DNA of 64,000 bases from Candidatus Hydrogenedentota bacterium (lineage in GTDB: Bacteria > Hydrogenedentota > Hydrogenedentia > Hydrogenedentales > JAEUWI01). Every line of letters starts with the position of its first letter. Within the stretch, counting starts at the first letter, position 1. The stretch covers positions 233,824 to 297,823 of the forward strand of contig JAXMOL010000001.1 of assembly GCA_034669905.1 (NCBI GenBank), written 5' to 3'. The position numbers were made by a program, and so were the translations under genes. The notes beneath the pieces were generated by a model, which searched no databases, was not told where the DNA came from, and saw only the letters and a list, made by a program, of their open reading frames with translations. Below are positions 1 through 64,000 of this stretch, one piece after another.

Positions 1-459
1 ATCATTTTTCACGATCGTGGCATCCACCGGCGACACGATGGTGACGGTGTGCCCCTGGGGCCCCACGTTCCACTCGATGCCCCCGGCAATCCACGCGCCC
101 CGCATGGCAATGAGCGCGGGCTTGATCACACCGGGATTGTGAAACATCTCTTCGTTGGTGGTCTTGTCCCACACCGAGTGGATACGCCCGCCCAGCTCGG
201 GGAGGCAGGTAATTTTGAGGTATTCGTTTTCCAGGTAAAGGGCCCGATAGGTACGCATCACTTTCTCGTCGAGAAGGTGATCCTGTCGGGTGTAGGGATA
301 ATAGATGCGGCCTTCGTATTCCTGGTAGACCGGGTTGGGGTCGTCAATCCAGGGATAGGTCGGGAGGTCGAGGGTGCCTTCCCAGGCGCGGACCGGCTCG
401 GCTTGGGTTGGCGCGGCCACGGCGAAGACTACAAGTAACACGGCAAGTAAACGAGTCAT
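1..459 (-). CDS. DUF5107-domain secreted protein, N-terminal part (runs off the window)
   Basis: Not in the ORF track. Manual translation from ATG at 459 gives MTRLLAVLLVVFAVAAPTQAEPVRAWEG...LENEYLKITCLPELGGRIHS...RGAWIAGGIEWN: signal peptide plus DUF5107-type motifs; GGGGA RBS. Confidence 0.8.
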   Translation of the reverse strand, partial: MTRLLAVLLVVFAVAAPTQAEPVRAWEGTLDLPTYPWIDDPNPVYQEYEGRIYYPYTRQDHLLDEKVMRTYRALYLENEYLKITCLPELGGRIHSVWDKTTNEEMFHNPGVIKPALIAMRGAWIAGGIEWNVGPQGHTVTIVSPVDATIVKND

Positions 460-569
460 TACGATTCCCCTGTTTTGGTTTCACGATTCCCGACGAGTTT
501 TTATTGTAGAGACGGGGGGACGTTGGTACAAGGTTGATTCTTGTGGGACCTGTGCGGCCGGCGAACAAC

Positions 570-605
570 GTCCCACAGGTCTCACCGGTCCCACGCGTCC
601 CACAA
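570..605. repeat. 9-bp-period GTC array
   Basis: GTC at 570, 579, 588, 597 (gtcccacag gtctcaccg gtcccacgc gtcccacaa). Confidence 0.65.
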
Positions 606-717
606 ACTCCCCACACTCTATAGCCCGCCCGCCCAACTATGATAAGCTGGACCCAGCAGCAATTGAGGCCCGCGCCTCGCACACCACAGCCCATACAACT
701 TCTCCGGGAGCACCGCC

Positions 718-2811
718 GTGTCTGACGACCAGCCCGTTTACATTAATCATCTCATCCACGAAACCAGTCCCTACCTCCTCCAGCATGCCCACAATCCCGT
801 GGAATGGTATCCCTGGGGGGAGGAGGCCTTCACCAAAGCCCGGGAAGAGGACAAGCCCATTTTTCTTTCCATCGGCTACGCGGCCTGTCACTGGTGCCAC
901 GTGATGGAGCATGAATCCTTCGAAAACGAGTCGGTCGCCAAGTTTCTCTCGGAGTACTTTGTCAGCATCAAGGTGGACCGGGAAGAGCGCCCCGATCTCG
1001 ACGACATCTATATGAGCGCGGTGATGGGCCTTACGGGCCATGGCGGATGGCCCATGACGGTCTTTCTCACGCCAGACCTTGAGCCCTTCTATGGCGGTAC
1101 CTACTACCCGCCGGAAGACCGCCACGGGCACCCGAGCTTTATGACCATCCTCCGCGGCATTGCCCAAAGCTGGCAGGACAAGCGGGAAGACATCGCCAAG
1201 GGCGCGGAGAACATCACCCAGTTTCTTGCGGAGCAGTCCCGCAAGCCGGTGAATGATAAGACGGTCATGGCCTCCAGTGTGATCACCCAGGCCGCCCAGC
1301 AGCTGACCGAAAACTACGATGCCACCCATGGCGGTTGGGGCGGTGCCCCCAAGTTTCCTTCCAGCGGCGGCATCGGATTCTTGCTGCGGGCCTACCGCAC
1401 GACGGGGGACCGCGAACTCCTCGACATGGCCACGGAGACCCTCGACAAGATGGCCCGGGGCGGCATGTATGATCAGCTCGGCGGCGGCTTTCACCGCTAT
1501 TCGGTAGACGCCGAATGGTTGGTGCCCCACTTTGAAAAAATGCTCTATGACAACGGACAGCTCGCCCAGGTCTATCTGGAAGCCTGGCAGGCCACGGGCA
1601 ACGCCTTTTATAAACAGGTGGTCTGTGAAATCATCGACTACGAACTCCGGGACATGACCGACTCCCTTGGTGGCTTCCACAGCACGGAAGACGCCGACAG
1701 CGAAGGGGAAGAGGGCAAGTTCTATATCTGGTCCCATGGGGAAATCATGAAAACCCTCGGCGAAGAAGATGGCGCGCTCTTTTGTGCCTACTACGCCATC
1801 AAAGAGCGGGGTAACTTCCAATCCCACGAGCCCTATCACACCGGACTCAACATCCCCCACGTCACCCGTCCGCCCGAACAGATTGCATCGGAGCAGGGCC
1901 TCGAGCCGGAAGCCCTGGAAGCGCGCATGGCCCCCTTACGTGCCAAACTCATGGCCGTCCGCGAAGGCCGCGTGCGCCCCGGGTTGGATGACAAGGTCTT
2001 AACCTCGTGGAACGCCCTCATGATTGGTCCCATGGCCCAGGCGGGGGTAGCCTTTGGCGAGCCCCGCTATGTGGAAGCGGCGGTGAAAGCGGCCGAGTTC
2101 CTCATGGCACACATGTGGAAAGACGACGGCCTCCTGCGCACCCACCGCCATGGCGAGAGCCGTCTGCCGGGGTACCTCGATGACTACGCCTTTACGGCGA
2201 ACGCCTTTGTGGACCTCTATGAAGCCACGCTGGACGCCCGGTGGCTGGAACATGCCCGGACGATTACCGAGCAGATGATTGCCCGATTTGGGGATGAGGA
2301 TGGGACGAGTTTTTACTTCACCGAAGCGGCCCACCAGAATCTCATCGTCCGCACCCGGCCGACGTACGACGGGGCCGAGCCTTCGGGCAATTCCGTGGCG
2401 GCGCTGGTTCTGTTGCGGCTGGGCCATATGCTGGACCATAAGGATTTTCAGCATTGGGGACGGAAGGTCGTGGAAACGACGCTCCCCCTCGTGGCCCGTG
2501 CGCCCCAGGGATACCTGCGCATGCTGTGGACCGTGGACTTCCTGTTGCACCCGCCGGTGGAGATTACGCTCGTGGGTAAAGGCGATGATGCCGGCGTGGC
2601 CGCCTTACATGAGACGCTCATGCAGCGATACCTGCCAAACAAATGCGTGTTGTTGGTAAATCCCGAGACCTATGCCTTCACGGATGAGTTGCCCATGGCC
2701 GTAAGCAAGACCATGGTGGATGAAACCGCCGCGGCCTATGTCTGTCGCGAGCAGGTCTGTCAGGCCCCGGTGACGACGGTGGAGGCGTTGGCGGAGCTAT
2801 TGGCGGGGTAG
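718..2811 (+). CDS. yyaL: Thioredoxin-domain protein, YyaL/SSP411 (DUF255) family
   Basis: N-terminal [60 protein letters not shown] start after GGAG. Confidence 0.93.
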
Positions 2812-3044
2812 GGACGGCAAGGACCTCAAAGACGAAAAAGACCTAAGGGACGTTGTGAAAAATTCGCGGGCACTCGCAAGACTATTGGAGCAGAGCTCCA
2901 CGGACTGCATTCCCAAGCAGAGCTTGGGAACGAGGGAAAGCCAACATTTCTTGCTCCGAGGATCAGCCTGGGAATGAGGGCCCTGAAAGCGTGTGCGCAA
3001 TAGGTCCCTGTCCTTTACGTCCTTTCCGTCGTTTAGGTCCTTTC
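2811..3044. repeat. Composite intergenic repeat: inverted 9-bp-period GAC/GTC arrays flanking a REP-like palindrome
   Basis: GAC at 2813/2822/2831/2840/2849; GTC at 3010/3019/3028/3037; inner tgcattcccaagcagagcttgggaacgag at 2906-2934. Confidence 0.75.
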
Positions 3045-3046
3045 AC

Positions 3047-3086
3047 AAAAAAACGCCCGGGTCAGCCGAAGCCAACCCGGGCGTTT
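3047..3086 (-). terminator. Intrinsic terminator of ileS (possibly bidirectional)
   Basis: aaacgcccggg...cccgggcgttt stem with A-tract at 3047-3053 (U-tract on the minus strand). Confidence 0.8.
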
Positions 3087-3102
3087 GTCGTCTCTATCTA
3101 GT

Positions 3103-6100
3103 TCACCCCACTGCCACCAGCAGCCGCAACTCGCTGCCTTCCACCGTCACCACCTTGGCATCTCCGTCCGCCGCACCGCTCACCAGCGAATTGGCCAACA
3201 CTTCCTGGGCGATATACTCGCGGAAGCCATCAATCGCCTCGTTCAACGATGCATCGTCGGTCGCATAGGTCACGGCGATGCGCGCGTCGTAGGCGAGGTT
3301 TTGCTCTTTGCGGATGTCCTGCAGGGCGCGGACCACTTCGCGAACCAAACCCTCTTTCCGCAGTTCGTCGGTGATTTCTGTGGCGATGACCACCACCAAC
3401 TGCTTGCCCTGGGCGGCGGCGAAACCTTCCTTCGGCGTGAGGCGCACGTCCACTTCATCGGCGGTGAGCACTTCCGGCTTACCATTCACTTCGATGGTGA
3501 TGCCGCCATCCTGCACCTGGGCCGCAAGGGCCGCCCCATCGGCACCGGCGAGGGCCTTGCGGACCTGCTGGACGTTCTTCCCGAAGCGGGGTCCGAGGAC
3601 CTTGAAGTTGGGCCGCACTTCGTAGGAAACGTATTCTTCCGGGCTGTCCGTGAAGGCCACTTCCTTGATGTTCAATTCTTCCTGGATAAGGTCGAGGTGT
3701 TTCTCGAGGGCAGCGCGCTGGTCGGCATTGGCCACGACGAGTTCGCAGAGCCCCAGGGGCTGACGCACCTTGATGTTTTCTACACGGCGGGCACTGAGTC
3801 CCAGCGTCACGGCCTCGCGGGTGAGGGCCATCTGGTCCAGCAGCCCATGGTCAATGGTGGCCCCGTCGGCTACCGGGTAGGTCGCCAGGTGGACACTGTC
3901 CGCCGCACCAGCCACGGGTTTCGCCAGGTTGCGCCACGTCACTTCTGCGAAGAAGGGCGTGAAAGGCGCGGCCAGACGGGCCAGCTTGATGAGGCATTCG
4001 TAGAGCGTCCAATAGGCATCGGCCTTGTCTTCGCTCCAGCCACTCGCCCAGAAGCGCGCACGACTCCGGCGCACATACCAGTTGGAGAGGCTGTCCACAA
4101 AGCCGGAAACTTCACGGGCTGCCGGGTAGGTTTCGTAGGTATCCAGGGCACCCCGGGCATCGACGATAACCCGGTCGAGCTCGTTGAGGATCCACTGATC
4201 CAACTCAGCGCGTTCGGCCACCGGGCGATAGACCGCATCGCCCCCGGTGCCCCCGGCAGGTGCGGCGGCGGGGTCGGCGAAGAGTTCTTTCAACACGGCC
4301 TGGGGCGCACTGGACGGATCAAAGCCATCCAGGTTCGCATAGATCACGAAGAAACTGTAGACGTTGTACCAGCGCATCAACAGTTCGCGCTGGGACTCTT
4401 CCACGATGCGCTCGGAAAGGCGGCTGCTGTTCGTGGGCGGGTTCTTGGCGATAAAGCTCCAGCGCAACGCGTCGGCACTGAACTTTTCGAAAAGGAGGCC
4501 CGGCTCGCTGTAATTCTTCAGACGCTTCGACAACTTGAGGCCGTCTTCCCCGAGGATGTGTCCGAGGCAAATGCAGTTTTTGAAGGGATGGGGCCAGGGG
4601 CCTTTTTCTTTTCCATGAACCACCGTGCTGATGGCCAGCAGGGCATAGAACCAACCCCGCGTCTGGTCAATGGCTTCACTGATAAAGTCGGCCGGGAAGC
4701 GCTCGTTGAACTTTTCCGCAGAACCTTCCACGTGGGGATAGCCCCACTGGGCGAAGGGCATGGAGCCCGCGTCAAACCACACGTCGATGACTTCCGTCAC
4801 ACGGCGCATGCGCCCTTCAGGATCCTTGGGACTCTGGAAGGTTACGGCATCGATATAGGGCTTGTGGACCTTGAGGTGCTCACTGAGTTCGGGTGTTTCG
4901 GCCTTGGCCTGCTCCCAGACCTCGGTGCCTTCGAGGCCGGGCTTGGCGAGCAACTCGTCGTAGGAGCTGATGCATTCCATGTGGCCCGTCTTGTCGCAAA
5001 TCCACACGGGCAGGGGCGTACCCCAATAGCGCTCGCGGGACAGGGCCCAGTCCACGTTGTTTTCGAGGAAGTTACCAAAGCGGCCATCGCGGATGTGCTG
5101 GGGCTGCCAAGTGATCTCCTTATTATTCGCCACGAAATCGTCTTTGAACTGGGAGGTCTTGATAAACCAGCTCTTCCGCGCGTATTGGATGAGGGGATCA
5201 TTCTCCGCACGGGGACAGAAGGGATAGGAGTGTTTGTATTGCTCGTGTTTAAAGAGGTGTCCCCGCTCTTTCAAGACACGGAGAATGCCCTTGTCCGCGG
5301 CCTTACAGAACTGGCCCGCAATGGGGCTCTGGTCGTAGGGGTCCACATCGGTGACGCGCTCGTCGAAGGTGCCATCGGGCTTCACATAACAAAGGAATCC
5401 AATGCCGCTTTCCTTGCAGACGCGGTAATCGTCTTCACCGAAGGCCGGGGCCATATGGACGATGCCCGTACCGGTTTCGAGGTCCACAAAATCACCCGCG
5501 ATAACCATCCAGTGTTTTTCGGAAACCGCGTCGGGATTTTCCATGGCGGCCGGGGTGCCGTAGTTAAAGAGGGGCTCGTAGCGCACACCCAGGAGATCGC
5601 TCCCCTTGAGCGTCTGAACAATCTCCGCCTCTTCGCCGAAATACTTGCTGACGAGGGCCTGGGCGAGAATCAGCATCTCGTGGCCGGATTCGGTCGCGTG
5701 CTTTACCACGGCGTAGTCCGTCTCGGGGCCCACGCACGCCGCGCAGTTGCTCGACAGGGTCCAGGGGGTCGTCGTCCAAATGAGGAGACCCGCGTCTTCC
5801 CCTTCCAGGTTGAGGGCTTGCTTGCCATCCTCCGTGAGGGAGAGTTTAATCGTGACCGCGGGGTCGTCCACGTCGCGGTAGCCTTCACCCACTTCGCCCG
5901 CCGAAAGGGCTGTGCCGCCCTGGGCCCACCACCACACGACCTTATGGCCCTGATAGAGGAGGCCCCGGTCGAAAAGTTGCTTCAGGGCCCACCACACACT
6001 CTCCACATAACTCTGGTGGAAGGTGACATAGGCCTCGTCCAGGTCTACCCAGAAACCAATACGGTCCGTGAGTTGTTCCCATTCCTGCTTATAGCGGAAG

Positions 6101-6489
6101 ACCGACTCAATGCAGGTGCGGTTGAACTTCTCCACGCCGAATTCTTCGATGGCTTCTTTACCGCCATCGATGATACCCAGCTCTTTGCAGACCTCGATTT
6201 CCACGGGCAGTCCGTGGGTATCCCAGCCGGCTTTGCGCTCGCAGAAATTGCCCGACATAGTCTTGTAACGGGGGAAGATGTCTTTGATGGTGCGCGTCAG
6301 GCAGTGGCCCGGGTGGGGCATCCCGTTGGCCGTGGGAGGCCCTTCGTAGAACACGAAACGGGGCGCATCTTTCCGCTGTTCCAGACTTTTTTTATAGGTC
6401 TGGTGTTCTTTCCAGAACGCGATGGTCTCCTTTTCCGCCTCGGCAAAGTTAAAGGGGGACGGGACCGGTTCAAAGGCATCGTTAGACAT
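3103..6489 (-). CDS. ileS: Isoleucine--tRNA ligase, type 2 (eukaryote-like)
   Basis: FYEGPPTANGMPHPGH (HIGH), GWDTHGLPVE, WTTTPWTL, DWALSRERYWGTPLP, KLSKR (KMSKS), long type-2 C-terminus. Start reassigned to MSNDAF at 6489. Confidence 0.97.
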   Translation of the reverse strand: MSNDAFEPVPSPFNFAEAEKETIAFWKEHQTYKKSLEQRKDAPRFVFYEGPPTANGMPHPGHCLTRTIKDIFPRYKTMSGNFCERKAGWDTHGLPVEIEVCKELGIIDGGKEAIEEFGVEKFNRTCIESVFRYKQEWEQLTDRIGFWVDLDEAYVTFHQSYVESVWWALKQLFDRGLLYQGHKVVWWWAQGGTALSAGEVGEGYRDVDDPAVTIKLSLTEDGKQALNLEGEDAGLLIWTTTPWTLSSNCAACVGPETDYAVVKHATESGHEMLILAQALVSKYFGEEAEIVQTLKGSDLLGVRYEPLFNYGTPAAMENPDAVSEKHWMVIAGDFVDLETGTGIVHMAPAFGEDDYRVCKESGIGFLCYVKPDGTFDERVTDVDPYDQSPIAGQFCKAADKGILRVLKERGHLFKHEQYKHSYPFCPRAENDPLIQYARKSWFIKTSQFKDDFVANNKEITWQPQHIRDGRFGNFLENNVDWALSRERYWGTPLPVWICDKTGHMECISSYDELLAKPGLEGTEVWEQAKAETPELSEHLKVHKPYIDAVTFQSPKDPEGRMRRVTEVIDVWFDAGSMPFAQWGYPHVEGSAEKFNERFPADFISEAIDQTRGWFYALLAISTVVHGKEKGPWPHPFKNCICLGHILGEDGLKLSKRLKNYSEPGLLFEKFSADALRWSFIAKNPPTNSSRLSERIVEESQRELLMRWYNVYSFFVIYANLDGFDPSSAPQAVLKELFADPAAAPAGGTGGDAVYRPVAERAELDQWILNELDRVIVDARGALDTYETYPAAREVSGFVDSLSNWYVRRSRARFWASGWSEDKADAYWTLYECLIKLARLAAPFTPFFAEVTWRNLAKPVAGAADSVHLATYPVADGATIDHGLLDQMALTREAVTLGLSARRVENIKVRQPLGLCELVVANADQRAALEKHLDLIQEELNIKEVAFTDSPEEYVSYEVRPNFKVLGPRFGKNVQQVRKALAGADGAALAAQVQDGGITIEVNGKPEVLTADEVDVRLTPKEGFAAAQGKQLVVVIATEITDELRKEGLVREVVRALQDIRKEQNLAYDARIAVTYATDDASLNEAIDGFREYIAQEVLANSLVSGAADGDAKVVTVEGSELRLLVAVG

Positions 6490-7005
6490 GGAGCAGGCTT
6501 CCTTCGCTAGGGGCGACGGGTTGTTGTGTTTATACCGGGAGCAATACGCACTTTCCGCCCCGAAAACAGGTTCCGGCACCACAGAAAGGGATTAAACGGC
6601 CGAAAATGGCGTACCAAGCCCAATATGATCGCTTTTCAGGGCCAGATCATGCAACTTTTGGACGAATTTGGGGAATTGGGCGGTGTGAAGCGGGGCGATA
6701 GCGTGGCACGGTCGGGTTACTGCTATTCGTCACGGCACCATGTGGCACCGGTCACAGGGCAGGCCTTTCAATATCATGAGCAGTCAACCAAGAAATAAAA
6801 CGACAAGCCTTCGTGCCACGCGTTCCGGTATATCGCAACGTGTGTAGGGCGCAAGGCTGGGCGGTGCATGGTAGCGATCTGAACCCTCTGTATCTCAACA
6901 CGAGACCATCACGAGAGTGGAAGAGCGCGGATTGCCGCGACGAAGGCGGGAGGTGCGTGGCGTAAGTTGTGGCAATCTAATGGTGTTAGGACAATCACAC
7001 GTTTT

Positions 7006-7021
7006 TGGCACGGTGCTGGCT
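7006..7021 (+). promoter_or_regulatory. Sigma54 (RpoN)-like -24/-12 promoter, copy 1
   Basis: TGGCACG-GTGC-TGGCT versus consensus TGGCACG-N4-TTGCW; GG and GC correctly spaced; conserved in copy 2. Confidence 0.7.
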
Positions 7022-7117
7022 TCACACTCCCATACGCCGTGTGGCGTACGAACAATTGAACGTAAACGTCGATGAATCCATCCGCGATTTGCAGGGAAAA
7101 GCCAGGAGGAATTTACT

Positions 7118-7252
7118 ATGAACACTATCGAACTCAACGAACTGAACCATGAAGTGACTGTCGAAGAAGCCAACAACGTTGTCGGCGGCTACAAACTCAA
7201 GAACGTCGTGGTTTCCAGTTACAAGCTCAAAAACGTCGTTGTATCCAGTTAA
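7118..7252 (+). CDS. 44-aa double-glycine-leader peptide (RiPP/bacteriocin-like precursor) with duplicated core
   Basis: AGGAGG RBS, then MNTIELNELNHEVTVEEANNVVGG|YKLKNVVVSS|YKLKNVVVSS*. The two core units differ only at synonymous positions. Confidence 0.88.
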   Translation: MNTIELNELNHEVTVEEANNVVGGYKLKNVVVSSYKLKNVVVSS

Positions 7253-7334
7253 GGTGCCTGCGGCCTGTTCGGTGGCCCGCGCCACCTGATAGTAGTCCGA
7301 GACGGCCCAATACGGATACGAGATTAACGACCAC

Positions 7335-7383
7335 AAAAACGGCTGGTGCCCCGCACATCGTGGGCGCACCGCCGTTTTTTTTT
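7335..7383 (+). terminator. Intrinsic terminator, peptide unit 1
   Basis: aaaaacggc-t-ggtgc...gcacc-gccgttttttttt hairpin plus T9 tract. Confidence 0.85.
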
Positions 7384-7668
7384 GTATGGGTGGCCCGCGA
7401 ATCGACAAATCGGCATTGTGCGCCTCGAATCCCGATTGGACCAAGCACCAGCCCAAAGGATGTCCCCAAGGGTCGTGCCGCACGAACCGGTATCTCGGTA
7501 TCATTCGCCCCGTGCAAGGATGGGCGTTGCATAGTATCGAACTGAGGCCACCGTGTCTGAACACGAGACCATTGTAAGAATACGATACCCCGGCCTGGCC
7601 CGTCGGAGACGGGAAGTTCGCGGCGTAAGCCGCTGAATTATATGGGTGTTATGACAATCATACGTTTT

Positions 7669-7684
7669 TGGCACGGCGCTGGCG
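7669..7684 (+). promoter_or_regulatory. Sigma54-like -24/-12 promoter, copy 2
   Basis: TGGCACG-GCGC-TGGCG, same position relative to the ATG as in copy 1. Confidence 0.65.
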
Positions 7685-7780
7685 CTACATTCCTATACGC
7701 CGTGGGGCGTGCGAGCAATTGAACGTAAACGTCGATGAATCCATCCGCGATTTGCAGGGAAGAACCAGGAGGAATTTACT

Positions 7781-7951
7781 ATGAACACTATCAAAATCAA
7801 AGAACTGAACCATGAAGTGACCGTTGAAGAAGCCAACAACGTCGTCGGTGGCTACAAATACAAACTCACCAACGTCGTAGTTTCCAGTTACGATACCTCC
7901 GGTCAAGCCGACGCTACTCGCCGCAACCCATCGCTCAAAACGAGTCGTTGA
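7781..7951 (+). CDS. 56-aa double-glycine-leader peptide, paralog of 7118-7252
   Basis: AGGAGG RBS; MNTIKIKELNHEVTVEEANNVVGG|YKYKLTNVVVSSYDTSGQADATRRNPSLKTSR*. Confidence 0.88.
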   Translation: MNTIKIKELNHEVTVEEANNVVGGYKYKLTNVVVSSYDTSGQADATRRNPSLKTSR

Positions 7952-7985
7952 CACCGTTCAGGAGCGTAACGGGGTTACGGATGAC

Positions 7986-8031
7986 AAGAACGGCAGGTGC
8001 CTGCACAATGTGCATGCGCCGCCGTCTTTTT
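7986..8031 (+). terminator. Intrinsic terminator, peptide unit 2
   Basis: acggc-a-ggtgc-c-tgcac-aat-gtgca-t-gcgcc-gccgt followed by cttttt; homologous to terminator 1. Confidence 0.75.
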
Positions 8032-8202
8032 GTTCGGAAGAACAGACCGACGTCCGGCAACTTTGGTGGGTCTTGATTCCTCTTGGAACTAGATCTGGGG
8101 GACTCTTTTGCCGATGGCCATTCGTATTTCAGTATCTAATTCGCAAGTTAAACCACCCCGAGATTCCAGCCGCAACCAGATAACCCCCACTCGGTGACGC
8201 CC

Positions 8203-10155
8203 TCAGGGCACCACGTGGTAGAGGTTATAGGGCTGACTTTTCAGCACGGGCTCCAACTGCAGCCTCATCTCACTCGGGGCCAGGATATAGTCAAACCCAT
8301 AGGCCTCGGCGAGGACGTGCCACTCCTCTTTCGTCCGACTGGGCCAGCTGGCAAGGGGTTCCTCCGTCATATCCCCATCCACAGGAAAGCCGTAGACATC
8401 GGCGTGCATCTTCTTGAGGCTCGGGGCCAGATAACGCAGGTAGGTCATGTGGTGAGCGGCCTGGTAGTCCGCGAAAATCGGATGGCGGGTTTTGGCGAGC
8501 CAGGCCACGTCCCAATAGGGCGGTACAAGCATGGCATCCGACTCGCCCCGTTCGGCGAGATAATCTACCACCTCCTGCTGCAAGGGGTGGACGGGCAGCT
8601 GTTCCCGATGGGCGAGTTGGCCCACGAGGAGTTGGGCTCCCAGGGTCAGTAAGAGGATTCCCTGGTAGGCACCTACCGGCCCGGCAAGCTCGCCCAACTT
8701 CTCGAAGCGAATAAGCACCGCTGCCACGACCAATCCCGCAACCAGAGCGGCCAGCGCAAAGGGCGATAGTCCCGCGAGGAGAAAAGCGCCGCACACGGCA
8801 AAAAGCAGCGGGAGGAAGAGCGAGCGCCCGTGCACCATGCGTGCATAACCCAGGGCGGCCAAAGCACCGCCACACAGGAGCCACAGGGCCGTGTCGGGAT
8901 TGTTGAAGTAGCGGGTCGCCAAGCCTTCGGGGAGTATCACTTGCCAAAGAGGACCGAGGGACACCCACAACAAGATCAGGCACACAAAGATGCGGGAAGC
9001 AAAGGGGGGCCAATCGTTGGTGCCTGGCGTCCGCGCCAGCAATCCCAGGGCCAGGGGCACCAACAGAATGGCCAGGTGATTGGTCAGGCGGTAGGGCATC
9101 CAACCCAACAGCAAGAAGGGTATCTCCCCGCCGACCACCTGATGCACCAGCCAGATGAGTCCCACAACGGTGGCGAGAATGCCCGCATAGAGCGTGACCC
9201 AGCCTCGGTCCCGTTCTCCCATGGCCTGTCCCCGCTCCAGGGCGAGGCTGCCGCCGGCCATCAACAAGACCAGCGCCACCCCCACTCCACTTTTCCAGAA
9301 GGGATTGAGCCGGGCGAAACCGCGATGGAGATCATAGCGCTCCGTGTAGGCCGCCCAGATGGCGTGGGTATCACCCGTGGCCGCGTAGGCCCCTTCGGTG
9401 GGCAAGGGCACGTGAAGACGCGACTGGATGGCGTAGAAAATCACGCAGGGCACCAATCCCAAAGCGAAATAGCCCAAGGCCTGCACGACCCGCCTATGGT
9501 CCCGCTGATAGCAATAGATAAGCCACTGCACCCCGGCCACGGCCCCAATAACGGGTAGTTGTCCGATATGGATGGCCACCATGAGCCCCAGGAGAAGCCA
9601 GACGGTCCGCCAGCAATCATAGAGCAACAGGGCAAAGACCAGTAGCGCGTAGCCCGTGCCGATTTGTCCGATGGCATACATGTGGGGCCAGGATTCGATA
9701 GGGTAGTAACTCTGCAGGCCCTGATGAATGCCCAACAAAACCAATACGACAGCGATATGGCCATACCACGTCTTTCCGGAAAAACGGGTGCCCAGCAAGA
9801 AGACCGGTACGGTGCAGAAAACAAGCTGGAGCACGTTGCGGTAGCCATTCACGAGAAGGGGCGAATCCACGAAGTGCAGCACCAGCGCCGACAGGTAGCT
9901 CTGCCCACTGAAGACATTCCGGCAATATTGATAGCAGGGATGGCCCTCGGGATAGGGCACGAGGCCCGTGATCAGGAGGGCGTGCTCATAGGTCTCTTCC
10001 CAGCGAACGCCGCGTAGTGCGACGGCGAAAAGTGAAAAAGCGACCCAGCCGAGGCTGCCATACCACAATGATCGAAAGTCGATGGACTGCTTTTCTTGTT
10101 GACGTGCCGAGGAAATAGCGATGGCTCCCGTAGTGCGTTGGAAGGAAGGCCCCAT
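8203..10155 (-). CDS. Polytopic membrane protein, probable GT-C-fold glycosyltransferase/polymerase
   Basis: About 13 hydrophobic segments, acidic EETYE in the first loop, C-terminal periplasmic domain ending YGFDYIL; start uncertain. Confidence 0.6.
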   Translation of the reverse strand: MGPSFQRTTGAIAISSARQQEKQSIDFRSLWYGSLGWVAFSLFAVALRGVRWEETYEHALLITGLVPYPEGHPCYQYCRNVFSGQSYLSALVLHFVDSPLLVNGYRNVLQLVFCTVPVFLLGTRFSGKTWYGHIAVVLVLLGIHQGLQSYYPIESWPHMYAIGQIGTGYALLVFALLLYDCWRTVWLLLGLMVAIHIGQLPVIGAVAGVQWLIYCYQRDHRRVVQALGYFALGLVPCVIFYAIQSRLHVPLPTEGAYAATGDTHAIWAAYTERYDLHRGFARLNPFWKSGVGVALVLLMAGGSLALERGQAMGERDRGWVTLYAGILATVVGLIWLVHQVVGGEIPFLLLGWMPYRLTNHLAILLVPLALGLLARTPGTNDWPPFASRIFVCLILLWVSLGPLWQVILPEGLATRYFNNPDTALWLLCGGALAALGYARMVHGRSLFLPLLFAVCGAFLLAGLSPFALAALVAGLVVAAVLIRFEKLGELAGPVGAYQGILLLTLGAQLLVGQLAHREQLPVHPLQQEVVDYLAERGESDAMLVPPYWDVAWLAKTRHPIFADYQAAHHMTYLRYLAPSLKKMHADVYGFPVDGDMTEEPLASWPSRTKEEWHVLAEAYGFDYILAPSEMRLQLEPVLKSQPYNLYHVVP

Positions 10156-10237
10156 TATAGACGGGAGCACGTGCAAATTATAGGCAGAAAAATGGGCCTT
10201 TGCAGCGCATCGGGCAGGAGCGCGGGGTAGTTGCAAT

Positions 10238-10266
10238 CTCGTTCCCAAGCGCTGCCTGGGAATGCA
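10238..10266. repeat. REP-like palindrome (CTCGTTCCCA..TGGGAATGCA family)
   Basis: ctcgttcccaagcgctgcctgggaatgca; related copies at 2906-2934, 52162-52190 and 58630-58657. Confidence 0.75.
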
Positions 10267-10270
10267 GCCC

Positions 10271-10720
10271 CTATAGCGCCTTTACCAGAAAAAACTTGCT
10301 GTTCCCCTGGGAATCCCAATCGGCCAACTCGCCCCTGACCACATAGCCCGCCGCCTGGTAGAATTCCGGCGCCTGATAGGCCATCGTGTCCACATAAGCA
10401 TGGCAACAACCCCGCGCCACCGCAATGGCCTCCGCCATTTCGAGAAGCGCACGGCCGATGCCCTGCCCGCGCAAGGCTTCCTCCACGGCCATGACGTCGG
10501 TCTTGAGCCACGTGAATTGGGTCGTTCCGAATAGCCCACCCACCACTGAGCCTTTGCCGTCATAGGCAAGCAATTGGATAGGTACCGCCTCGTTCTCTGT
10601 GCGCTCCCGGGCTTCCCAGAACGCCGGGTTGGCCCGTTGGTTGTGGTTGCGAAGGATCGTAAAGACCGTTTCCTGGTCGGCGTCGTGCATGTCATCGATG
10701 GATTCAATCTGAAAACGCAT
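10271..10720 (-). CDS. GNAT family N-acetyltransferase
   Basis: AVEEALRGQGIGRALL acetyl-CoA motif; DTMAYQAPEFYQAAGY. Confidence 0.92.
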   Translation of the reverse strand: MRFQIESIDDMHDADQETVFTILRNHNQRANPAFWEARERTENEAVPIQLLAYDGKGSVVGGLFGTTQFTWLKTDVMAVEEALRGQGIGRALLEMAEAIAVARGCCHAYVDTMAYQAPEFYQAAGYVVRGELADWDSQGNSKFFLVKAL

Positions 10721-10858
10721 GGTGTATCGATTCCCTTTTTACGCGACCGCCCTGCGTCGCATGACTCCATTGTAGTCACGGCACGGGGCAAATCACAGGG
10801 GCGGCGGGCGCGGTGGCTATGCTATAGTGCCGGGCGTTACCGGTATGAAGGAATCTGC

Positions 10859-12988
10859 ATGGACGCACCCGAAGAATCGAATCCCCCCACCGCCCGCTGG
10901 GCCACCCTACGTGGCTGGTTCCGCCCGTGCGTGCCCGATGTTCGTCGTGCCCTGGCCCTCTTCGGGATGGCCTTTGTTATGGGGGTCGTCTATGTAAGCA
11001 CCTGGGGCGGCCCACCCGAATTCTGGCAGCAGATCTTCGGCCCCTCGGTCATGATGGCCTGTGGTGAAGGCTTCACCAATCCCCACCTCGACGACGTGCC
11101 GGGCCTCGAAGACTTCCTCTATCTACGCGCCGAGTCCTTCCCCTGTGAAAACATCCCCGCCGACGTCCGGCGCTTGCCGTCCGACACGAGTGCGATGGAT
11201 TACGATACGGTCCAGGAATTCCACCCCGAGCCCCAATTCAAGGGGTGGACCCAGTGGCAGCGTTTTCACCGCTATCTCTTGATGAGCGTGGCCCTGTGTT
11301 TCTACCTCTTCGGCGTGGCGTGGCAGTCCCTCGTGCCCCTCTATGGCCTCCTCTACGGCCTCACCAACGCCTTGGGCTATGGCCTCTTTCGGCTGGCCAT
11401 GGGCAGGCGCTGGGCGACCGGCTTTGCCCTCCTCCTCATGACCTCGCCGGTGCATTTGCAGCAACTCCCCCAGCTCCGGGACTACAGCAAGGCCCCCTTC
11501 TTCTTCCTGATCATGCTGATTATGGGTTGCTTACTGACACGCCCCTTGCCCCTCCGCCTTCAGGTGCCCCTGGCGGCAATGGCGGGATTCGTGGGGGGAC
11601 TCGGCCTGGGCTTCCGTCAGGATATTGCCTTTGCGGCCGCCGTCTTCTGCCTCTTGGTGGCCCTCTTTTCGCCGGGGCATATCAAGAAAACGTGGTGGCG
11701 ACGGGGCCTGATTATCACCGTATTCTTGGCAGCCGTTGCCGTGCTGGGAACGCCCATCGTGCGGGTGCTTTCCGGCGTCAACAACTCCACCCACGACACG
11801 ATTATCGGCTTCACCCACTATTGTGACGAGCGCCTGGGCGTGGAAGCTCCGCTCTATGATTTCGGCGACCCCTTTCTCGATGAATACGTGCGCGCTATCC
11901 TCATGGGCTATGCCCACCGCACCGAAGGGCGCACCGAAGTTTTCCGCCACTACTCGCCGGACTATGATGCCGCCGGAAAAGCCTACTTTCGCGACATCGC
12001 CACCACCTTCCCCGCCGATCTCATCGTGCGCGGCTACGCCTCGGTGCTCCGCATCGTCGACGAGCTCCAGATCAGCTCCGCCAACAACGCGCCCCGGGGT
12101 ATCACGAATCAGTTCGTGGCCCGACTCTATCAGTGGCGACAGGCCCTCCTCGATGGCATACCCGGCGGCGGACGTTATTACGTGGCCGCCATGCTGCTGG
12201 TGCTGGGCGCGATCAATCCCCGACTGGCCCTCGCCCTCTTTATCGCCATCATGATACTGGCGGGCTATCCGGCCCTGCGCTTCAGCGAGCGTCACGCCTT
12301 CCACATGGAAATCGTGTCTCTATTTGCCCTGGGTTTTCTCCTCCACGGCCTCTATCTCGCAGCGACCACGGGCTGGAAACGACGTCATGAATTCACCTGG
12401 ACGGCGGGCCTCCATGCGACCAAGGGCTACGTCCTCCGTGGTGCGGTCGTCGCCACCACCCTGGTCGCGCTCTTGCTGGTTCCCCTCTACACCGCACGAC
12501 TCTGGCAATCCCGCCAGGTACCGCCCCTCCTCGCCGCTTACGCCCAGGCCGAGCGGGAACTCGTGCGGACGGAAGTGACCCCGGTAGACGACACGACCGT
12601 GCAGATGGCCCTCCCCACCCTGGTCTCCCGGATGGGAGACGAAGGTCCCCTTCCCATGTATACCGAAGTGCTGGTCCTGGAATTTGCGCCGGGGGACACA
12701 GCGGTACCTGTCGATTTCACCTACGAAGCCGATCACCCCAACTTCTTGTTCAATCGGAGTATGACCGTGCCTGCCCGTTCGCAGGACACGGAACCCACCC
12801 ATCTCTACTATCCCCTCTACCACGGATTGGACGCGCGCTTTCAGGCCATTCGGCTTTCGAAGGCGGGACATGAACGTCTTCGGGGAGTCTATCGGCTCGT
12901 GGATCTCAGCGACCGGGGCATCTTGCTCAATGCCGTCTTGCCACCGGACTGGGAACGCGGCCCCTTCTACCAGAAGTTTTCACGATAA
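10859..12988 (+). CDS. Polytopic membrane protein, probable GT-C glycosyltransferase
   Basis: Many TM helices, LRDYSKAPF and GLGFRQD loops, large C-terminal soluble domain. Start reassigned to MDAPEES. Confidence 0.6.
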   Translation: MDAPEESNPPTARWATLRGWFRPCVPDVRRALALFGMAFVMGVVYVSTWGGPPEFWQQIFGPSVMMACGEGFTNPHLDDVPGLEDFLYLRAESFPCENIPADVRRLPSDTSAMDYDTVQEFHPEPQFKGWTQWQRFHRYLLMSVALCFYLFGVAWQSLVPLYGLLYGLTNALGYGLFRLAMGRRWATGFALLLMTSPVHLQQLPQLRDYSKAPFFFLIMLIMGCLLTRPLPLRLQVPLAAMAGFVGGLGLGFRQDIAFAAAVFCLLVALFSPGHIKKTWWRRGLIITVFLAAVAVLGTPIVRVLSGVNNSTHDTIIGFTHYCDERLGVEAPLYDFGDPFLDEYVRAILMGYAHRTEGRTEVFRHYSPDYDAAGKAYFRDIATTFPADLIVRGYASVLRIVDELQISSANNAPRGITNQFVARLYQWRQALLDGIPGGGRYYVAAMLLVLGAINPRLALALFIAIMILAGYPALRFSERHAFHMEIVSLFALGFLLHGLYLAATTGWKRRHEFTWTAGLHATKGYVLRGAVVATTLVALLLVPLYTARLWQSRQVPPLLAAYAQAERELVRTEVTPVDDTTVQMALPTLVSRMGDEGPLPMYTEVLVLEFAPGDTAVPVDFTYEADHPNFLFNRSMTVPARSQDTEPTHLYYPLYHGLDARFQAIRLSKAGHERLRGVYRLVDLSDRGILLNAVLPPDWERGPFYQKFSR

Positions 12989-13078
12989 GCGCCTCGGTCA
13001 AACTTGCCTGAAGTGCCCCTTATGTCTCACAATGCCCTTTGTAAAATGAAGGTCACTTTACTAATCGGGAGTAAGCGC

Positions 13079-14215
13079 ATGCTGTACGGACTACGGGGCC
13101 TCGCCCTCTCCATCTTTTTGGGTTTGGCTTTCACCGCCTCCGCCGGGGACAAGGTCATGGAAACGTGGCATCTTGCACCCTTCTGGCAATCCGACACGAT
13201 GCACGGCGAAAGCCTCTTTTTCCTGGAGCCGGAAGCAGGCGCTCCCGCAACCGCGCCCCTGCTCTTCACCCCCATCAAGGTCCTCTCCCTCATTCACCCC
13301 CCTACGGGCACGACCTATGAAGTGGGCCGGGATTATATTGTGGACGTCGAGAAAAAGCGCATCACCCTGACGGACGATTCCCGTATCCCTTTCACCACCC
13401 GCAAAGACTTTGAGCCACCACTTGGCGCGAGCGGTCAACTGTACAAAGACGAAACACGGGATATCTTTTTTGGCGCCGGCCCCTACTTTCATAACCGGCA
13501 GGTTGAAATCAGCTACACCCACGCGCCCGATGCCTGGGCGGCCATGAAGGGACCCCAGCCCGAGGCGACGGCCCACCTGCCCCGCACGGCTGCGATTTTA
13601 AAATCGGGCAAGCCCCTGTCTCTGTGCCTGTTGGGCGACAGCATTTCCACTGGACTGGACGCCTCGTCGACCTCCGACACGGCCCCCCACGCCCCTGGCT
13701 ACGGGATGCTGGTCGCCCATGGCCTGGAAGAAATCTTCGGAAGCCCCGTGGCCTTCACCAATTTCTCCGTGAGCGGTATGGCCGCACCCTGGGGCGCCAA
13801 ACAGGCACCGGCCGTGGCCGCCAAGAAGCCCGACCTGGTCCTTATCGCCTTTGGGATGAATGACGCCTCCTCCCGCCGTGCGCCCGATGTATTTCGCGCC
13901 GACATCGAGGGCATCATGGCCGGCATCCGCAGTGCCCACCCGGACTCCGAGTTTCTACTCGTATCCACGATGCGGGGCAACCCCGACTGGAAACACACGG
14001 CCCCCGAACTCTACCCCCAGTATCGTGATGCGCTCCTGACCCTGGAAAAACCCGGCGTGGCCGTCGCGGATCTGACGGCCTTCTGGACTACCCTGCTGGC
14101 CCACAAGCAATTTGTCGACATCACGGGCAACGGGGTCAACCATCCCAATGACTTTGGCCACCGGGTCTACGCGCAGGTCATTCTGGCCCGTCTTGGATTC
14201 AGCCCCACGGAGTAA
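13079..14215 (+). CDS. Secreted SGNH/GDSL hydrolase
   Basis: Signal peptide; LGDSIS, AFGMND and NHPND blocks. Confidence 0.88.
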   Translation: MLYGLRGLALSIFLGLAFTASAGDKVMETWHLAPFWQSDTMHGESLFFLEPEAGAPATAPLLFTPIKVLSLIHPPTGTTYEVGRDYIVDVEKKRITLTDDSRIPFTTRKDFEPPLGASGQLYKDETRDIFFGAGPYFHNRQVEISYTHAPDAWAAMKGPQPEATAHLPRTAAILKSGKPLSLCLLGDSISTGLDASSTSDTAPHAPGYGMLVAHGLEEIFGSPVAFTNFSVSGMAAPWGAKQAPAVAAKKPDLVLIAFGMNDASSRRAPDVFRADIEGIMAGIRSAHPDSEFLLVSTMRGNPDWKHTAPELYPQYRDALLTLEKPGVAVADLTAFWTTLLAHKQFVDITGNGVNHPNDFGHRVYAQVILARLGFSPTE

Positions 14216-14218
14216 CAC

Positions 14219-15718
14219 GTGTCGTCTCCAGAAAACAAGGAGCCTGTACTCGATTCCATCGCCTTTCGGGCGCTGGGCGAATTAAGTATGGGTATTGTCA
14301 TCACCCGGGACAACAAGGTGGTCTACAGCAATGCGGCCTTCACGTCCATGACCGGGCTCGAGGCGGATGCCATTGCGGATTCCCGCCATCCCTTCCTGGG
14401 CCCCCCACTGGTCACCACCGCCACGGCCCAGTTGATGCAATCCTACCTGGACGAACCCAGCCCCTCCACACCGCTACGCCTGGACTACGTCCGTGCCGAC
14501 AGTTTATCCGCCTGGAACGAGGTTCAGCTTTTTCGGGAAGGCGCCTATGTCACCTGGATGCATCGAGACGTCACCCAGCAAATGGGTACCCACGAGCTCT
14601 GGCAACGCTATGAATTCCTGGTGGACACCTCCCATCAGTTTATGGCGCTTGTGAATCCGGAATATGCCTATGAACTGGTCAACCGCTCCTTTGCGGCCGC
14701 CTTCGATACAACGCCCCAGGAAGTCTATGGGGTCCATGCCGCCACCGTCTGGGGAAAGAGCATGTTCTCCAACGTGGTCGCCCCCCACCTCGACCACTCC
14801 TTTCAGGGCAAGGAAGTCCGGGTCATTCACGAAGTCGATCTGCCGGTTGGCGGACGCCGTTACCTCGACATGATCTATACGCCCTACAAGAATCAGGAGG
14901 GGGCTGTTGTCCACGTCGTGTTCGTGGCGTGGGATGTTACCAAAGAAAAGACTGCCACCGATGCGGTGCGCGACGTCAATCGCGCGCTGGAGCAGCGGGT
15001 GGCCTCCCGCACGGCGGAGCTGCAGGACACGCTGCAAGAGTTGGAAGCCTTCAACTATACGATTGCCCACGATTTGCGATCGCCCCTTCGCTTTCTCAAA
15101 ACCTTCACCAAAATGCTCGACGAAACCTGCGATGAAAGTCTGGGCGATCCCGGCCGTTACTATGTCTCCATGATTTCCCAGGGCGTGGCGGAAATGCAGC
15201 ACATGATCGATCGGCTGCTCGACTTCTCCCGCCTGAGCCGAAAACCGCTGTGCCTCGAAAAGTGCAACTTGAACGACGTGGTGTTTCGGGCGAAACAGTC
15301 GGTCTTCTTCGAAGGAAACACCCAGGTCGAGATCAGAGAACTACCCCAGTGTCTGGGCGACGCCGATCTGCTCAAGCAGGTCTTTGTGAATCTCCTCCAG
15401 AACGCGGGCAAATTCAGCCAGAAGAACCCGTCTCCGAAAATCGAAGTCTTCGCCGAGCCATCGGAGCCATCGAAGGTCCGCATTTGTGTGCGGGACAATG
15501 GGGAAGGCTTTCACATGACCCACGCAGAAGCGATGTTTGCGCCCTTCAAACAAATCCACGAACACACCGACGACCAGGGGAGTGGCCTGGGGCTTGCCAT
15601 TGTGCGGCGGATTGTGGAGCGCCATGGCGGACGGGTCTGGGCGGAGAGCGAAGAGGGGCTGGAAGCACGCTTTTACGTTGAACTGCGTAGCATGGGCACA
15701 CCAACCCCCCAAAATTGA
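14219..15718 (+). CDS. Cytoplasmic PAS-domain sensor histidine kinase
   Basis: Two PAS-like domains; H-box AHDLRSPL; N-box NLLQNAGKF; DNGEG; GSGLGLAI. Confidence 0.93.
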   Translation: MSSPENKEPVLDSIAFRALGELSMGIVITRDNKVVYSNAAFTSMTGLEADAIADSRHPFLGPPLVTTATAQLMQSYLDEPSPSTPLRLDYVRADSLSAWNEVQLFREGAYVTWMHRDVTQQMGTHELWQRYEFLVDTSHQFMALVNPEYAYELVNRSFAAAFDTTPQEVYGVHAATVWGKSMFSNVVAPHLDHSFQGKEVRVIHEVDLPVGGRRYLDMIYTPYKNQEGAVVHVVFVAWDVTKEKTATDAVRDVNRALEQRVASRTAELQDTLQELEAFNYTIAHDLRSPLRFLKTFTKMLDETCDESLGDPGRYYVSMISQGVAEMQHMIDRLLDFSRLSRKPLCLEKCNLNDVVFRAKQSVFFEGNTQVEIRELPQCLGDADLLKQVFVNLLQNAGKFSQKNPSPKIEVFAEPSEPSKVRICVRDNGEGFHMTHAEAMFAPFKQIHEHTDDQGSGLGLAIVRRIVERHGGRVWAESEEGLEARFYVELRSMGTPTPQN

Positions 15719-16061
15719 ACTCCGCAGGCTAATTCACCGGATGGGACCCACCCGAAAAAGTACGTCGCGCCCTCCCGACAATCGATTCCGCCCAGCCCCC
15801 CGTTACGATTGTGCTAGATAGTTGGTGTATTTTTCGATACAATGAGGGTGTGTGTAGCGTTGGCAATGCAGGTGTCTCGGGATCGTCACCTGAATCGGGG
15901 AGCAACTGACTCTCGTATTGGCCATAGCGTGCAATACGTTCGTACACGCCTACATACCGAACGGTTACGATTGGGAAGATCGAAACCGCGCTGACACGGG
16001 CAGTTTCTTTGCTGCCCGGTGTGGTTTCGAGTAACAGTTATTGCAGGAATTCGAGGCATAA

Positions 16062-16784
16062 ATGCGAACCGAAAAAATCCTGGTTGTCGAAGACGAAGAT
16101 GATGCGCTTACCCGCACCCGTCAGGTTCTGGAAGACGACGGGTATACGGTCACCACAGCGAAAAACGGATTGGATGCGTTGATGCAGATTGCCGACCACC
16201 AGCCGGACCTGGTGGTGCTGGATATCAATCTTGATGAGGGGGAAGGCAATTCCCCGACCATGGACGGCATTGAAGTACTACGGGAAATGCGGAAGGAGTC
16301 GGACGCTTGCGTCCTCATGCTGACGACAACGTCCATCAGCTATGTGAAGGTCGCCGCACTGACCATGGGTGCCGACGACTACCTCACCAAACCCTTCGAC
16401 CCCAAAGAACTCACCGCCCGCGTTCAGGCCATCTTGCGACGTGCCAAAGGAACCGCACGCGGTTCAGACACCCTGGAGTTTCAGGGACTCAGCATTGATC
16501 CGGGCGCGCGCATTGTCTTGAAGCATGGCGAAGATGTAAAGCTCACGCCCATCGAATTTGATTTGCTGCTCGCACTCGCGCGACGTCCCGGACAGGTCAT
16601 CGGGCGCAGCCAGCTCATCAGCCAGGCCTGGAATTTCAAGTATGCTGGCGACGAGCGTCTGGTGGATGTGCACATGGGACGCTTGCGCAAGAAGCTGGAA
16701 GACGATACCTCCAATCCACGTTTGATCATGACCGTCTGGGGCAAGGGCTATCGCTTCGAGGGGGTTGCGGCCAACTCCGACTAA
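16062..16784 (+). CDS. OmpR-family response regulator
   Basis: VVEDE, LDINL, GADDYLTKPF; winged helix VDVHMGRLRKKL...TVWGKGYRF. Confidence 0.95.
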   Translation: MRTEKILVVEDEDDALTRTRQVLEDDGYTVTTAKNGLDALMQIADHQPDLVVLDINLDEGEGNSPTMDGIEVLREMRKESDACVLMLTTTSISYVKVAALTMGADDYLTKPFDPKELTARVQAILRRAKGTARGSDTLEFQGLSIDPGARIVLKHGEDVKLTPIEFDLLLALARRPGQVIGRSQLISQAWNFKYAGDERLVDVHMGRLRKKLEDDTSNPRLIMTVWGKGYRFEGVAANSD

Positions 16785-16799
16785 AGGGGAAGCATCGCA

Positions 16800-17153
16800 A
16801 TGATTACTGCGCCAGAAATGGAAAATGGTATTGCCATCGTGGCCTTTACCCAGGACAGCCTGGATGCGAGCAACACCAAGGTTTTCCGTGAAGCCATTCA
16901 GCCCGTGCTGGAAAACAACAAGAGCGTACTCCTGGATCTCTATGCCCTGCAGTTTGTCGACAGCTCCGGGCTGGGCGCCCTGCTCTCCTGTCTACGTGCC
17001 GTCAACGATGGCGGCGGCACCCTCGCCCTCTGCAACATGAGCAAACCGGTGCGCACCCTTTTCGAGTTGGTGCGCATGTTTCGCATCTTCGATATCTACG
17101 CATCCCGCTTCGAAGCCCTCACGGCGATGAACGTGGGCACTACGCCAGAATAG
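16800..17153 (+). CDS. STAS-domain anti-sigma factor antagonist
   Basis: LQFVDSSGLGAL motif. Confidence 0.9.
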   Translation: MITAPEMENGIAIVAFTQDSLDASNTKVFREAIQPVLENNKSVLLDLYALQFVDSSGLGALLSCLRAVNDGGGTLALCNMSKPVRTLFELVRMFRIFDIYASRFEALTAMNVGTTPE

Positions 17154-18582
17154 GCTTCACCACGTGACCCGCCACATCGGTCAGGCGGAAATCACGTCCC
17201 TGAAACCGAAACGTCATCTTGGTGTGCTCAATGCCCAGCAGGTGTAGAAGCGTCGCGTGGAAATCATGGACGTGGACGACGTCCTCCACCGCGTTGTATC
17301 CAAAGTCGTCGGTCGCGCCGTGGGTGATCCCCCCCTGGACACCCCCTCCGGCCATCCACAGGGAAAAGCCCTTGATGTGGTGGTCGCGCCCGGAGCCCTG
17401 GGCCATCGGTGTGCGGCCAAATTCGCCGCCCCAGATGATCAGCGTATCTTCCAACATTCCCCGCTGGGCGAGATCCTTGACGAGTGCCGCCGAAGCCTGG
17501 TCCACCAGTTTTGCGGTGGTTTCCACCCCGCCCTTAATTCCCCCGTGGTGATCCCACCCGCGGTGATAAAGCTGGATAAAGCGCACGCCCCGTTCCGCCA
17601 TTCGCCGGGCCAACAGACAGTTCGCCGCAAAGCTGCCATCGGCCCCTTCCGTGCCATACATTTCGCGGATGTATTGCGGTTCGCTGGAAAAGTCCACCAG
17701 CTCCGGCACACTGGTCTGCATCTTGAACGCCATTTCGTACTGGCTGATGCGGGTCTGAATTTCCGGATCTTCGACCACCCCATCCCGATGTTGGTTTAAG
17801 GTCTGCACGGCATCCACCACATCCCGTTGACGGGTCCTATTGATGCCTTCAGGATTACTCAGATACAGCACCGGGTCGCCCTGCGAATGAAACTGAACTC
17901 CCTGGTATTTGCTCGGGAGAAATCCGCTGTGCCACTGACGGGCCGCGATGGGCTGGCTTTGCCCACCCCCGACGGAAGTCAAGACCACGAAGCCGGGCAG
18001 GTTGTCCGCTTCGTTCCCCAGCCCATAGGTAATCCAACTCCCCATACTCGGGCGACCGGAGATGGAGGTGCCCGTATTCATAAAGGTGTGGGCGGGATCA
18101 TGGTTAATCTGTTCTGTCTTCATGGACCGGATAATGCAGATGTCATCGGCGATACTGCCGATGTGTGGAAACACGGTCGCGATTTCCTGCTGCGACTTTC
18201 CGTACCGTGCGAAAGGATGCTGGGGGGCCAGACATTTGAGCTCTTTCCCCTGCAGCTGGGCAATAGGCTGGCCGGCCGTAATAGATTCCGGCATGACCTG
18301 TCCGTCGAGCTCGGCCAACTTCGGCTTGTAATCGAAAGACTCCAGATGGGATGGCCCACCCGCCATATAGAGGTAAATGACCCGCTTGGCCTTGGGCACC
18401 TGATGGCGTGGCGTAACCAGCCCGTAGCGCAACGATTCCTCGAGGGAGGGCTTCGCGACGGCCGACGCGCTCTGCTGCATCAGGCCCGCCAGCGCAACCG
18501 AACCAATGCCCCGGGCCGCCTTACCGAAAAACTGCCGCCGTGTCTGCTTCAGTTGAAGATCGTGGTAATTCATGGGATTCAC
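17140..18582 (-). CDS. DUF1501 domain protein (Tat-exported)
   Basis: TRRQFF Tat motif; AKRVIYLYMAGGPSHLE, GWDHH, WGGEFGRTP, GRDHH. Confidence 0.92.
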   Translation of the reverse strand: MNPMNYHDLQLKQTRRQFFGKAARGIGSVALAGLMQQSASAVAKPSLEESLRYGLVTPRHQVPKAKRVIYLYMAGGPSHLESFDYKPKLAELDGQVMPESITAGQPIAQLQGKELKCLAPQHPFARYGKSQQEIATVFPHIGSIADDICIIRSMKTEQINHDPAHTFMNTGTSISGRPSMGSWITYGLGNEADNLPGFVVLTSVGGGQSQPIAARQWHSGFLPSKYQGVQFHSQGDPVLYLSNPEGINRTRQRDVVDAVQTLNQHRDGVVEDPEIQTRISQYEMAFKMQTSVPELVDFSSEPQYIREMYGTEGADGSFAANCLLARRMAERGVRFIQLYHRGWDHHGGIKGGVETTAKLVDQASAALVKDLAQRGMLEDTLIIWGGEFGRTPMAQGSGRDHHIKGFSLWMAGGGVQGGITHGATDDFGYNAVEDVVHVHDFHATLLHLLGIEHTKMTFRFQGRDFRLTDVAGHVVKPILA

Positions 18583-18598
18583 CTGATTGAGCCGTTTT

Positions 18599-21500
18599 TC
18601 AGCTGCGGGTTATGGTTTCGTGGAGATTCAGTATCACCCGGGTCACGGAGGTCCAGGCCGCCACATCGGCCGGCTCCAGGGCCTCAGCTGCCGGGGCGAG
18701 GCCCGCGCGGGTCACCGCCGTGGCGGACGCCTCGTCTGCCGTATATTCCATCAGATGTTTTTGATAGAGGGCACGAAGTACTTCCAACTCCTGCGCATCG
18801 GGTTCACGAGACAAGGCATAGCGAAACGCCAGGGCAATACGGTCGTCGCTTCGCTCACCCGCTTCGACCATGATACGTTGGGCAAAGACCCGGGCCGTCT
18901 CCACATAGGTCGGATCATTGAGGAGCACGAGGGCCTGCAGGGGCGTGTTGGAGATGGTGCGTTCGGCCGTGCACTCTTCCCGGTTGGGCGCGTCGAAGGC
19001 GAGTAAACTCGGGTGTAGAAAAGAGCGCTTCCAGAAGGTATAGAGGCCCCGGCGGTATTGGTTTTCTCCCTTGTCGATGTCATAGGCCAATACCCCGCCA
19101 AAGGTGTTGCAGTTGGCATAATAGCCTTCCGGCTGATAGGGAAAAACGGAGCGGCCACCAATATGGGGCGCAAGTAGTCCGCTCATGGCCAGCGCTCCAT
19201 CGCGAATTAATTCCGCCTCGACCCGGTAGCGGGATTGGCGCGCATAGAGTCGATTGTAGGGATCTTTCGCCCGGAGCACGTCATTGCTTGCACTCGATTG
19301 ACGGTAGGTCTTCGAGGTGACCAGGACCCGCACCATGTGTTTCAAATCCCAGCCGCTACCCACGAATTCGGTGGCGAGCCAGTCAAGCAATTGGGGATGG
19401 GTGGGCCACTCCCCCTGGGCACCGAGATCGTCGAGCACCTTGGAAATCCCAACGCCATAGAACCGCTTCCACAGCCGGTTCATCGTGACCCGTGCCGTGA
19501 GCGGGTTGTCTTCCCGCACCAGCCAGTTCGCCAAATCGAGGCGGGTCGCACGGCGCTCAGAGACACCCAGCTCCGGCAAGACGCCGGGCGTGTCTGGCAA
19601 CACCACTTCGCCACTCTCGTCGAGCCAATTACCCCGCGGCAGGACGCGTACTACGCGTGGCTCGGGAAGGGATTTGGCAATCAGTGTGGTCGCCATACCG
19701 GCTTTCAGGGCATCGAGCTCGGCCTGCCTGGAATCCCGGGCCACCCGTTCAGACTGCAAATGAGGGGTAATCCCTCGAAAATAGTCCCCCAGGGCCTTCG
19801 CCTGCTCCGGGCTGCGCTCCGCCCGGGCCACGGCCAGGGTACTGCGAATCGCTTCTGGTAGGACCGGCCAGGGGGTGACCTCCGTCCCATCGCTGGTATA
19901 CCGAAGTCGAAAACAATCGCTCTGGTGGAACTTGTGGCCGGATTCGAAATGGAGCTTGACCTCAAGCATGCCGCCCGGCGCTGTCGACAGCGCCTCACGA
20001 AGCGCGAATACCGCCAGGTGGTCTTCTTTCTTGAGGTGACCGTCCACCGCCCAGCCGCGGTTTTTGTCTTCGTTAAGCGCATCGCTCACGGGGAAACGAT
20101 CCTGCGCGTAGTCTGCCAACGCATAGGCCAGGGCAAGGGGCTGGGCTTCCTGCCCATCGGGGGCACGATACGCCACCGCAAACTGGGTCAGCACAAAATT
20201 ACTGCCGCCCCGGGAAAGCCCATTGAGATCGGGGTGATTAAACACTTCGAGCATGAGGGATTGTATCGTCGCCCCGTCGGTGGGTAGCTGCAGGGCATAG
20301 ACATCCCGCGCCTGGGCCTTGCCTTCCGCCAGGATGCGCCCATCTTCCAGCACGCGAAAGGTAGTTCCGCCATTGGCCTTTGTTTCGGTCGGCGTCATCA
20401 CCTGCCAGCCTGTTGCTTCAAGCCCCTGTTTGCTCAAAGCGGTCTGAGACTCCCAGGCAGACTGGGCGACTTCCAGGGCCGGTGTCGTTTGGGAAAGCGT
20501 GGTGTCGAGCCCCGCGATGGCTGCCGTGAGCGCCGCCTCCCGTTCCGACTCCTCGGGTGTCGGCAGGTACATGAAGGGCGCCCACTTGGCGCCGGAGCGG
20601 TACACGCCATCTTCTTCGATGTCGGCAAAGAAAGCGGAAAACGCATAAAAGTCTTTGGTGCTGATGGGATCAAACTTGTGATCATGGCATTCGGCACAGC
20701 CCATGGTCGCCCCGAGCCAGACGGCCGTGGTGGTCCGCACCCGGTCTGCCGCGTACTTGGCGATATACTCTTTGGCCTGGGCACCGCCCTCGGCCGTGAT
20801 CTGATTCAACCGGTTGTAACCCGAGGCAATGAGTTGCTCCCGCGTGGGGTCGGGCAGCAGGTCGCCCGCCAATTGTTCGCGGGTGAACTGGTCGAAGGGC
20901 ATGTTGGTGTTGAAGGCGTTGATCACGTAATCGCGGTAGGCCGAGATGCTGCGAAACTCATCGCTGTGGTAGCCATTGGAGTCGGCATAGCGCACCACAT
21001 CGAGCCATTCCATCGCCATGCGCTCCCCGTAGTGGGGCGATTGAAGCAGGCCATCTACCAGGCGCTCATAGGCATCGGGCGCGGCGTCATTGACATAGGC
21101 CTCCACGGCTTCCGGTGTCGGAGGCACACCGAGCAGATCCCAATAGAGGCGACGAATCACCGTACGTCGGTCGGCTTCCGGCATGGGGGTCAGACCCTGC
21201 CGCGACAGTTTGCGACCAACGAACGTATCGATGGGGTTCTGATCCGGCTCCAGGGCAGAGCGAGGGTCAACCGGCGGAAGATAGGCCCAGTGGGGTTCAT
21301 AGGAAGCACCCTGGGCTATCCAGCGACGCAAGACCGCTTTCTCATCGTCCGTGAGTTGCTTCTTCTGGTCCACCGGCGGCATCTGGTCGTCTGGGTCCAC
21401 CGCAAAAATCCGATGGATCAACTCGCTGGCGTCAGGATCCCCCGCGACGATGGCCGCTACCGTTTCGCCCTCGGGCGGTGGAATATCGAGGCGCAGATCG

Positions 21501-21673
21501 CCTTTGCGTGTGTTGGCGTCCGGCCCGTGACAGGCGTAGCATTTATCTGAAAGAATGGGGCGCACGTCGCGGTTAAAACCTACCGCGTCCGACGTATGGT
21601 CTTCTCCGGCTCCAGCGACACCGGGCAGAAGGACCGCCAATCCGGCCCCCAGAACAAGTCGTTGCCAATTCAT
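18599..21673 (-). CDS. Planctomycete cytochrome c / DUF1549 / DUF1553 protein
   Basis: FNRDVRPILSDKCYACHGPD, HYGERMAMEWLDVVRYADS, CAECHDHKFDP, NPLTARVTMNRLW, NTPLQALVLLND. Confidence 0.93.
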   Translation of the reverse strand: MNWQRLVLGAGLAVLLPGVAGAGEDHTSDAVGFNRDVRPILSDKCYACHGPDANTRKGDLRLDIPPPEGETVAAIVAGDPDASELIHRIFAVDPDDQMPPVDQKKQLTDDEKAVLRRWIAQGASYEPHWAYLPPVDPRSALEPDQNPIDTFVGRKLSRQGLTPMPEADRRTVIRRLYWDLLGVPPTPEAVEAYVNDAAPDAYERLVDGLLQSPHYGERMAMEWLDVVRYADSNGYHSDEFRSISAYRDYVINAFNTNMPFDQFTREQLAGDLLPDPTREQLIASGYNRLNQITAEGGAQAKEYIAKYAADRVRTTTAVWLGATMGCAECHDHKFDPISTKDFYAFSAFFADIEEDGVYRSGAKWAPFMYLPTPEESEREAALTAAIAGLDTTLSQTTPALEVAQSAWESQTALSKQGLEATGWQVMTPTETKANGGTTFRVLEDGRILAEGKAQARDVYALQLPTDGATIQSLMLEVFNHPDLNGLSRGGSNFVLTQFAVAYRAPDGQEAQPLALAYALADYAQDRFPVSDALNEDKNRGWAVDGHLKKEDHLAVFALREALSTAPGGMLEVKLHFESGHKFHQSDCFRLRYTSDGTEVTPWPVLPEAIRSTLAVARAERSPEQAKALGDYFRGITPHLQSERVARDSRQAELDALKAGMATTLIAKSLPEPRVVRVLPRGNWLDESGEVVLPDTPGVLPELGVSERRATRLDLANWLVREDNPLTARVTMNRLWKRFYGVGISKVLDDLGAQGEWPTHPQLLDWLATEFVGSGWDLKHMVRVLVTSKTYRQSSASNDVLRAKDPYNRLYARQSRYRVEAELIRDGALAMSGLLAPHIGGRSVFPYQPEGYYANCNTFGGVLAYDIDKGENQYRRGLYTFWKRSFLHPSLLAFDAPNREECTAERTISNTPLQALVLLNDPTYVETARVFAQRIMVEAGERSDDRIALAFRYALSREPDAQELEVLRALYQKHLMEYTADEASATAVTRAGLAPAAEALEPADVAAWTSVTRVILNLHETITRS

Positions 21674-21714
21674 GCTACTACGCTCCGCTTATGGTCACTC
21701 CGGGCTCAAGACAC

Positions 21715-21754
21715 AAAAAAGGGTGCTGCCGACCCCTATGTGGCGGCAGCACCC
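21715..21754 (-). terminator. Intrinsic terminator after the cytochrome/LRR gene
   Basis: gggtgctgccg...cggcagcaccc stem with A6 on the left (U-tract on minus). Confidence 0.75.
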
Positions 21755-21767
21755 ATTATACCCTTAA

Positions 21768-23798
21768 TCAGGCGGTACCGGGATTGCACTTTTTGCAAAC
21801 GGCGGCCAATTTCTGTGCTTCCACACAGCAGGGGTGATCACAGTCTTTACCGTCGGCCTGGGCCTTGGCACAGCAGCTGCCCTCATCAAAGGTCAAGGCT
21901 ACTTTCGCCGGGGCACCCGCTTTGGGGTTGCACTTGGCGCAAACCTTGCCCGCCGCCTTGGCTTCCACACAGCAGGGGTGGTCACAGTCTTTGCCTTCGG
22001 CTTGCGCCTTGGCGCAGCAGCTGCCTTCGTCGAAGCTCAGCTTCGGTGCGCCTGCTTTGGGGTTGCACTTGGCGCAGACGTTACCGGCTGCCTTGGCTTC
22101 CACACAGCAGGGGTGGTCACAATCTTTGCCTTCGGCCTTGGCCTTGGCACAACAGCTGCCTTCATCGAAAGCCAACTCCTTGGGTGCCGGTTCCGCAGCG
22201 CCCTTGGGATTACACTTGGCGCACGCTTTTTTCGCCGCCCAGGCTTCTTTGCAGCAATCGTGGTCGCACATCTTGCCCCCAGCAAAGGCCTTGGCACAGC
22301 AGCTGTCCGCGTCGAACCTGGCCACAATAGCCAGGAGCTCTTCCGCCCCGGCATTGCACTTGGTGCAAACCGTGTTGGCCTTGCGCGCTTCTTCGCAGCA
22401 GGGATGATCACAAACCTTGTTCTCAGCGGCCGCCTTGGCGCAGCAGCTGTCGGCCGTGAAAAGCTCCTTGGGCATGATCTTCGCCATTTCCGTCGTCGGA
22501 ACGGCTGCCGGGTCCAGGCCCTTGTCGACCTTCAACGCGGGCAGCGCCGCCTGAAGGGCCGCGATACCGGCATCGGTCACGTCGGTCTGCCACAGGAAGA
22601 GCTTCTTGAGCCGCTTAAGGCCCTTCAGATGTTCAAGGCCCCCATCGGTCACCTTGGTCCCGTAAAGGTTCAGGTACTCCAGGTGCTGAAGACCCGCAAG
22701 ATGGACCAGGGCCGCATCAGTGATGTCGGTCCGCTCCAGGTGCAGGCGCGTCAGCTTCGCGAGCCCGGCCACCGAGGCCAGGCCCCCGTCGGTAATCTTC
22801 GTATTCGCCAGGTTGAGCCAGGTCAGCTGGGCGGCCAGGGGCGGCAGGGTCGCCAGTTCGGCGTCGGTCACCTTGTCGCCGATGAGATGAAAGTCCACCC
22901 GTACGAGAGGGGTCTTCATATCCAGGGGCATGGCCAGGGCACCGAGATCGGTGATGGCGGCCAGGGCTTCCGGTGCGGCCGGCGCCGTGTCTTTCGCCAG
23001 CACTTCCAGGATGTTGGGCTCTGCGCCCTTCGCATCGCCCGCGGCACCCATCGAAGCGGCGGCCGTTTCCGCCGTCCAATCTCCAAAGTCGGCTCCCGCC
23101 AGAATCCAGGCGTGGATCGCCTTCGTCTGTTCTTCCGTAAGGGGATCACCCTTGGCGGGCATGATATCCACGTCATCGGCGGGCAATACGGTCAGCTTAT
23201 ATAAGGAACTTTCTTCGGGCTTACCGGCCACAATGATGGGGCCATTTTCGCCCCCCTTGAGAATGGCTTCGGGCGAATCCAGGCGAAGTTCGCCTTTCTG
23301 TTTTTCGGGTCCGTGGCAGGAAATGCACCGCTCCTGCAGGACGGGCCAGAGGGTGGTGGCGAAGGTACCCGTTGCCGCGCCGGCCGGTGCGGGTGCCGCA
23401 TCAAACTTGGCGCCTTCCGTAATCCATTTGTGAATCGTTGCTTTCTGCGCATCGGTCAGGGGGTCCCCCTTGGCCGGCATGATATCCACGTCATCGGCCG
23501 GCAGGGCGACCAACTTGTAGAGGGAGCTTTCTTCGGCCTTCCCCGCGACCACGACGGCACCGTTTTCGCCGCCCTTTAGAATCGCTTCCTGGGAATCAAG
23601 CCGCAGCTCGCCTTTTTGCTTTTCCGCCCCGTGGCAGCTGAAGCAACGCTCCTGCAAGATGGGGTGCACGTCTTTCGAAAAGCTCGTCTCCTCCGCCTGT
23701 GCAGTCATTCCCGAGAGGGCCCCTCCCAAAAGGAGCGCTCCCATCAAGCTTCCGCGTATCGTCGCGCCGATACGTTCTTTTCCAGTAATGCCAGTCAT
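21768..23798 (-). CDS. Secreted protein: two planctomycete cytochrome c domains + leucine-rich repeats + five Cys-rich repeats
   Basis: Signal peptide; CFSCH and CISCH haem motifs in duplicated domains; LxxLxL/TDxGL LRRs; five C-terminal CC-x9-CxHxCC-x9-CxxC units. Start 23798 follows GGAGCAGGA. Confidence 0.88.
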   Translation of the reverse strand: MTGITGKERIGATIRGSLMGALLLGGALSGMTAQAEETSFSKDVHPILQERCFSCHGAEKQKGELRLDSQEAILKGGENGAVVVAGKAEESSLYKLVALPADDVDIMPAKGDPLTDAQKATIHKWITEGAKFDAAPAPAGAATGTFATTLWPVLQERCISCHGPEKQKGELRLDSPEAILKGGENGPIIVAGKPEESSLYKLTVLPADDVDIMPAKGDPLTEEQTKAIHAWILAGADFGDWTAETAAASMGAAGDAKGAEPNILEVLAKDTAPAAPEALAAITDLGALAMPLDMKTPLVRVDFHLIGDKVTDAELATLPPLAAQLTWLNLANTKITDGGLASVAGLAKLTRLHLERTDITDAALVHLAGLQHLEYLNLYGTKVTDGGLEHLKGLKRLKKLFLWQTDVTDAGIAALQAALPALKVDKGLDPAAVPTTEMAKIMPKELFTADSCCAKAAAENKVCDHPCCEEARKANTVCTKCNAGAEELLAIVARFDADSCCAKAFAGGKMCDHDCCKEAWAAKKACAKCNPKGAAEPAPKELAFDEGSCCAKAKAEGKDCDHPCCVEAKAAGNVCAKCNPKAGAPKLSFDEGSCCAKAQAEGKDCDHPCCVEAKAAGKVCAKCNPKAGAPAKVALTFDEGSCCAKAQADGKDCDHPCCVEAQKLAAVCKKCNPGTA

Positions 23799-23998
23799 TA
23801 TCCTGCTCCAATCTGCACCGTATGACTCGATTTCGAACCGTCGAAACACACCGTCAACACGGGCTCGCTCGCCATTTATTTATACGCAACACCAAACTCA
23901 GTTCTGTGCGCGCCCCCGTCGGGCATGGATTTCACCCTACCCGAACTATCGATAGTAACGCGCATAATTATCGATTTGCAACACCCCGATTCCGGGAC

Positions 23999-25252
23999 TC
24001 AGGACCCCGTCCAACCCACCAGCGGATGGCTCCGGTTTTCCAGCGGGAAGTGGACCCGTTTGCCTGCCACGTAGGCCGCATACACGGCCTGGATCATTTC
24101 CTGCGCGGCCCGACTATCCTGAATCGAGGTGGTCGGCTCCCGTTCTTCCTCAATCGCGCTGACCAGATCGGCCACGATGGGCGCGTGCCGCTCCCGGGAT
24201 TCATCGGTGATGTTCACTTCCGGCGCACCGGGCAGGGGCTTCCACGCGCTCACCGGCGCTCCCTCCCGATCGCTCCGAACGGCCCAACCCGAATCTTCGA
24301 GCCAGCGCACTTCCGGCACGATGGAGTTCATAAGTTCTTCCCGGGTCATCTTGACCACGGGCTTACGCGCCCCGGGATTCAGCCGGATGGAGATAACGCC
24401 GGTGGTTCCCATGATGTCAATGCCCCAGCGCCCGCCATTGGATTCCCGGGTTCGCATGGAACTGAAATACCCCGGGATCCCATTATCGAATCCAAAGGTC
24501 GCATGAATCCGGTTGCCCAATACCGGCCCCAGGGGCTCGGTGCCTTCGCGTACGTGTTCGGGCAGGGCCGTTTTCCCGTTGTGGGTAATGTCTGATTGGC
24601 ACCAGAGGGGATCGCCCATAAAGTAGCGCATGAGATCGAAGAGGTGGGTACCCAGTACAATCAGGTCTTCGCCGCCGGCACGGTGATCTTCTTTACCCCG
24701 ACTGCGCACTTCCACCACCGTCCCGATGATCTTTTCATCGTTAATCATTTTCTTGACGTGACGAATGGTTTCCGTCATGCGAAAGTTGTAGGCGATGGCC
24801 CAGCGCAGGTCTTTGGCTTCCACCGCGTCAATCATGGCATCGGCCTCGGTCAGGTCGGAGCAGAGGGGCTTTTCAAGAAAGCCATGGGCCCCCGCCGCCG
24901 CACAGGCTTCCACGTATTCCTTGTGATTGATGGTCCACCGGGGTCCCACCGCAACGATGTCGGGTTTCTCCTTCGCCAGCATCTCCTTGTAATCCGCATA
25001 GGTATTTTCGGCCTTGGCTTCGGCCCCATGCTTGGCCCGACCTTCTTCGTCCGGGTCGGCCAGGCCCACCACCTTAATCCGGTCATGCATATCAAAGGCC
25101 AGGTGCATGTGGTGCCCATACCCCCCCTGTTTGCTGTCGCCAATGATGCAGGCCCGGTATATTTTGTCGCCTTGCGCACGGGCGGGAAGGGCCAGCCCGG
25201 CGGCCGTGAGGGCTGCTCCGGCAAGGAAGGTTCTACGATTGAACTCGGTCAT
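23999..25252 (-). CDS. Tat-exported Gfo/Idh/MocA oxidoreductase
   Basis: MTEFNRRTFL Tat signal; LEKP; LGTHLFDL. Start reassigned from 25915. Confidence 0.9.
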   Translation of the reverse strand: MTEFNRRTFLAGAALTAAGLALPARAQGDKIYRACIIGDSKQGGYGHHMHLAFDMHDRIKVVGLADPDEEGRAKHGAEAKAENTYADYKEMLAKEKPDIVAVGPRWTINHKEYVEACAAAGAHGFLEKPLCSDLTEADAMIDAVEAKDLRWAIAYNFRMTETIRHVKKMINDEKIIGTVVEVRSRGKEDHRAGGEDLIVLGTHLFDLMRYFMGDPLWCQSDITHNGKTALPEHVREGTEPLGPVLGNRIHATFGFDNGIPGYFSSMRTRESNGGRWGIDIMGTTGVISIRLNPGARKPVVKMTREELMNSIVPEVRWLEDSGWAVRSDREGAPVSAWKPLPGAPEVNITDESRERHAPIVADLVSAIEEEREPTTSIQDSRAAQEMIQAVYAAYVAGKRVHFPLENRSHPLVGWTGS

Positions 25253-25483
25253 GCTGTATTCTCCTGAAATGCTGCCAACGATGTAAGCACACCCGTATGC
25301 GGTTCCTGCTGGGGAAGCCTGTCCACAACGCAGCAGCGCACCGGGGGCCGATTTTGATATAGTGCATGGGTACCCTGCCCCACGAGGACACGCCCTGACC
25401 CCCGGGGTACGTCGACCGTCGTGGGACGGCATCCCTAGAGTATTCAGTAATTTACGCCCAATATCAAGGAGACCACCCACCCC

Positions 25484-25867
25484 ATGGAAGGCCTTCCCGA
25501 CGGCACCGCCGTTATTGTGATTGACCATGGCTCCAAACGGGACGCCGCGAACACCATGCTCTTCGATATGATTGCCCAATACCGCGCGGTAACCGGGGCG
25601 GCCATCGTGGAAGGCGCCCACATGGAACTGGCCAACCCCACCTTGGAAGAGGCGGTTCATGCCTGCCTCCGGCAAGGAGCACAACGCATCGTGGTCCACC
25701 CCTACTTCCTGGCGCCCGGGCGACACAGCACGGGGGATATCCCCGCGATGGTCCGCGAAGTGGCGTCCGCCCACCCCGACATCCCCTTTCACGTGACGAA
25801 ACCGCTGGGTATCGCCCCCCAACTGGCAGAAGTGATGCAGCTGCGCATCCTGGAAGCCCTGGACTGA
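25484..25867 (+). CDS. cbiX: Small CbiX/SirB-type chelatase domain protein
   Basis: IDHGSKR, AHMELANP, HPYFLAPGRHS..DIP. Confidence 0.85.
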   Translation: MEGLPDGTAVIVIDHGSKRDAANTMLFDMIAQYRAVTGAAIVEGAHMELANPTLEEAVHACLRQGAQRIVVHPYFLAPGRHSTGDIPAMVREVASAHPDIPFHVTKPLGIAPQLAEVMQLRILEALD

Positions 25868-25996
25868 ATCGGTCGTTGTATTTTTGCGGGACCGGCCTGA
25901 ATATGCTACAACCATGAAAAAGACGTTGTCTTGCCCGCCTTGCGGCAGGTACCGTGTTTTCTGAGTTAACTGTGTTTCATTTGGAGAGGTGGCGCT

Positions 25997-26653
25997 GTGC
26001 CGGAAACGAGCAACCCGATTTCGATTGGGAATACCGCATTTCTAAACATGATGGACGAACGGTACCTCGTCGAGATTCGCGGAGCGGAAAGCAACCGCAT
26101 CTGGGTCTCCTTCCCCGGGGAGTGCTATCCCCTCAGCGGCATGGGCGGGCGGCTGGAATTTCACCAGCCCACAGGTTTCTGCGCCTACAATGTGCAGGTG
26201 CTCAGTTACGCCGAAGGGAACAAGACCGGCCTTATCCTGGAACGGAGCGAGAGTGCCGATCAGCGCACCCACCGCACCACCTGGCGTGTACCCACCAGCA
26301 TCAGTGCTGCCGTAAACCTCGAAGGCAGTGACCACCGCTTTTCGGCCGTCCTCGAAAATATCAGTGCGGAAGGTGCCCTGCTACGGGCCCATCCCGTAAT
26401 GACAATCCGGACTACCATTCGCCTGGCCTTCGCCCTGGATCAGGAGCACGGCAATCAACTTGTGGAGGCAAGGGTCTGCTACGCCCAGGAAGCCGACGCC
26501 ATGGCCAATCCGCCCATCCAACAATACGGCGTGCGTTTTACCAATATGTCCCCCGAGACCAAGCGCTTGCTCACCCTCTTCCTCTACCACCACGTCCGTC
26601 GGCTCTATCCCGGGGATGTGGCCGCCATGTATCCCCGGACCCGCCGTCGGTAG
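25997..26653 (+). CDS. PilZ-domain protein (putative c-di-GMP effector)
   Basis: RTTWR (RxxxR) and NISAEG (D/NxSxxG) motifs; YGVRF. Confidence 0.8.
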   Translation: MPETSNPISIGNTAFLNMMDERYLVEIRGAESNRIWVSFPGECYPLSGMGGRLEFHQPTGFCAYNVQVLSYAEGNKTGLILERSESADQRTHRTTWRVPTSISAAVNLEGSDHRFSAVLENISAEGALLRAHPVMTIRTTIRLAFALDQEHGNQLVEARVCYAQEADAMANPPIQQYGVRFTNMSPETKRLLTLFLYHHVRRLYPGDVAAMYPRTRRR

Positions 26654-26730
26654 GTGGACCGAAAGCACGGCCGTGTCGGTGATACGGTCGCATCCATGGT
26701 ACAATTCGGGGGCAAAGGAGCTTCAGAATC

Positions 26731-27471
26731 ATGCGTTGGATATTTCTCATTTTCCTCACCGTCAGCCTCAGCGGATGCCTGGCCGATGTGCTCGTCACCA
26801 CGGCCACCCAGGGCAAATTACAGGCCGAGCAGGCCACCGCCGCCCAAAAGACCCTCGAACGCGTCAAGGATGATACGGGATTGATGAATCTGCAGCGGGC
26901 CGTGGACACCTACCGTGCCGACACGGGCCACTATCCCGAGTCCCTCGACGTGCTGGGCTTCAACCCCATCCCCAAACGGGGCGATGGCGGCAATTTCGGA
27001 TACAACCCCGTGACGGGCGAAGTGCTGGAGAGCGATGCCGGGCCGACGGCCGCCGACTATCTCCTCATGGAACAGATTGGTGCCGCCATCAATGCCTATG
27101 GCACAGCGGCAGGTTACTACCCGCCGACCCTCGACACCCTGACGGAAGCGGGTTATCTTTCCGTATTGCCACGGACCGAGTTTGGCCAGGAGTTTGCCTA
27201 CAACAATCAGAATGGCGTGTTTACCCACCCCCTGGAAGGCTCCGTCAACGCGGCACGGCAGGCACCCCCGCAAAACCGGGGTGGTGCAGTCGCAGGCGGT
27301 GGCGGCCCCCTCGGCGAAGCCATGACCGGCATCGCCATCCAGGAAGAACTCAACCGAAACAGCAACGCCGGCGCAAGCCGTGCCCGGGGCACCGGTGCCA
27401 GCGGCATCAATCGGGCCACCAACACCCAGAACGACCGCCAGCAGAAAGCCCTCGAAGACCTGGGATTTTAG
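26731..27471 (+). CDS. Lipoprotein with two GspG/pilin-like repeats
   Basis: LSGC lipobox; repeated AVDTYRADTGHYPESL / AINAYGTAAGYYPPTL...F.YN segments. Confidence 0.7.
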   Translation: MRWIFLIFLTVSLSGCLADVLVTTATQGKLQAEQATAAQKTLERVKDDTGLMNLQRAVDTYRADTGHYPESLDVLGFNPIPKRGDGGNFGYNPVTGEVLESDAGPTAADYLLMEQIGAAINAYGTAAGYYPPTLDTLTEAGYLSVLPRTEFGQEFAYNNQNGVFTHPLEGSVNAARQAPPQNRGGAVAGGGGPLGEAMTGIAIQEELNRNSNAGASRARGTGASGINRATNTQNDRQQKALEDLGF

Positions 27472-27623
27472 GGGGTTGGTCTAAGCAGACGGGTCATGAT
27501 GAATCGCGCGGAAGTGCCTCGGACAGGTCTCCGACGTGCCGTGGCATGGAGCCCGCGCCCCTCTCATCTCCTGGTTTTTCCCCATCCCAATGGCCGCCCG
27601 AAAAGTGCAATGCCCACGCCTTA

Positions 27624-27670
27624 CTCAATGACGGTGACACGAGACATGGGGTCTCCGGTCCGTCATTGAG
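27624..27670 (+). promoter_or_regulatory. Hairpin overlapping the RBS of the 27683 gene
   Basis: Perfect 11-bp arms ctcaatgacgg/ccgtcattgag plus inner gagac/gtctc; the right arm overlaps GAGGAG (27668-27673). Confidence 0.55.
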
Positions 27671-27682
27671 GAGCACGATACC

Positions 27683-28363
27683 ATGCCGGTTTCTATGGGC
27701 CCCGCCCCCCGTTATCTGGAAGAATTACGCCTCGGTGGAGGCTACGACAGCCAACCCGATGGCGGCTGCGACTTTGACCACGCTGGAAATATTCAAGGCA
27801 ACGGCAGCCTGGAGATGGACGGCAGCGGTAGCTTTGGCGGCGATGTGGCCGTCGGCGGCGACTTTGAAGTGGACGGCGTGGACACCACGTGGAGCGTTTA
27901 CCTACCCGCGACGCTGGGCATCCCCGACCCCTCCCTTCCCTGCGGCACTATGACCGTGACCAATTGGCGGAACTACCAGGTCGTCACCCCCAGTCTCGCC
28001 TTCGACCCCACCAACCCCGAAGCCGCGTTTTTTCAATGTCGCCTCCCCGAAAACTACGACGGACGCCCCTTAAAATTCACCCTCCAATGGAGCGCCACCA
28101 CCGGCACCAGTGGTGACGTGCGGTGGGGGGTATTGCCCATTGCATTCACCGATGGTAGCTCGCTCACAAACGTGGGGGGCACGACCTATACCATAGACAG
28201 TTTCAATACGGCGAGCCATCTCCACACATGTGTAATAGAAGCGATGCCTACCTCGCCGACTGAATTGGCCATGATGACGGTCAGAGTGGTGAGGTTAAGT
28301 AATGATGTGTCGGACACGTTCGGAACCGACGCACTCTTGTTAGGAGTCGGAGTTTCCATCTAG
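27683..28363 (+). CDS. Hypothetical protein with a phage structural/tail-fibre-like beta domain
   Basis: Gly-rich GNGSLEMDGSGSFGGDVAVGGD shaft-like segment; LPENYDG..W...GDVRWG...DTFGTDALLLG recalls phage fibre-associated domains (from memory). Confidence 0.5.
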   Translation: MPVSMGPAPRYLEELRLGGGYDSQPDGGCDFDHAGNIQGNGSLEMDGSGSFGGDVAVGGDFEVDGVDTTWSVYLPATLGIPDPSLPCGTMTVTNWRNYQVVTPSLAFDPTNPEAAFFQCRLPENYDGRPLKFTLQWSATTGTSGDVRWGVLPIAFTDGSSLTNVGGTTYTIDSFNTASHLHTCVIEAMPTSPTELAMMTVRVVRLSNDVSDTFGTDALLLGVGVSI

Positions 28364-28369
28364 ATCGCG

Positions 28370-29146
28370 CTATCTCAACGTCCCGCTGGCCCTCCAGCTA
28401 ACGCCACGGTAGTGGTCAATATACACGTCTGTAAACTGCGCCTCTGAAAACCATTGCGTCACACGTCTCTTGTCTATGAAATCAACTTGCGGTGCATTGA
28501 GCTTATCGAAAACATTAAGCAAATTACGTTCGAACGAAAGTTTCCGGAAGTTTTCAAAATAGGAGAAGTACGGTAAAAAGGAAAGTGGAAACCGGTAAAT
28601 CGTATAGACTGGAACGTACATTCCGATTGTCAACACTTGAGATATCAGCTTTAGGGTTGCGGTGCTGGAGCGAGCCAAAAACCTCGCTCTAAATCGCTCA
28701 ACTATATTCTTCGCTATCCAGTTACCTTCAAGGCTGTAGACCCAAACAATCATCCGACCACCTGGCGATAGGTGTTTCTTCATGTTCTCGACAGTCGAAT
28801 CTGGTTTATCGGTGTGATGAATTACACCGATAGAGAATACGATATCGAACTTCCTATCGAGATCCATCGTCGCGACATCTTCTTCTAGGAACTCAATATT
28901 GTCGGCATCTCTATTGCGTTGACGTGCCACCTCTGTTGCGTTGAGATCTACTGCCAACACGCTCTTCGCATGCGGGGCAATGAATGACGTATGCTGCCCC
29001 CCTCCGCAGCCGCATTCGAGTACATCTTTCCCTTCGAAAAAGGTGAGCGAATTGGGGTATATCCAGTCTTCAAACAAGAAACGTTCGTTGTCAGTGAATT
29101 CAGTCCACTGTTCTTTCCACTGGATCTGTTGCTCCTGCCTGTTCAT
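28370..29146 (-). CDS. Class I SAM-dependent methyltransferase (low-GC cassette)
   Basis: VLECGCGGG, FDIVFSIGVIHHT; start MNRQEQ after GAGGAG. Confidence 0.88.
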   Translation of the reverse strand: MNRQEQQIQWKEQWTEFTDNERFLFEDWIYPNSLTFFEGKDVLECGCGGGQHTSFIAPHAKSVLAVDLNATEVARQRNRDADNIEFLEEDVATMDLDRKFDIVFSIGVIHHTDKPDSTVENMKKHLSPGGRMIVWVYSLEGNWIAKNIVERFRARFLARSSTATLKLISQVLTIGMYVPVYTIYRFPLSFLPYFSYFENFRKLSFERNLLNVFDKLNAPQVDFIDKRRVTQWFSEAQFTDVYIDHYRGVSWRASGTLR

Positions 29147-29147
29147 A

Positions 29148-29789
29148 TCACTCCTCAATCTGGAATTCAGATTTACGGTATCTGGAGACAAAATGGAGAT
29201 TGCGGTCGAAGAGCCAGGAAAACGGATATGGATAGAGTCCCAGGCGGTTGACCGTCATTTCCAAGCGCAAGCCAACGGCCTCCACCGCGTCGCACCACTC
29301 TCCAGTTGAATAATAATTGTATGACAATCCAACACCGTGCCCCCGATTACCAACCCAATCCATCAAACACAAGGTAAAGTGGTCAATTAGCGAGTTGGAG
29401 AGGTGGTCTTTCAGGACTACACCAAACCTTGAGACTCTGGTCATCTCACGGAGCAGTTCAACAGGTTCATCGCAATGGTGCAAGACGTCGCAAGCCATAC
29501 AGAAGTCCCACTCTTCATCAGCAAAAGGTATGGAATGTCCGTCAAATTTGGTGGTCTCAATTGCTTGCTCTGGCCATAGCAGTACATCCACTCCCACCAT
29601 TCGAATGTCGGGCCTCTTTTTCATAATCAAGCTAGCAAGTTGACCATTCCCTGAACCCACGTCTAAAACGCTGACATTCTCTGGAAAAAACTCGACTAGA
29701 TGGCTGGCTAGCCTAGGAATTCTACGTGCCATCACGGTGGAACTATGAATCTGCCCTAGGGTTGATGTCCACAACTTAGTCCCGATCAT
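29148..29789 (-). CDS. Class I SAM-dependent methyltransferase (low-GC cassette)
   Basis: VLDVGSGNG, DVLHHC, DWVGN. Confidence 0.88.
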   Translation of the reverse strand: MIGTKLWTSTLGQIHSSTVMARRIPRLASHLVEFFPENVSVLDVGSGNGQLASLIMKKRPDIRMVGVDVLLWPEQAIETTKFDGHSIPFADEEWDFCMACDVLHHCDEPVELLREMTRVSRFGVVLKDHLSNSLIDHFTLCLMDWVGNRGHGVGLSYNYYSTGEWCDAVEAVGLRLEMTVNRLGLYPYPFSWLFDRNLHFVSRYRKSEFQIEE

Positions 29790-30030
29790 GTCAAAAATCT
29801 TTCACCTTGGACGAAGAAAGAACGGTCAGGATGTGACCGCGTCAACTACAGCTATCCGAAACATGCTACATGAAAAACCTATTTCAAAAAAATCTGTCGA
29901 AAAACATCCCTCAATCTCTACCCACCTTATTACCTCGGCCTGCTTGACCGAAGGCTTCATTTTCTCTCGGTATTGTCCAAGACGGGGACCGCGACGACCG
30001 GGTAGCCCCGTACCGAAGCGCATGACAACG

Positions 30031-30062
30031 AAACGGCCCCGGGATGTCTTCCGGGGCCGTTG
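30031..30062 (-). terminator. Hairpin terminator downstream of the DapA-like gene
   Basis: aaacggccccgg...ccggggccgttt. Confidence 0.75.
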
Positions 30063-30089
30063 CGTTATTTTCGTGATTCCATCGCAGGA

Positions 30090-31064
30090 TTAGTATTTTG
30101 CGAGGACGCTTTCCAATTGGGTCTTATAGGCGGCGTAGTCCGCGTCGGTCAGGGGGGTGGGATCCTGGCCGTAGGGATTGGGATTCATGGAGCGGAAGTA
30201 GGGCTTGACCGCAAATCCCTTTTCGGTGGCATAGCGCTTGTAGAAGTCGACGGGGTTGCCGCAACCATAGACCAGGGCGTTGGTGTCTTCCTGGGCTTGG
30301 AGGGCCGCCGCGCGGTCCCCGTTGTCGTAGGCGGTCTGGATGGCGTTGATGACCTTGGGGTTCACCGAGGAACCCTGGCCGATAACCGCCGCGGCGCCCG
30401 CATAAAGGCCCGCATAGAAGGCTGTCTCGCAACCGACGATATAGCTGAACTCTTTGTCGCGGGTTGCGTGGGTCAGGTTAAAGATGATTTCGGCGTCGGG
30501 CGTGGAAACCTTGGCACCGCAGAGGTTGTCGATGTCCGCGAGCTTGGCGAGGAGGTCCCCCGTGAGGTGGTACTCGGCCTTGGAGCCCGGCGGCTGGTAG
30601 ATGTAAAGGGGAATATCGATGGCTTCGCACATGGTGCCAAAGTAATCGAGAAAGAGCTCTTCTTTGCTGGCGCCATTAAATTCGAGGGCTTCCGGCACCG
30701 TGTGCACCACACCGGCGGCGCCCACCTCCTGGGCAAACTTACCGAGTTCCACGCCCTGCTTGATGAATTCTTCGGGATTCGGGCGCTTGGTGTAGTCCCG
30801 GTTCCACTCGCCGTTACAGCCGAGGAGAACGGGGGTCTTTCCGTTGAGGTGACCACATACGTTGGTGGCCAGCTGCTTCACATCATCCACGGAGAAGGCA
30901 TACATCTGGCCCATCCCGGCGCGGATGAAATAGGCGCTGACGCCCCCCTGCTGCTCCATAAAATCGATGAGGTTGCGCTGGCCGGCGTCGTCCAGGCTGC
31001 CGTCTTCGTTAAATGCGGTAAACGTGGGCGCAATGCTGCCACGGATGTGATCAGGTACGTTCAT
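30090..31064 (-). CDS. Dihydrodipicolinate synthase/N-acetylneuraminate lyase family class I aldolase
   Basis: TAFNEDGSLD, IYQPP (Tyr), GAKVS (Schiff-base Lys), GAAAVIG. Confidence 0.85.
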   Translation of the reverse strand: MNVPDHIRGSIAPTFTAFNEDGSLDDAGQRNLIDFMEQQGGVSAYFIRAGMGQMYAFSVDDVKQLATNVCGHLNGKTPVLLGCNGEWNRDYTKRPNPEEFIKQGVELGKFAQEVGAAGVVHTVPEALEFNGASKEELFLDYFGTMCEAIDIPLYIYQPPGSKAEYHLTGDLLAKLADIDNLCGAKVSTPDAEIIFNLTHATRDKEFSYIVGCETAFYAGLYAGAAAVIGQGSSVNPKVINAIQTAYDNGDRAAALQAQEDTNALVYGCGNPVDFYKRYATEKGFAVKPYFRSMNPNPYGQDPTPLTDADYAAYKTQLESVLAKY

Positions 31065-31267
31065 GATTGCTCTCTACCTCTTCTGAAAAATGGCGGAAGC
31101 CCACATTGACGGAGCGCGGGCCGGGTTGCCCAGTATGCCACAGGAAATGGCAACACTGCATATTTCTCCATGGTCTCAGAGCGCCATCGGGGGCGCCATC
31201 CCGGTCGGAATCGTGTGGGCCGGGAGAAATAGTTGACCCGTGTGAGACATTTTTTTCGGTCGGAAGC

Positions 31268-31297
31268 TTGAAGCACCCGCTTTTTTTATGTTAGTAT
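31268..31297 (+). promoter_or_regulatory. Sigma70 promoter for tRNA-Arg
   Basis: TTGAAG-18 nt-TAGTAT with extended -10 TG. Confidence 0.55.
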
Positions 31298-31320
31298 TTC
31301 CTTGCTTTGACGCAAGCTGC

Positions 31321-31397
31321 GTACCCGTAGCTCAATTGGATAGAGCACCTGACTACGGATCAGGAGGTTATGGGTTCGACTCCTATCGGGTACGCCA
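31321..31397 (+). tRNA. tRNA-Arg (ACG)
   Basis: Cloverleaf: GTACCCG/CGGGTAC acceptor stem, CCTGA-CT-ACG-GA-TCAGG anticodon arm, GGTTCGACTCC T-loop, encoded CCA. Confidence 0.97.
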
Positions 31398-31700
31398 TTT
31401 TTTTGCTTCTCTCAAGTAACCCAGCGGTTCAGCATAGTGGTTACTTTTTTCTTTTAGGCCGCCTCCATTCGCGAGGCGGCCTTCTCTTTTTCCCGCCCAT
31501 TCCATGGCTGCTCCGTTCCTCCCCGACCGTTTGTAAAGAGTTAATTCATAACGGTTTCTACACAAAAACTTCACACCCCAAAACCCAAACTACATGGTAT
31601 ACTTTTTTTGGCCATAAGGTGGTCAAAAGGGCAGTGCTTGTGCGAAGTGAGTTGATGCGCTGGCAGCGACGCATTGCAGTACTACACGGAGGTTTGCGTC

Positions 31701-31889
31701 ATGGAAATCTATGGAATCCCAGAAGACCCGTCTCTCATCACCCATTCCCGGGTACGTGCCTGGTGGCTCCACTCCTTGTGGGGATATCGGGTGCTCGATA
31801 TACGCCGTCACCCCAAGGCCGGGTGGTTTGGTCGCTTGTCGTATGATGAGGCCATCCGCATGATTCCGAACAAGTCGGAGCTGAATTAA
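31701..31889 (+). CDS. Small hypothetical protein (62 aa)
   Basis: GGAGG RBS 8 nt before ATG; MEIYGIPEDPSLITHSRVRAWWLHSLWGYR...; fills the gap up to a convergent stop. Confidence 0.55.
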   Translation: MEIYGIPEDPSLITHSRVRAWWLHSLWGYRVLDIRRHPKAGWFGRLSYDEAIRMIPNKSELN

Positions 31890-31896
31890 GACCGGT

Positions 31897-33777
31897 TCAG
31901 AATCGGGAGGGGTCGACGAGGAACACCGCCCCGTTGCCATCGGTGGCAATGGGCGCGAGCCAGTCGGCTGTACGGAGTTCCGCCAATACCCCCGCATCCA
32001 CGGGGCAGGTGGCAGGGCAGTAGACGTATTCGACGCACCACTCGGCGACGAATGCCTGTCGTGATTCCATATCCCCTTCTGGACTGAAGAACCGGTTGAC
32101 CGCCTCTTGCAATGGGCCCAGGCGCTGATCGCCGAGGTTCATGGCCCCCGGTCCACCTAAGATCTGATAGTCCCCCTGATGCACGAGGATTTCGCCAAAG
32201 GCGATGGGGGACCAGGAAGGGACCGCCACGGTGCCGGGCGGCAGGTGGCGTATAAGCCGTGTATCCGCCTCATCCATGTATTCATAGTGGAGCCAGGCAA
32301 AGGGGCCTTTTCCCGGTTCATGGCCCAGGGGCCCCTGAAACCAGAGGGCCGCGACGGTGTTGGACAGCACCCCTCCACCCAGCAACAACACCAGCCACAC
32401 CCGCCGCCAAGGTCCCTTCATCTGCTGCAATCCCACGGCCGTCATCAAGGCGAGCGGCACCCCCATCAATACCATGAGCCGTTGGGGACTGAAGCGCAGA
32501 AACCACCCCTGCCCCAGGGCGAGTAGGGACACCACCAGCACTCCCACCAGCCAAAGCAGTATCCAGCGATGGGGACTCTCCGCCCCACCGTCGTTGGCTT
32601 TACCCGTAACCCGGTGAAGCAGCACGTAGAGGGGCAGCAGGGTCACGAGGGCGCCGTCACTCGCCACTATGGCGGCATTCATGTCTCCCCCGGCCCGGAA
32701 ATTTCCAAACCACAGCTGATGCCCCAGATAGAGGAGGGTGTAACCGAGCAGGTAGGCGCCCAGGGCGGTAAGGCAACGCAGCAACGGGGTGGCCATGCCT
32801 GCGCGCACCCGACCCACGGCCACGGCCACGGCGGGCCAGTGAAACACGGTGCCAAAGAGCAGGGGCAAGAGGAGCACACAGTTGGGGGTGATATCGGCCA
32901 CATTGACCCCATAGTTTGGATGCTGCCAGAGCAGGGCGATAAAGATCGCCGACCCCACGACGACAGGCAGGGCCGTTGCCACCATGAGTTTGAGTCGGAA
33001 GGCCCATTCATTCTTGCTGCCTGCCGCAAGATAGAGGGCACCCAAGGCCCAAAACAGGGGGCCAAGCCGCAGATTCAGCACGGCGGCAACAAAGAGCAGA
33101 AACCCCGTGAAAAATAAATGGCCGGGACAGCGGCACCGGTCGGTTTCCACGAGGGCGGTGAGGGCCGCGAAGCCGAGGGCCAGTGGAAGGGTGTAGTAAA
33201 AGCGGGGCATCAGCAGTGCGGGCGCGAGGTGCTGCCCTTCGATGAGTTCGTATTGGGCGAAGCGGTAAAACCAGACTTCAAAGGCGGGGTCATGGAGTGC
33301 CCCCTGCGCCCAGGCCCCCAGGAACACCAGGCCCCCGACACCACCGGCCAGGGCATAGAGGTAAAAGGCCAGCGTCGCCTCCCGGGGGGCGACGCGCTGG
33401 AAGAAGCGGTAGACATTCCATAAAAGCAGAAAGCCGCCCAGTCCATTCGCGAGTCCGAGGAACAAGAAGGGCGCCACGCCGAGCATGCGCCCGAATTCAC
33501 CCAGCAGGCCGTAGAGTAAAAAAATGGGTACGGAAAAATAGCCGAAGTCACGCGGCCCCGCTTCGGCCTTGCACGTGGCGAAGGGCGACGCGAAACCGGT
33601 GGCGAAACTCTCCATGGCGATGAGGTGGTGGCTGCTGTCACCCGTGTGCACCCCCGTGGGCACCGCACCAGATGGTGTCGCCTGTAGAATCCAAAGGTGG
33701 GTCAGGGGTTCCAAGAGGGCCAACAGCACCATGACGCCATAGGGCAGCAGGGCTTTCCACGAGAACCGCTCAGACAT
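31897..33777 (-). CDS. Polytopic membrane protein, putative GT-C glycosyltransferase (paralog B)
   Basis: EPLTH, GVHTGD, YELIEG, PRFYYTLPL, WCVEYVYCP shared with the adjacent gene. Confidence 0.6.
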   Translation of the reverse strand: MSERFSWKALLPYGVMVLLALLEPLTHLWILQATPSGAVPTGVHTGDSSHHLIAMESFATGFASPFATCKAEAGPRDFGYFSVPIFLLYGLLGEFGRMLGVAPFLFLGLANGLGGFLLLWNVYRFFQRVAPREATLAFYLYALAGGVGGLVFLGAWAQGALHDPAFEVWFYRFAQYELIEGQHLAPALLMPRFYYTLPLALGFAALTALVETDRCRCPGHLFFTGFLLFVAAVLNLRLGPLFWALGALYLAAGSKNEWAFRLKLMVATALPVVVGSAIFIALLWQHPNYGVNVADITPNCVLLLPLLFGTVFHWPAVAVAVGRVRAGMATPLLRCLTALGAYLLGYTLLYLGHQLWFGNFRAGGDMNAAIVASDGALVTLLPLYVLLHRVTGKANDGGAESPHRWILLWLVGVLVVSLLALGQGWFLRFSPQRLMVLMGVPLALMTAVGLQQMKGPWRRVWLVLLLGGGVLSNTVAALWFQGPLGHEPGKGPFAWLHYEYMDEADTRLIRHLPPGTVAVPSWSPIAFGEILVHQGDYQILGGPGAMNLGDQRLGPLQEAVNRFFSPEGDMESRQAFVAEWCVEYVYCPATCPVDAGVLAELRTADWLAPIATDGNGAVFLVDPSRF

Positions 33778-35665
33778 GCCCAAGAGGCCCTTCGGGAAGG
33801 TTCACCCGATAGATGACAGCGTCGCCTTCCCAATCCACGGGGATAAGCCAGTGCGACCGATTAAATTGGTCGATCACCTCGGGGGCGACCGGACGGGTGG
33901 CGGGGCAATAGATGTAGTCTACACACCAGCCGGCCACGAAGGCCCGGCGCACCACGTCGGTGGTGGCGGGATCGAAGAACTCCTGCACCTTACGGGCCAT
34001 GGTCAGCATATTCACATCGCTGAATTCGAGACTGGGCTGTCCAAAGACCGTACGCGCATGGGGACGGCGCACGACGATCACGTCGCCCAACAAGGGCGGT
34101 TCCGAGGCGGGGGCAAGTACCGTGCCGCCCTCGATACGGTCGATAAGGGCGATGTCGTCGGGCAGAACCAGTTCGCTGTGGACCCAGCCAAAGGGCGAGG
34201 TGCCCGGAGTATGGCCCAGGGGGCCTTGAAAGCAGAGGGTAGACACGCCCAGGGAACAGAGGCCACACACGACAATCCAGCCCGTATAGGCGGTGGTCAG
34301 TCTGGGCAGGCGCGCGCGAAGCATGTGCAGGCCTTCGGCGGCGAGGAGGGCCATAGGCGCGCCCAACACGATGAGGCAGCGCTCGGGCATAAGCCGCAGG
34401 AACCAACCATTCCCAAATGCCGAAATCGCCAGGCAAGCCAGCCCCAAGAACCAGAGGGCAACCCAGCTTTCCGTGGCGGCCAGGGGGTTGCTGTCTGCCT
34501 TGCGAAAGAGCACGATGCTCCCCGGGATGATGCCCAACAGGGCCCAGTCACTGATAGCGATGGCGGCCGCCGTTTCACCACCGGAAAGAAAATTCCCATA
34601 CCAAACCTGATGGGCCACGTAGAGCGCAGCGAAGGTGAAACCATAGCCCGCCCCCCAACCGAGGAGGAGCCGTCCGCTCCAGGGTAGTTTCCCGAGATGC
34701 TTCCAGAGCGCTACGAGCACCGGGGGCCAGAGCCAGAGGGTGGCGGTGATGAGGGAGCCGAACCACGCGCTGCGGCGGAGCAACTCGGAAAAGTTTTCGG
34801 CACCGGTCACGTTGAGTCCAAAGAGGGCCTGCATCACCAGGGTAGCCACCACGGTCGGTACGAGGTAGTAGATCACGTAGCGAAGTTTCTGCTTCCATGG
34901 CAGGCCCGGCTGGACGAGCATGAAGCAGGCGGCCACGCCCCAGAGGAGCAGACCGACCCGGGCATTCAGATAGGTCGTGAGCAGTTGGAGCAGGATAGCC
35001 CCCATGGACGGCATGGAAAGTCCCCGACTCATGGAGCCAATATAGGCGACCAGGGCCGCGAAGCCAATGCCGAGGGGCAGGGTGTAATAGAGCCGCGGCA
35101 GGACCAGCACGGGGGACAGAAAGGGGCCTTCGATCAGTTCATAGCGGGCGAAGCGATGAAACCAGGTTTCAAAATCGGCGGTATCACTTACCCCCCACGC
35201 CCAACTGGCGAGCCAGACCATGCCCCCCAGACCGCCACTGAGGGTGAAGAGCAGGAAGGCCAGGGACGCACGCTCTGGGGCAACGACGCGAAAGAAGCGC
35301 CACACCATGGCGAGAAAAAAGGCGGCAGCGAATCCATTTGCAATCCCCAGGGTCAGAAAGGGGGCCAGTCCCACGAGCCGCCCCACCCAACCAATGGCGG
35401 CGTAGAGCCAATGGTGCGGCAGGGCAAAGAGCGCGGGGTCCCGTCGTGCATCTTCCGTATCGCAGGCGAGATAGGGCGAGTAGAATCCGTTCCCGAAGAC
35501 TTCCATATCGGTGGTAAAAAAAGGTGTGTCACCAATGTGAAAGCCCGAGTGGGCCACATCCTCCCCCAGGCCGTGGGCCAGCCACACATGGGTCAGGGGC
35601 TCGATAAGGGCGAATGCGACGATAATACCGACAATCCACCAGGGAGTCTTCGCACTATAGGCCAC
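33770..35665 (-). CDS. Polytopic membrane protein, putative GT-C glycosyltransferase (paralog A)
   Basis: EPLTH, GFHIGD, YELIEG, PRLYYTLPL, WCVDYIYCP; GTG start after GAGGAG. Confidence 0.6.
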   Translation of the reverse strand: MAYSAKTPWWIVGIIVAFALIEPLTHVWLAHGLGEDVAHSGFHIGDTPFFTTDMEVFGNGFYSPYLACDTEDARRDPALFALPHHWLYAAIGWVGRLVGLAPFLTLGIANGFAAAFFLAMVWRFFRVVAPERASLAFLLFTLSGGLGGMVWLASWAWGVSDTADFETWFHRFARYELIEGPFLSPVLVLPRLYYTLPLGIGFAALVAYIGSMSRGLSMPSMGAILLQLLTTYLNARVGLLLWGVAACFMLVQPGLPWKQKLRYVIYYLVPTVVATLVMQALFGLNVTGAENFSELLRRSAWFGSLITATLWLWPPVLVALWKHLGKLPWSGRLLLGWGAGYGFTFAALYVAHQVWYGNFLSGGETAAAIAISDWALLGIIPGSIVLFRKADSNPLAATESWVALWFLGLACLAISAFGNGWFLRLMPERCLIVLGAPMALLAAEGLHMLRARLPRLTTAYTGWIVVCGLCSLGVSTLCFQGPLGHTPGTSPFGWVHSELVLPDDIALIDRIEGGTVLAPASEPPLLGDVIVVRRPHARTVFGQPSLEFSDVNMLTMARKVQEFFDPATTDVVRRAFVAGWCVDYIYCPATRPVAPEVIDQFNRSHWLIPVDWEGDAVIYRVNLPEGPLGHV

Positions 35666-36647
35666 GAATATCGTCTCCTCGTTCCAGCAGGGCCTGCATG
35701 GCATCGTCCCCAAGCGTTCGCCGGGCACCCAAGGCACGTCGGGCCCGAATAGCGGCGGGCATACGGCGCATCAGGCCGCCCCACGCAGACAGGGTTACCA
35801 CCAGGGCCGCCGCAGCACCCCATTCATTCCGGGCCACGGAAAAAAGCCGTGCCCACTGGTGGCACCGTTCTTTCAGCAGGGCCCGTCGGTTTCGCCACAG
35901 CAGTCTCCAGGTGAAATTCTTCCACACCAGCAGGGCGTGATTCTGAAAGCACTGTCGGGTACGCCACCAGATTCGCCCCTGAATACTGGCACTGCCCACG
36001 TGGAAGGCCACGGCGTCGGGAACGAGCGCGGCTTCATGGCCCGCCCACCGGGCCCGAAAACACCAGTCGGCATCCTCAAAATAAGCCACAAAGGTGTTGT
36101 CCAGCAACCCGATCGCTTCCAACATATCGCGACGAAAGAGGCCATAACCGCCGGAAATTCCGAAGGGCGGCGCGAACTCGGTCACCGCCTCGCGGGAACA
36201 TTTGTAGGCCAGACTGACGGGACGTCCATTCACCCCGATGCGGTCCCCCGCGCTGTAGATCAGTTGGGGGTCTTCGGTCCAGAGCACCAGCGGACAAATC
36301 ATGCCATACCTTCCCTCACGGGCACATGCCAGGAGTTTCTCAATACACTGCGCTTCCAGTGTAACATCGTTATTGAGCAGGAACACCCAGGGGGCCCGGG
36401 CCATCACCAACCCCTGGTTGGCCGTGGGCGCGAACCCCCGATTCACCGGGGACACCACGCACTTCACGTGGGGATAGGCTTCCGCCAGCCGGGCCGGCGT
36501 ATCGTCCGTTGAGCCATCGTCCACCACGATGATCTCCATGTCCTGATGGGTCTGCCTGGCGAGGGACTGGAGGCAGGCTTCGAGCAGCTCCCAGCCATTC
36601 CACGTGGGGATCACGACCGAAAGTTCGGGTACGGTAGGGGCGCTCAT
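35655..36647 (-). CDS. GT2 family glycosyltransferase
   Basis: SVVIPTWN, VVDDGSTD, LLNNDV, YFEDADWCFR. Confidence 0.92.
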   Translation of the reverse strand: MSAPTVPELSVVIPTWNGWELLEACLQSLARQTHQDMEIIVVDDGSTDDTPARLAEAYPHVKCVVSPVNRGFAPTANQGLVMARAPWVFLLNNDVTLEAQCIEKLLACAREGRYGMICPLVLWTEDPQLIYSAGDRIGVNGRPVSLAYKCSREAVTEFAPPFGISGGYGLFRRDMLEAIGLLDNTFVAYFEDADWCFRARWAGHEAALVPDAVAFHVGSASIQGRIWWRTRQCFQNHALLVWKNFTWRLLWRNRRALLKERCHQWARLFSVARNEWGAAAALVVTLSAWGGLMRRMPAAIRARRALGARRTLGDDAMQALLERGDDIRGL

Positions 36648-37411
36648 CGGCCACGTTCCCGGGGGCTAATCCAGAGGAGGGCCCGGTAGCAGGTACCGAA
36701 GTGGAGACGGGACAGCACGGGCACCGACCAGCGCAACAAGACCTGGGTGATCGCATTGCCGCGTCCCGGCCAATTGCACATGAGGATGCGCCACATGCCT
36801 TCCCAGGCCCAGAGACTGGCATTGCCACTCCGGGTAATCTGGTAGTCCTCCCCCGCCTTGGCCTGAAGGTCGCGGGCCACTTCGGTGCCATCGGGAAGTC
36901 CCTGATCGACGTGTTCCTCGAGCCAGCGAATGGTGCCCCCGCACAGGTCGTGGTAGGCCGTGCGAATCCGGGTCTCGGCTTCGCTGGACGCCGCACCTGA
37001 CGGAAAGCCTATGGCCCCCACGCCGTCGGGTTTCAGCACCCGCAGAATTTCCCCATTGGCCGTCTCCCGGTGGGGCCGGGCGATGTGTTCGTAGGTATCC
37101 ATACACACCACGGCATCGAAGGTACCCTCCGCAAAGGGCAGGGCCCCGATGTCGGCCACGACCGGCAACACCTTTTGGGTGTCGCGGGCCGCCTTCAGGT
37201 GCTCGGCGGCAATATCGATGGCAATGACCTGGGCCCCCGTAAATCGGGCCAGGCCATTCTCATTGGCCCCCACTTCGAGGAGGCACTGCGCCTTCCAGGG
37301 GCGATTGGGGAATCGGCGCAGCACCGGCAGGTAGCGCAAGGCCCAGTCCGGATAACCCCGGCCATCTTTCTCGGCGTAGTCACGCAGTCGGCGGCTCAGT
37401 TCACGCAGCAT
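36644..37411 (-). CDS. Class I SAM-dependent methyltransferase
   Basis: LLEVGAN, LPFAEGTFDAVVCMDTYEH, RVLKPDG; coupled to GT2 by an ATGA overlap. Confidence 0.85.
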   Translation of the reverse strand: MLRELSRRLRDYAEKDGRGYPDWALRYLPVLRRFPNRPWKAQCLLEVGANENGLARFTGAQVIAIDIAAEHLKAARDTQKVLPVVADIGALPFAEGTFDAVVCMDTYEHIARPHRETANGEILRVLKPDGVGAIGFPSGAASSEAETRIRTAYHDLCGGTIRWLEEHVDQGLPDGTEVARDLQAKAGEDYQITRSGNASLWAWEGMWRILMCNWPGRGNAITQVLLRWSVPVLSRLHFGTCYRALLWISPRERGR

Positions 37412-39020
37412 CGGAAACCCTCGCCGTCAGAAAACGAAATCCGGGAACGCGATCGAGCCGGAGCGTATCCCGGAGGAACTCCACGTCGTAGCGGTCTATA
37501 AAGGGGGTCCATCGTAGGCAGGCGATATACAGCATGCCGAATAGTACGGCGCTGACAGCGGCAATTGCCAGATTCCCCACCCGATCCAGGTAGCCCTGGC
37601 AAGCCCACGTAATCGTGGCGCACAGCAGGAAGCCCGGGAGGCTGGCGACCAGGGGCCAGATACAGGCCGAACGGAGCAAGGCCCCGGGCGAAACGGCCAC
37701 ATCGTGTTTCAGGGCATTGAAAAACCAGAGGGTGGAAATCGAAAGGGCCAGGGTGGTGGCCAGGGGGATGCCGTAAAAACCGATGGCCTTAAAGAGTACG
37801 ATGGTGAGGAGCACATTGCCGAACATGGAAATGAGTCCCGCGCGCATGGGCAGGCCGGCGTTCCCTTTTCCGAGGGCCACACTCACCCCCGGTCCGGGCA
37901 GCAGATTCATGGCATAACCCAGCAAGATAATCTGCGCCACCCCGCCCGCCACGCCAAGGGTGGATTTCACCTGATAGAGCGACAACACCAGATCGGTCAC
38001 CGCGATGGCGAAGGCCGTGAGGGGTATGGTCACGGCCGCCACGTATTTGGTGGCCCGCACATAAAGTTGGGCGAGCCGGGCGTGGTCGTCCCGGGAATCC
38101 AGGTGGGATACGGCCGGCACCAGGGCGCTGACCAGTAAGGCCGGGATCTGCCGCACCTTGGCGGCAATGTCTTCGCCGATGCGATAGAGGCCCACCAACT
38201 CCAATTGCCCCCCGGTCGCCAGGGCCACAATCATGCGGTCGGTCTGGAAGTTGATGAGGTTGGATAACTTGGCCACCTGGGAGCGCCATCCAAAGGCCAG
38301 CAGCGTGCGAAAGAGGGGAACCCGCAGGTAGCCCGGCCGACAGTGAAGCCCGGGAAAAATACGGTAGGCCACCACCATGTTGGCAGCCGCGAAGGCCACC
38401 AGTACGACGGCGTTGGTATAGAGCAGGCCCCGCACGCCGTGGCCCTGTTCGAGAAACCCAACGGTGGCCAGGACCTTGATGACAGAAGCCCCGAAGCTGA
38501 GGACGTTGGTAATGCCCATGCGTTGAAGACCCGATTGCAGGGCCGCAAAGGGCGCGACGCTGTTGGTGAGCACGAACAGAATGAGGGCCCCCCGAAAAAG
38601 AAATCGGGCTTCGTCCCACCGGGTGTTATCCCCCAGGGCCCACGAGCGCCCCGGGTGGAGGGTGTTCATGAGGGCCAGGGTACCATCCATCAGCCAATCG
38701 ATGAGGGGCCACCCCAGGGCCACCATGACCACCCCGAGGGCCGTGTAGAAAAACACGCCCGTGCTCACCACGGCACTCACCTCATCCCGCTGTTCATTCG
38801 CGGCGAAGGAGGCGATGTATTTGGTGAAGGCGCTGTTCACGCCGAAGTCGAAGAGGGCCGCGTAGCCGGTGAACACCGCGACCAGGGACCAGAGGCCAAA
38901 GCCTTCCATGCCCACGCGGTCGATGATGTAGACTGTCAGGCCAATGCTGACCAGGGCTTCCCAGAGACGGCCCAGTCCGTTGTAGACCGTGTTATGGGCG
39001 ATGGTCTTACGCAGCGACAT
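37401..39020 (-). CDS. Oligosaccharide flippase (Wzx/MOP family)
   Basis: About 13 TM helices; FGLWSL...FDFGV, INFQTDRMIV, VGLYRIG. Confidence 0.85.
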   Translation of the reverse strand: MSLRKTIAHNTVYNGLGRLWEALVSIGLTVYIIDRVGMEGFGLWSLVAVFTGYAALFDFGVNSAFTKYIASFAANEQRDEVSAVVSTGVFFYTALGVVMVALGWPLIDWLMDGTLALMNTLHPGRSWALGDNTRWDEARFLFRGALILFVLTNSVAPFAALQSGLQRMGITNVLSFGASVIKVLATVGFLEQGHGVRGLLYTNAVVLVAFAAANMVVAYRIFPGLHCRPGYLRVPLFRTLLAFGWRSQVAKLSNLINFQTDRMIVALATGGQLELVGLYRIGEDIAAKVRQIPALLVSALVPAVSHLDSRDDHARLAQLYVRATKYVAAVTIPLTAFAIAVTDLVLSLYQVKSTLGVAGGVAQIILLGYAMNLLPGPGVSVALGKGNAGLPMRAGLISMFGNVLLTIVLFKAIGFYGIPLATTLALSISTLWFFNALKHDVAVSPGALLRSACIWPLVASLPGFLLCATITWACQGYLDRVGNLAIAAVSAVLFGMLYIACLRWTPFIDRYDVEFLRDTLRLDRVPGFRFLTARVSDAA

Positions 39021-39026
39021 GGCGTG

Positions 39027-39174
39027 ACCCACCCCTCGCCCCTCCCGGGAGGGGAATTAAGCGAGAAATCGTACGGACGCACGGCGGGAATAGCAAGACT
39101 CCCGTCGTGCTTGTTCGATGGGCCGACACAGACCCACCCCGTGCCCATCCCGAGAGGAGCCGGGGGTGGGTTTC
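39027..39174. repeat. REP-like elements (CCCACCCC..CCCTCCC..GAGGG type)
   Basis: acccacccctcgcccctcccgggagggga and gacccaccccgtgcccatcccgagagg...ggggtggg. Confidence 0.55.
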
Positions 39175-39178
39175 CCGC

Positions 39179-40987
39179 TTAGCGCACCGCATAGAAGGCC
39201 ACCTCCTCGACGCCACTCCCACCGCGACGGGGCAAATGGAGGGGACGATCAATCGCCTCGAAAAAGGCTGGGGACTCCCGCCACTGTTGCAACATGGTCG
39301 CCACCGCACCCGCGAGGGCGCCGGAAGAATTCACGTAGTCGGTGGGAATCATGATGTACCTAATGTCCTTCGCCTTCAGCCAGGCCACCTGGGCCTCCAG
39401 GGGTTCCGTCGCGATACGTTGGAGACTCCAATGATTCTGATAGGTCGGCCCGTCAATATAGTAACTCCGCTGATCGAGGACCAGGAGCTTGCCGCCGTCG
39501 TTCAGGTGTTCATTGGCATACCGAAATGCCCCATAGCGCTCCACCCGTTCGGTGAGATATTCCGTTTTCGTTTGGCGGCCCAGCACCACGCCCACCTTAA
39601 AGTGTACGGCGGCGGCGTGGAGACCGAGTCCGTAGGCAAAAGAAAAACACAGGATGGCCACGACGAGTCCACGGCCACGGGCCATGCGCTCAGGCACCAG
39701 GGCGGCCACCACCATCATGGGTGTGAAGAAAGGCAGGATATAACGGGCCAGCCGCTGGAAAAAGAAGAAGGCCAGTCCCCCTGCAGTGCTGTAGGCCCCC
39801 AGGCTCCAGGCACGGGCACCGCCCAGTATCAAACCAGGCACGCCGAGGACCAGCACCATGCCTCCGGGAGATTTGCTCCAGCCGTCGTAGTCCTGGGGGC
39901 GCATGATGATGTCCCAGGGAAATCGCAGGAGTGCCCACAGGGAGAGGCCCCGGGCACGATCGATGGATTCATGGGCACCCGGCGTGGAGATGGCGATATG
40001 GTCGATGGGGCCTTCGGGAAACACGGAAAGGAGGAAGGGAAACACGGGATTCCCGGTGAGCCACCAACTGCGTCCAAACCACGGGAGGGCCGCCACGAAA
40101 GCGAGCGCCGCGAAAAGGCCCACCGCCCTCAGCCGATGGCCTGCGGGGGCATAAAGGGCCACCGCCACCAGCAAGATGGGCACGATTAAGAACCCCGTGT
40201 GGCGAATTCCGCAGGCACTCCCGGCAAGAACGGCAGCGAGCACCAGGCCGGCCCATTGTCCCGTGCGGTGCGCGATAAACAGGGCGGTGATTGTCGCCGT
40301 ACTGAAGGCTACAAAAGGCAAGTCAATGCCCACGCCACTGGCCTGGTCCATATAGATGGGGGCCGTCGCCAGCAAGGCCGCCGCGACGAGACCGGTCTGG
40401 CGGGTACCCACCCGACGCCCCAGGCTGTAAATCGCCAGGCAGGCCAGGAGACCGAAGCTCCAACTCAACAGGGAAACGGGCAGTTCGTGGCCCCCGCTGC
40501 CGCTGTAGAAGGCGACGGCAAAGAGACTGTGGAGCAGGTGGGGATAAGCGGAGTAGACGTTTCCCGTATCGAGCGCGATGTGACCGAGTCGGGTATATTC
40601 TGCCGGGAGAGCCAGGTGGGCGACGCAGGCATCCCAACTGGTGACGGGTGCGAGGGCACCGAGGAGACTCAGGGCGGCCGCCATGCCGATGGCCAGGCAA
40701 CTCGCCTTTTCCAGGCGCGAGAACGGAGAAGCGGCCCAATCTGAAAAGGGGGCCGTGGGCACGGCGTATCGGTAGTGGCTGAGGAGTGAAAGCACAGCGA
40801 CGCCGGCCAGCAGGGCCTGTGCCGCGACGAGCGACAGACTCCCCACCAGCAGGGCGAACAGGGCCACCGGGATGAGACCCGTCAGGATACGCAGGCCGGT
40901 AGCTTCCAGGGCATCGACGAAGGGAAGGGGCCGCAGACAGCGGGAGCCCACGCCCCACGCGGCCGTCATGATGAGTATAAATGACAT
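39179..40987 (-). CDS. ArnT/PMT-like (GT39/GT83, GT-C) membrane glycosyltransferase
   Basis: PVTSWDACVAHL, SAYPHL, TGNPVFPF, RYILP. Start reassigned to MSFILIM. Confidence 0.75.
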   Translation of the reverse strand: MSFILIMTAAWGVGSRCLRPLPFVDALEATGLRILTGLIPVALFALLVGSLSLVAAQALLAGVAVLSLLSHYRYAVPTAPFSDWAASPFSRLEKASCLAIGMAAALSLLGALAPVTSWDACVAHLALPAEYTRLGHIALDTGNVYSAYPHLLHSLFAVAFYSGSGGHELPVSLLSWSFGLLACLAIYSLGRRVGTRQTGLVAAALLATAPIYMDQASGVGIDLPFVAFSTATITALFIAHRTGQWAGLVLAAVLAGSACGIRHTGFLIVPILLVAVALYAPAGHRLRAVGLFAALAFVAALPWFGRSWWLTGNPVFPFLLSVFPEGPIDHIAISTPGAHESIDRARGLSLWALLRFPWDIIMRPQDYDGWSKSPGGMVLVLGVPGLILGGARAWSLGAYSTAGGLAFFFFQRLARYILPFFTPMMVVAALVPERMARGRGLVVAILCFSFAYGLGLHAAAVHFKVGVVLGRQTKTEYLTERVERYGAFRYANEHLNDGGKLLVLDQRSYYIDGPTYQNHWSLQRIATEPLEAQVAWLKAKDIRYIMIPTDYVNSSGALAGAVATMLQQWRESPAFFEAIDRPLHLPRRGGSGVEEVAFYAVR

Positions 40988-41182
40988 TCTATACACTCCG
41001 CGGAGAATGTAGTAGGGACGATAGCACTTGGCCCCCGTCAAAATCACCTGTGGCCCCCATTTCGGGGCAGAAAAGCGGCTTCGGACCGCCGGGTCAATCC
41101 GGGTGGTTGTAGGCCGTGACGGTAAATGCCGTATAATTCCGTTTCCAACGTACGTGAGTATAGAGCGCAGTGAACCCTCGCC

Positions 41183-42580
41183 ATGAAAAGGAGGCAACGA
41201 TTGATTGCTGAATTGCACCCGCGACGACGCCTGTCCCACGGGCTGGTATTGTCGACCGTCATACTATTGGGGGGCTACCTCAGTGGTTGCGCCACCACGG
41301 GAGTTGGCGCACAAAGTGCCGTCATCCACGCCAAAAACGTGGTGGCTCCCGCCCTCGTCCACATCCGCCCGGTAAAAGAAGTCTATGCCCAGGGTAAACG
41401 CAAAGAAGTGCTCGTAGTCGGCAGTGGATTTATTATCTCTCCCGATGGCTACGTGGTAACCAATGAACACGTGGCGGGCGAGAGCAACTACGTCCGCTGT
41501 GTATTGGGCACCAAAGACGAAGTAGAGGCCGAGGTTATCGGGGTAGACCCCTACACCGATTTGGCCGTGCTCAAACTCGACGTGGGCTATCCCCTCCCCT
41601 ATGTGCGCTTTGGGAATTCCGACAAGATCCAAGCGGGCCAGACGGTGATTGCCATGGGTAGCCCCCACGGTCTTTCCCGCTCGGTTTCCAAGGGTATTGT
41701 GAGTGTAACGGGGCGCCACCTGGCCGATCAGGCCGCCAAAGCCCCCTTCACCAACTGGGTGCAGACCGATGCCGCCATCAACCCCGGCAACAGCGGTGGC
41801 CCCCTCGTTAACCTCAGTGGCAATGTGATTGGTGTTAACTCCATGGTCTTGCGCGGAGCCGAGAACGTGGGCTTTGCCATTCCCAGCAACCTGGCGAAAC
41901 AGGTCGCTGAAGCGATCATCGCTAACGGCCGGGTACAACGCAGCTGGGTAGGCCTGGACCTGCAAGAGATGCTGGCCCGAACCGATGACCCCAATATTAA
42001 GGGTGTGGTGATTGCGGGGATTGACCCCCTCTCCCCCGCCTTTGAAGCCGGTATTCGCCCCGGCGACCTGTTGCTCGCCATTAACGGGGAGCCCGCCAAC
42101 GCCCGCTTTGAAGAAGAACTCCCCCTGGTTCGGAGTGCCATCGCAGCATTGCCAGTCGGTGAAGCCATCCCGTTTCTTTTCAAGCGGGGTGACGAAGAAC
42201 GCGAAGTCGTGCTCACCACCGAAGAGCGTGGTGGCCTGAAAGGGGAGCAGGGCGAGTATAAGGAATGGGGCTTTACCGCCTCCGAATTGACAGCGACCAT
42301 TGTGCGCCGTGCCCGCCTCGATTCCAACAAGGGCGTCCTGGTCTCAGGCACCCAGGTCGGTGGCATCGCCAACAATGGAGGGCTCGCCCAGGGTGACATC
42401 ATCCTGGCGGTCGACGGCATTGAGGTGATAAACCTGGCCCAGTTCAAGGAGCTCTATGATGAGCGACTGGAAAGCGGCCAGAAGCGGGTCTTGCTCCTGG
42501 TACGGAACCGGGCCCTGACCCGTTATGTCTTGATTGTGCAGGAAGACGACCGTTCGGAAGGAGCCGACGATGAGAAGTAG
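41183..42580 (+). CDS. degP: HtrA/DegP serine protease with two PDZ domains (probable lipoprotein)
   Basis: GSGFII, TNEHV (His), TDLAV (Asp), DAAINPGNSGGP (Ser); LSGC lipobox. Confidence 0.9.
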   Translation: MKRRQRLIAELHPRRRLSHGLVLSTVILLGGYLSGCATTGVGAQSAVIHAKNVVAPALVHIRPVKEVYAQGKRKEVLVVGSGFIISPDGYVVTNEHVAGESNYVRCVLGTKDEVEAEVIGVDPYTDLAVLKLDVGYPLPYVRFGNSDKIQAGQTVIAMGSPHGLSRSVSKGIVSVTGRHLADQAAKAPFTNWVQTDAAINPGNSGGPLVNLSGNVIGVNSMVLRGAENVGFAIPSNLAKQVAEAIIANGRVQRSWVGLDLQEMLARTDDPNIKGVVIAGIDPLSPAFEAGIRPGDLLLAINGEPANARFEEELPLVRSAIAALPVGEAIPFLFKRGDEEREVVLTTEERGGLKGEQGEYKEWGFTASELTATIVRRARLDSNKGVLVSGTQVGGIANNGGLAQGDIILAVDGIEVINLAQFKELYDERLESGQKRVLLLVRNRALTRYVLIVQEDDRSEGADDEK

Positions 42581-43955
42581 TATCCTGATGACCCTGGTCG
42601 CCACCCTGATCACGCTGCATGCCGCAGCTGGTGATGGTTTCACCCAGCAACAACTGGAATCCACCTACAACAAGATCACCCCCGCCATGGGGCTCTTGAA
42701 ATACTCCAGTGAAGTCACCAACAACAACACGGGCGAATCCTCCCGGCGGGATCGCAGTGCCCTGGCGCTGGTGGTTTCCGCCGATGGCCTGGTCATGGCC
42801 CATGGCCACATGAAACTGGACGGCAATGAGCCCTTCAATATCTCTGTAACCCTCGGGCAAGGCGATGAAGAAAAAGAATATGACGCCGTGTTGCTCCGCA
42901 AGCCCGATGATGTCAACGTGGTGTTCCTGCGGCTTCAGTCGGATACGCCGCTGAATCTACCCTATATCCGCTTTGCCCCCACCTCGTCCCTTCGTCTGGG
43001 TGAGACGGTGGGGGTCTTCGGGCTGCTCGGCGAGACGCTCGACTTCAACCGGGGACTTCAGGTCGTGCACATCGGCTCGGTGCTGGAAAAGCCCCGGAAG
43101 ACCTTTTGCCTGGACACGTCGGTTCGCTTTGGCTTCGTCAGTGGGCCCGTGGTGGATACGGCAGGTCGGGTAACGGGTGTGGTCGGCTTTGACCTGAGCA
43201 CGGCAGAAGGCGGCGACCTCTATGTGCGCAGCGGCCATCCCCTGGTCTACCAGTCGGAGCTTTTTGCCAAGTACATCAAGAATCCGCCCAGTGAGACCGA
43301 GATCGATGAAGGCGAAGACCACGCGTGGCTCGGCGTCTTTACCCAGCCGCTCACCGATGACTTCGCCGCCTATTGGTCCCTCGACCCCAAGGGAGGGCTC
43401 ATTGTCAGCACGATTGTTCCGGGCTCTCCTGCGGAAGGCGCAGGCCTCCAGCTCGGTGATGTAATCGTGAAGTTTAACGGTACCCCCGTTGTGGCCAAAC
43501 AGGATCGCGACGTACTGGGCTTCACCAAGCTGGTTCGTGAAGCCGGTGCCGGTAAAGAAACTGAGATGCGCATCCTCCGAAACGGGGAGCCCGTGGATCT
43601 TACGGTGAAGCTCGGCGTACGCCCCCGCAGCTCCCAGGATGCCGAAGAATTCGTCGATGAGACCTTTGGCTTGACGGTGCGGGAAATTACCCGGGACGTC
43701 CGGATTCGCCTCAATCTCTCTGAAGACGTGCACGGCGTCATCGTCCGCTCGGTCAAATCGGGCAGCACGGCCCAACTCGCGCGCATGCGCCCGGGTGTAA
43801 TTATTATGGGCATGGGCGATTATCCCGTTCAGAATCTGAAAGATTTTGAGGATGCCGTGAATACACTAAAAGAACAGAAACCGGCTGAGGTTGCCGTCTT
43901 CGCCCGTCTGGGCTCGGAAACCGGCTTCTTCCGCCTGGAACCCGTCTGGAAATAA
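42570..43955 (+). CDS. HtrA-like trypsin-fold/PDZ protein lacking the catalytic Ser motif
   Basis: Same architecture with signal peptide and two PDZ domains; GFVSGP replaces GNSGGP, DVNVVF replaces TDLAV. Confidence 0.8.
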   Translation: MRSSILMTLVATLITLHAAAGDGFTQQQLESTYNKITPAMGLLKYSSEVTNNNTGESSRRDRSALALVVSADGLVMAHGHMKLDGNEPFNISVTLGQGDEEKEYDAVLLRKPDDVNVVFLRLQSDTPLNLPYIRFAPTSSLRLGETVGVFGLLGETLDFNRGLQVVHIGSVLEKPRKTFCLDTSVRFGFVSGPVVDTAGRVTGVVGFDLSTAEGGDLYVRSGHPLVYQSELFAKYIKNPPSETEIDEGEDHAWLGVFTQPLTDDFAAYWSLDPKGGLIVSTIVPGSPAEGAGLQLGDVIVKFNGTPVVAKQDRDVLGFTKLVREAGAGKETEMRILRNGEPVDLTVKLGVRPRSSQDAEEFVDETFGLTVREITRDVRIRLNLSEDVHGVIVRSVKSGSTAQLARMRPGVIIMGMGDYPVQNLKDFEDAVNTLKEQKPAEVAVFARLGSETGFFRLEPVWK

Positions 43956-43957
43956 AG

Positions 43958-44590
43958 ATGATGCGGAATGTAACACACGTCGACAGGAATGGTGTTCGCA
44001 CCGGCCTGCGCTGGGTCCTCGGACTCGCGCTGGCCGGGGCGCTCCCCTTCCTGTCGGCGTGTTCCGCACCGGAAAGCCAGGCCCGCACCCTGACCGACGT
44101 CGCCGCCGGTGGGGACCACCAGGACTGGGATCAGATCCGTCCGGAAATCAAGGCCTATCTGCAGGCCCATCCAGACGACCCGATCGGTCACTATTATTAT
44201 GGCTTGAGTTTTCTTCACCACGCGGCACCGCAGTTGACCTATGCCGAAGGAGAATTTCTGACCGCACTCCGATTGCTGGAGGACCTGGAAGCCTTTCCTG
44301 AGGAAGCGTTGGCCATGACGAAGGCCGAATTTACTGGCCTCGTTCACCGGAAGGCGGCGCTGGTCTACATGCGCGGCTACCGGGAAGCCCTGCAACTGGG
44401 CCTTCCCCAGTCCTATGGCCTGGCGCTCTTGAAGAAATCCAACACCCAGGTGGAACTCGGTCTCAAGGCGAACCCGGACTCGGGGCATCTGAAAGAGTAT
44501 TCCGAGTTCCTGCGCAAGGCCCTGGGCCTCGATTCACCGCAGGCCCCCAAGATACTGACCAAGCGGGCCGGCAGCAGCGTCAATATCTGA
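43958..44590 (+). CDS. Helical/TPR-like lipoprotein
   Basis: LSAC lipobox; HPDDPIGHYYYG TPR-like segment. Confidence 0.65.
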   Translation: MMRNVTHVDRNGVRTGLRWVLGLALAGALPFLSACSAPESQARTLTDVAAGGDHQDWDQIRPEIKAYLQAHPDDPIGHYYYGLSFLHHAAPQLTYAEGEFLTALRLLEDLEAFPEEALAMTKAEFTGLVHRKAALVYMRGYREALQLGLPQSYGLALLKKSNTQVELGLKANPDSGHLKEYSEFLRKALGLDSPQAPKILTKRAGSSVNI

Positions 44591-44829
44591 CAGACCAGCG
44601 GCTACGATGGTCTCTTCGGCAGCGGGGTATCAAAATCGGAAGAACTATCGGGTCCGCCGTGACGTGCCACGCGCTCGGACGACCCCGTCACCGTGGGGAA
44701 ATGGCCCCATCCCGTGGAAAAGCTTGGAACGCCCTCCGCATTCAGGTACACTTAGACCCGAGGTGAACCACAGCGGATTTGCCATTTGAAACCACAAATT
44801 GTCGGGTTGTATAACGGAGTTTTTCGACA

Positions 44830-46467
44830 ATGAATGCTGCTGAGCTGTTCGTCCAATGCCTTGAGGCAGAAGGCGTTACGTATATATTTGGTGTCCCCGG
44901 GGAAGAGAATGCGCACTTTCTGATGGCCTTGGAGAACTCGTCGATCGAGTTTATCATGTGCCGTCATGAGCAGTCGGCCGCCTTCATGGCCGAGACCTAT
45001 GGCAAGCTCACCCGGGAAGCAGGGGTCTGTCTCAGTACCCTCGGACCGGGCGCGACTAACCTCGTCACCGGTGTGGCCAGCGCCAACAGCGACCGGGCCC
45101 CCATGGTCGTCATAACCGGGCAGGCGGACCTCCAACGGCAACACAAAGAGAGCCACCAGAATATCGATGTGGTCTCCATGTTTCGCCCCGTCACCAAGAA
45201 TGCGACGCCCATCATCCACCCGGACAATATCCCCGAAGTCGTTCGGTGGGCCTTCAAGCAGGCCGTACGTGAAAAGCCCGGTGCCTGTCACATCGAACTG
45301 GCGGACGACGTGGCCGCCATGCCGGCGACCAAGCGTCCCGTGAAGAAAAACTATCTGCGCCGCTCGGTGGCCGACGATAAAATTATCGACATTGCGATGG
45401 ATGTGATTCGTTCGGCAAAGAACCCGGTGGTGCTTGCGGGCAATGGGGCCATCCGGACGCGTACCGCGAAGATGTTGCGCGAGTTCTCCGACCTGACCGG
45501 CATCGGGGTGATTTCCACCTTTATGGGTAAGGGCTGCGTGCCGCGGGATTCGGAGCAGTGCATCTTTACCCTGGGCCTCCAGACGAAGAACCTGGCCAAC
45601 GCCGCGATTAAGGCGGCCGACCTGGTGATCACGGTAGGCTATGACCTGGTGGAATACCACCCGAGCGTGTGGAATAAGTCGGGCAATAAAAAGATCATCC
45701 ACATCGATTTCCTGCCCGCCGTGGTGGACAGTAATTATGAGCTCGATGCCGAAGTCGTGGGCGATACGGCCCACACGCTCTGGATGATGAATGAGCGCCT
45801 CCGCGCCAACCCGATGCACTTTGAATTGAATGCCCAGCACAAGACCCGGCAGGCCATGCTGGAGCTCTTTGCAGAGCACAAAGACGATGACACCGACGGC
45901 TCTATCCGCCCGCAAAAAGTATTGTGGGATGTGCGGGAAGCCATGGGCCCGGAAGATATCGTGCTCAGTGATGTGGGTTCCCACAAAATGTGGATCGCCC
46001 AGTATTACCAATGCGATGAGCCTAACACCTGCCTCATTCCCAATGGCTTCTGCTCTATGGGCTGTGCCCTGCCCGGGGCCATTGCGGCCAAGCTGGTCCA
46101 CCCCGAACAACGGGTGATGGCCATCTGTGGTGATGGCGGCTTCCTCATGAACGTGCAGGAAATGGAGACGGCCGTTCGCCTCAAGCTGAACATTGTGGTC
46201 ATGGTCTGGGTCGACAATGGCTACAACCTGATTGAGTGGAAGCAGCAAAACGAATTCGACAAACACACGGCCCTGTCTTTTGGCAACCCCGACTTTGTGC
46301 AACTCGCGAAGGCCTTTGGGTTTCACGGGATGTACGTCGACAAGTCGCGCGATCTCGGTGCGGCCCTGGAAGAAGCCTTCTCGGTGGACAAACCCACCTT
46401 GTTGGCCCTGCCCATTGACTACCGCGAAAATGACCGCCTGACCGAACAACTTCAGATCATCGTTTAA
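44830..46467 (+). CDS. ThDP-dependent enzyme, acetolactate synthase-like (candidate 2-oxoglutarate decarboxylase)
   Basis: FGVPGEEN, RHEQSAAFMA, TLGPGATN, ESHQ, GDGGFLMN; no small subunit nearby. Confidence 0.85.
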   Translation: MNAAELFVQCLEAEGVTYIFGVPGEENAHFLMALENSSIEFIMCRHEQSAAFMAETYGKLTREAGVCLSTLGPGATNLVTGVASANSDRAPMVVITGQADLQRQHKESHQNIDVVSMFRPVTKNATPIIHPDNIPEVVRWAFKQAVREKPGACHIELADDVAAMPATKRPVKKNYLRRSVADDKIIDIAMDVIRSAKNPVVLAGNGAIRTRTAKMLREFSDLTGIGVISTFMGKGCVPRDSEQCIFTLGLQTKNLANAAIKAADLVITVGYDLVEYHPSVWNKSGNKKIIHIDFLPAVVDSNYELDAEVVGDTAHTLWMMNERLRANPMHFELNAQHKTRQAMLELFAEHKDDDTDGSIRPQKVLWDVREAMGPEDIVLSDVGSHKMWIAQYYQCDEPNTCLIPNGFCSMGCALPGAIAAKLVHPEQRVMAICGDGGFLMNVQEMETAVRLKLNIVVMVWVDNGYNLIEWKQQNEFDKHTALSFGNPDFVQLAKAFGFHGMYVDKSRDLGAALEEAFSVDKPTLLALPIDYRENDRLTEQLQIIV

Positions 46468-46581
46468 GAAGCACGGCCCGACCGCGCGCCACCGGCCGCA
46501 TCGCGTCCTCTATAGAACCTGGTTCCCCAGCCCCCTTGTGGCCTGGGGGACGCCGACACCAAATGAAGGGAGAGAACGGAT

Positions 46582-48018
46582 ATGTTGAAAGAGACTTACC
46601 CGTATTACCTCGCAAATAAACCCCAGCAGCCCAACGCGGACCTGGAGGTTTTCGACAAGTACACCGGTAAGGTTGCGACCCGCGTGGCCATGGCCGATGA
46701 AGCGGCTATCGATCTCGCCATCGCCAAGGCGGTGGAAGCCGACGGCCCCATGCGCCGCATGCCCTCTTACAAACGCCAGGAAGTGCTGGAGCACTGCGTG
46801 GCGCGGTTTAAAGAGCGCTTCGACGAGCTGGCCGAGTCCCTCTGCATCGAAGGCGGCAAGCCCATCAAAGACAGCCGGGGCGAGGTATCCCGTCTCATCG
46901 ACACCTTCAAGATTGCGGCCGAACTGTCGGTCGATATCGGTGGCGAAGTCCTTTCCATGGACCGAAGCGCCCGGGCCCACGGCTACAGCGGCATGACGAA
47001 GCGGGTACCCATTGGCCCCTGCTCCTTCATCTCGCCCTTCAACTTTCCGCTGAACCTGGCGGCCCACAAAGTGGCCCCGGCCCTGGCCGTGGGGTGTCCG
47101 TTCATCCTCAAGCCCGCGAGCCTGACACCCCTTGGCGCGATCATCATTGGCGAAATCCTCGCCGAGACCGATCTGCCCGAAGGTGCTTTCTCCATCCTGC
47201 CCTGTAAGCGCACCGGTGCCGCCCTCTTCACGGAAGACGAACGCCTCAAGTTCCTCAGTTTCACCGGCTCGCCCGACGTGGGTTGGCAGCTCAAGGCGAA
47301 CGCGGGTAAAAAGCCCGTCGTGCTCGAACTCGGTGGCAACGCCGCCTGTATCGTAGACGAAGACGCGGACCTCGACGACGCCGTGGCGCGCATGCTGATT
47401 GGTGCCTTCTACCAGTCGGGACAGAGCTGCATCGGCGTTCAGCGCATCATCGTACATGAATCGAAGTATGACGCCTTCAAAGAGAAGTTCGTGGCGGAAA
47501 CCAAGAAGCTGAAGGCCGGTGACCCCCGCGATGAAGACACCTTCATCGGGCCCATCATCTCCAAGGGCGAAGCGGATCGCATGGAAAGCTGGATTAAGTC
47601 GGCCGTCGACAAGGGCGCGACCCTTCTCTGCGGTGGTGGCCGTGACGGCAACATGCTCGAAGCCACCATCCTCGAAAACGTGGACGAGAACGAGCCCATG
47701 TACGCCGAGGAGTTCTTTGGACCCGCCTGCTTGCTCACCAAGTTCAGTGACTTCGACGAAGCGCTGGAGCAGGTGAACAACAGTAAATTCGGCCTCCAGG
47801 CGGGCATATTCACCCGCGACATCTACAAGATTAACAAGGCGTGGGACGTACTCGATGTAGGCGGCGTGGTCATTGGCGACGTCCCCTCCTGGCGCGTGGA
47901 TCACATGCCCTATGGTGGCGTGAAAGACAGCGGCCTCGGTCGCGAAGGCATTAAATACGCCATCGAAGACATGACCGAACTGCGACTGCTGGTCGTGCGC
48001 ACGCCCCCGAATGTGTAA
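46582..48018 (+). CDS. Aldehyde dehydrogenase (ALDH21-like; candidate succinate-semialdehyde dehydrogenase)
   Basis: PFNFP, FTGS, LELGGN, YQSGQSCIG (catalytic Cys), EEFFGP, MPYGGVKDSGLGREG. Confidence 0.9.
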   Translation: MLKETYPYYLANKPQQPNADLEVFDKYTGKVATRVAMADEAAIDLAIAKAVEADGPMRRMPSYKRQEVLEHCVARFKERFDELAESLCIEGGKPIKDSRGEVSRLIDTFKIAAELSVDIGGEVLSMDRSARAHGYSGMTKRVPIGPCSFISPFNFPLNLAAHKVAPALAVGCPFILKPASLTPLGAIIIGEILAETDLPEGAFSILPCKRTGAALFTEDERLKFLSFTGSPDVGWQLKANAGKKPVVLELGGNAACIVDEDADLDDAVARMLIGAFYQSGQSCIGVQRIIVHESKYDAFKEKFVAETKKLKAGDPRDEDTFIGPIISKGEADRMESWIKSAVDKGATLLCGGGRDGNMLEATILENVDENEPMYAEEFFGPACLLTKFSDFDEALEQVNNSKFGLQAGIFTRDIYKINKAWDVLDVGGVVIGDVPSWRVDHMPYGGVKDSGLGREGIKYAIEDMTELRLLVVRTPPNV

Positions 48019-48087
48019 GCAACGAGCATAGACTGATTACAGGGCCACCGTTGGCGAGACGGTGGCCCTTTCTGGTGGGGGAGTTGA

Positions 48088-48150
48088 GTGGACAATGTGG
48101 ACGTGGTGGACGGGAAACGCGCAAGGTCCACCTTGTCCACCAAGTCCACA
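48088..48150. repeat. Inverted pair of 9-bp-period GTGGAC/GTCCAC arrays
   Basis: GAC at 48091/48100/48109; GTC at 48126/48135/48144. Confidence 0.75.
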
Positions 48151-48215
48151 AGACGGCCCTTGCCACCTCGTCCACCCGCTTGCTTCCGCGGGGTCGCCCC
48201 TGCTTAAATGCCCCC

Positions 48216-49073
48216 ATGGCACCACCCCAGCCCCACGGCACCGCTACCATCGGCCTGATTCAATTCGCCGGTATCCCCGGTGAAAAGCCGCGAAACATCG
48301 ACACCGCCACCCGGCTCATTCGTGAGGGCGCGGCGGCGGGTGCCCAGGTCGTCATGACACCGGAAGTGGCCCTTAGCGGTTTCGTGGGCGGCGACGCGGA
48401 GCGGGCCATGGCGGAAGCGATTCCCGGGCCGAGCACGGACCACTTTGCCGCCCTCGCACGGGAGCTCGATTGCTACATCCTCGTCGGCCTTTCCGAACTG
48501 CGCGATGGGCACCTCTACAACGCCATGGTGACCATTGACCGGCAGGGAGAAGTGGTAGGCGTCATGCGCAAGGTCCACATCAACCGCCACGAAATTCCCG
48601 GCGGCTGGCGCAATGGCTCGGAGTTCCCCGTGTGGCGCTTCGAAACCGAGACAGGGGCCTTCACGGGGGGCATCATGATTTGTTACGACCGCGAGCACCC
48701 GGAAAGTGCGCGGCTGCTCATGCTCCAGGGCGCTGACGTTATTTTTAATCCACTGGCGTGTCCCTGCCCCACCGACGATATCCACCGCTGCCTGCTGCGT
48801 ACCCGGGCCTTTGAAAACGAAGTCTACCTCTGCATGGTGAACCACGCGGCTCCCCGGGAGAATGGGCACAGTATGGTGATAGACCCGGAAGGTACCATTG
48901 TCGAAGAGGCGGGCGAGGAAGAGACCGTGCTCGTGACGACCCTTGACCTGGATCGCCTCAAGGCCTACCGAGAGAATTCGATCTACGGCATGCACCACCG
49001 CCGGCCGGAGTTGTATGGGCCCCTATGCGACACGAAGGGTCGGATGCATCCCCCGGAGGCGAATCTGCCGTAG
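48216..49073 (+). CDS. Carbon-nitrogen hydrolase (nitrilase superfamily)
   Basis: E-K-C triad: TPEV, RKVH, ICYD; RAFEN; RRPELY. Confidence 0.9.
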   Translation: MAPPQPHGTATIGLIQFAGIPGEKPRNIDTATRLIREGAAAGAQVVMTPEVALSGFVGGDAERAMAEAIPGPSTDHFAALARELDCYILVGLSELRDGHLYNAMVTIDRQGEVVGVMRKVHINRHEIPGGWRNGSEFPVWRFETETGAFTGGIMICYDREHPESARLLMLQGADVIFNPLACPCPTDDIHRCLLRTRAFENEVYLCMVNHAAPRENGHSMVIDPEGTIVEEAGEEETVLVTTLDLDRLKAYRENSIYGMHHRRPELYGPLCDTKGRMHPPEANLP

Positions 49074-49196
49074 GAGCGACATGACCATGCCAGGAAATTG
49101 ACGGATTCCAAGACCACCTCGGAGTGCCACAGGCCCGAGAAGGTTAGCCCGTCAAGGGGCACAACAGGCCTACCCACCGCTTCCAACGCAATCTAC

Positions 49197-49343
49197 GGGT
49201 GCCACCCTCAAGCGTTGTGGCGAAGCCACAGAAGCTTGTGGGTGACGTTGAATAACCATAGCCCCTCAAGACATGGCCCTGCCTCAGAATAATCCGCACC
49301 CACAAAGGCGGTCGCGGAACTCCCGTCTTTGAGGGTGGCACCC
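49197..49343. mobile_element. 147-bp MITE/REPIN-like element
   Basis: Perfect 15-bp terminal inverted repeats gggtgccaccctcaa / ttgagggtggcaccc; non-coding interior. Confidence 0.55.
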
Positions 49344-49443
49344 CAACGTCATCAACGCAAACCACGGGTGCCACGGGCAGGCCCGCAGGGATTTGCCCGT
49401 GCATTCGACTCCCCACTGTCAACTATCAACTATCCACCGTCAA

Positions 49444-49833
49444 CTACTCCCCCTCCTTCTCCTCCAGCAAGCCTTTCAACCCCTCAAAGGCGTTGTGCCC
49501 CAAGGTGACTTCGGTCGTGCCGAGGCCCGTGTTGCCGGTGCTCTCCCGCTCCACGGCGTCCTGGTGTTCATCGTCGTGGCAGTAGAGACACAACAGCTCC
49601 CAGTTACTGCCGTCGGGCGGGTTGTTGTCGTGGTTATGGTCTTTGTGGTGGACCGTGAGCTCCCGCATGGCGGCGCCTTCGAATTCCTTGCCGCAGCGGG
49701 CGCAGACGTGGGGAAAGAGGGCAAGGGCCTTTTCGCGGTAGCCCTTGCTCCGGTTTTCCTGGTAACCCCGGGCGCGGGCGGCAATGGCGGCGAGCTTTTC
49801 AGGGTCTATTTTAGTTTTCTTGCGGCGTATCAT
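49444..49833 (-). CDS. yajD: YajD family HNH nuclease
   Basis: YREKAL..FPHVCARCGKEF...LTVHHKDHNHDNNPPDGSNWELLCLYCHDDEH. Confidence 0.93.
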   Translation of the reverse strand: MIRRKKTKIDPEKLAAIAARARGYQENRSKGYREKALALFPHVCARCGKEFEGAAMRELTVHHKDHNHDNNPPDGSNWELLCLYCHDDEHQDAVERESTGNTGLGTTEVTLGHNAFEGLKGLLEEKEGE

Positions 49834-49904
49834 CGGGCCTCTCCGGGAATGTGTTGCGTCTGGCATTATGGTAGCAAGTTTGGTGGCACGCTACCAAGCG
49901 TTGA

Positions 49905-50382
49905 AAGGTCCAAAAGGACGGAAAGGACTTAAAGGACATTGGGCGCCAATACAACGGGAAGTTCTCGCAAAAGAGTCTCTTTTGAATTCCACGAACTAAG
50001 TCCGCGTAGCGGACAACGGCTTGAAGCCTGGGGTGGAGCGCAGCGGAACCCCAGGACCCAACGTCGAAAACAGTACAAGCCCGCGTAGCGGGCGATGGCC
50101 GGAACGCCGATGAATCCCTCACCAAACATGAAATCCTCACCACTATCCGCCACCCGCTCCGCGGGTTCGTAAATTTACCGCCATGAAACCTGGGGTTCAC
50201 TCGTACCTCGCTTCACCCCAGGCTATACGCCTCAACCCGCTTCGCGGGCTAAGTGCAACGAATTGCCGCGTTACCCCGTCTCGCCCGAAACTCAAGTTAC
50301 TGCCGCAAATCGACCTCTCCCCTTTTCCCTCAGCTCGAACCGTGCGCCGTCCTTTTCGTCCTTTGAGTCCTCTAGGTCCTTT
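49905..50382. repeat. Composite repeat: 9-bp GAC/GTC arrays flanking an inverted REPIN-like element
   Basis: GAC at 49917/49926/49935; GTC at 50349/50358/50367/50376. Inner agcctggggtggagcgcagcggaaccccagg, agcccgcgtagcgggc and their inverted counterparts lie at about 49997-50250. Confidence 0.72.
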
Positions 50383-50475
50383 GCTTCCCCGTGCCCCTTC
50401 CCACCATGCGTTTTTCGGCGCCAGATGCTACACTGTTCTTTCCCTAACATCTCTTCTAACAGGAGCCCCATCACG

Positions 50476-52116
50476 ATGAATCGATTCTATGCCTGGGCCC
50501 TTTGTGGCCTGCTCTCCCTCGGTCTTTCCCCCTTCGCAGGCGCCGAAACCATCACCGCCGATGTGGTCGTCTATGGCGGCACCTCTTCCGCCGTGATGAC
50601 GGCCGTGCAGGTGGCGCGCCTCGACAAGACGGTGGTGATCGTTTCACCGGACAAACACCTGGGCGGACTCACAGCCGGTGGACTGGGGTGGACCGATGCG
50701 GGCAACATGAATGCGGTGGGCGGTCTTGCCCTCGAGTTTTACCGCCGCATCCACGATCACTACGAACAGGACAGTGCCTGGCGCCAACAGACCCGGGAAG
50801 AATTCCGCGCCCCCGGCTCGCGTTCGGCCAAGATGTATGGCAAGGGCAACGCCGTCTGGTCCTTCGAGCCCCACGTGGCGGAACAGACCTTCGAAGGCTA
50901 CATCGCGGAACTCAAGTTCCCAGTGCACCGCGAAGCCCTGCTCAATCGCGAGACCGGTGTGGAAGTCAAGGAAGGGAAGATTCAGTCTATCACCACCCTG
51001 GAGGGCGACACCTTTGTGGGCAAGATTTTCGTCGATGCCACCTATGAGGGCGACCTCCTCGCCGCAGCGGGCGTTTCCTATCACGTGGGTCGGGAAGCCA
51101 ACGCGGTCTATGGCGAAGAATGGAATGGGGTGCAGGTGGGCATCCTCCACCACGGCCACCACTTCAAAACGGATATCAGCCCCTATGTCGTTCCCGGTGA
51201 TCCCGAGAGCGGCTTGCTCTATGGTGTGAGTGACGCGGACCCCGGTGTGCGCGGCGAAGCCGACCAACGCATCCAGGCCTATTGCTTTCGCATGTGTCTG
51301 ACCAACGCGCCGGAAAACCGGGTGCCTTTCGCCAAACCGGAAGGCTATGACCCCGCGAAATACGAATTGCTCGCCCGCGTCCTGGCTTCGGGTTGGAATG
51401 AAGTTTTCCAGAAGTTCGACCCCGCGCCGAACCGCAAGACCGACACGAACAACCACGGCCCCTTCAGCACGGACTTTATCGGCATGAACTACGACTACCC
51501 GGAGGGCAGCTACGAACGGCGCCGTGAAATCATCGCCGAGCATGAGCAGTATCAAAAGGGCCTCATGTATTTCCTCGCCAATGACCCGAAGGTACCCGAA
51601 GCAATCCGCACCGAGATGTCCACCTGGGGTCTCGCGAAGGACGAGTTCACCGACAATGGCAACTGGCCCCACCAGCTCTATATTCGGGAAGCCCGGCGCA
51701 TGATTGGGGCCTATGTGATGACGGAGCACGATGTGTTGAATAAGCGGAAGGTGCCCAAACCCGTGGGCATGGGTTCCTACACGATGGATTCTCACAATGT
51801 GCAGCGCTACATCAAGCCCGATGGCTTCGTGCAAAACGAAGGGGACATCGGCGTGAAAACGCCCACCTATCAAATCAGCTACGACGCCCTCACGCCGAAG
51901 AAGGACGAATGCGAAAACCTGCTGGTTCCCGTGTGCGCCTCGACCTCCCACATTGCCTATGGCTCGATTCGCATGGAGCCCGTGTTTATGATTCTGGGAC
52001 AGAGCGCGGGCGCCGCGGCGGTGCAGGCGATTGACGCCGAATGCGCCGTGCAGGAGGTGGACTATGGGGTGTTGAAAAGGACCCTGGAAGCCGCCGACCA
52101 GCGCCTGGCGCTATAG
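50476..52116 (+). CDS. Secreted FAD-dependent oxidoreductase
   Basis: Signal peptide; DVVVYGGT, DATYEGDL, QAYCFRMC, YIREARR, SHIAYGSIRMEP. Confidence 0.88.
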   Translation: MNRFYAWALCGLLSLGLSPFAGAETITADVVVYGGTSSAVMTAVQVARLDKTVVIVSPDKHLGGLTAGGLGWTDAGNMNAVGGLALEFYRRIHDHYEQDSAWRQQTREEFRAPGSRSAKMYGKGNAVWSFEPHVAEQTFEGYIAELKFPVHREALLNRETGVEVKEGKIQSITTLEGDTFVGKIFVDATYEGDLLAAAGVSYHVGREANAVYGEEWNGVQVGILHHGHHFKTDISPYVVPGDPESGLLYGVSDADPGVRGEADQRIQAYCFRMCLTNAPENRVPFAKPEGYDPAKYELLARVLASGWNEVFQKFDPAPNRKTDTNNHGPFSTDFIGMNYDYPEGSYERRREIIAEHEQYQKGLMYFLANDPKVPEAIRTEMSTWGLAKDEFTDNGNWPHQLYIREARRMIGAYVMTEHDVLNKRKVPKPVGMGSYTMDSHNVQRYIKPDGFVQNEGDIGVKTPTYQISYDALTPKKDECENLLVPVCASTSHIAYGSIRMEPVFMILGQSAGAAAVQAIDAECAVQEVDYGVLKRTLEAADQRLAL

Positions 52117-52216
52117 GGAAAAGGACCTAAAGGACGGAAACGACCTAAAGGACCGTTTCCTCTCGTTCCCAGGCTCCGCCTGGGAATGCAGTCCCCGGAG
52201 CTCTGCTCCGAGACAC

Positions 52217-52472
52217 GTCATCCCCGCGAAGGCGGGGATCCAGCAACGTGAATACAGACCGCTATGGAACCCACTGGATTCCCGCCTCCGCGGGAATGAC
52301 GTTCCGGGTCATTGCAGTCCCCGAGCGCTGCTCCGAAAGATCGTACGACGCAGACTCATCCTTGGAACCAGAAACTTAACAGACAGTCGTCATCCCCGCG
52401 AAGGCGGGGATCCAGCAACGTGAATACAGACCGCTATGGAACCCACTGGATTCCCACCTGCGCGGGGATGGC
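52217..52472. repeat. Two direct copies of an 84-bp REP doublet
   Basis: gtcatccccgcgaaggcggggatccag...ctggattcccgcctccgcgggaatgac at 52217-52300; near-identical copy at 52389-52472. Confidence 0.85.
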
Positions 52473-52534
52473 CTTTTCTCTCGCTCCCAGGCGGATCCCG
52501 GGAACGAAAAATTAATACACAGACTGGAGAAAAC

Positions 52535-54328
52535 GTGAACTACCTCAAGGCAATCACCACAGGCCTGTTGGCCCTGACCTGCACCCTGGCCCCGGCGCAA
52601 CGCCCCGAACTGGCCGACGACCTTCCCCTCATCGACGGCGACTGGTCCAATGATTCCGACAAATTCAGCTTTGTCATCCTTGGCGATAAGACCAGCGGTG
52701 GCGAAGGCAAGTGGCCCATCTATGACCGGGCCGTGGACTCCATCAATCTGCTGAATCCCGACTTCGTCATCAGCGTGGGCGATATGATTCCGGGCCACAT
52801 GGATACACGCGGCCCCTGGGATGCCGAGTGGGCCGAGTATATGGACCACGCGAAACGTATCGAGGCCCCTCTCTTTTTCACGGTGGGCAACCACGATATC
52901 TCCAACCTGGAAACCTATCGGTGGTGGCAGGAAGACTTCGGCCGCACCTATTATTCCTTCGACTATAAGGGCTGCCACTTCCTCAGCTTCAACACCGAAG
53001 AAGAACGCATCGACGGCCGGGGGCCCGCCTGGCAGAAGATGATGGACTGGATGCGCAAGGACCTCGCCGCCGCCAAGGACGCGCGCCATACCTTTGTGTT
53101 TTTCCACAAGCCCATGTGGGACGACCCCCGCTTTGAAGACGACTGGGCCGAGCTGGAGGTAGCACTGTCCGACCGGGCTTTCACGGTGGTGGCAGGTCAT
53201 GAGCATTACCACAGCACGGAGTTCCGGGGCGACGACACCTATGTCATTCAAAGCGCCACGGGCGGCGGCATCGATTTAAGCGCCGTCAAAAAGTGGGGCG
53301 CCTTCCACAGCTTCGGTTTCGTCACCGTGGATGGCAATGAAACCCGTTACGCCGTGGTAGAACCCGAGGGCGGCATCTGGCCCGTCGATGTGGCCCCCGC
53401 CGCGTTCCGCAAAGCCATCACCCATAAGCTGGTAAAGACGGACACCCTCGCTGGTGTGGAATTCACGGTGGAGGACGTCAAGCTCCAGACGCGCTTCACC
53501 CTGAACAACGTTTTGGATAAGGAAGTCACCATTCGCGTGGTGTTGGAAGAATTTCAGCGCTCCGGATGGGTCGTGCCCCTCCGGGTCAATGGCGACTGGA
53601 AAATCGACGAGGACGCGCTGGTTATTGAAGCCACCCTTCCCGCCGGTGCGACGAAGGAGATTCCCCTTTCCCTCTCCGTGCCCCGCGCCCGTCTTGCCTA
53701 TCCGCCCAACGTGGGCTGGTCGGTCCAGTATGATGGCCACTGGCTCAACAAAGAGGGCATGCGCATGGTCGAAATCACGACCGTGCCGATTCATCCGGTA
53801 GCCAGCTACCGTGCCCCGGAAACCGTCCAGCTCGTCGGCCCCTTCACGCTAGGTCCCATCGACACGAGCCACCTGCCCGAAGCGCCGGAAAAAGCCAACG
53901 CCAACTTTTATCGCACCTTTGGTCCGGAGGGTGGCTTTGAAGCCGACGCGACTTACGCCGATGGACTCATCTGGCAGACGGTACAGCCCCAGGGCTTTGG
54001 CCTGGTGAATGGAAACTCCCTCATGGGCACCCTCGACCACGTGGCGGCCTATGTGGCGTGTGCCGTGTATTCGCCGAAGGCCCAGGTCACCCATGCCGTG
54101 GTGGGCGCGGATAATTTTTCCCAGACCTATGTGAACGGTGCGCTGGTGGAAAACGGACAGGCCTTTGGCGGCCATGGTGATTTCGTCTACCCGGAGTTGG
54201 CGCTGAAAGCGGGGTGGAACCAGGTGGTGGTAAAGCTTATCAACAACCGCGCCGATTGGTTTCTGCGCTTTGTGATTGCCGACCCGCAGGGGAACCTCAG
54301 AATTGAGGACAAGGTGCCTGGATCGTGA
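52535..54328 (+). CDS. Secreted calcineurin-like metallophosphoesterase with C-terminal beta domains
   Basis: LGD, VGD, GNHD, FHKP, AGHEH motifs; GTG start after GGAGA. Confidence 0.88.
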   Translation: MNYLKAITTGLLALTCTLAPAQRPELADDLPLIDGDWSNDSDKFSFVILGDKTSGGEGKWPIYDRAVDSINLLNPDFVISVGDMIPGHMDTRGPWDAEWAEYMDHAKRIEAPLFFTVGNHDISNLETYRWWQEDFGRTYYSFDYKGCHFLSFNTEEERIDGRGPAWQKMMDWMRKDLAAAKDARHTFVFFHKPMWDDPRFEDDWAELEVALSDRAFTVVAGHEHYHSTEFRGDDTYVIQSATGGGIDLSAVKKWGAFHSFGFVTVDGNETRYAVVEPEGGIWPVDVAPAAFRKAITHKLVKTDTLAGVEFTVEDVKLQTRFTLNNVLDKEVTIRVVLEEFQRSGWVVPLRVNGDWKIDEDALVIEATLPAGATKEIPLSLSVPRARLAYPPNVGWSVQYDGHWLNKEGMRMVEITTVPIHPVASYRAPETVQLVGPFTLGPIDTSHLPEAPEKANANFYRTFGPEGGFEADATYADGLIWQTVQPQGFGLVNGNSLMGTLDHVAAYVACAVYSPKAQVTHAVVGADNFSQTYVNGALVENGQAFGGHGDFVYPELALKAGWNQVVVKLINNRADWFLRFVIADPQGNLRIEDKVPGS

Positions 54329-54760
54329 GTCATAAAGGATAGCGGGCAGCCGTTGGCCGCAGCCCAAAACTTTCAACCACGAATGAACACTAATTTACAC
54401 GAATGATAGGTTTGGCACCAAAGCCCCTCTTAGCCCGGAACGGGCGACCTATCGTAGCCCCGTGGCGAGCGAAGCGAGTCCTGGGTAAGATGTGGTCTAT
54501 CTATGAATAAGTTCCAGCGGGGCGGCATAGAAGCGGTATGCAAGACGCCCACCGGTGTTCCAGCACGGCAAGATGGGTATAAAGGACCTAAACGACAACC
54601 TGTTGCGGGCCTATCTCAAATAGCCCAGTTTCAACTTGTTCTTTGGGTCCTTTTAGTCCTTTAGGTCCTTTTTCCCTCGGTAACAGCGTATGCATAACGG
54701 GGTATTATGAAGAGGATGGCCCGTCGGGTCGCCCGTCAATCTTAACCCCAGGCATAGAAC

Positions 54761-55837
54761 ATGAACCTCGAAGACTACGGCTGGAGCGCCGCTCGAAATA
54801 CTGAACTCGCGGCACTCACACTGCCCGATGCGGTCCCCGGACGCATCCTCCGTGAATACCGCCATCGCTATGCGGTATTCACCACCGCGGGCATTCTCGA
54901 CGCGGAGGTCACGGGCACCTTTCGTCACGAACATCCGCGTCAGGAAGACTTTCCCGCCGTGGGCGATTGGGTCGCGCTGGTTCCCGTGCCCGGTGAAGAA
55001 AAAGGGCGCATACACGCCGTGCTGCCCCGCAAGACGGCCTTCACCCGACCGGACCCGGGGCGAACCTCGGAAATGCAGGTCATGGCCGCCAATGTGGACA
55101 CCGTCTTCCTGGTGAGCGGCCTCGATGGCGACTTCAACCTCCGCCGTATCGAGCGCTATCTCACCATGGCCTACGACAGCGGAGCGAATCCTGTCATCGT
55201 GCTCAACAAGTGCGACCTGGAAGACGACCTGCCCGCGCGCATTACCGAAGTGGAAGGCGTGGCCTATGGCGTGCCCATCCACGGGGTAAGTTCCGTGTCC
55301 GGTGTGGGGTTGGAACGCATCAAGGGCTACGCCCTGCCCGGCAAAACCCTGGTCTGCCTCGGCTCTTCCGGGGCGGGCAAATCCTCCCTCGTAAACGCCC
55401 TCCTGGGAAACATGGTGATGGAAATCGGCGAGGTCCGAGAAGACGACAGCCGGGGACGGCACACGACGACCCATCGGGAGCTCTTTCCCCTGCCCGATGG
55501 CGGACTCATTATCGACACGCCGGGCATCCGCGAGTTACAGGTATCGGGAAGCGGCGAAAACCTGCAGGCCGCCTTTGAAGATGTGGAGGCCCTTCTGGGG
55601 AACTGTCGTTTTCGAGACTGCACCCATTCGGGCGAGGCCGGCTGCGCGGTGGAGGCAGCGTTAGAATCCGGCGCGCTGGATGCCAAGCGCTTCGACGCCT
55701 ACCAACGCCTCCAGCGAGAGATGGCCTACACCGAGCGGCGCCAGAGTGAAAACTACGCCTACGAAGAACGCAAGCGGGGAAAAGAATTTGGCAAGATGTA
55801 TAAGCGGATACTGAGCGAGAAAAAGAATCGGCGGTAG
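54761..55837 (+). CDS. rsgA: Ribosome small subunit-dependent GTPase A
   Basis: NKCD, GSSGAGKSSL, GRHTTT, DTPG, CRFRDCTH..E.GC zinc motif. Confidence 0.95.
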   Translation: MNLEDYGWSAARNTELAALTLPDAVPGRILREYRHRYAVFTTAGILDAEVTGTFRHEHPRQEDFPAVGDWVALVPVPGEEKGRIHAVLPRKTAFTRPDPGRTSEMQVMAANVDTVFLVSGLDGDFNLRRIERYLTMAYDSGANPVIVLNKCDLEDDLPARITEVEGVAYGVPIHGVSSVSGVGLERIKGYALPGKTLVCLGSSGAGKSSLVNALLGNMVMEIGEVREDDSRGRHTTTHRELFPLPDGGLIIDTPGIRELQVSGSGENLQAAFEDVEALLGNCRFRDCTHSGEAGCAVEAALESGALDAKRFDAYQRLQREMAYTERRQSENYAYEERKRGKEFGKMYKRILSEKKNRR

Positions 55838-55850
55838 GGGTTACTTTAGA

Positions 55851-55935
55851 GACCGCAGGGACTACGGCGACCCACAAGTTGGCGTTGTGCTCTCCAAGAA
55901 CCTTACTTTTCCGTCACTGTCGTCCCTGCGGTCCC
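55851..55935. repeat. Inverted pair of 9-bp-period GAC/GTC arrays
   Basis: GAC at 55851/55860/55869; GTC at 55913/55922/55931. Confidence 0.7.
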
Positions 55936-56846
55936 TAACCCACGAGGTCGGCCATGGCCTCTTCCACGTCTGGAAAACAAAACCCATACCCCGAATCCAT
56001 TAAGCGCCTGGGCACGACCCAGCGACTCTTCAGAATCAACTCCGTCTCGGTACGAATCATCACCGCCCCAAGCTCCAGCAGCCATGCCGGGGTGGGTAGC
56101 CCCACGGGCATCCCGCAGGCGCGGCGCAGGGCCGCCATGAACGCCGCGTTGGGCACCGGGTTCGGAGCAGACACGTTGATGACACCGCTCAGTTCTTCGT
56201 GGGCCATCACATGTTCCACGATGCCGACGAAATCCGCTTCGTGAAGCCAACTGAAATATTGGCGACCGTTGCCCTGTTTGCCGCCGAGCCCCAGGCGCGT
56301 CAGCATCCGCAACGGCACCAAGGCACCACCGTCACGACCCAGGACAATGGCCGTCCGCAGGGCCACCCGCCGAACCGTATCGGGGACGGGGGCGTCGAAG
56401 AAACGCTGCTCCCAACGCTGGCATACGTCGACCGAAAAGCCTTCACCAATCTCTCCTGTCACCTCGTCCATGGGACGATCCTCCGCGTGGCGGTAGATGG
56501 TGGCCGAGGCGGCATTGAGCCAGAGGGATGGCGGCCTTTCGCAGGCCACGATGGCCTTCCCCAGTATTTCGGTGGACTCCAGGCGGGAGGCGTAGATGGC
56601 CGCCTTGTTCGCCTCATTGTAGCGGCAATCCACCGACTTGCCACTGAGATTTATCAGCACATCGGCGCCATCCAGATGGGTCGTCCACGCCCCCACGGTA
56701 GCGCCATCCCAGCCCACCGATTGCCCATCGCCTCCGTCTCGTTCGGGACTTCGGGTCAGATTGACGACGTCGTGGCCTCTTTCGACAAAATGTTTCCGGA
56801 GCACGCACCCCAGAAAACCACTCCCGCCTGCGATGACGATTTTCAT
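55935..56846 (-). CDS. TIGR01777/YfcH-type NAD-dependent epimerase family protein
   Basis: MKIVIAGGSGFLG, GFSVDVCQRWE, GLGGKQGNGRQYFSWLH. Confidence 0.9.
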   Translation of the reverse strand: MKIVIAGGSGFLGCVLRKHFVERGHDVVNLTRSPERDGGDGQSVGWDGATVGAWTTHLDGADVLINLSGKSVDCRYNEANKAAIYASRLESTEILGKAIVACERPPSLWLNAASATIYRHAEDRPMDEVTGEIGEGFSVDVCQRWEQRFFDAPVPDTVRRVALRTAIVLGRDGGALVPLRMLTRLGLGGKQGNGRQYFSWLHEADFVGIVEHVMAHEELSGVINVSAPNPVPNAAFMAALRRACGMPVGLPTPAWLLELGAVMIRTETELILKSRWVVPRRLMDSGYGFCFPDVEEAMADLVG

Positions 56847-57742
56847 AACGCCCCTTCCTCGGGCTTGCGCCCATGCACGATGCAGTAGCTGAAATGGGGC
56901 CGACACATACCCAGCAGCATCCCCAAGAGGGGCGCGATGACGTTGTTACGCCGTTCCCGGTGCAGCGTTTTCAACTCTCCGCGTAACATCACCTTGACGA
57001 TAAACTTCAGCGCGGTCCAGGGCACGTGGGCCACCGAAGGGGCGACGTTCCAACTGATGTCGTCCACCCGGATATCCACAAAGCCCGCCCGCTCCAGGGA
57101 GCGTGTGAAGAGATTTATCTCGGCCATTTCCTGCAGGACCCAGCAATCGCAGCAGCGGCGATAGGCCCGGTCGATGAGGCGCGGCAGGGGCCGGGTATTA
57201 CGACGGAAGCAGTCGGCCACGGCGAAGCGCCCCCCGGGCTTGAGGGTTCCATGGAGGGCATCGATAAAATCCCACTTGTCCTTGCCCCGGGCGTAACACG
57301 CACTCTCGATGGCAAAGGCGGCATCGGCGGACTCCAGGCGACAGGGCAGGTCCAGGTAGTCCGCCTCCATAAGCAGCACCCGGTCTTCGAGTCCGGCGGC
57401 CTCGGTAAGCTTGTTGCCCTCCTCCACCTGCCAGGGCGTTACCGTGGCCCCCACAAATTGCGCATCGGCATGGCGGCCTGCCATGTGGCGCGACACCGTC
57501 CCCAATCCGCAGCCCAGATCCAGGACGAGGGGCTCGGCGACACCGTCGAGGGCGAGGCGGCTATAGACCTCGTCGCTCATGGCGTTGAGCATGCCCTCGA
57601 GATGGAAGGGGTTCGCACCGGAGCGGCAATAGCCAAAGTGCATATTGTAGGCCTCGCTCCACTCGCTGTAGTCGAGTCCGGCCGCCTCGAAGTAGGCCAC
57701 TATTTTTTCGTGGTCCTGTTGATGTACGACGTGGGTTCTCAT
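56843..57742 (-). CDS. SAM-dependent methyltransferase (tocopherol/sterol C-methyltransferase-like)
   Basis: MHFGY, VLDLGCGLG, AIESACYA, LKPGGRFAVAD. Confidence 0.85.
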   Translation of the reverse strand: MRTHVVHQQDHEKIVAYFEAAGLDYSEWSEAYNMHFGYCRSGANPFHLEGMLNAMSDEVYSRLALDGVAEPLVLDLGCGLGTVSRHMAGRHADAQFVGATVTPWQVEEGNKLTEAAGLEDRVLLMEADYLDLPCRLESADAAFAIESACYARGKDKWDFIDALHGTLKPGGRFAVADCFRRNTRPLPRLIDRAYRRCCDCWVLQEMAEINLFTRSLERAGFVDIRVDDISWNVAPSVAHVPWTALKFIVKVMLRGELKTLHRERRNNVIAPLLGMLLGMCRPHFSYCIVHGRKPEEGAL

Positions 57743-58434
57743 GGTTCTTCCCCTTCCGTCGGTGCGAGTCCTTCCACCAACTCCACAATGCGAACCGCTG
57801 ATTGGTTTACCCTCCGCATGAAGGGCAGGGTCGAGGCCTGCAGCAAGCGATGGAGCAAGGCCAGGCTGAGGTCCAACAACTCCTCGGTACGCCGTTGCTC
57901 CGGGGAAGGGTCGTTCATCCAGAAAAGGATGACGCCCATCTGGTAGAGCCACAACATCTTGGCGAGATGGGGACGGAGGGGCGCGGAGACCTTGACGTTA
58001 CTGCCTTCCAGCACTTCCTCGATAAGACCGATGGCCTCGTCGCGCATGGGTCGGGTCTCGGCGCTGAAGGGCGACAAGGGGTTGCGCCAATCGGTGGCCT
58101 GTCGTGCCAACACGGAAGCCAACTCGCGGAAGGGCTCCATCTGCGTAAACTTAAACTGGAGCAGGGCCTTCAAGCGCGTCTTGAAATCCTTCGAGGCGGC
58201 GGTGATGGTCGTGTTGTGGGACCGCGCCTCGGCCCCCGTCTCGGCGTAGAACTGGAGGACCAGCTCCTCCTTGGTCTTGAAGTGGTAATAGGCCGCGCCC
58301 AGGGAGAGGTCGCAGGCCTCGGCAATCATCCGCATGGTCGTTTTTTCGAAGCCATGTTCCTGGAAGAGCCCAAGGGCGGTCTCAAGGATGTGTGCGCGGG
58401 TGGCGGCGCTTTTTTTGGTGACTTTGGGTGTCAT
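57739..58434 (-). CDS. TetR family transcriptional regulator
   Basis: GFEKTTMRMIA...SLGAAYYHFKTKEEL HTH. Confidence 0.93.
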   Translation of the reverse strand: MTPKVTKKSAATRAHILETALGLFQEHGFEKTTMRMIAEACDLSLGAAYYHFKTKEELVLQFYAETGAEARSHNTTITAASKDFKTRLKALLQFKFTQMEPFRELASVLARQATDWRNPLSPFSAETRPMRDEAIGLIEEVLEGSNVKVSAPLRPHLAKMLWLYQMGVILFWMNDPSPEQRRTEELLDLSLALLHRLLQASTLPFMRRVNQSAVRIVELVEGLAPTEGEEP

Positions 58435-58458
58435 GGTCGTGGGAGCCCTTTCTTTTTC

Positions 58459-58500
58459 TGAACCTGTTCAAAGTATAGCGCGGAGGGGTGGGGTTGTCAA
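58459..58500 (-). promoter_or_regulatory. Sigma70 promoter and palindromic operator of the tetR operon
   Basis: TTGACA (58500-58495)-17 nt-TATACT (58477-58472); TGAAC-N2-GTTCA palindrome at 58459-58470. Confidence 0.8.
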
Positions 58501-58530
58501 TAAAAATAAACGCGTTCAAAAAACACAGCA

Positions 58531-58755
58531 AGGACCTGAAGAACGAAAGCGACATAAAGGACGGCTTGCACCTGGCAGCCATTCTCGAGGGCACATGCTC
58601 TTCGAATAAGGGGCACCGTACGTTGCGTGCTCGTTCCCAGGCTCTGCCTGCGAATGCCGCTCCCGACGCTCCGCGTCGAATTGAAACCGCTGAATCCACC
58701 TCCTCCCCCGCTTTGCGTCATCCGTCCTCTATGTCGTTTCCGTCCCTTGGTTCCT
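58531..58755. repeat. Composite repeat: 9-bp GAC/GTC arrays flanking a REP-like palindrome
   Basis: GAC/AAC at 58533/58542/58551/58560; GTC at 58724/58733/58742; inner ctcgttcccaggctctgcctgcgaatgc. Confidence 0.7.
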
Positions 58756-58829
58756 TTTTCCCCCGCCCCTCCGTCTGCTACTATCCAAGACTCAGTATCC
58801 AACACCCAGACCATACGAGGGAGCTTTCC

Positions 58830-60128
58830 ATGAAACCGATTACCCGTCGACAATTCCACGGTGCCCTGGCCGCATCGGCCGTGGCCCTTCAAATAAAATC
58901 TGCCCGGGCCGAAGTGGGCCCCAACGACCGCATCCGCGTGGGCGCCATCGGCTATGGGGGACGGGGCACGGGCAACCTGGCCGAGTTCCTGAACAATCCC
59001 GAGGTCGATATCCCCATCGTCTGCGATGTGGACGAAGCCCATCTCGCGAAAGCGGCTGACCACGTGGAAAAGCAGAGCGGCAAACGACCCGATACCGTCA
59101 ACGACTTTCGCAAGGTCATTGAGCGCAACGACCTCGACGCCATCCTGGTTTCCACACCGGACCACTGGCACGCTCTCCCCACGGTCTTCGCCTGCCAGAC
59201 CGGAAAAGACGTCTACGTGGAAAAACCCCTCGCCCGCACGGTCGACGAAGGCCGTGCCATCCTCGAAGCCACGCGCCAGCACAAGCGGGTCGTCCAGATG
59301 GGCACCCAATGGCGGAGTGGGCAGCACCATAAAGACGCCGTCGCCTATGTCCAATCGGGGAAGCTGGGCACCATTCGGGCCGTGCGCGGGTGGAGTTATA
59401 AGACCTGGGGCATCAAGACCCAGCCCGATGGCCCCGTGCCCGCCGGGGTGGACTATGACATGTGGCTGGGACCCTGCCCCGAACGGGCCTTCAATCCCAA
59501 CCGTTTCCACAGCAACTTCCGCTGGTATTGGGATTACGCCGGCGGCCTCATGACCGACCTCGGCGTCCACGTTATCAACCTGTGCCAATGGGCCACGGGG
59601 CCGGAGAATCCCTCCCGCATCATTTCCACAAGCAGCAACCAGATTATGGGCGATGCCATTGAAACGCCCGACACGCAAACGGCCCTCTACGAGTTTCCCA
59701 CCTACACCCTCACCTGGGAACACCAACTTCAGGGCACCGTGGGCCCCCACAAAGGCCAGAGCGGTGCCTGCTTCAGCGGCTCCAACGGGTCCCTCATCGT
59801 GTCCCAGAGCGGCTGGGAAGTCATCCCCGACCGCGCGGCAAACGGGGCCATCGAGGCCGAAGAACACCCCGCTCTGCCTGACGGACGCCCGGCCCACGTT
59901 CGCAACTTTCTCGACTGTATGGGCAGCCGTGAGTTGCCCGTATCCAACCCGGAAGTGGGCCACCACGTGACGGCCCTTGCCCACCTCGGCAGCATCGCCT
60001 GTCGCACCAAGAGCACGGTCATCTGGGACCCCGAGACGGAGCGGATTACCAACGATGCGGAAGCGGACGCCCTCGTGGGTGCCAACTACCGCGAACCCTG
60101 GAAACTGCCGTACAGCCGTCGCGGCTGA
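58830..60128 (+). CDS. Tat-exported Gfo/Idh/MocA oxidoreductase
   Basis: TRRQF Tat motif, GAIGYGGRG, STPDHWH, YVEKP, DLGVH. Confidence 0.92.
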   Translation: MKPITRRQFHGALAASAVALQIKSARAEVGPNDRIRVGAIGYGGRGTGNLAEFLNNPEVDIPIVCDVDEAHLAKAADHVEKQSGKRPDTVNDFRKVIERNDLDAILVSTPDHWHALPTVFACQTGKDVYVEKPLARTVDEGRAILEATRQHKRVVQMGTQWRSGQHHKDAVAYVQSGKLGTIRAVRGWSYKTWGIKTQPDGPVPAGVDYDMWLGPCPERAFNPNRFHSNFRWYWDYAGGLMTDLGVHVINLCQWATGPENPSRIISTSSNQIMGDAIETPDTQTALYEFPTYTLTWEHQLQGTVGPHKGQSGACFSGSNGSLIVSQSGWEVIPDRAANGAIEAEEHPALPDGRPAHVRNFLDCMGSRELPVSNPEVGHHVTALAHLGSIACRTKSTVIWDPETERITNDAEADALVGANYREPWKLPYSRRG

Positions 60129-60149
60129 TAGCCTTCCACCCGCTTACAT

Positions 60150-60184
60150 AAAAAACGACGCCCCTGTCGCGGGCGTCGTTTTTT
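60150..60184. terminator. Bidirectional intrinsic terminator
   Basis: aaaaaacgacgccc-ctgtcgc-gggcgtcgtttttt between convergent genes. Confidence 0.88.
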
Positions 60185-60200
60185 GTATACCAGGAAGCCA

Positions 60201-61436
60201 TCAATAGGTGACGGGGTCTGGAACTTCACCGTGTTGCACGTTCAGCAGGTTGGAACAGAGCTGGGCGCAATACCACTGCATGCGGGGCAGGTGAAAGGGC
60301 CCCTTCCAGAGATTGCCTTTCAGGGGCACCGAGATACGGCCATCGCGGTGGAGATAGCCATACCACTCGCCGTAGTCCCCGTCGGGGAAATGGGCGTAGG
60401 CCCAATCGTGGGCGAGCTGGTGCCACCGCGCATATTTCGCATCGCCGGTGAGCGCATAGGCCAGCAGGGTGGCGATGATGGTCTCATTTTGCGGCCACCA
60501 GAATTTCATGTCGTGCCAATACTCCTGCACGGGCAGCCCCTTCACATCACGGAAGTAAAGCATGCCCCCATACTCCTTGTCCCACCCCCGCTCCCACATC
60601 CAATCGAGCATCTGACAGCCCAGTTTTCGGAGGCGGGCGTCGTTTCCGCGCACGTGGGCTTCATGGAGAATAAACCAGGCGGCTTCAATGGCGTGTCCCG
60701 GATTGAGCGTGCGGCCGTCGAAGTGATCGATGAGTTCCCCCCCGGGCCCCACGTTTTCCATCACCACTTCCAACTCAGGCTTCACGAAATAGCGCTCGAT
60801 GCGTTCAATCGCTCCGTCGATGGTGGCGTCGGCCTGGTCATAGCCGATGCAATCCCGGAGGACCTGGCACGTGTTGATGAGTATCATGTTGGGCCCGATG
60901 CCCTGGCTCGGACGGGTGTCGGGGTCCACCTTGGGTGCGATCTTGCCCGCCGTCGTGTTGTAATCCACGAACTGCTCGAAATAGCGAATGGCCTCGGCGG
61001 CGTCCTCTTCGCTTTCAGAAACCCGCGCCCACGCCCCCAGGGCAATGGCGGCGAAAGATTCACTGAATACATAGCGGCGCTTCCGCAGGGGCTTGCCTTC
61101 GCGGGTCACCTGGAAATAGAGCTGGCCATCTTCAGAAGCACCATGCTTGCGAATAAACGCGATGGCCGATGCCCCGGCCTCATGCCACGCCGGGTCCGCC
61201 TCCACATGGTGGTGCAAGGTCGCCATGAGCCAGCCGAAACGCCCCTGTTGCCACAGCCCCTTGTCTGTATCCAGGAGGGAGCCATCGCGGTTCACGCTGG
61301 TCATTATGCCGCCATGCTCGGCATCCAATCCGTGCCGCAGCCAGAAGGGCACGACGTCGGCCAACAGCCCCATGCGGTAGGTCCTCGCCAGGGATTTGAG
61401 GGCGGCAGTGTTGAGGGGATCGAGGGCATGGTCCAT
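60201..61436 (-). CDS. N-acylglucosamine 2-epimerase (AGE family)
   Basis: DTDKGLWQQGR, NPGHAIEAAWF, MKFWWPQNE, GEWYGYLHRDG, KGPFHLPR. Confidence 0.92.
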   Translation of the reverse strand: MDHALDPLNTAALKSLARTYRMGLLADVVPFWLRHGLDAEHGGIMTSVNRDGSLLDTDKGLWQQGRFGWLMATLHHHVEADPAWHEAGASAIAFIRKHGASEDGQLYFQVTREGKPLRKRRYVFSESFAAIALGAWARVSESEEDAAEAIRYFEQFVDYNTTAGKIAPKVDPDTRPSQGIGPNMILINTCQVLRDCIGYDQADATIDGAIERIERYFVKPELEVVMENVGPGGELIDHFDGRTLNPGHAIEAAWFILHEAHVRGNDARLRKLGCQMLDWMWERGWDKEYGGMLYFRDVKGLPVQEYWHDMKFWWPQNETIIATLLAYALTGDAKYARWHQLAHDWAYAHFPDGDYGEWYGYLHRDGRISVPLKGNLWKGPFHLPRMQWYCAQLCSNLLNVQHGEVPDPVTY

Positions 61437-61641
61437 GGCGGCGCTTTCGAAGTCGAGCCCGGGCGCATCAGACGCCCTGGGAAAAAGTCTGGTCTTGAGA
61501 AAAGGATGGTAGCACGTTGGCCCCACGCCGCAAAAAAAAGAAGATGTCCGAGGTGGCGGCTTAGGAGGCACTTGATGTACCACCTCGAACATCTTCAAAA
61601 AACAGAAGGAGGATGACCAGAAAAAGACGGGCCCACTTCCC

Positions 61642-62115
61642 TCAGGATTTCTCTCCACGCACATCGACCTGCGTCACTTCGGCGACGGCTTTCAACACAT
61701 TGCGAAAGCCCTGCATGTCCGCCTCGGAAACACGCGCCACCACCGCTTGCTCAAAGCGCTCCACCACCGCCCCCGCATTTCGGGCCACCGCCTCGCCCTC
61801 GGGCAAGATGGCCAGCAAGAATGAACGGCGGTCTTCGGGGTTCACCTCCCGACTGATAAAGCCCCGCTCCGTGAGCCGGTCCAGCATACTCGTCACCGTA
61901 GATTTCTTATGGCCGAAGACCCGGCTGAGTTCACTCATGGGGCACGGCCCGAAGCGCTTGATATAGGCGACGATATGGACCTCCGACGAACTCACGCCCG
62001 CGTCACACTCACCGCCCTCCATATAGAGCATGGCCTGGCGATAGGCCTTGTGGAGGGGCGAGAGGATAAAGGTACCAATCTGCGCGCGCGTATCATTCAA
62101 TTTGGGATAGTCCAT
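61642..62115 (-). CDS. MarR family transcriptional regulator
   Basis: KSTVTSMLDRLTERGFISREVNPEDRRS wing motif. Confidence 0.92.
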   Translation of the reverse strand: MDYPKLNDTRAQIGTFILSPLHKAYRQAMLYMEGGECDAGVSSSEVHIVAYIKRFGPCPMSELSRVFGHKKSTVTSMLDRLTERGFISREVNPEDRRSFLLAILPEGEAVARNAGAVVERFEQAVVARVSEADMQGFRNVLKAVAEVTQVDVRGEKS

Positions 62116-62150
62116 ATTCGTACTATACGACATCTGAAATGATGCGTCAA
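62107..62150 (-). promoter_or_regulatory. Sigma70 promoter of marR with overlapping palindromic operator
   Basis: TTGACG-17 nt-TATAGT, 6 nt before the ATG; ATAGT-N10-ACTAT palindrome at 62107-62126. Confidence 0.75.
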
Positions 62151-62171
62151 GGGAAAATTGAGGGGGGATAT

Positions 62172-62211
62172 AAAAAGCGGCTCCCGGCACCATAGAGATA
62201 CCAGAAGCCGC
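62172..62211 (-). terminator. Probable terminator after the DUF1559 gene
   Basis: aaaaagcggct...agccgc imperfect stem with A-tract. Confidence 0.5.
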
Positions 62212-62248
62212 ACCGCTAAGACGTTACGTGGCGGTTAACCGGGACGGA

Positions 62249-63280
62249 TCAGCCCGCCGCACCCACCAGCAGCGCCATCGACAAGTCGACGGGGATGCCC
62301 GCTTTGTACTTGATGAACTTCACGTGTCCGTCCAGGTACAAGACGTTGGAACCACCGGGTACGTGATTGAAAAGATCGGCCTTGGCGCCCGCAATGTCAT
62401 ACAACACAAAGATGGTACTTTGCGCTTCGGCACTGGCGGCCGGGTTGTTAATGTCGGTAATCAGGAAGCGTTCAATGCCTTCCCGGAAACGAAGAACGTC
62501 TTCGCCCGTGACCGCATTGCTGACGCTATCTACGCCATCGGCGGCATTAAACATGACCTCATAGGCCTCGTCCGTCTGTGTGGCCGGATTCAACCCGGAT
62601 GCAACCAAGGCATTGGTGATGGGAGTCTCAATGCTTAAGACGCCCGCAAAGGCACCGAAGAGATCCAACGAGAAGAGTTCCGATCCGTTGATAAACCCAT
62701 CGGCAATGAGGTCATCGAGGTCCGTCCATCCAGTCGCACCGGAGACGGCAGACGCAGGAACCTGAAGCGCCGCATTGTCCAGATAGCGGTTAAACATAAA
62801 CGCGGTATACGCGTAGCTTTCATCGCCTTGCGCCGTGCCATAGCCGTTCTGGTCGCACCAGATGTGCCCCATGTTTTCACCCGTGGTTGGGTTTCCGAAC
62901 ACCGGGGGATCATCCTCGGAAGGACAACTCAGCACTTCGAGGTCGGTCAGATACTCGGGGTAGATCGCGTTGATATTGGGCGCGAAGGCGGAACCATTGC
63001 CCGGACCGCCCGTAATGGTCGCCAGGACCGTATCGTTGTCACCGGCTTCGCAGTCGTATCCCACCGGACCGCCGAATTCCGTAATCGGGTACTTTTCGCC
63101 TTTCGACTCGTTGGCGTACATTTTGAACACAATACCCATTTGCTTCAGGTTGTTCTGACATTGTGCACGGCGTGCGGCTTCCCGGGCGCGGGCCAGTGCA
63201 GGTAACAAGATTGCGGCCAGAATACCGATGATCGCAATAACCACCAGCAACTCAATCAGGGTAAATCCTTTTCTCTTCAT
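62249..63280 (-). CDS. DUF1559 prepilin-type N-terminal cleavage/methylation protein with H-X9-DG motif
   Basis: [58 protein letters not shown]. Confidence 0.93.
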
Positions 63281-63653
63281 GATGATTTTCCTTAGCGTAT
63301 GATGTCATTGACCAAAAAACACATATGAATTAGGAATATGACCGATTAGACGCACCAAGTCCGCCTTCGGTTGCAGCCTACGCGCTCGATGGCGCAAAAG
63401 GCCATTAAATCTCCTCTCTGCCCCATACGGGCGATGGTGTTGACCAGCTCGAAATAAGTCCTACTTGTCTATTATTTTAGATCTTTCCCGATTTGTCAAT
63501 GACCTTTAACGTCTCTTTACCCAAATACTGATAATACTATCTGGTAACCAGAAAACCGCACCCTGCATTTTCCCCAAGCAATGGCAGGATTAAGTGTATT
63601 TCGCACTTACTCACATCGGGGCATGCGCCGTTACACGATGGCGGCGCTGAGGG

Positions 63654-63730
63654 ATGACAGGGCGACCAGATTAAGACACCGGCCGGTGAAGGCGGTCTAA
63701 TCCATTGGAGATAGTCCACATTCGTACTAT
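63654..63730 (-). pseudogene. Decayed copy of the marR 5' end and operator
   Basis: 63699-63730 matches 62095-62126 at 27/32 nt; VDYLQWIRPPSPAGVLIWSPCH aligns without gaps to MDYPKLNDTRAQIGTFILSPLH. Confidence 0.6.
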
Positions 63731-63931
63731 GGGACCTGGGAGAGGAGGCGTCACGGGGCCTTGGGATGACGAACAAAGCGCCACCGTTGTCTCGCTGGCG
63801 TCGTGGCTGCTATCCTTCTGCCGCGTGTTTCGAGGGCCGCTGTGGTAGTCTGGATACCCCGTACACGCACGTTTTACAGTCGTGTAACGCAAGTTCTGCA
63901 ATTGGCTGATGTTTCTGGTCTCTCTTGTTTA

Positions 63932-63969
63932 TACAGTTCCTCCCTCCTCCGGAGGAGGGAGGAACTGTA
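63932..63969. repeat. Perfect 38-bp palindrome
   Basis: tacagttcctccctcctcc|ggaggagggaggaactgta with no spacer. Confidence 0.9.
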
Positions 63970-64000
63970 CCAGGGTTGTGTTTTTCAGTTTTTTTCTTTA

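Follow-up and report, generated by a model that had tools for sequence, protein, structure and literature searches.

A family of apparently exported double-glycine leader peptides with cores related to segments of Hcp and pilin-like proteins

Gene organization and coding status

The window analyzed here, a stretch of 64,000 nucleotides from a Candidatus Hydrogenedentota bacterium, contains two small genes that lie downstream of ileS (3103-6582, reverse strand) and are divergent from it. The features of this locus are:

6868..7891, forward strand: span of a tandem duplication of a promoter-plus-gene unit of ~360 bp, with copies at ~6868-7222 and ~7531-7891 that are 81% identical
7005..7020, forward strand: sigma-54-type -24/-12 promoter-like site of gene 1, with 1 mismatch to the consensus
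7104..7109, forward strand: Shine-Dalgarno sequence AGGAGG of gene 1
7118-7252, forward strand: ORF of gene 1, the stop codon ending at 7252
7118..7189, forward strand: double-glycine leader of gene 1, 24 aa (Val -12, Glu -8, Ala -7, Gly-Gly)
7190..7249, forward strand: core of gene 1, a 10-residue Hcp segment in two tandem copies (from translation and Hcp profile score)
7334..7384, forward strand: hairpin and T run resembling an intrinsic terminator, downstream of gene 1 (z -3.9; 0/200 shuffles), not picked up by a simple terminator scan
7668..7683, forward strand: sigma-54-type promoter-like site of gene 2, from a motif search
7767..7772, forward strand: Shine-Dalgarno sequence AGGAGG of gene 2
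7781-7951, forward strand: ORF of gene 2, with its stop in the 7904..7951 segment
7781..7852, forward strand: double-glycine leader of gene 2, 24 aa (from sequence and substitution comparison with the gene 1 leader)
7853..7903, forward strand: core of gene 2, an Hcp-matching 17-mer running from Hcp beta-5 into the intersubunit beta-6 (Hcp profile, Pfam, PDB)
7904..7951, forward strand: C-terminal tail and stop of gene 2, without significant Hcp match
7986..8034, forward strand: hairpin and T run resembling an intrinsic terminator, downstream of gene 2 (z -4.5; 0/200 shuffles)

As read from the ORF translation, gene 1 (44 aa) consists of a 24-residue leader ending in Gly-Gly followed by YKLKNVVVSS twice, and gene 2 (56 aa) of a nearly identical leader, the segment YKYKLTNVVVSSYDTSG and a 15-residue tail; the cores at 7190-7249 and 7853-7903 are thereby confirmed where the original prediction had placed them. 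The double-glycine leader consensus given in PMC6363468 is Leu(-12)-x3-Glu(-8)-Leu(-7), which the gene 1 leader meets with two conservative changes (Val -12, Ala -7). Each sigma-54-like site lies 112 bp upstream of its gene. A single copy of the duplicated unit occupies the same place beside ileS in the congener G004, and in four DNA sequencing runs of one study a contig, probably from the source sample, covers both genes with zero differences. No immunity gene is evident among the genes from ileS to the downstream membrane-protein gene, and no tailoring enzyme was seen beside the two genes. Two large multi-pass membrane ORFs of the window, at 8203-10248 (reverse strand) and 10574-12988 (forward strand), have no Pfam match, the second showing a weak resemblance to LA_3751-family glycosyltransferases.

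Between the two repeats of gene 1 there are 4 synonymous changes and no nonsynonymous ones. A similar bias is seen between the leaders of the two genes (pN 0.05, pS 0.26) and between the gene 2 core and that of its congener (pN 0.18, pS 0.69), and ten core comparisons together gave pN of 0-0.18 against pS of 0.21-0.69. This excess of synonymous changes supports the coding status of both genes, and indicates that they are real coding genes with cores under purifying selection, which acts on the peptide and not on the DNA. A mobile in-frame DNA element was also considered as the source of the copies, and was ruled out because the differences between them are mostly synonymous.

Relationship of the cores to Hcp

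For an independent assessment of the Hcp resemblance we used a profile of 14 Hcps found via Pfam and via the genome's own Hcp, without use of the cores. The 17-mer of gene 2 scores 25.4 bits at profile positions 99-115, a value reached by 0/2000 plain shuffles, by 0/2000 shuffles preserving odd and even positions, and by none of the 4,290,809 17-mers that the genome's long reading frames provide outside its own hcp frame; the match predicted originally thus holds against shuffled controls. The 10-mer of gene 1 scores 17.5 bits, reached by 0/2000 shuffles of either type and by 3/4,387,311 genome windows. As the leader of gene 2, used as a control, itself attained 16.7 bits (8/2000 shuffles reach this), a score near 17 bits is not proof by itself, and of the two matches only the longer can be relied on without further support.

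In a search of 24,736 Pfam models the only match of the gene 2 core was T6SS_HCP, at positions 95-111 and below the cut-off (E 0.11), and the gene 1 core had no match. A full Hcp domain of ~160 aa is not recovered (15.6 bits against a PF05638 cut-off of 23.5), the core covering only 95-111 of the profile. A profile built from 43 such peptides, and containing no Hcp, produced nine PDB matches at E up to 10, of which eight were Hcps or Hcp fusions, the best being EvpC (E 0.00048). A tblastn search of 7.3 Gb of plasmids with a family member retrieved five records, all of them Hcp genes. Atlas matches for the peptide were all under 0.9.

The original prediction had named phage tail tubes among the possible targets. 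The window peptide matched no tail-tube family in Pfam or PHROGs and had as its best PHROG a 58-aa baseplate wedge model (E 0.0017); one of the 43 family members touches a major-tail PHROG, weakly (E 0.084). The resemblance, as judged from these profile searches, is to Hcp and not to phage tubes generally, and the local relationship of the cores to Hcp is above chance. A separate candidate, the tail of gene 2 as a copy of the Hcp beta-2/beta-3 loop, was rejected, its score being reached by 311/2000 shuffles; two homologous tails are marginal against Hcp (56/2000 and 25/2000 shuffles).

The segment of P. aeruginosa Hcp1 that had been quoted in the prediction is found in register in PDB 1Y12 (chain residues 103-117). 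For A. baumannii Hcp the numbering from our alignment agrees with that in PMC4469607. The Tyr-x-Tyr-x-Leu-x-x-Val of the core aligns with L102, I104, L106 and V109, which that study lists as belonging to the hydrophobic core, and the Ser-Ser-Tyr-Asp-Thr-Ser-Gly that follows aligns with Ser112 onward, namely strand beta-6, which is described there as pairing with beta-2 of the neighboring subunit in a 24-strand ring barrel. Since its residues align with L102-V109 and then beta-6, the gene 2 17-mer is half buried core and half ring interface; since the second half is the intersubunit beta-6, edge-strand capping is structurally conceivable.

The Hcp register on which the original prediction turned is kept in 64 of the 66 short homologues. 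In this set, found with a motif profile so that the counts are partly circular, the Tyr two before Leu is kept in 49/64, the Tyr after the Ser pair in 57/64 and the closing Gly in 34/64. Eight of the 66 extend into the next Hcp strand to give a hairpin. Another eight, of 64, end three or fewer residues from the Ser/Thr-Ser pair, before most of beta-6, and the repeat unit of gene 1 also stops at the Ser-Ser pair.

Diversity of the cores and wider homologues

Further Hcp segments in peptides with such leaders, for which a survey had been proposed, proved to be common: among 74 distinct kin cores, 43 contain an Hcp segment that scores 17 bits or more, a level reached by 1/740 shuffled cores. Copies were seen of strand 1, of the loop preceding beta-3 together with the start of the helix, of the strand seen in the window, and of beta-7. 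Mean coverage is 33 for strand 1 and 4.8 and 6.6 for the two edge strands, on a profile measure biased toward high-information columns and hence in favor of strand 1. By eye, 28 kin cores carry motifs of DUF1559 prepilins, including a helical one, with Pfam E-values down to 1.3e-9, and six of the 28 are joined to a copy of Hcp strand 1. The DUF1559 proteins of the genome itself that are caught by the motif pattern have Leu-Ala in 47/47 cases where two of its peptides have Val-Gln, probably the planctomycete form of the motif; the peptides thus carry versions absent from the producer's own pilins. Across the genome there are about 50 prepilin-like genes of the DUF1559/H-X9-DG type, in which an N-terminal motif is almost invariant.

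About a quarter of the kin cores match, by eye, neither Hcp nor DUF1559, and several tails of kin cores without an assigned source may name further mimicked families. L020:1450-1623 and its relatives have cores ending in a conserved Gly/Trp/Tyr-rich segment.

With regard to the source of the window strand, the core is identical at 10-12 of 17 positions to one Hcp subtype, in an alignment (A7) selected with the core, and at 7 of 17 to the Hcp of the producer. Producers of genus g1 yielded only one own-type T6SS Hcp locus each in the A7 search, and do not appear to encode an Hcp of this subtype. Among 16 Hcps, of which 14 were chosen without the cores, the producer's own is the top scorer against the window core (BLOSUM 42 vs 39), so the core is not strongly non-self.

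When the window-type profile was run against 1.84 billion representatives, 79 matches were obtained, which by eye comprise 30 long proteins and 49 short ones; in 47 of the short ones a Gly-Gly-type leader precedes the strand. One homologue comes from a Paracoccaceae bin, so the family reaches at least the Alphaproteobacteria. Scans with the leader pattern recovered only close kin (4 loci in genomes and 1 in metagenomes), and three scans of viral contigs confirmed no precursor or Hcp relative. The amphipathic unit repeated in gene 1 is also in tandem in the homologues P0003 and P0008, and P0053 and P0069 are polyprotein precursors with several leader-plus-core units per chain.

Among the 30 long matches, 24 of the 79 are proteins with three to six tandem Hcp domains (P0010, P0011, P0012, P0014 and others). 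Exactly six domains, the number of subunits in the ring, are present in 17 of the 24. In some, a Planctomycete-extracellular N-terminal motif is weakly matched or there are dockerin, PKD, cadherin or RTX domains. These proteins are candidate natural single-chain Hcp rings deployed as surface proteins. The borrowed motifs of the peptides also recur in the large proteins P0046, P0050, P0080 and P0035. P0046 is a beta-helix protein of 628 aa with many inserted segments from Hcp, DUF1559 and other sources, and the set also has two strings of motifs that follow a planctomycete-type N-terminus, as well as a MopE-repeat protein in which four repeats contain the window strand.

Precursors, exporter and T6SS in the phylum

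The genome of the window has 10 precursors with this leader. This count is a minimum because contigs C47 and C38 (L008, L007) end within a tandem array of precursor genes, each ~250 bp long, that follows a single sigma-54-like site. Sigma-54-like sites lie 112-140 bp upstream of five of its six precursor loci, against 0.58% of random 420-bp windows, and RpoN is present. Two of the precursors, on contig C6, stand beside genes for a sigma-54 activator, an HlyD adaptor, a peptidase-containing ABC transporter (PCAT) and a protein partly homologous to TIGR04500, which scores 48.8 where the cut-off is 180. The PCAT combines two cNMP-binding domains with a C39 peptidase and an ABC module; its C39 domain is found at E 5e-38, and the catalytic Cys, His and Asp are visible in the translation. 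This cluster is unlinked to the window genes. No ATP-grasp enzyme, lanthionine synthetase or radical SAM enzyme was recognized among ten neighbors at the C6 locus, and none of the precursor loci examined had a recognizable receptor, sensor or immunity gene nearby. On the same contig the sigma-54 activator is preceded by genes for a small Gly-Gly peptide and for a 362-aa Cys-rich protein without Pfam family (L004:9197-10707), a trio conserved beside the exporter in kin, and an Arg-rich Gly-Gly peptide adjoins a 350-aa unannotated protein (L004:7446-8800).

Precursors are borne by 10 of 109 genomes of the phylum, all ten of which have a TIGR04500-like gene (E 1.1e-8 or better); the only congener without precursors, G005, also lacks this gene, and G010 has the exporter module and TIGR04500-like gene with no precursors detected. 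The gene content of the kin thus indicates that the exporter cluster tracks the precursors.

The original prediction saw no T6SS genes in the window, and nothing found here contradicts this; the Hcp and TssC of this genome are in a T6SS-like cluster on contig C9, outside which the window genes lie, and its Hcp domain is the only one. TssC was found in 9/109 genomes of the phylum, all of one genus. Eight of the 10 producers also have a T6SS, again all of one genus, and these kin are not independent. Two producers, G013 (88% complete) and G063 (92%, fragmented), gave no TssC match. A link between T6SS and precursors is neither favored nor excluded by this overlap. Hcp-domain proteins with N-terminal hydrophobic extensions occur in three members of the phylum that gave no TssC match (L066:1420-2130, L068:1444-2139, L069:1201-1917), each beside a similar repeat-rich gene.

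Functional interpretation

The two genes of the window belong to a real, selected and apparently undescribed family of exported-type peptides assembled from conserved pieces of Hcp and of pilin-like proteins. The reading that we rank first, though tentatively, is that these peptides are exported linear mimics of foreign proteins, directed at a receptor or sensor. The precursors would be co-expressed under sigma-54 via the enhancer-binding protein of the C6 cluster, cleaved after Gly-Gly and exported in one step by the PCAT with HlyD, so as to release unmodified peptides of 20 and 32 residues. It is conceivable that the peptides form a panel, each member presenting a motif that is conserved and usually buried in some abundant protein of neighboring bacteria, such as Hcp subtypes and DUF1559 pilins, and that the motif serves to deceive, activate or evade any system that recognizes such fragments. 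Mimicry is placed first because the copied segments are mostly buried and conserved with the edge strands under-used, because 8/64 window-type cores go no further than the beginning of the interface segment, and because the helical pilin motif is treated like the Hcp strands and the insertions in scaffold proteins suggest display. Motifs within large scaffolds such as P0046 fit display and not cell entry.

A more general proposal, which we regard as doubtful, is that several bacterial groups secrete or display an encoded library of the most conserved linear motifs from the weapons and pili of other bacteria; this would imply an undiscovered pattern-recognition system for Hcp and pilin fragments that is jammed, triggered or fooled by them. 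Mimicry, if correct, would point to receptors through which T6SS-armed or piliated neighbors are recognized by bacteria or by bacterial predators, and the peptides would be ready-made probes of 20-35 residues for finding such receptors.

The original prediction suggested that the strand could be a beta-augmentation decoy that poisons or caps the T6SS. As an assembly poison, the released strand would enter a competitor in the manner of a microcin, or meet secreted Hcp, and would pair with the free beta-2 edge to block ring closure, with sister peptides blocking pilin assembly; such peptides would be natural T6SS inhibitors. The part of this proposal that stands is the relation to Hcp, the register and, from the A. 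baumannii Hcp study, the mapping of the second half of the core to beta-6, a true interface strand, for which reason the reading is kept; the conserved Tyr and Gly and the hairpin extensions, with the circularity of that set in mind, are in its favor, as is double-glycine/PCAT export, the route taken by microcins. Its place as the main reading is not supported. The first half of the 17-mer is buried core, no phage tail-tube family matched the window peptide, the gene 1 unit and eight homologues stop before most of beta-6, strand 1 is favored over the less-copied edge strands, and the sister motifs from DUF1559 include a helical one. Moreover, T6SS tubes assemble in the cytoplasm, whereas the peptide is exported, and the producer itself retains a T6SS that looks intact and has a similar strand. 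A poison needs both entry to the target cytoplasm and protection of the producer's own T6SS, and we consider this reading unlikely.

Another improbable reading is that of a structural matrix or docking tag, in which the peptides would form cross-beta fibers, or dock on extracellular Hcp-domain surface proteins, for biofilm cohesion. The tandem amphipathic unit of gene 1, P0003 and P0008, the extracellular-type tandem-Hcp proteins and the Hcp-domain proteins with hydrophobic N-terminal extensions in the phylum are in keeping with it, and sigma-54 control is frequent for surface functions. Yet a generic fiber has no need for specific Hcp subtypes or helical DUF1559 motifs, and the one Hcp domain of the producer implies that it has no scaffold of its own.

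It is less probable still that these are ordinary microcins or pheromones whose cores were captured from hcp and pilin genes and whose target is now unrelated. The leader and exporter are standard, tails diverge freely, and the cores that match neither family would be at home in such a scheme. However, drift would be expected if the identity of the source were irrelevant, and the many independent motifs from two unrelated families stay near their sources, including the residues that face the Hcp core. Finally, chance convergence of an amphipathic Val/Ser-rich strand, which the original prediction had allowed for and which the sub-threshold Pfam score of the single peptide and the 16.7 bits of the control leader might seem to favor, is extremely improbable for the window cores and already refuted at the family level, with the shuffle, genome-window, PDB-profile, plasmid tblastn and kin-core results all against it and the longer members continuing into the next Hcp strand.

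Comparison with known systems

The closest parallels are the double-glycine peptides exported by PCAT/AMS systems, namely class II bacteriocins, microcins and ComC-type pheromones. By the consensus in PMC6363468 they share with the window peptides the Gly-Gly leader with near-consensus -12/-8/-7 positions; several precursors per C39-ABC exporter and the HlyD adaptor are also shared. Unlike them, the present cores copy Hcp and DUF1559 motifs, the promoters are of sigma-54 type and no immunity gene or receptor was seen near the loci examined. None of the curated family models is passed by these peptides, five of 43 family members matching Bacteriocin_IIc weakly. The export route is thus textbook and the cargo is not: we found no described peptide family made of cut-outs from unrelated structural proteins, and a search of open-access full texts returned no description of such peptides.

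PCAT clusters with cNMP domains and a TIGR04500 PpiC-related protein share with the C6 locus the two cNMP domains, C39, ABC, HlyD and a partial TIGR04500 match. TIGR04500 is listed with graspetide loci in PMC8939145. The C6 locus differs in its TIGR04500 score, which falls far short of the cut-off, and in that no ATP-grasp, lanthionine synthetase or radical SAM gene was recognized among the ten neighbors scanned.

The T6SS tube protein Hcp/TssD (PF05638; PDB 1Y12, 3EAA, 4W64) shares with the peptides the residue register from beta-5 into beta-6. Here only 10-17 of ~160 residues are present, from which no barrel or ring is possible, and the peptides differ further in bearing a cleavable-type leader and in sitting outside the T6SS cluster.

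In the choice of what is copied the peptides recall the MAMP epitopes flg22 and elf18, which are short stretches of abundant bacterial proteins, conserved and normally hidden inside them. Those epitopes are fragments of the real protein and are sensed by plant receptors, whereas the segments described here are separately encoded copies instead of fragments of the protein they resemble, and no receptor was identified near the loci examined.
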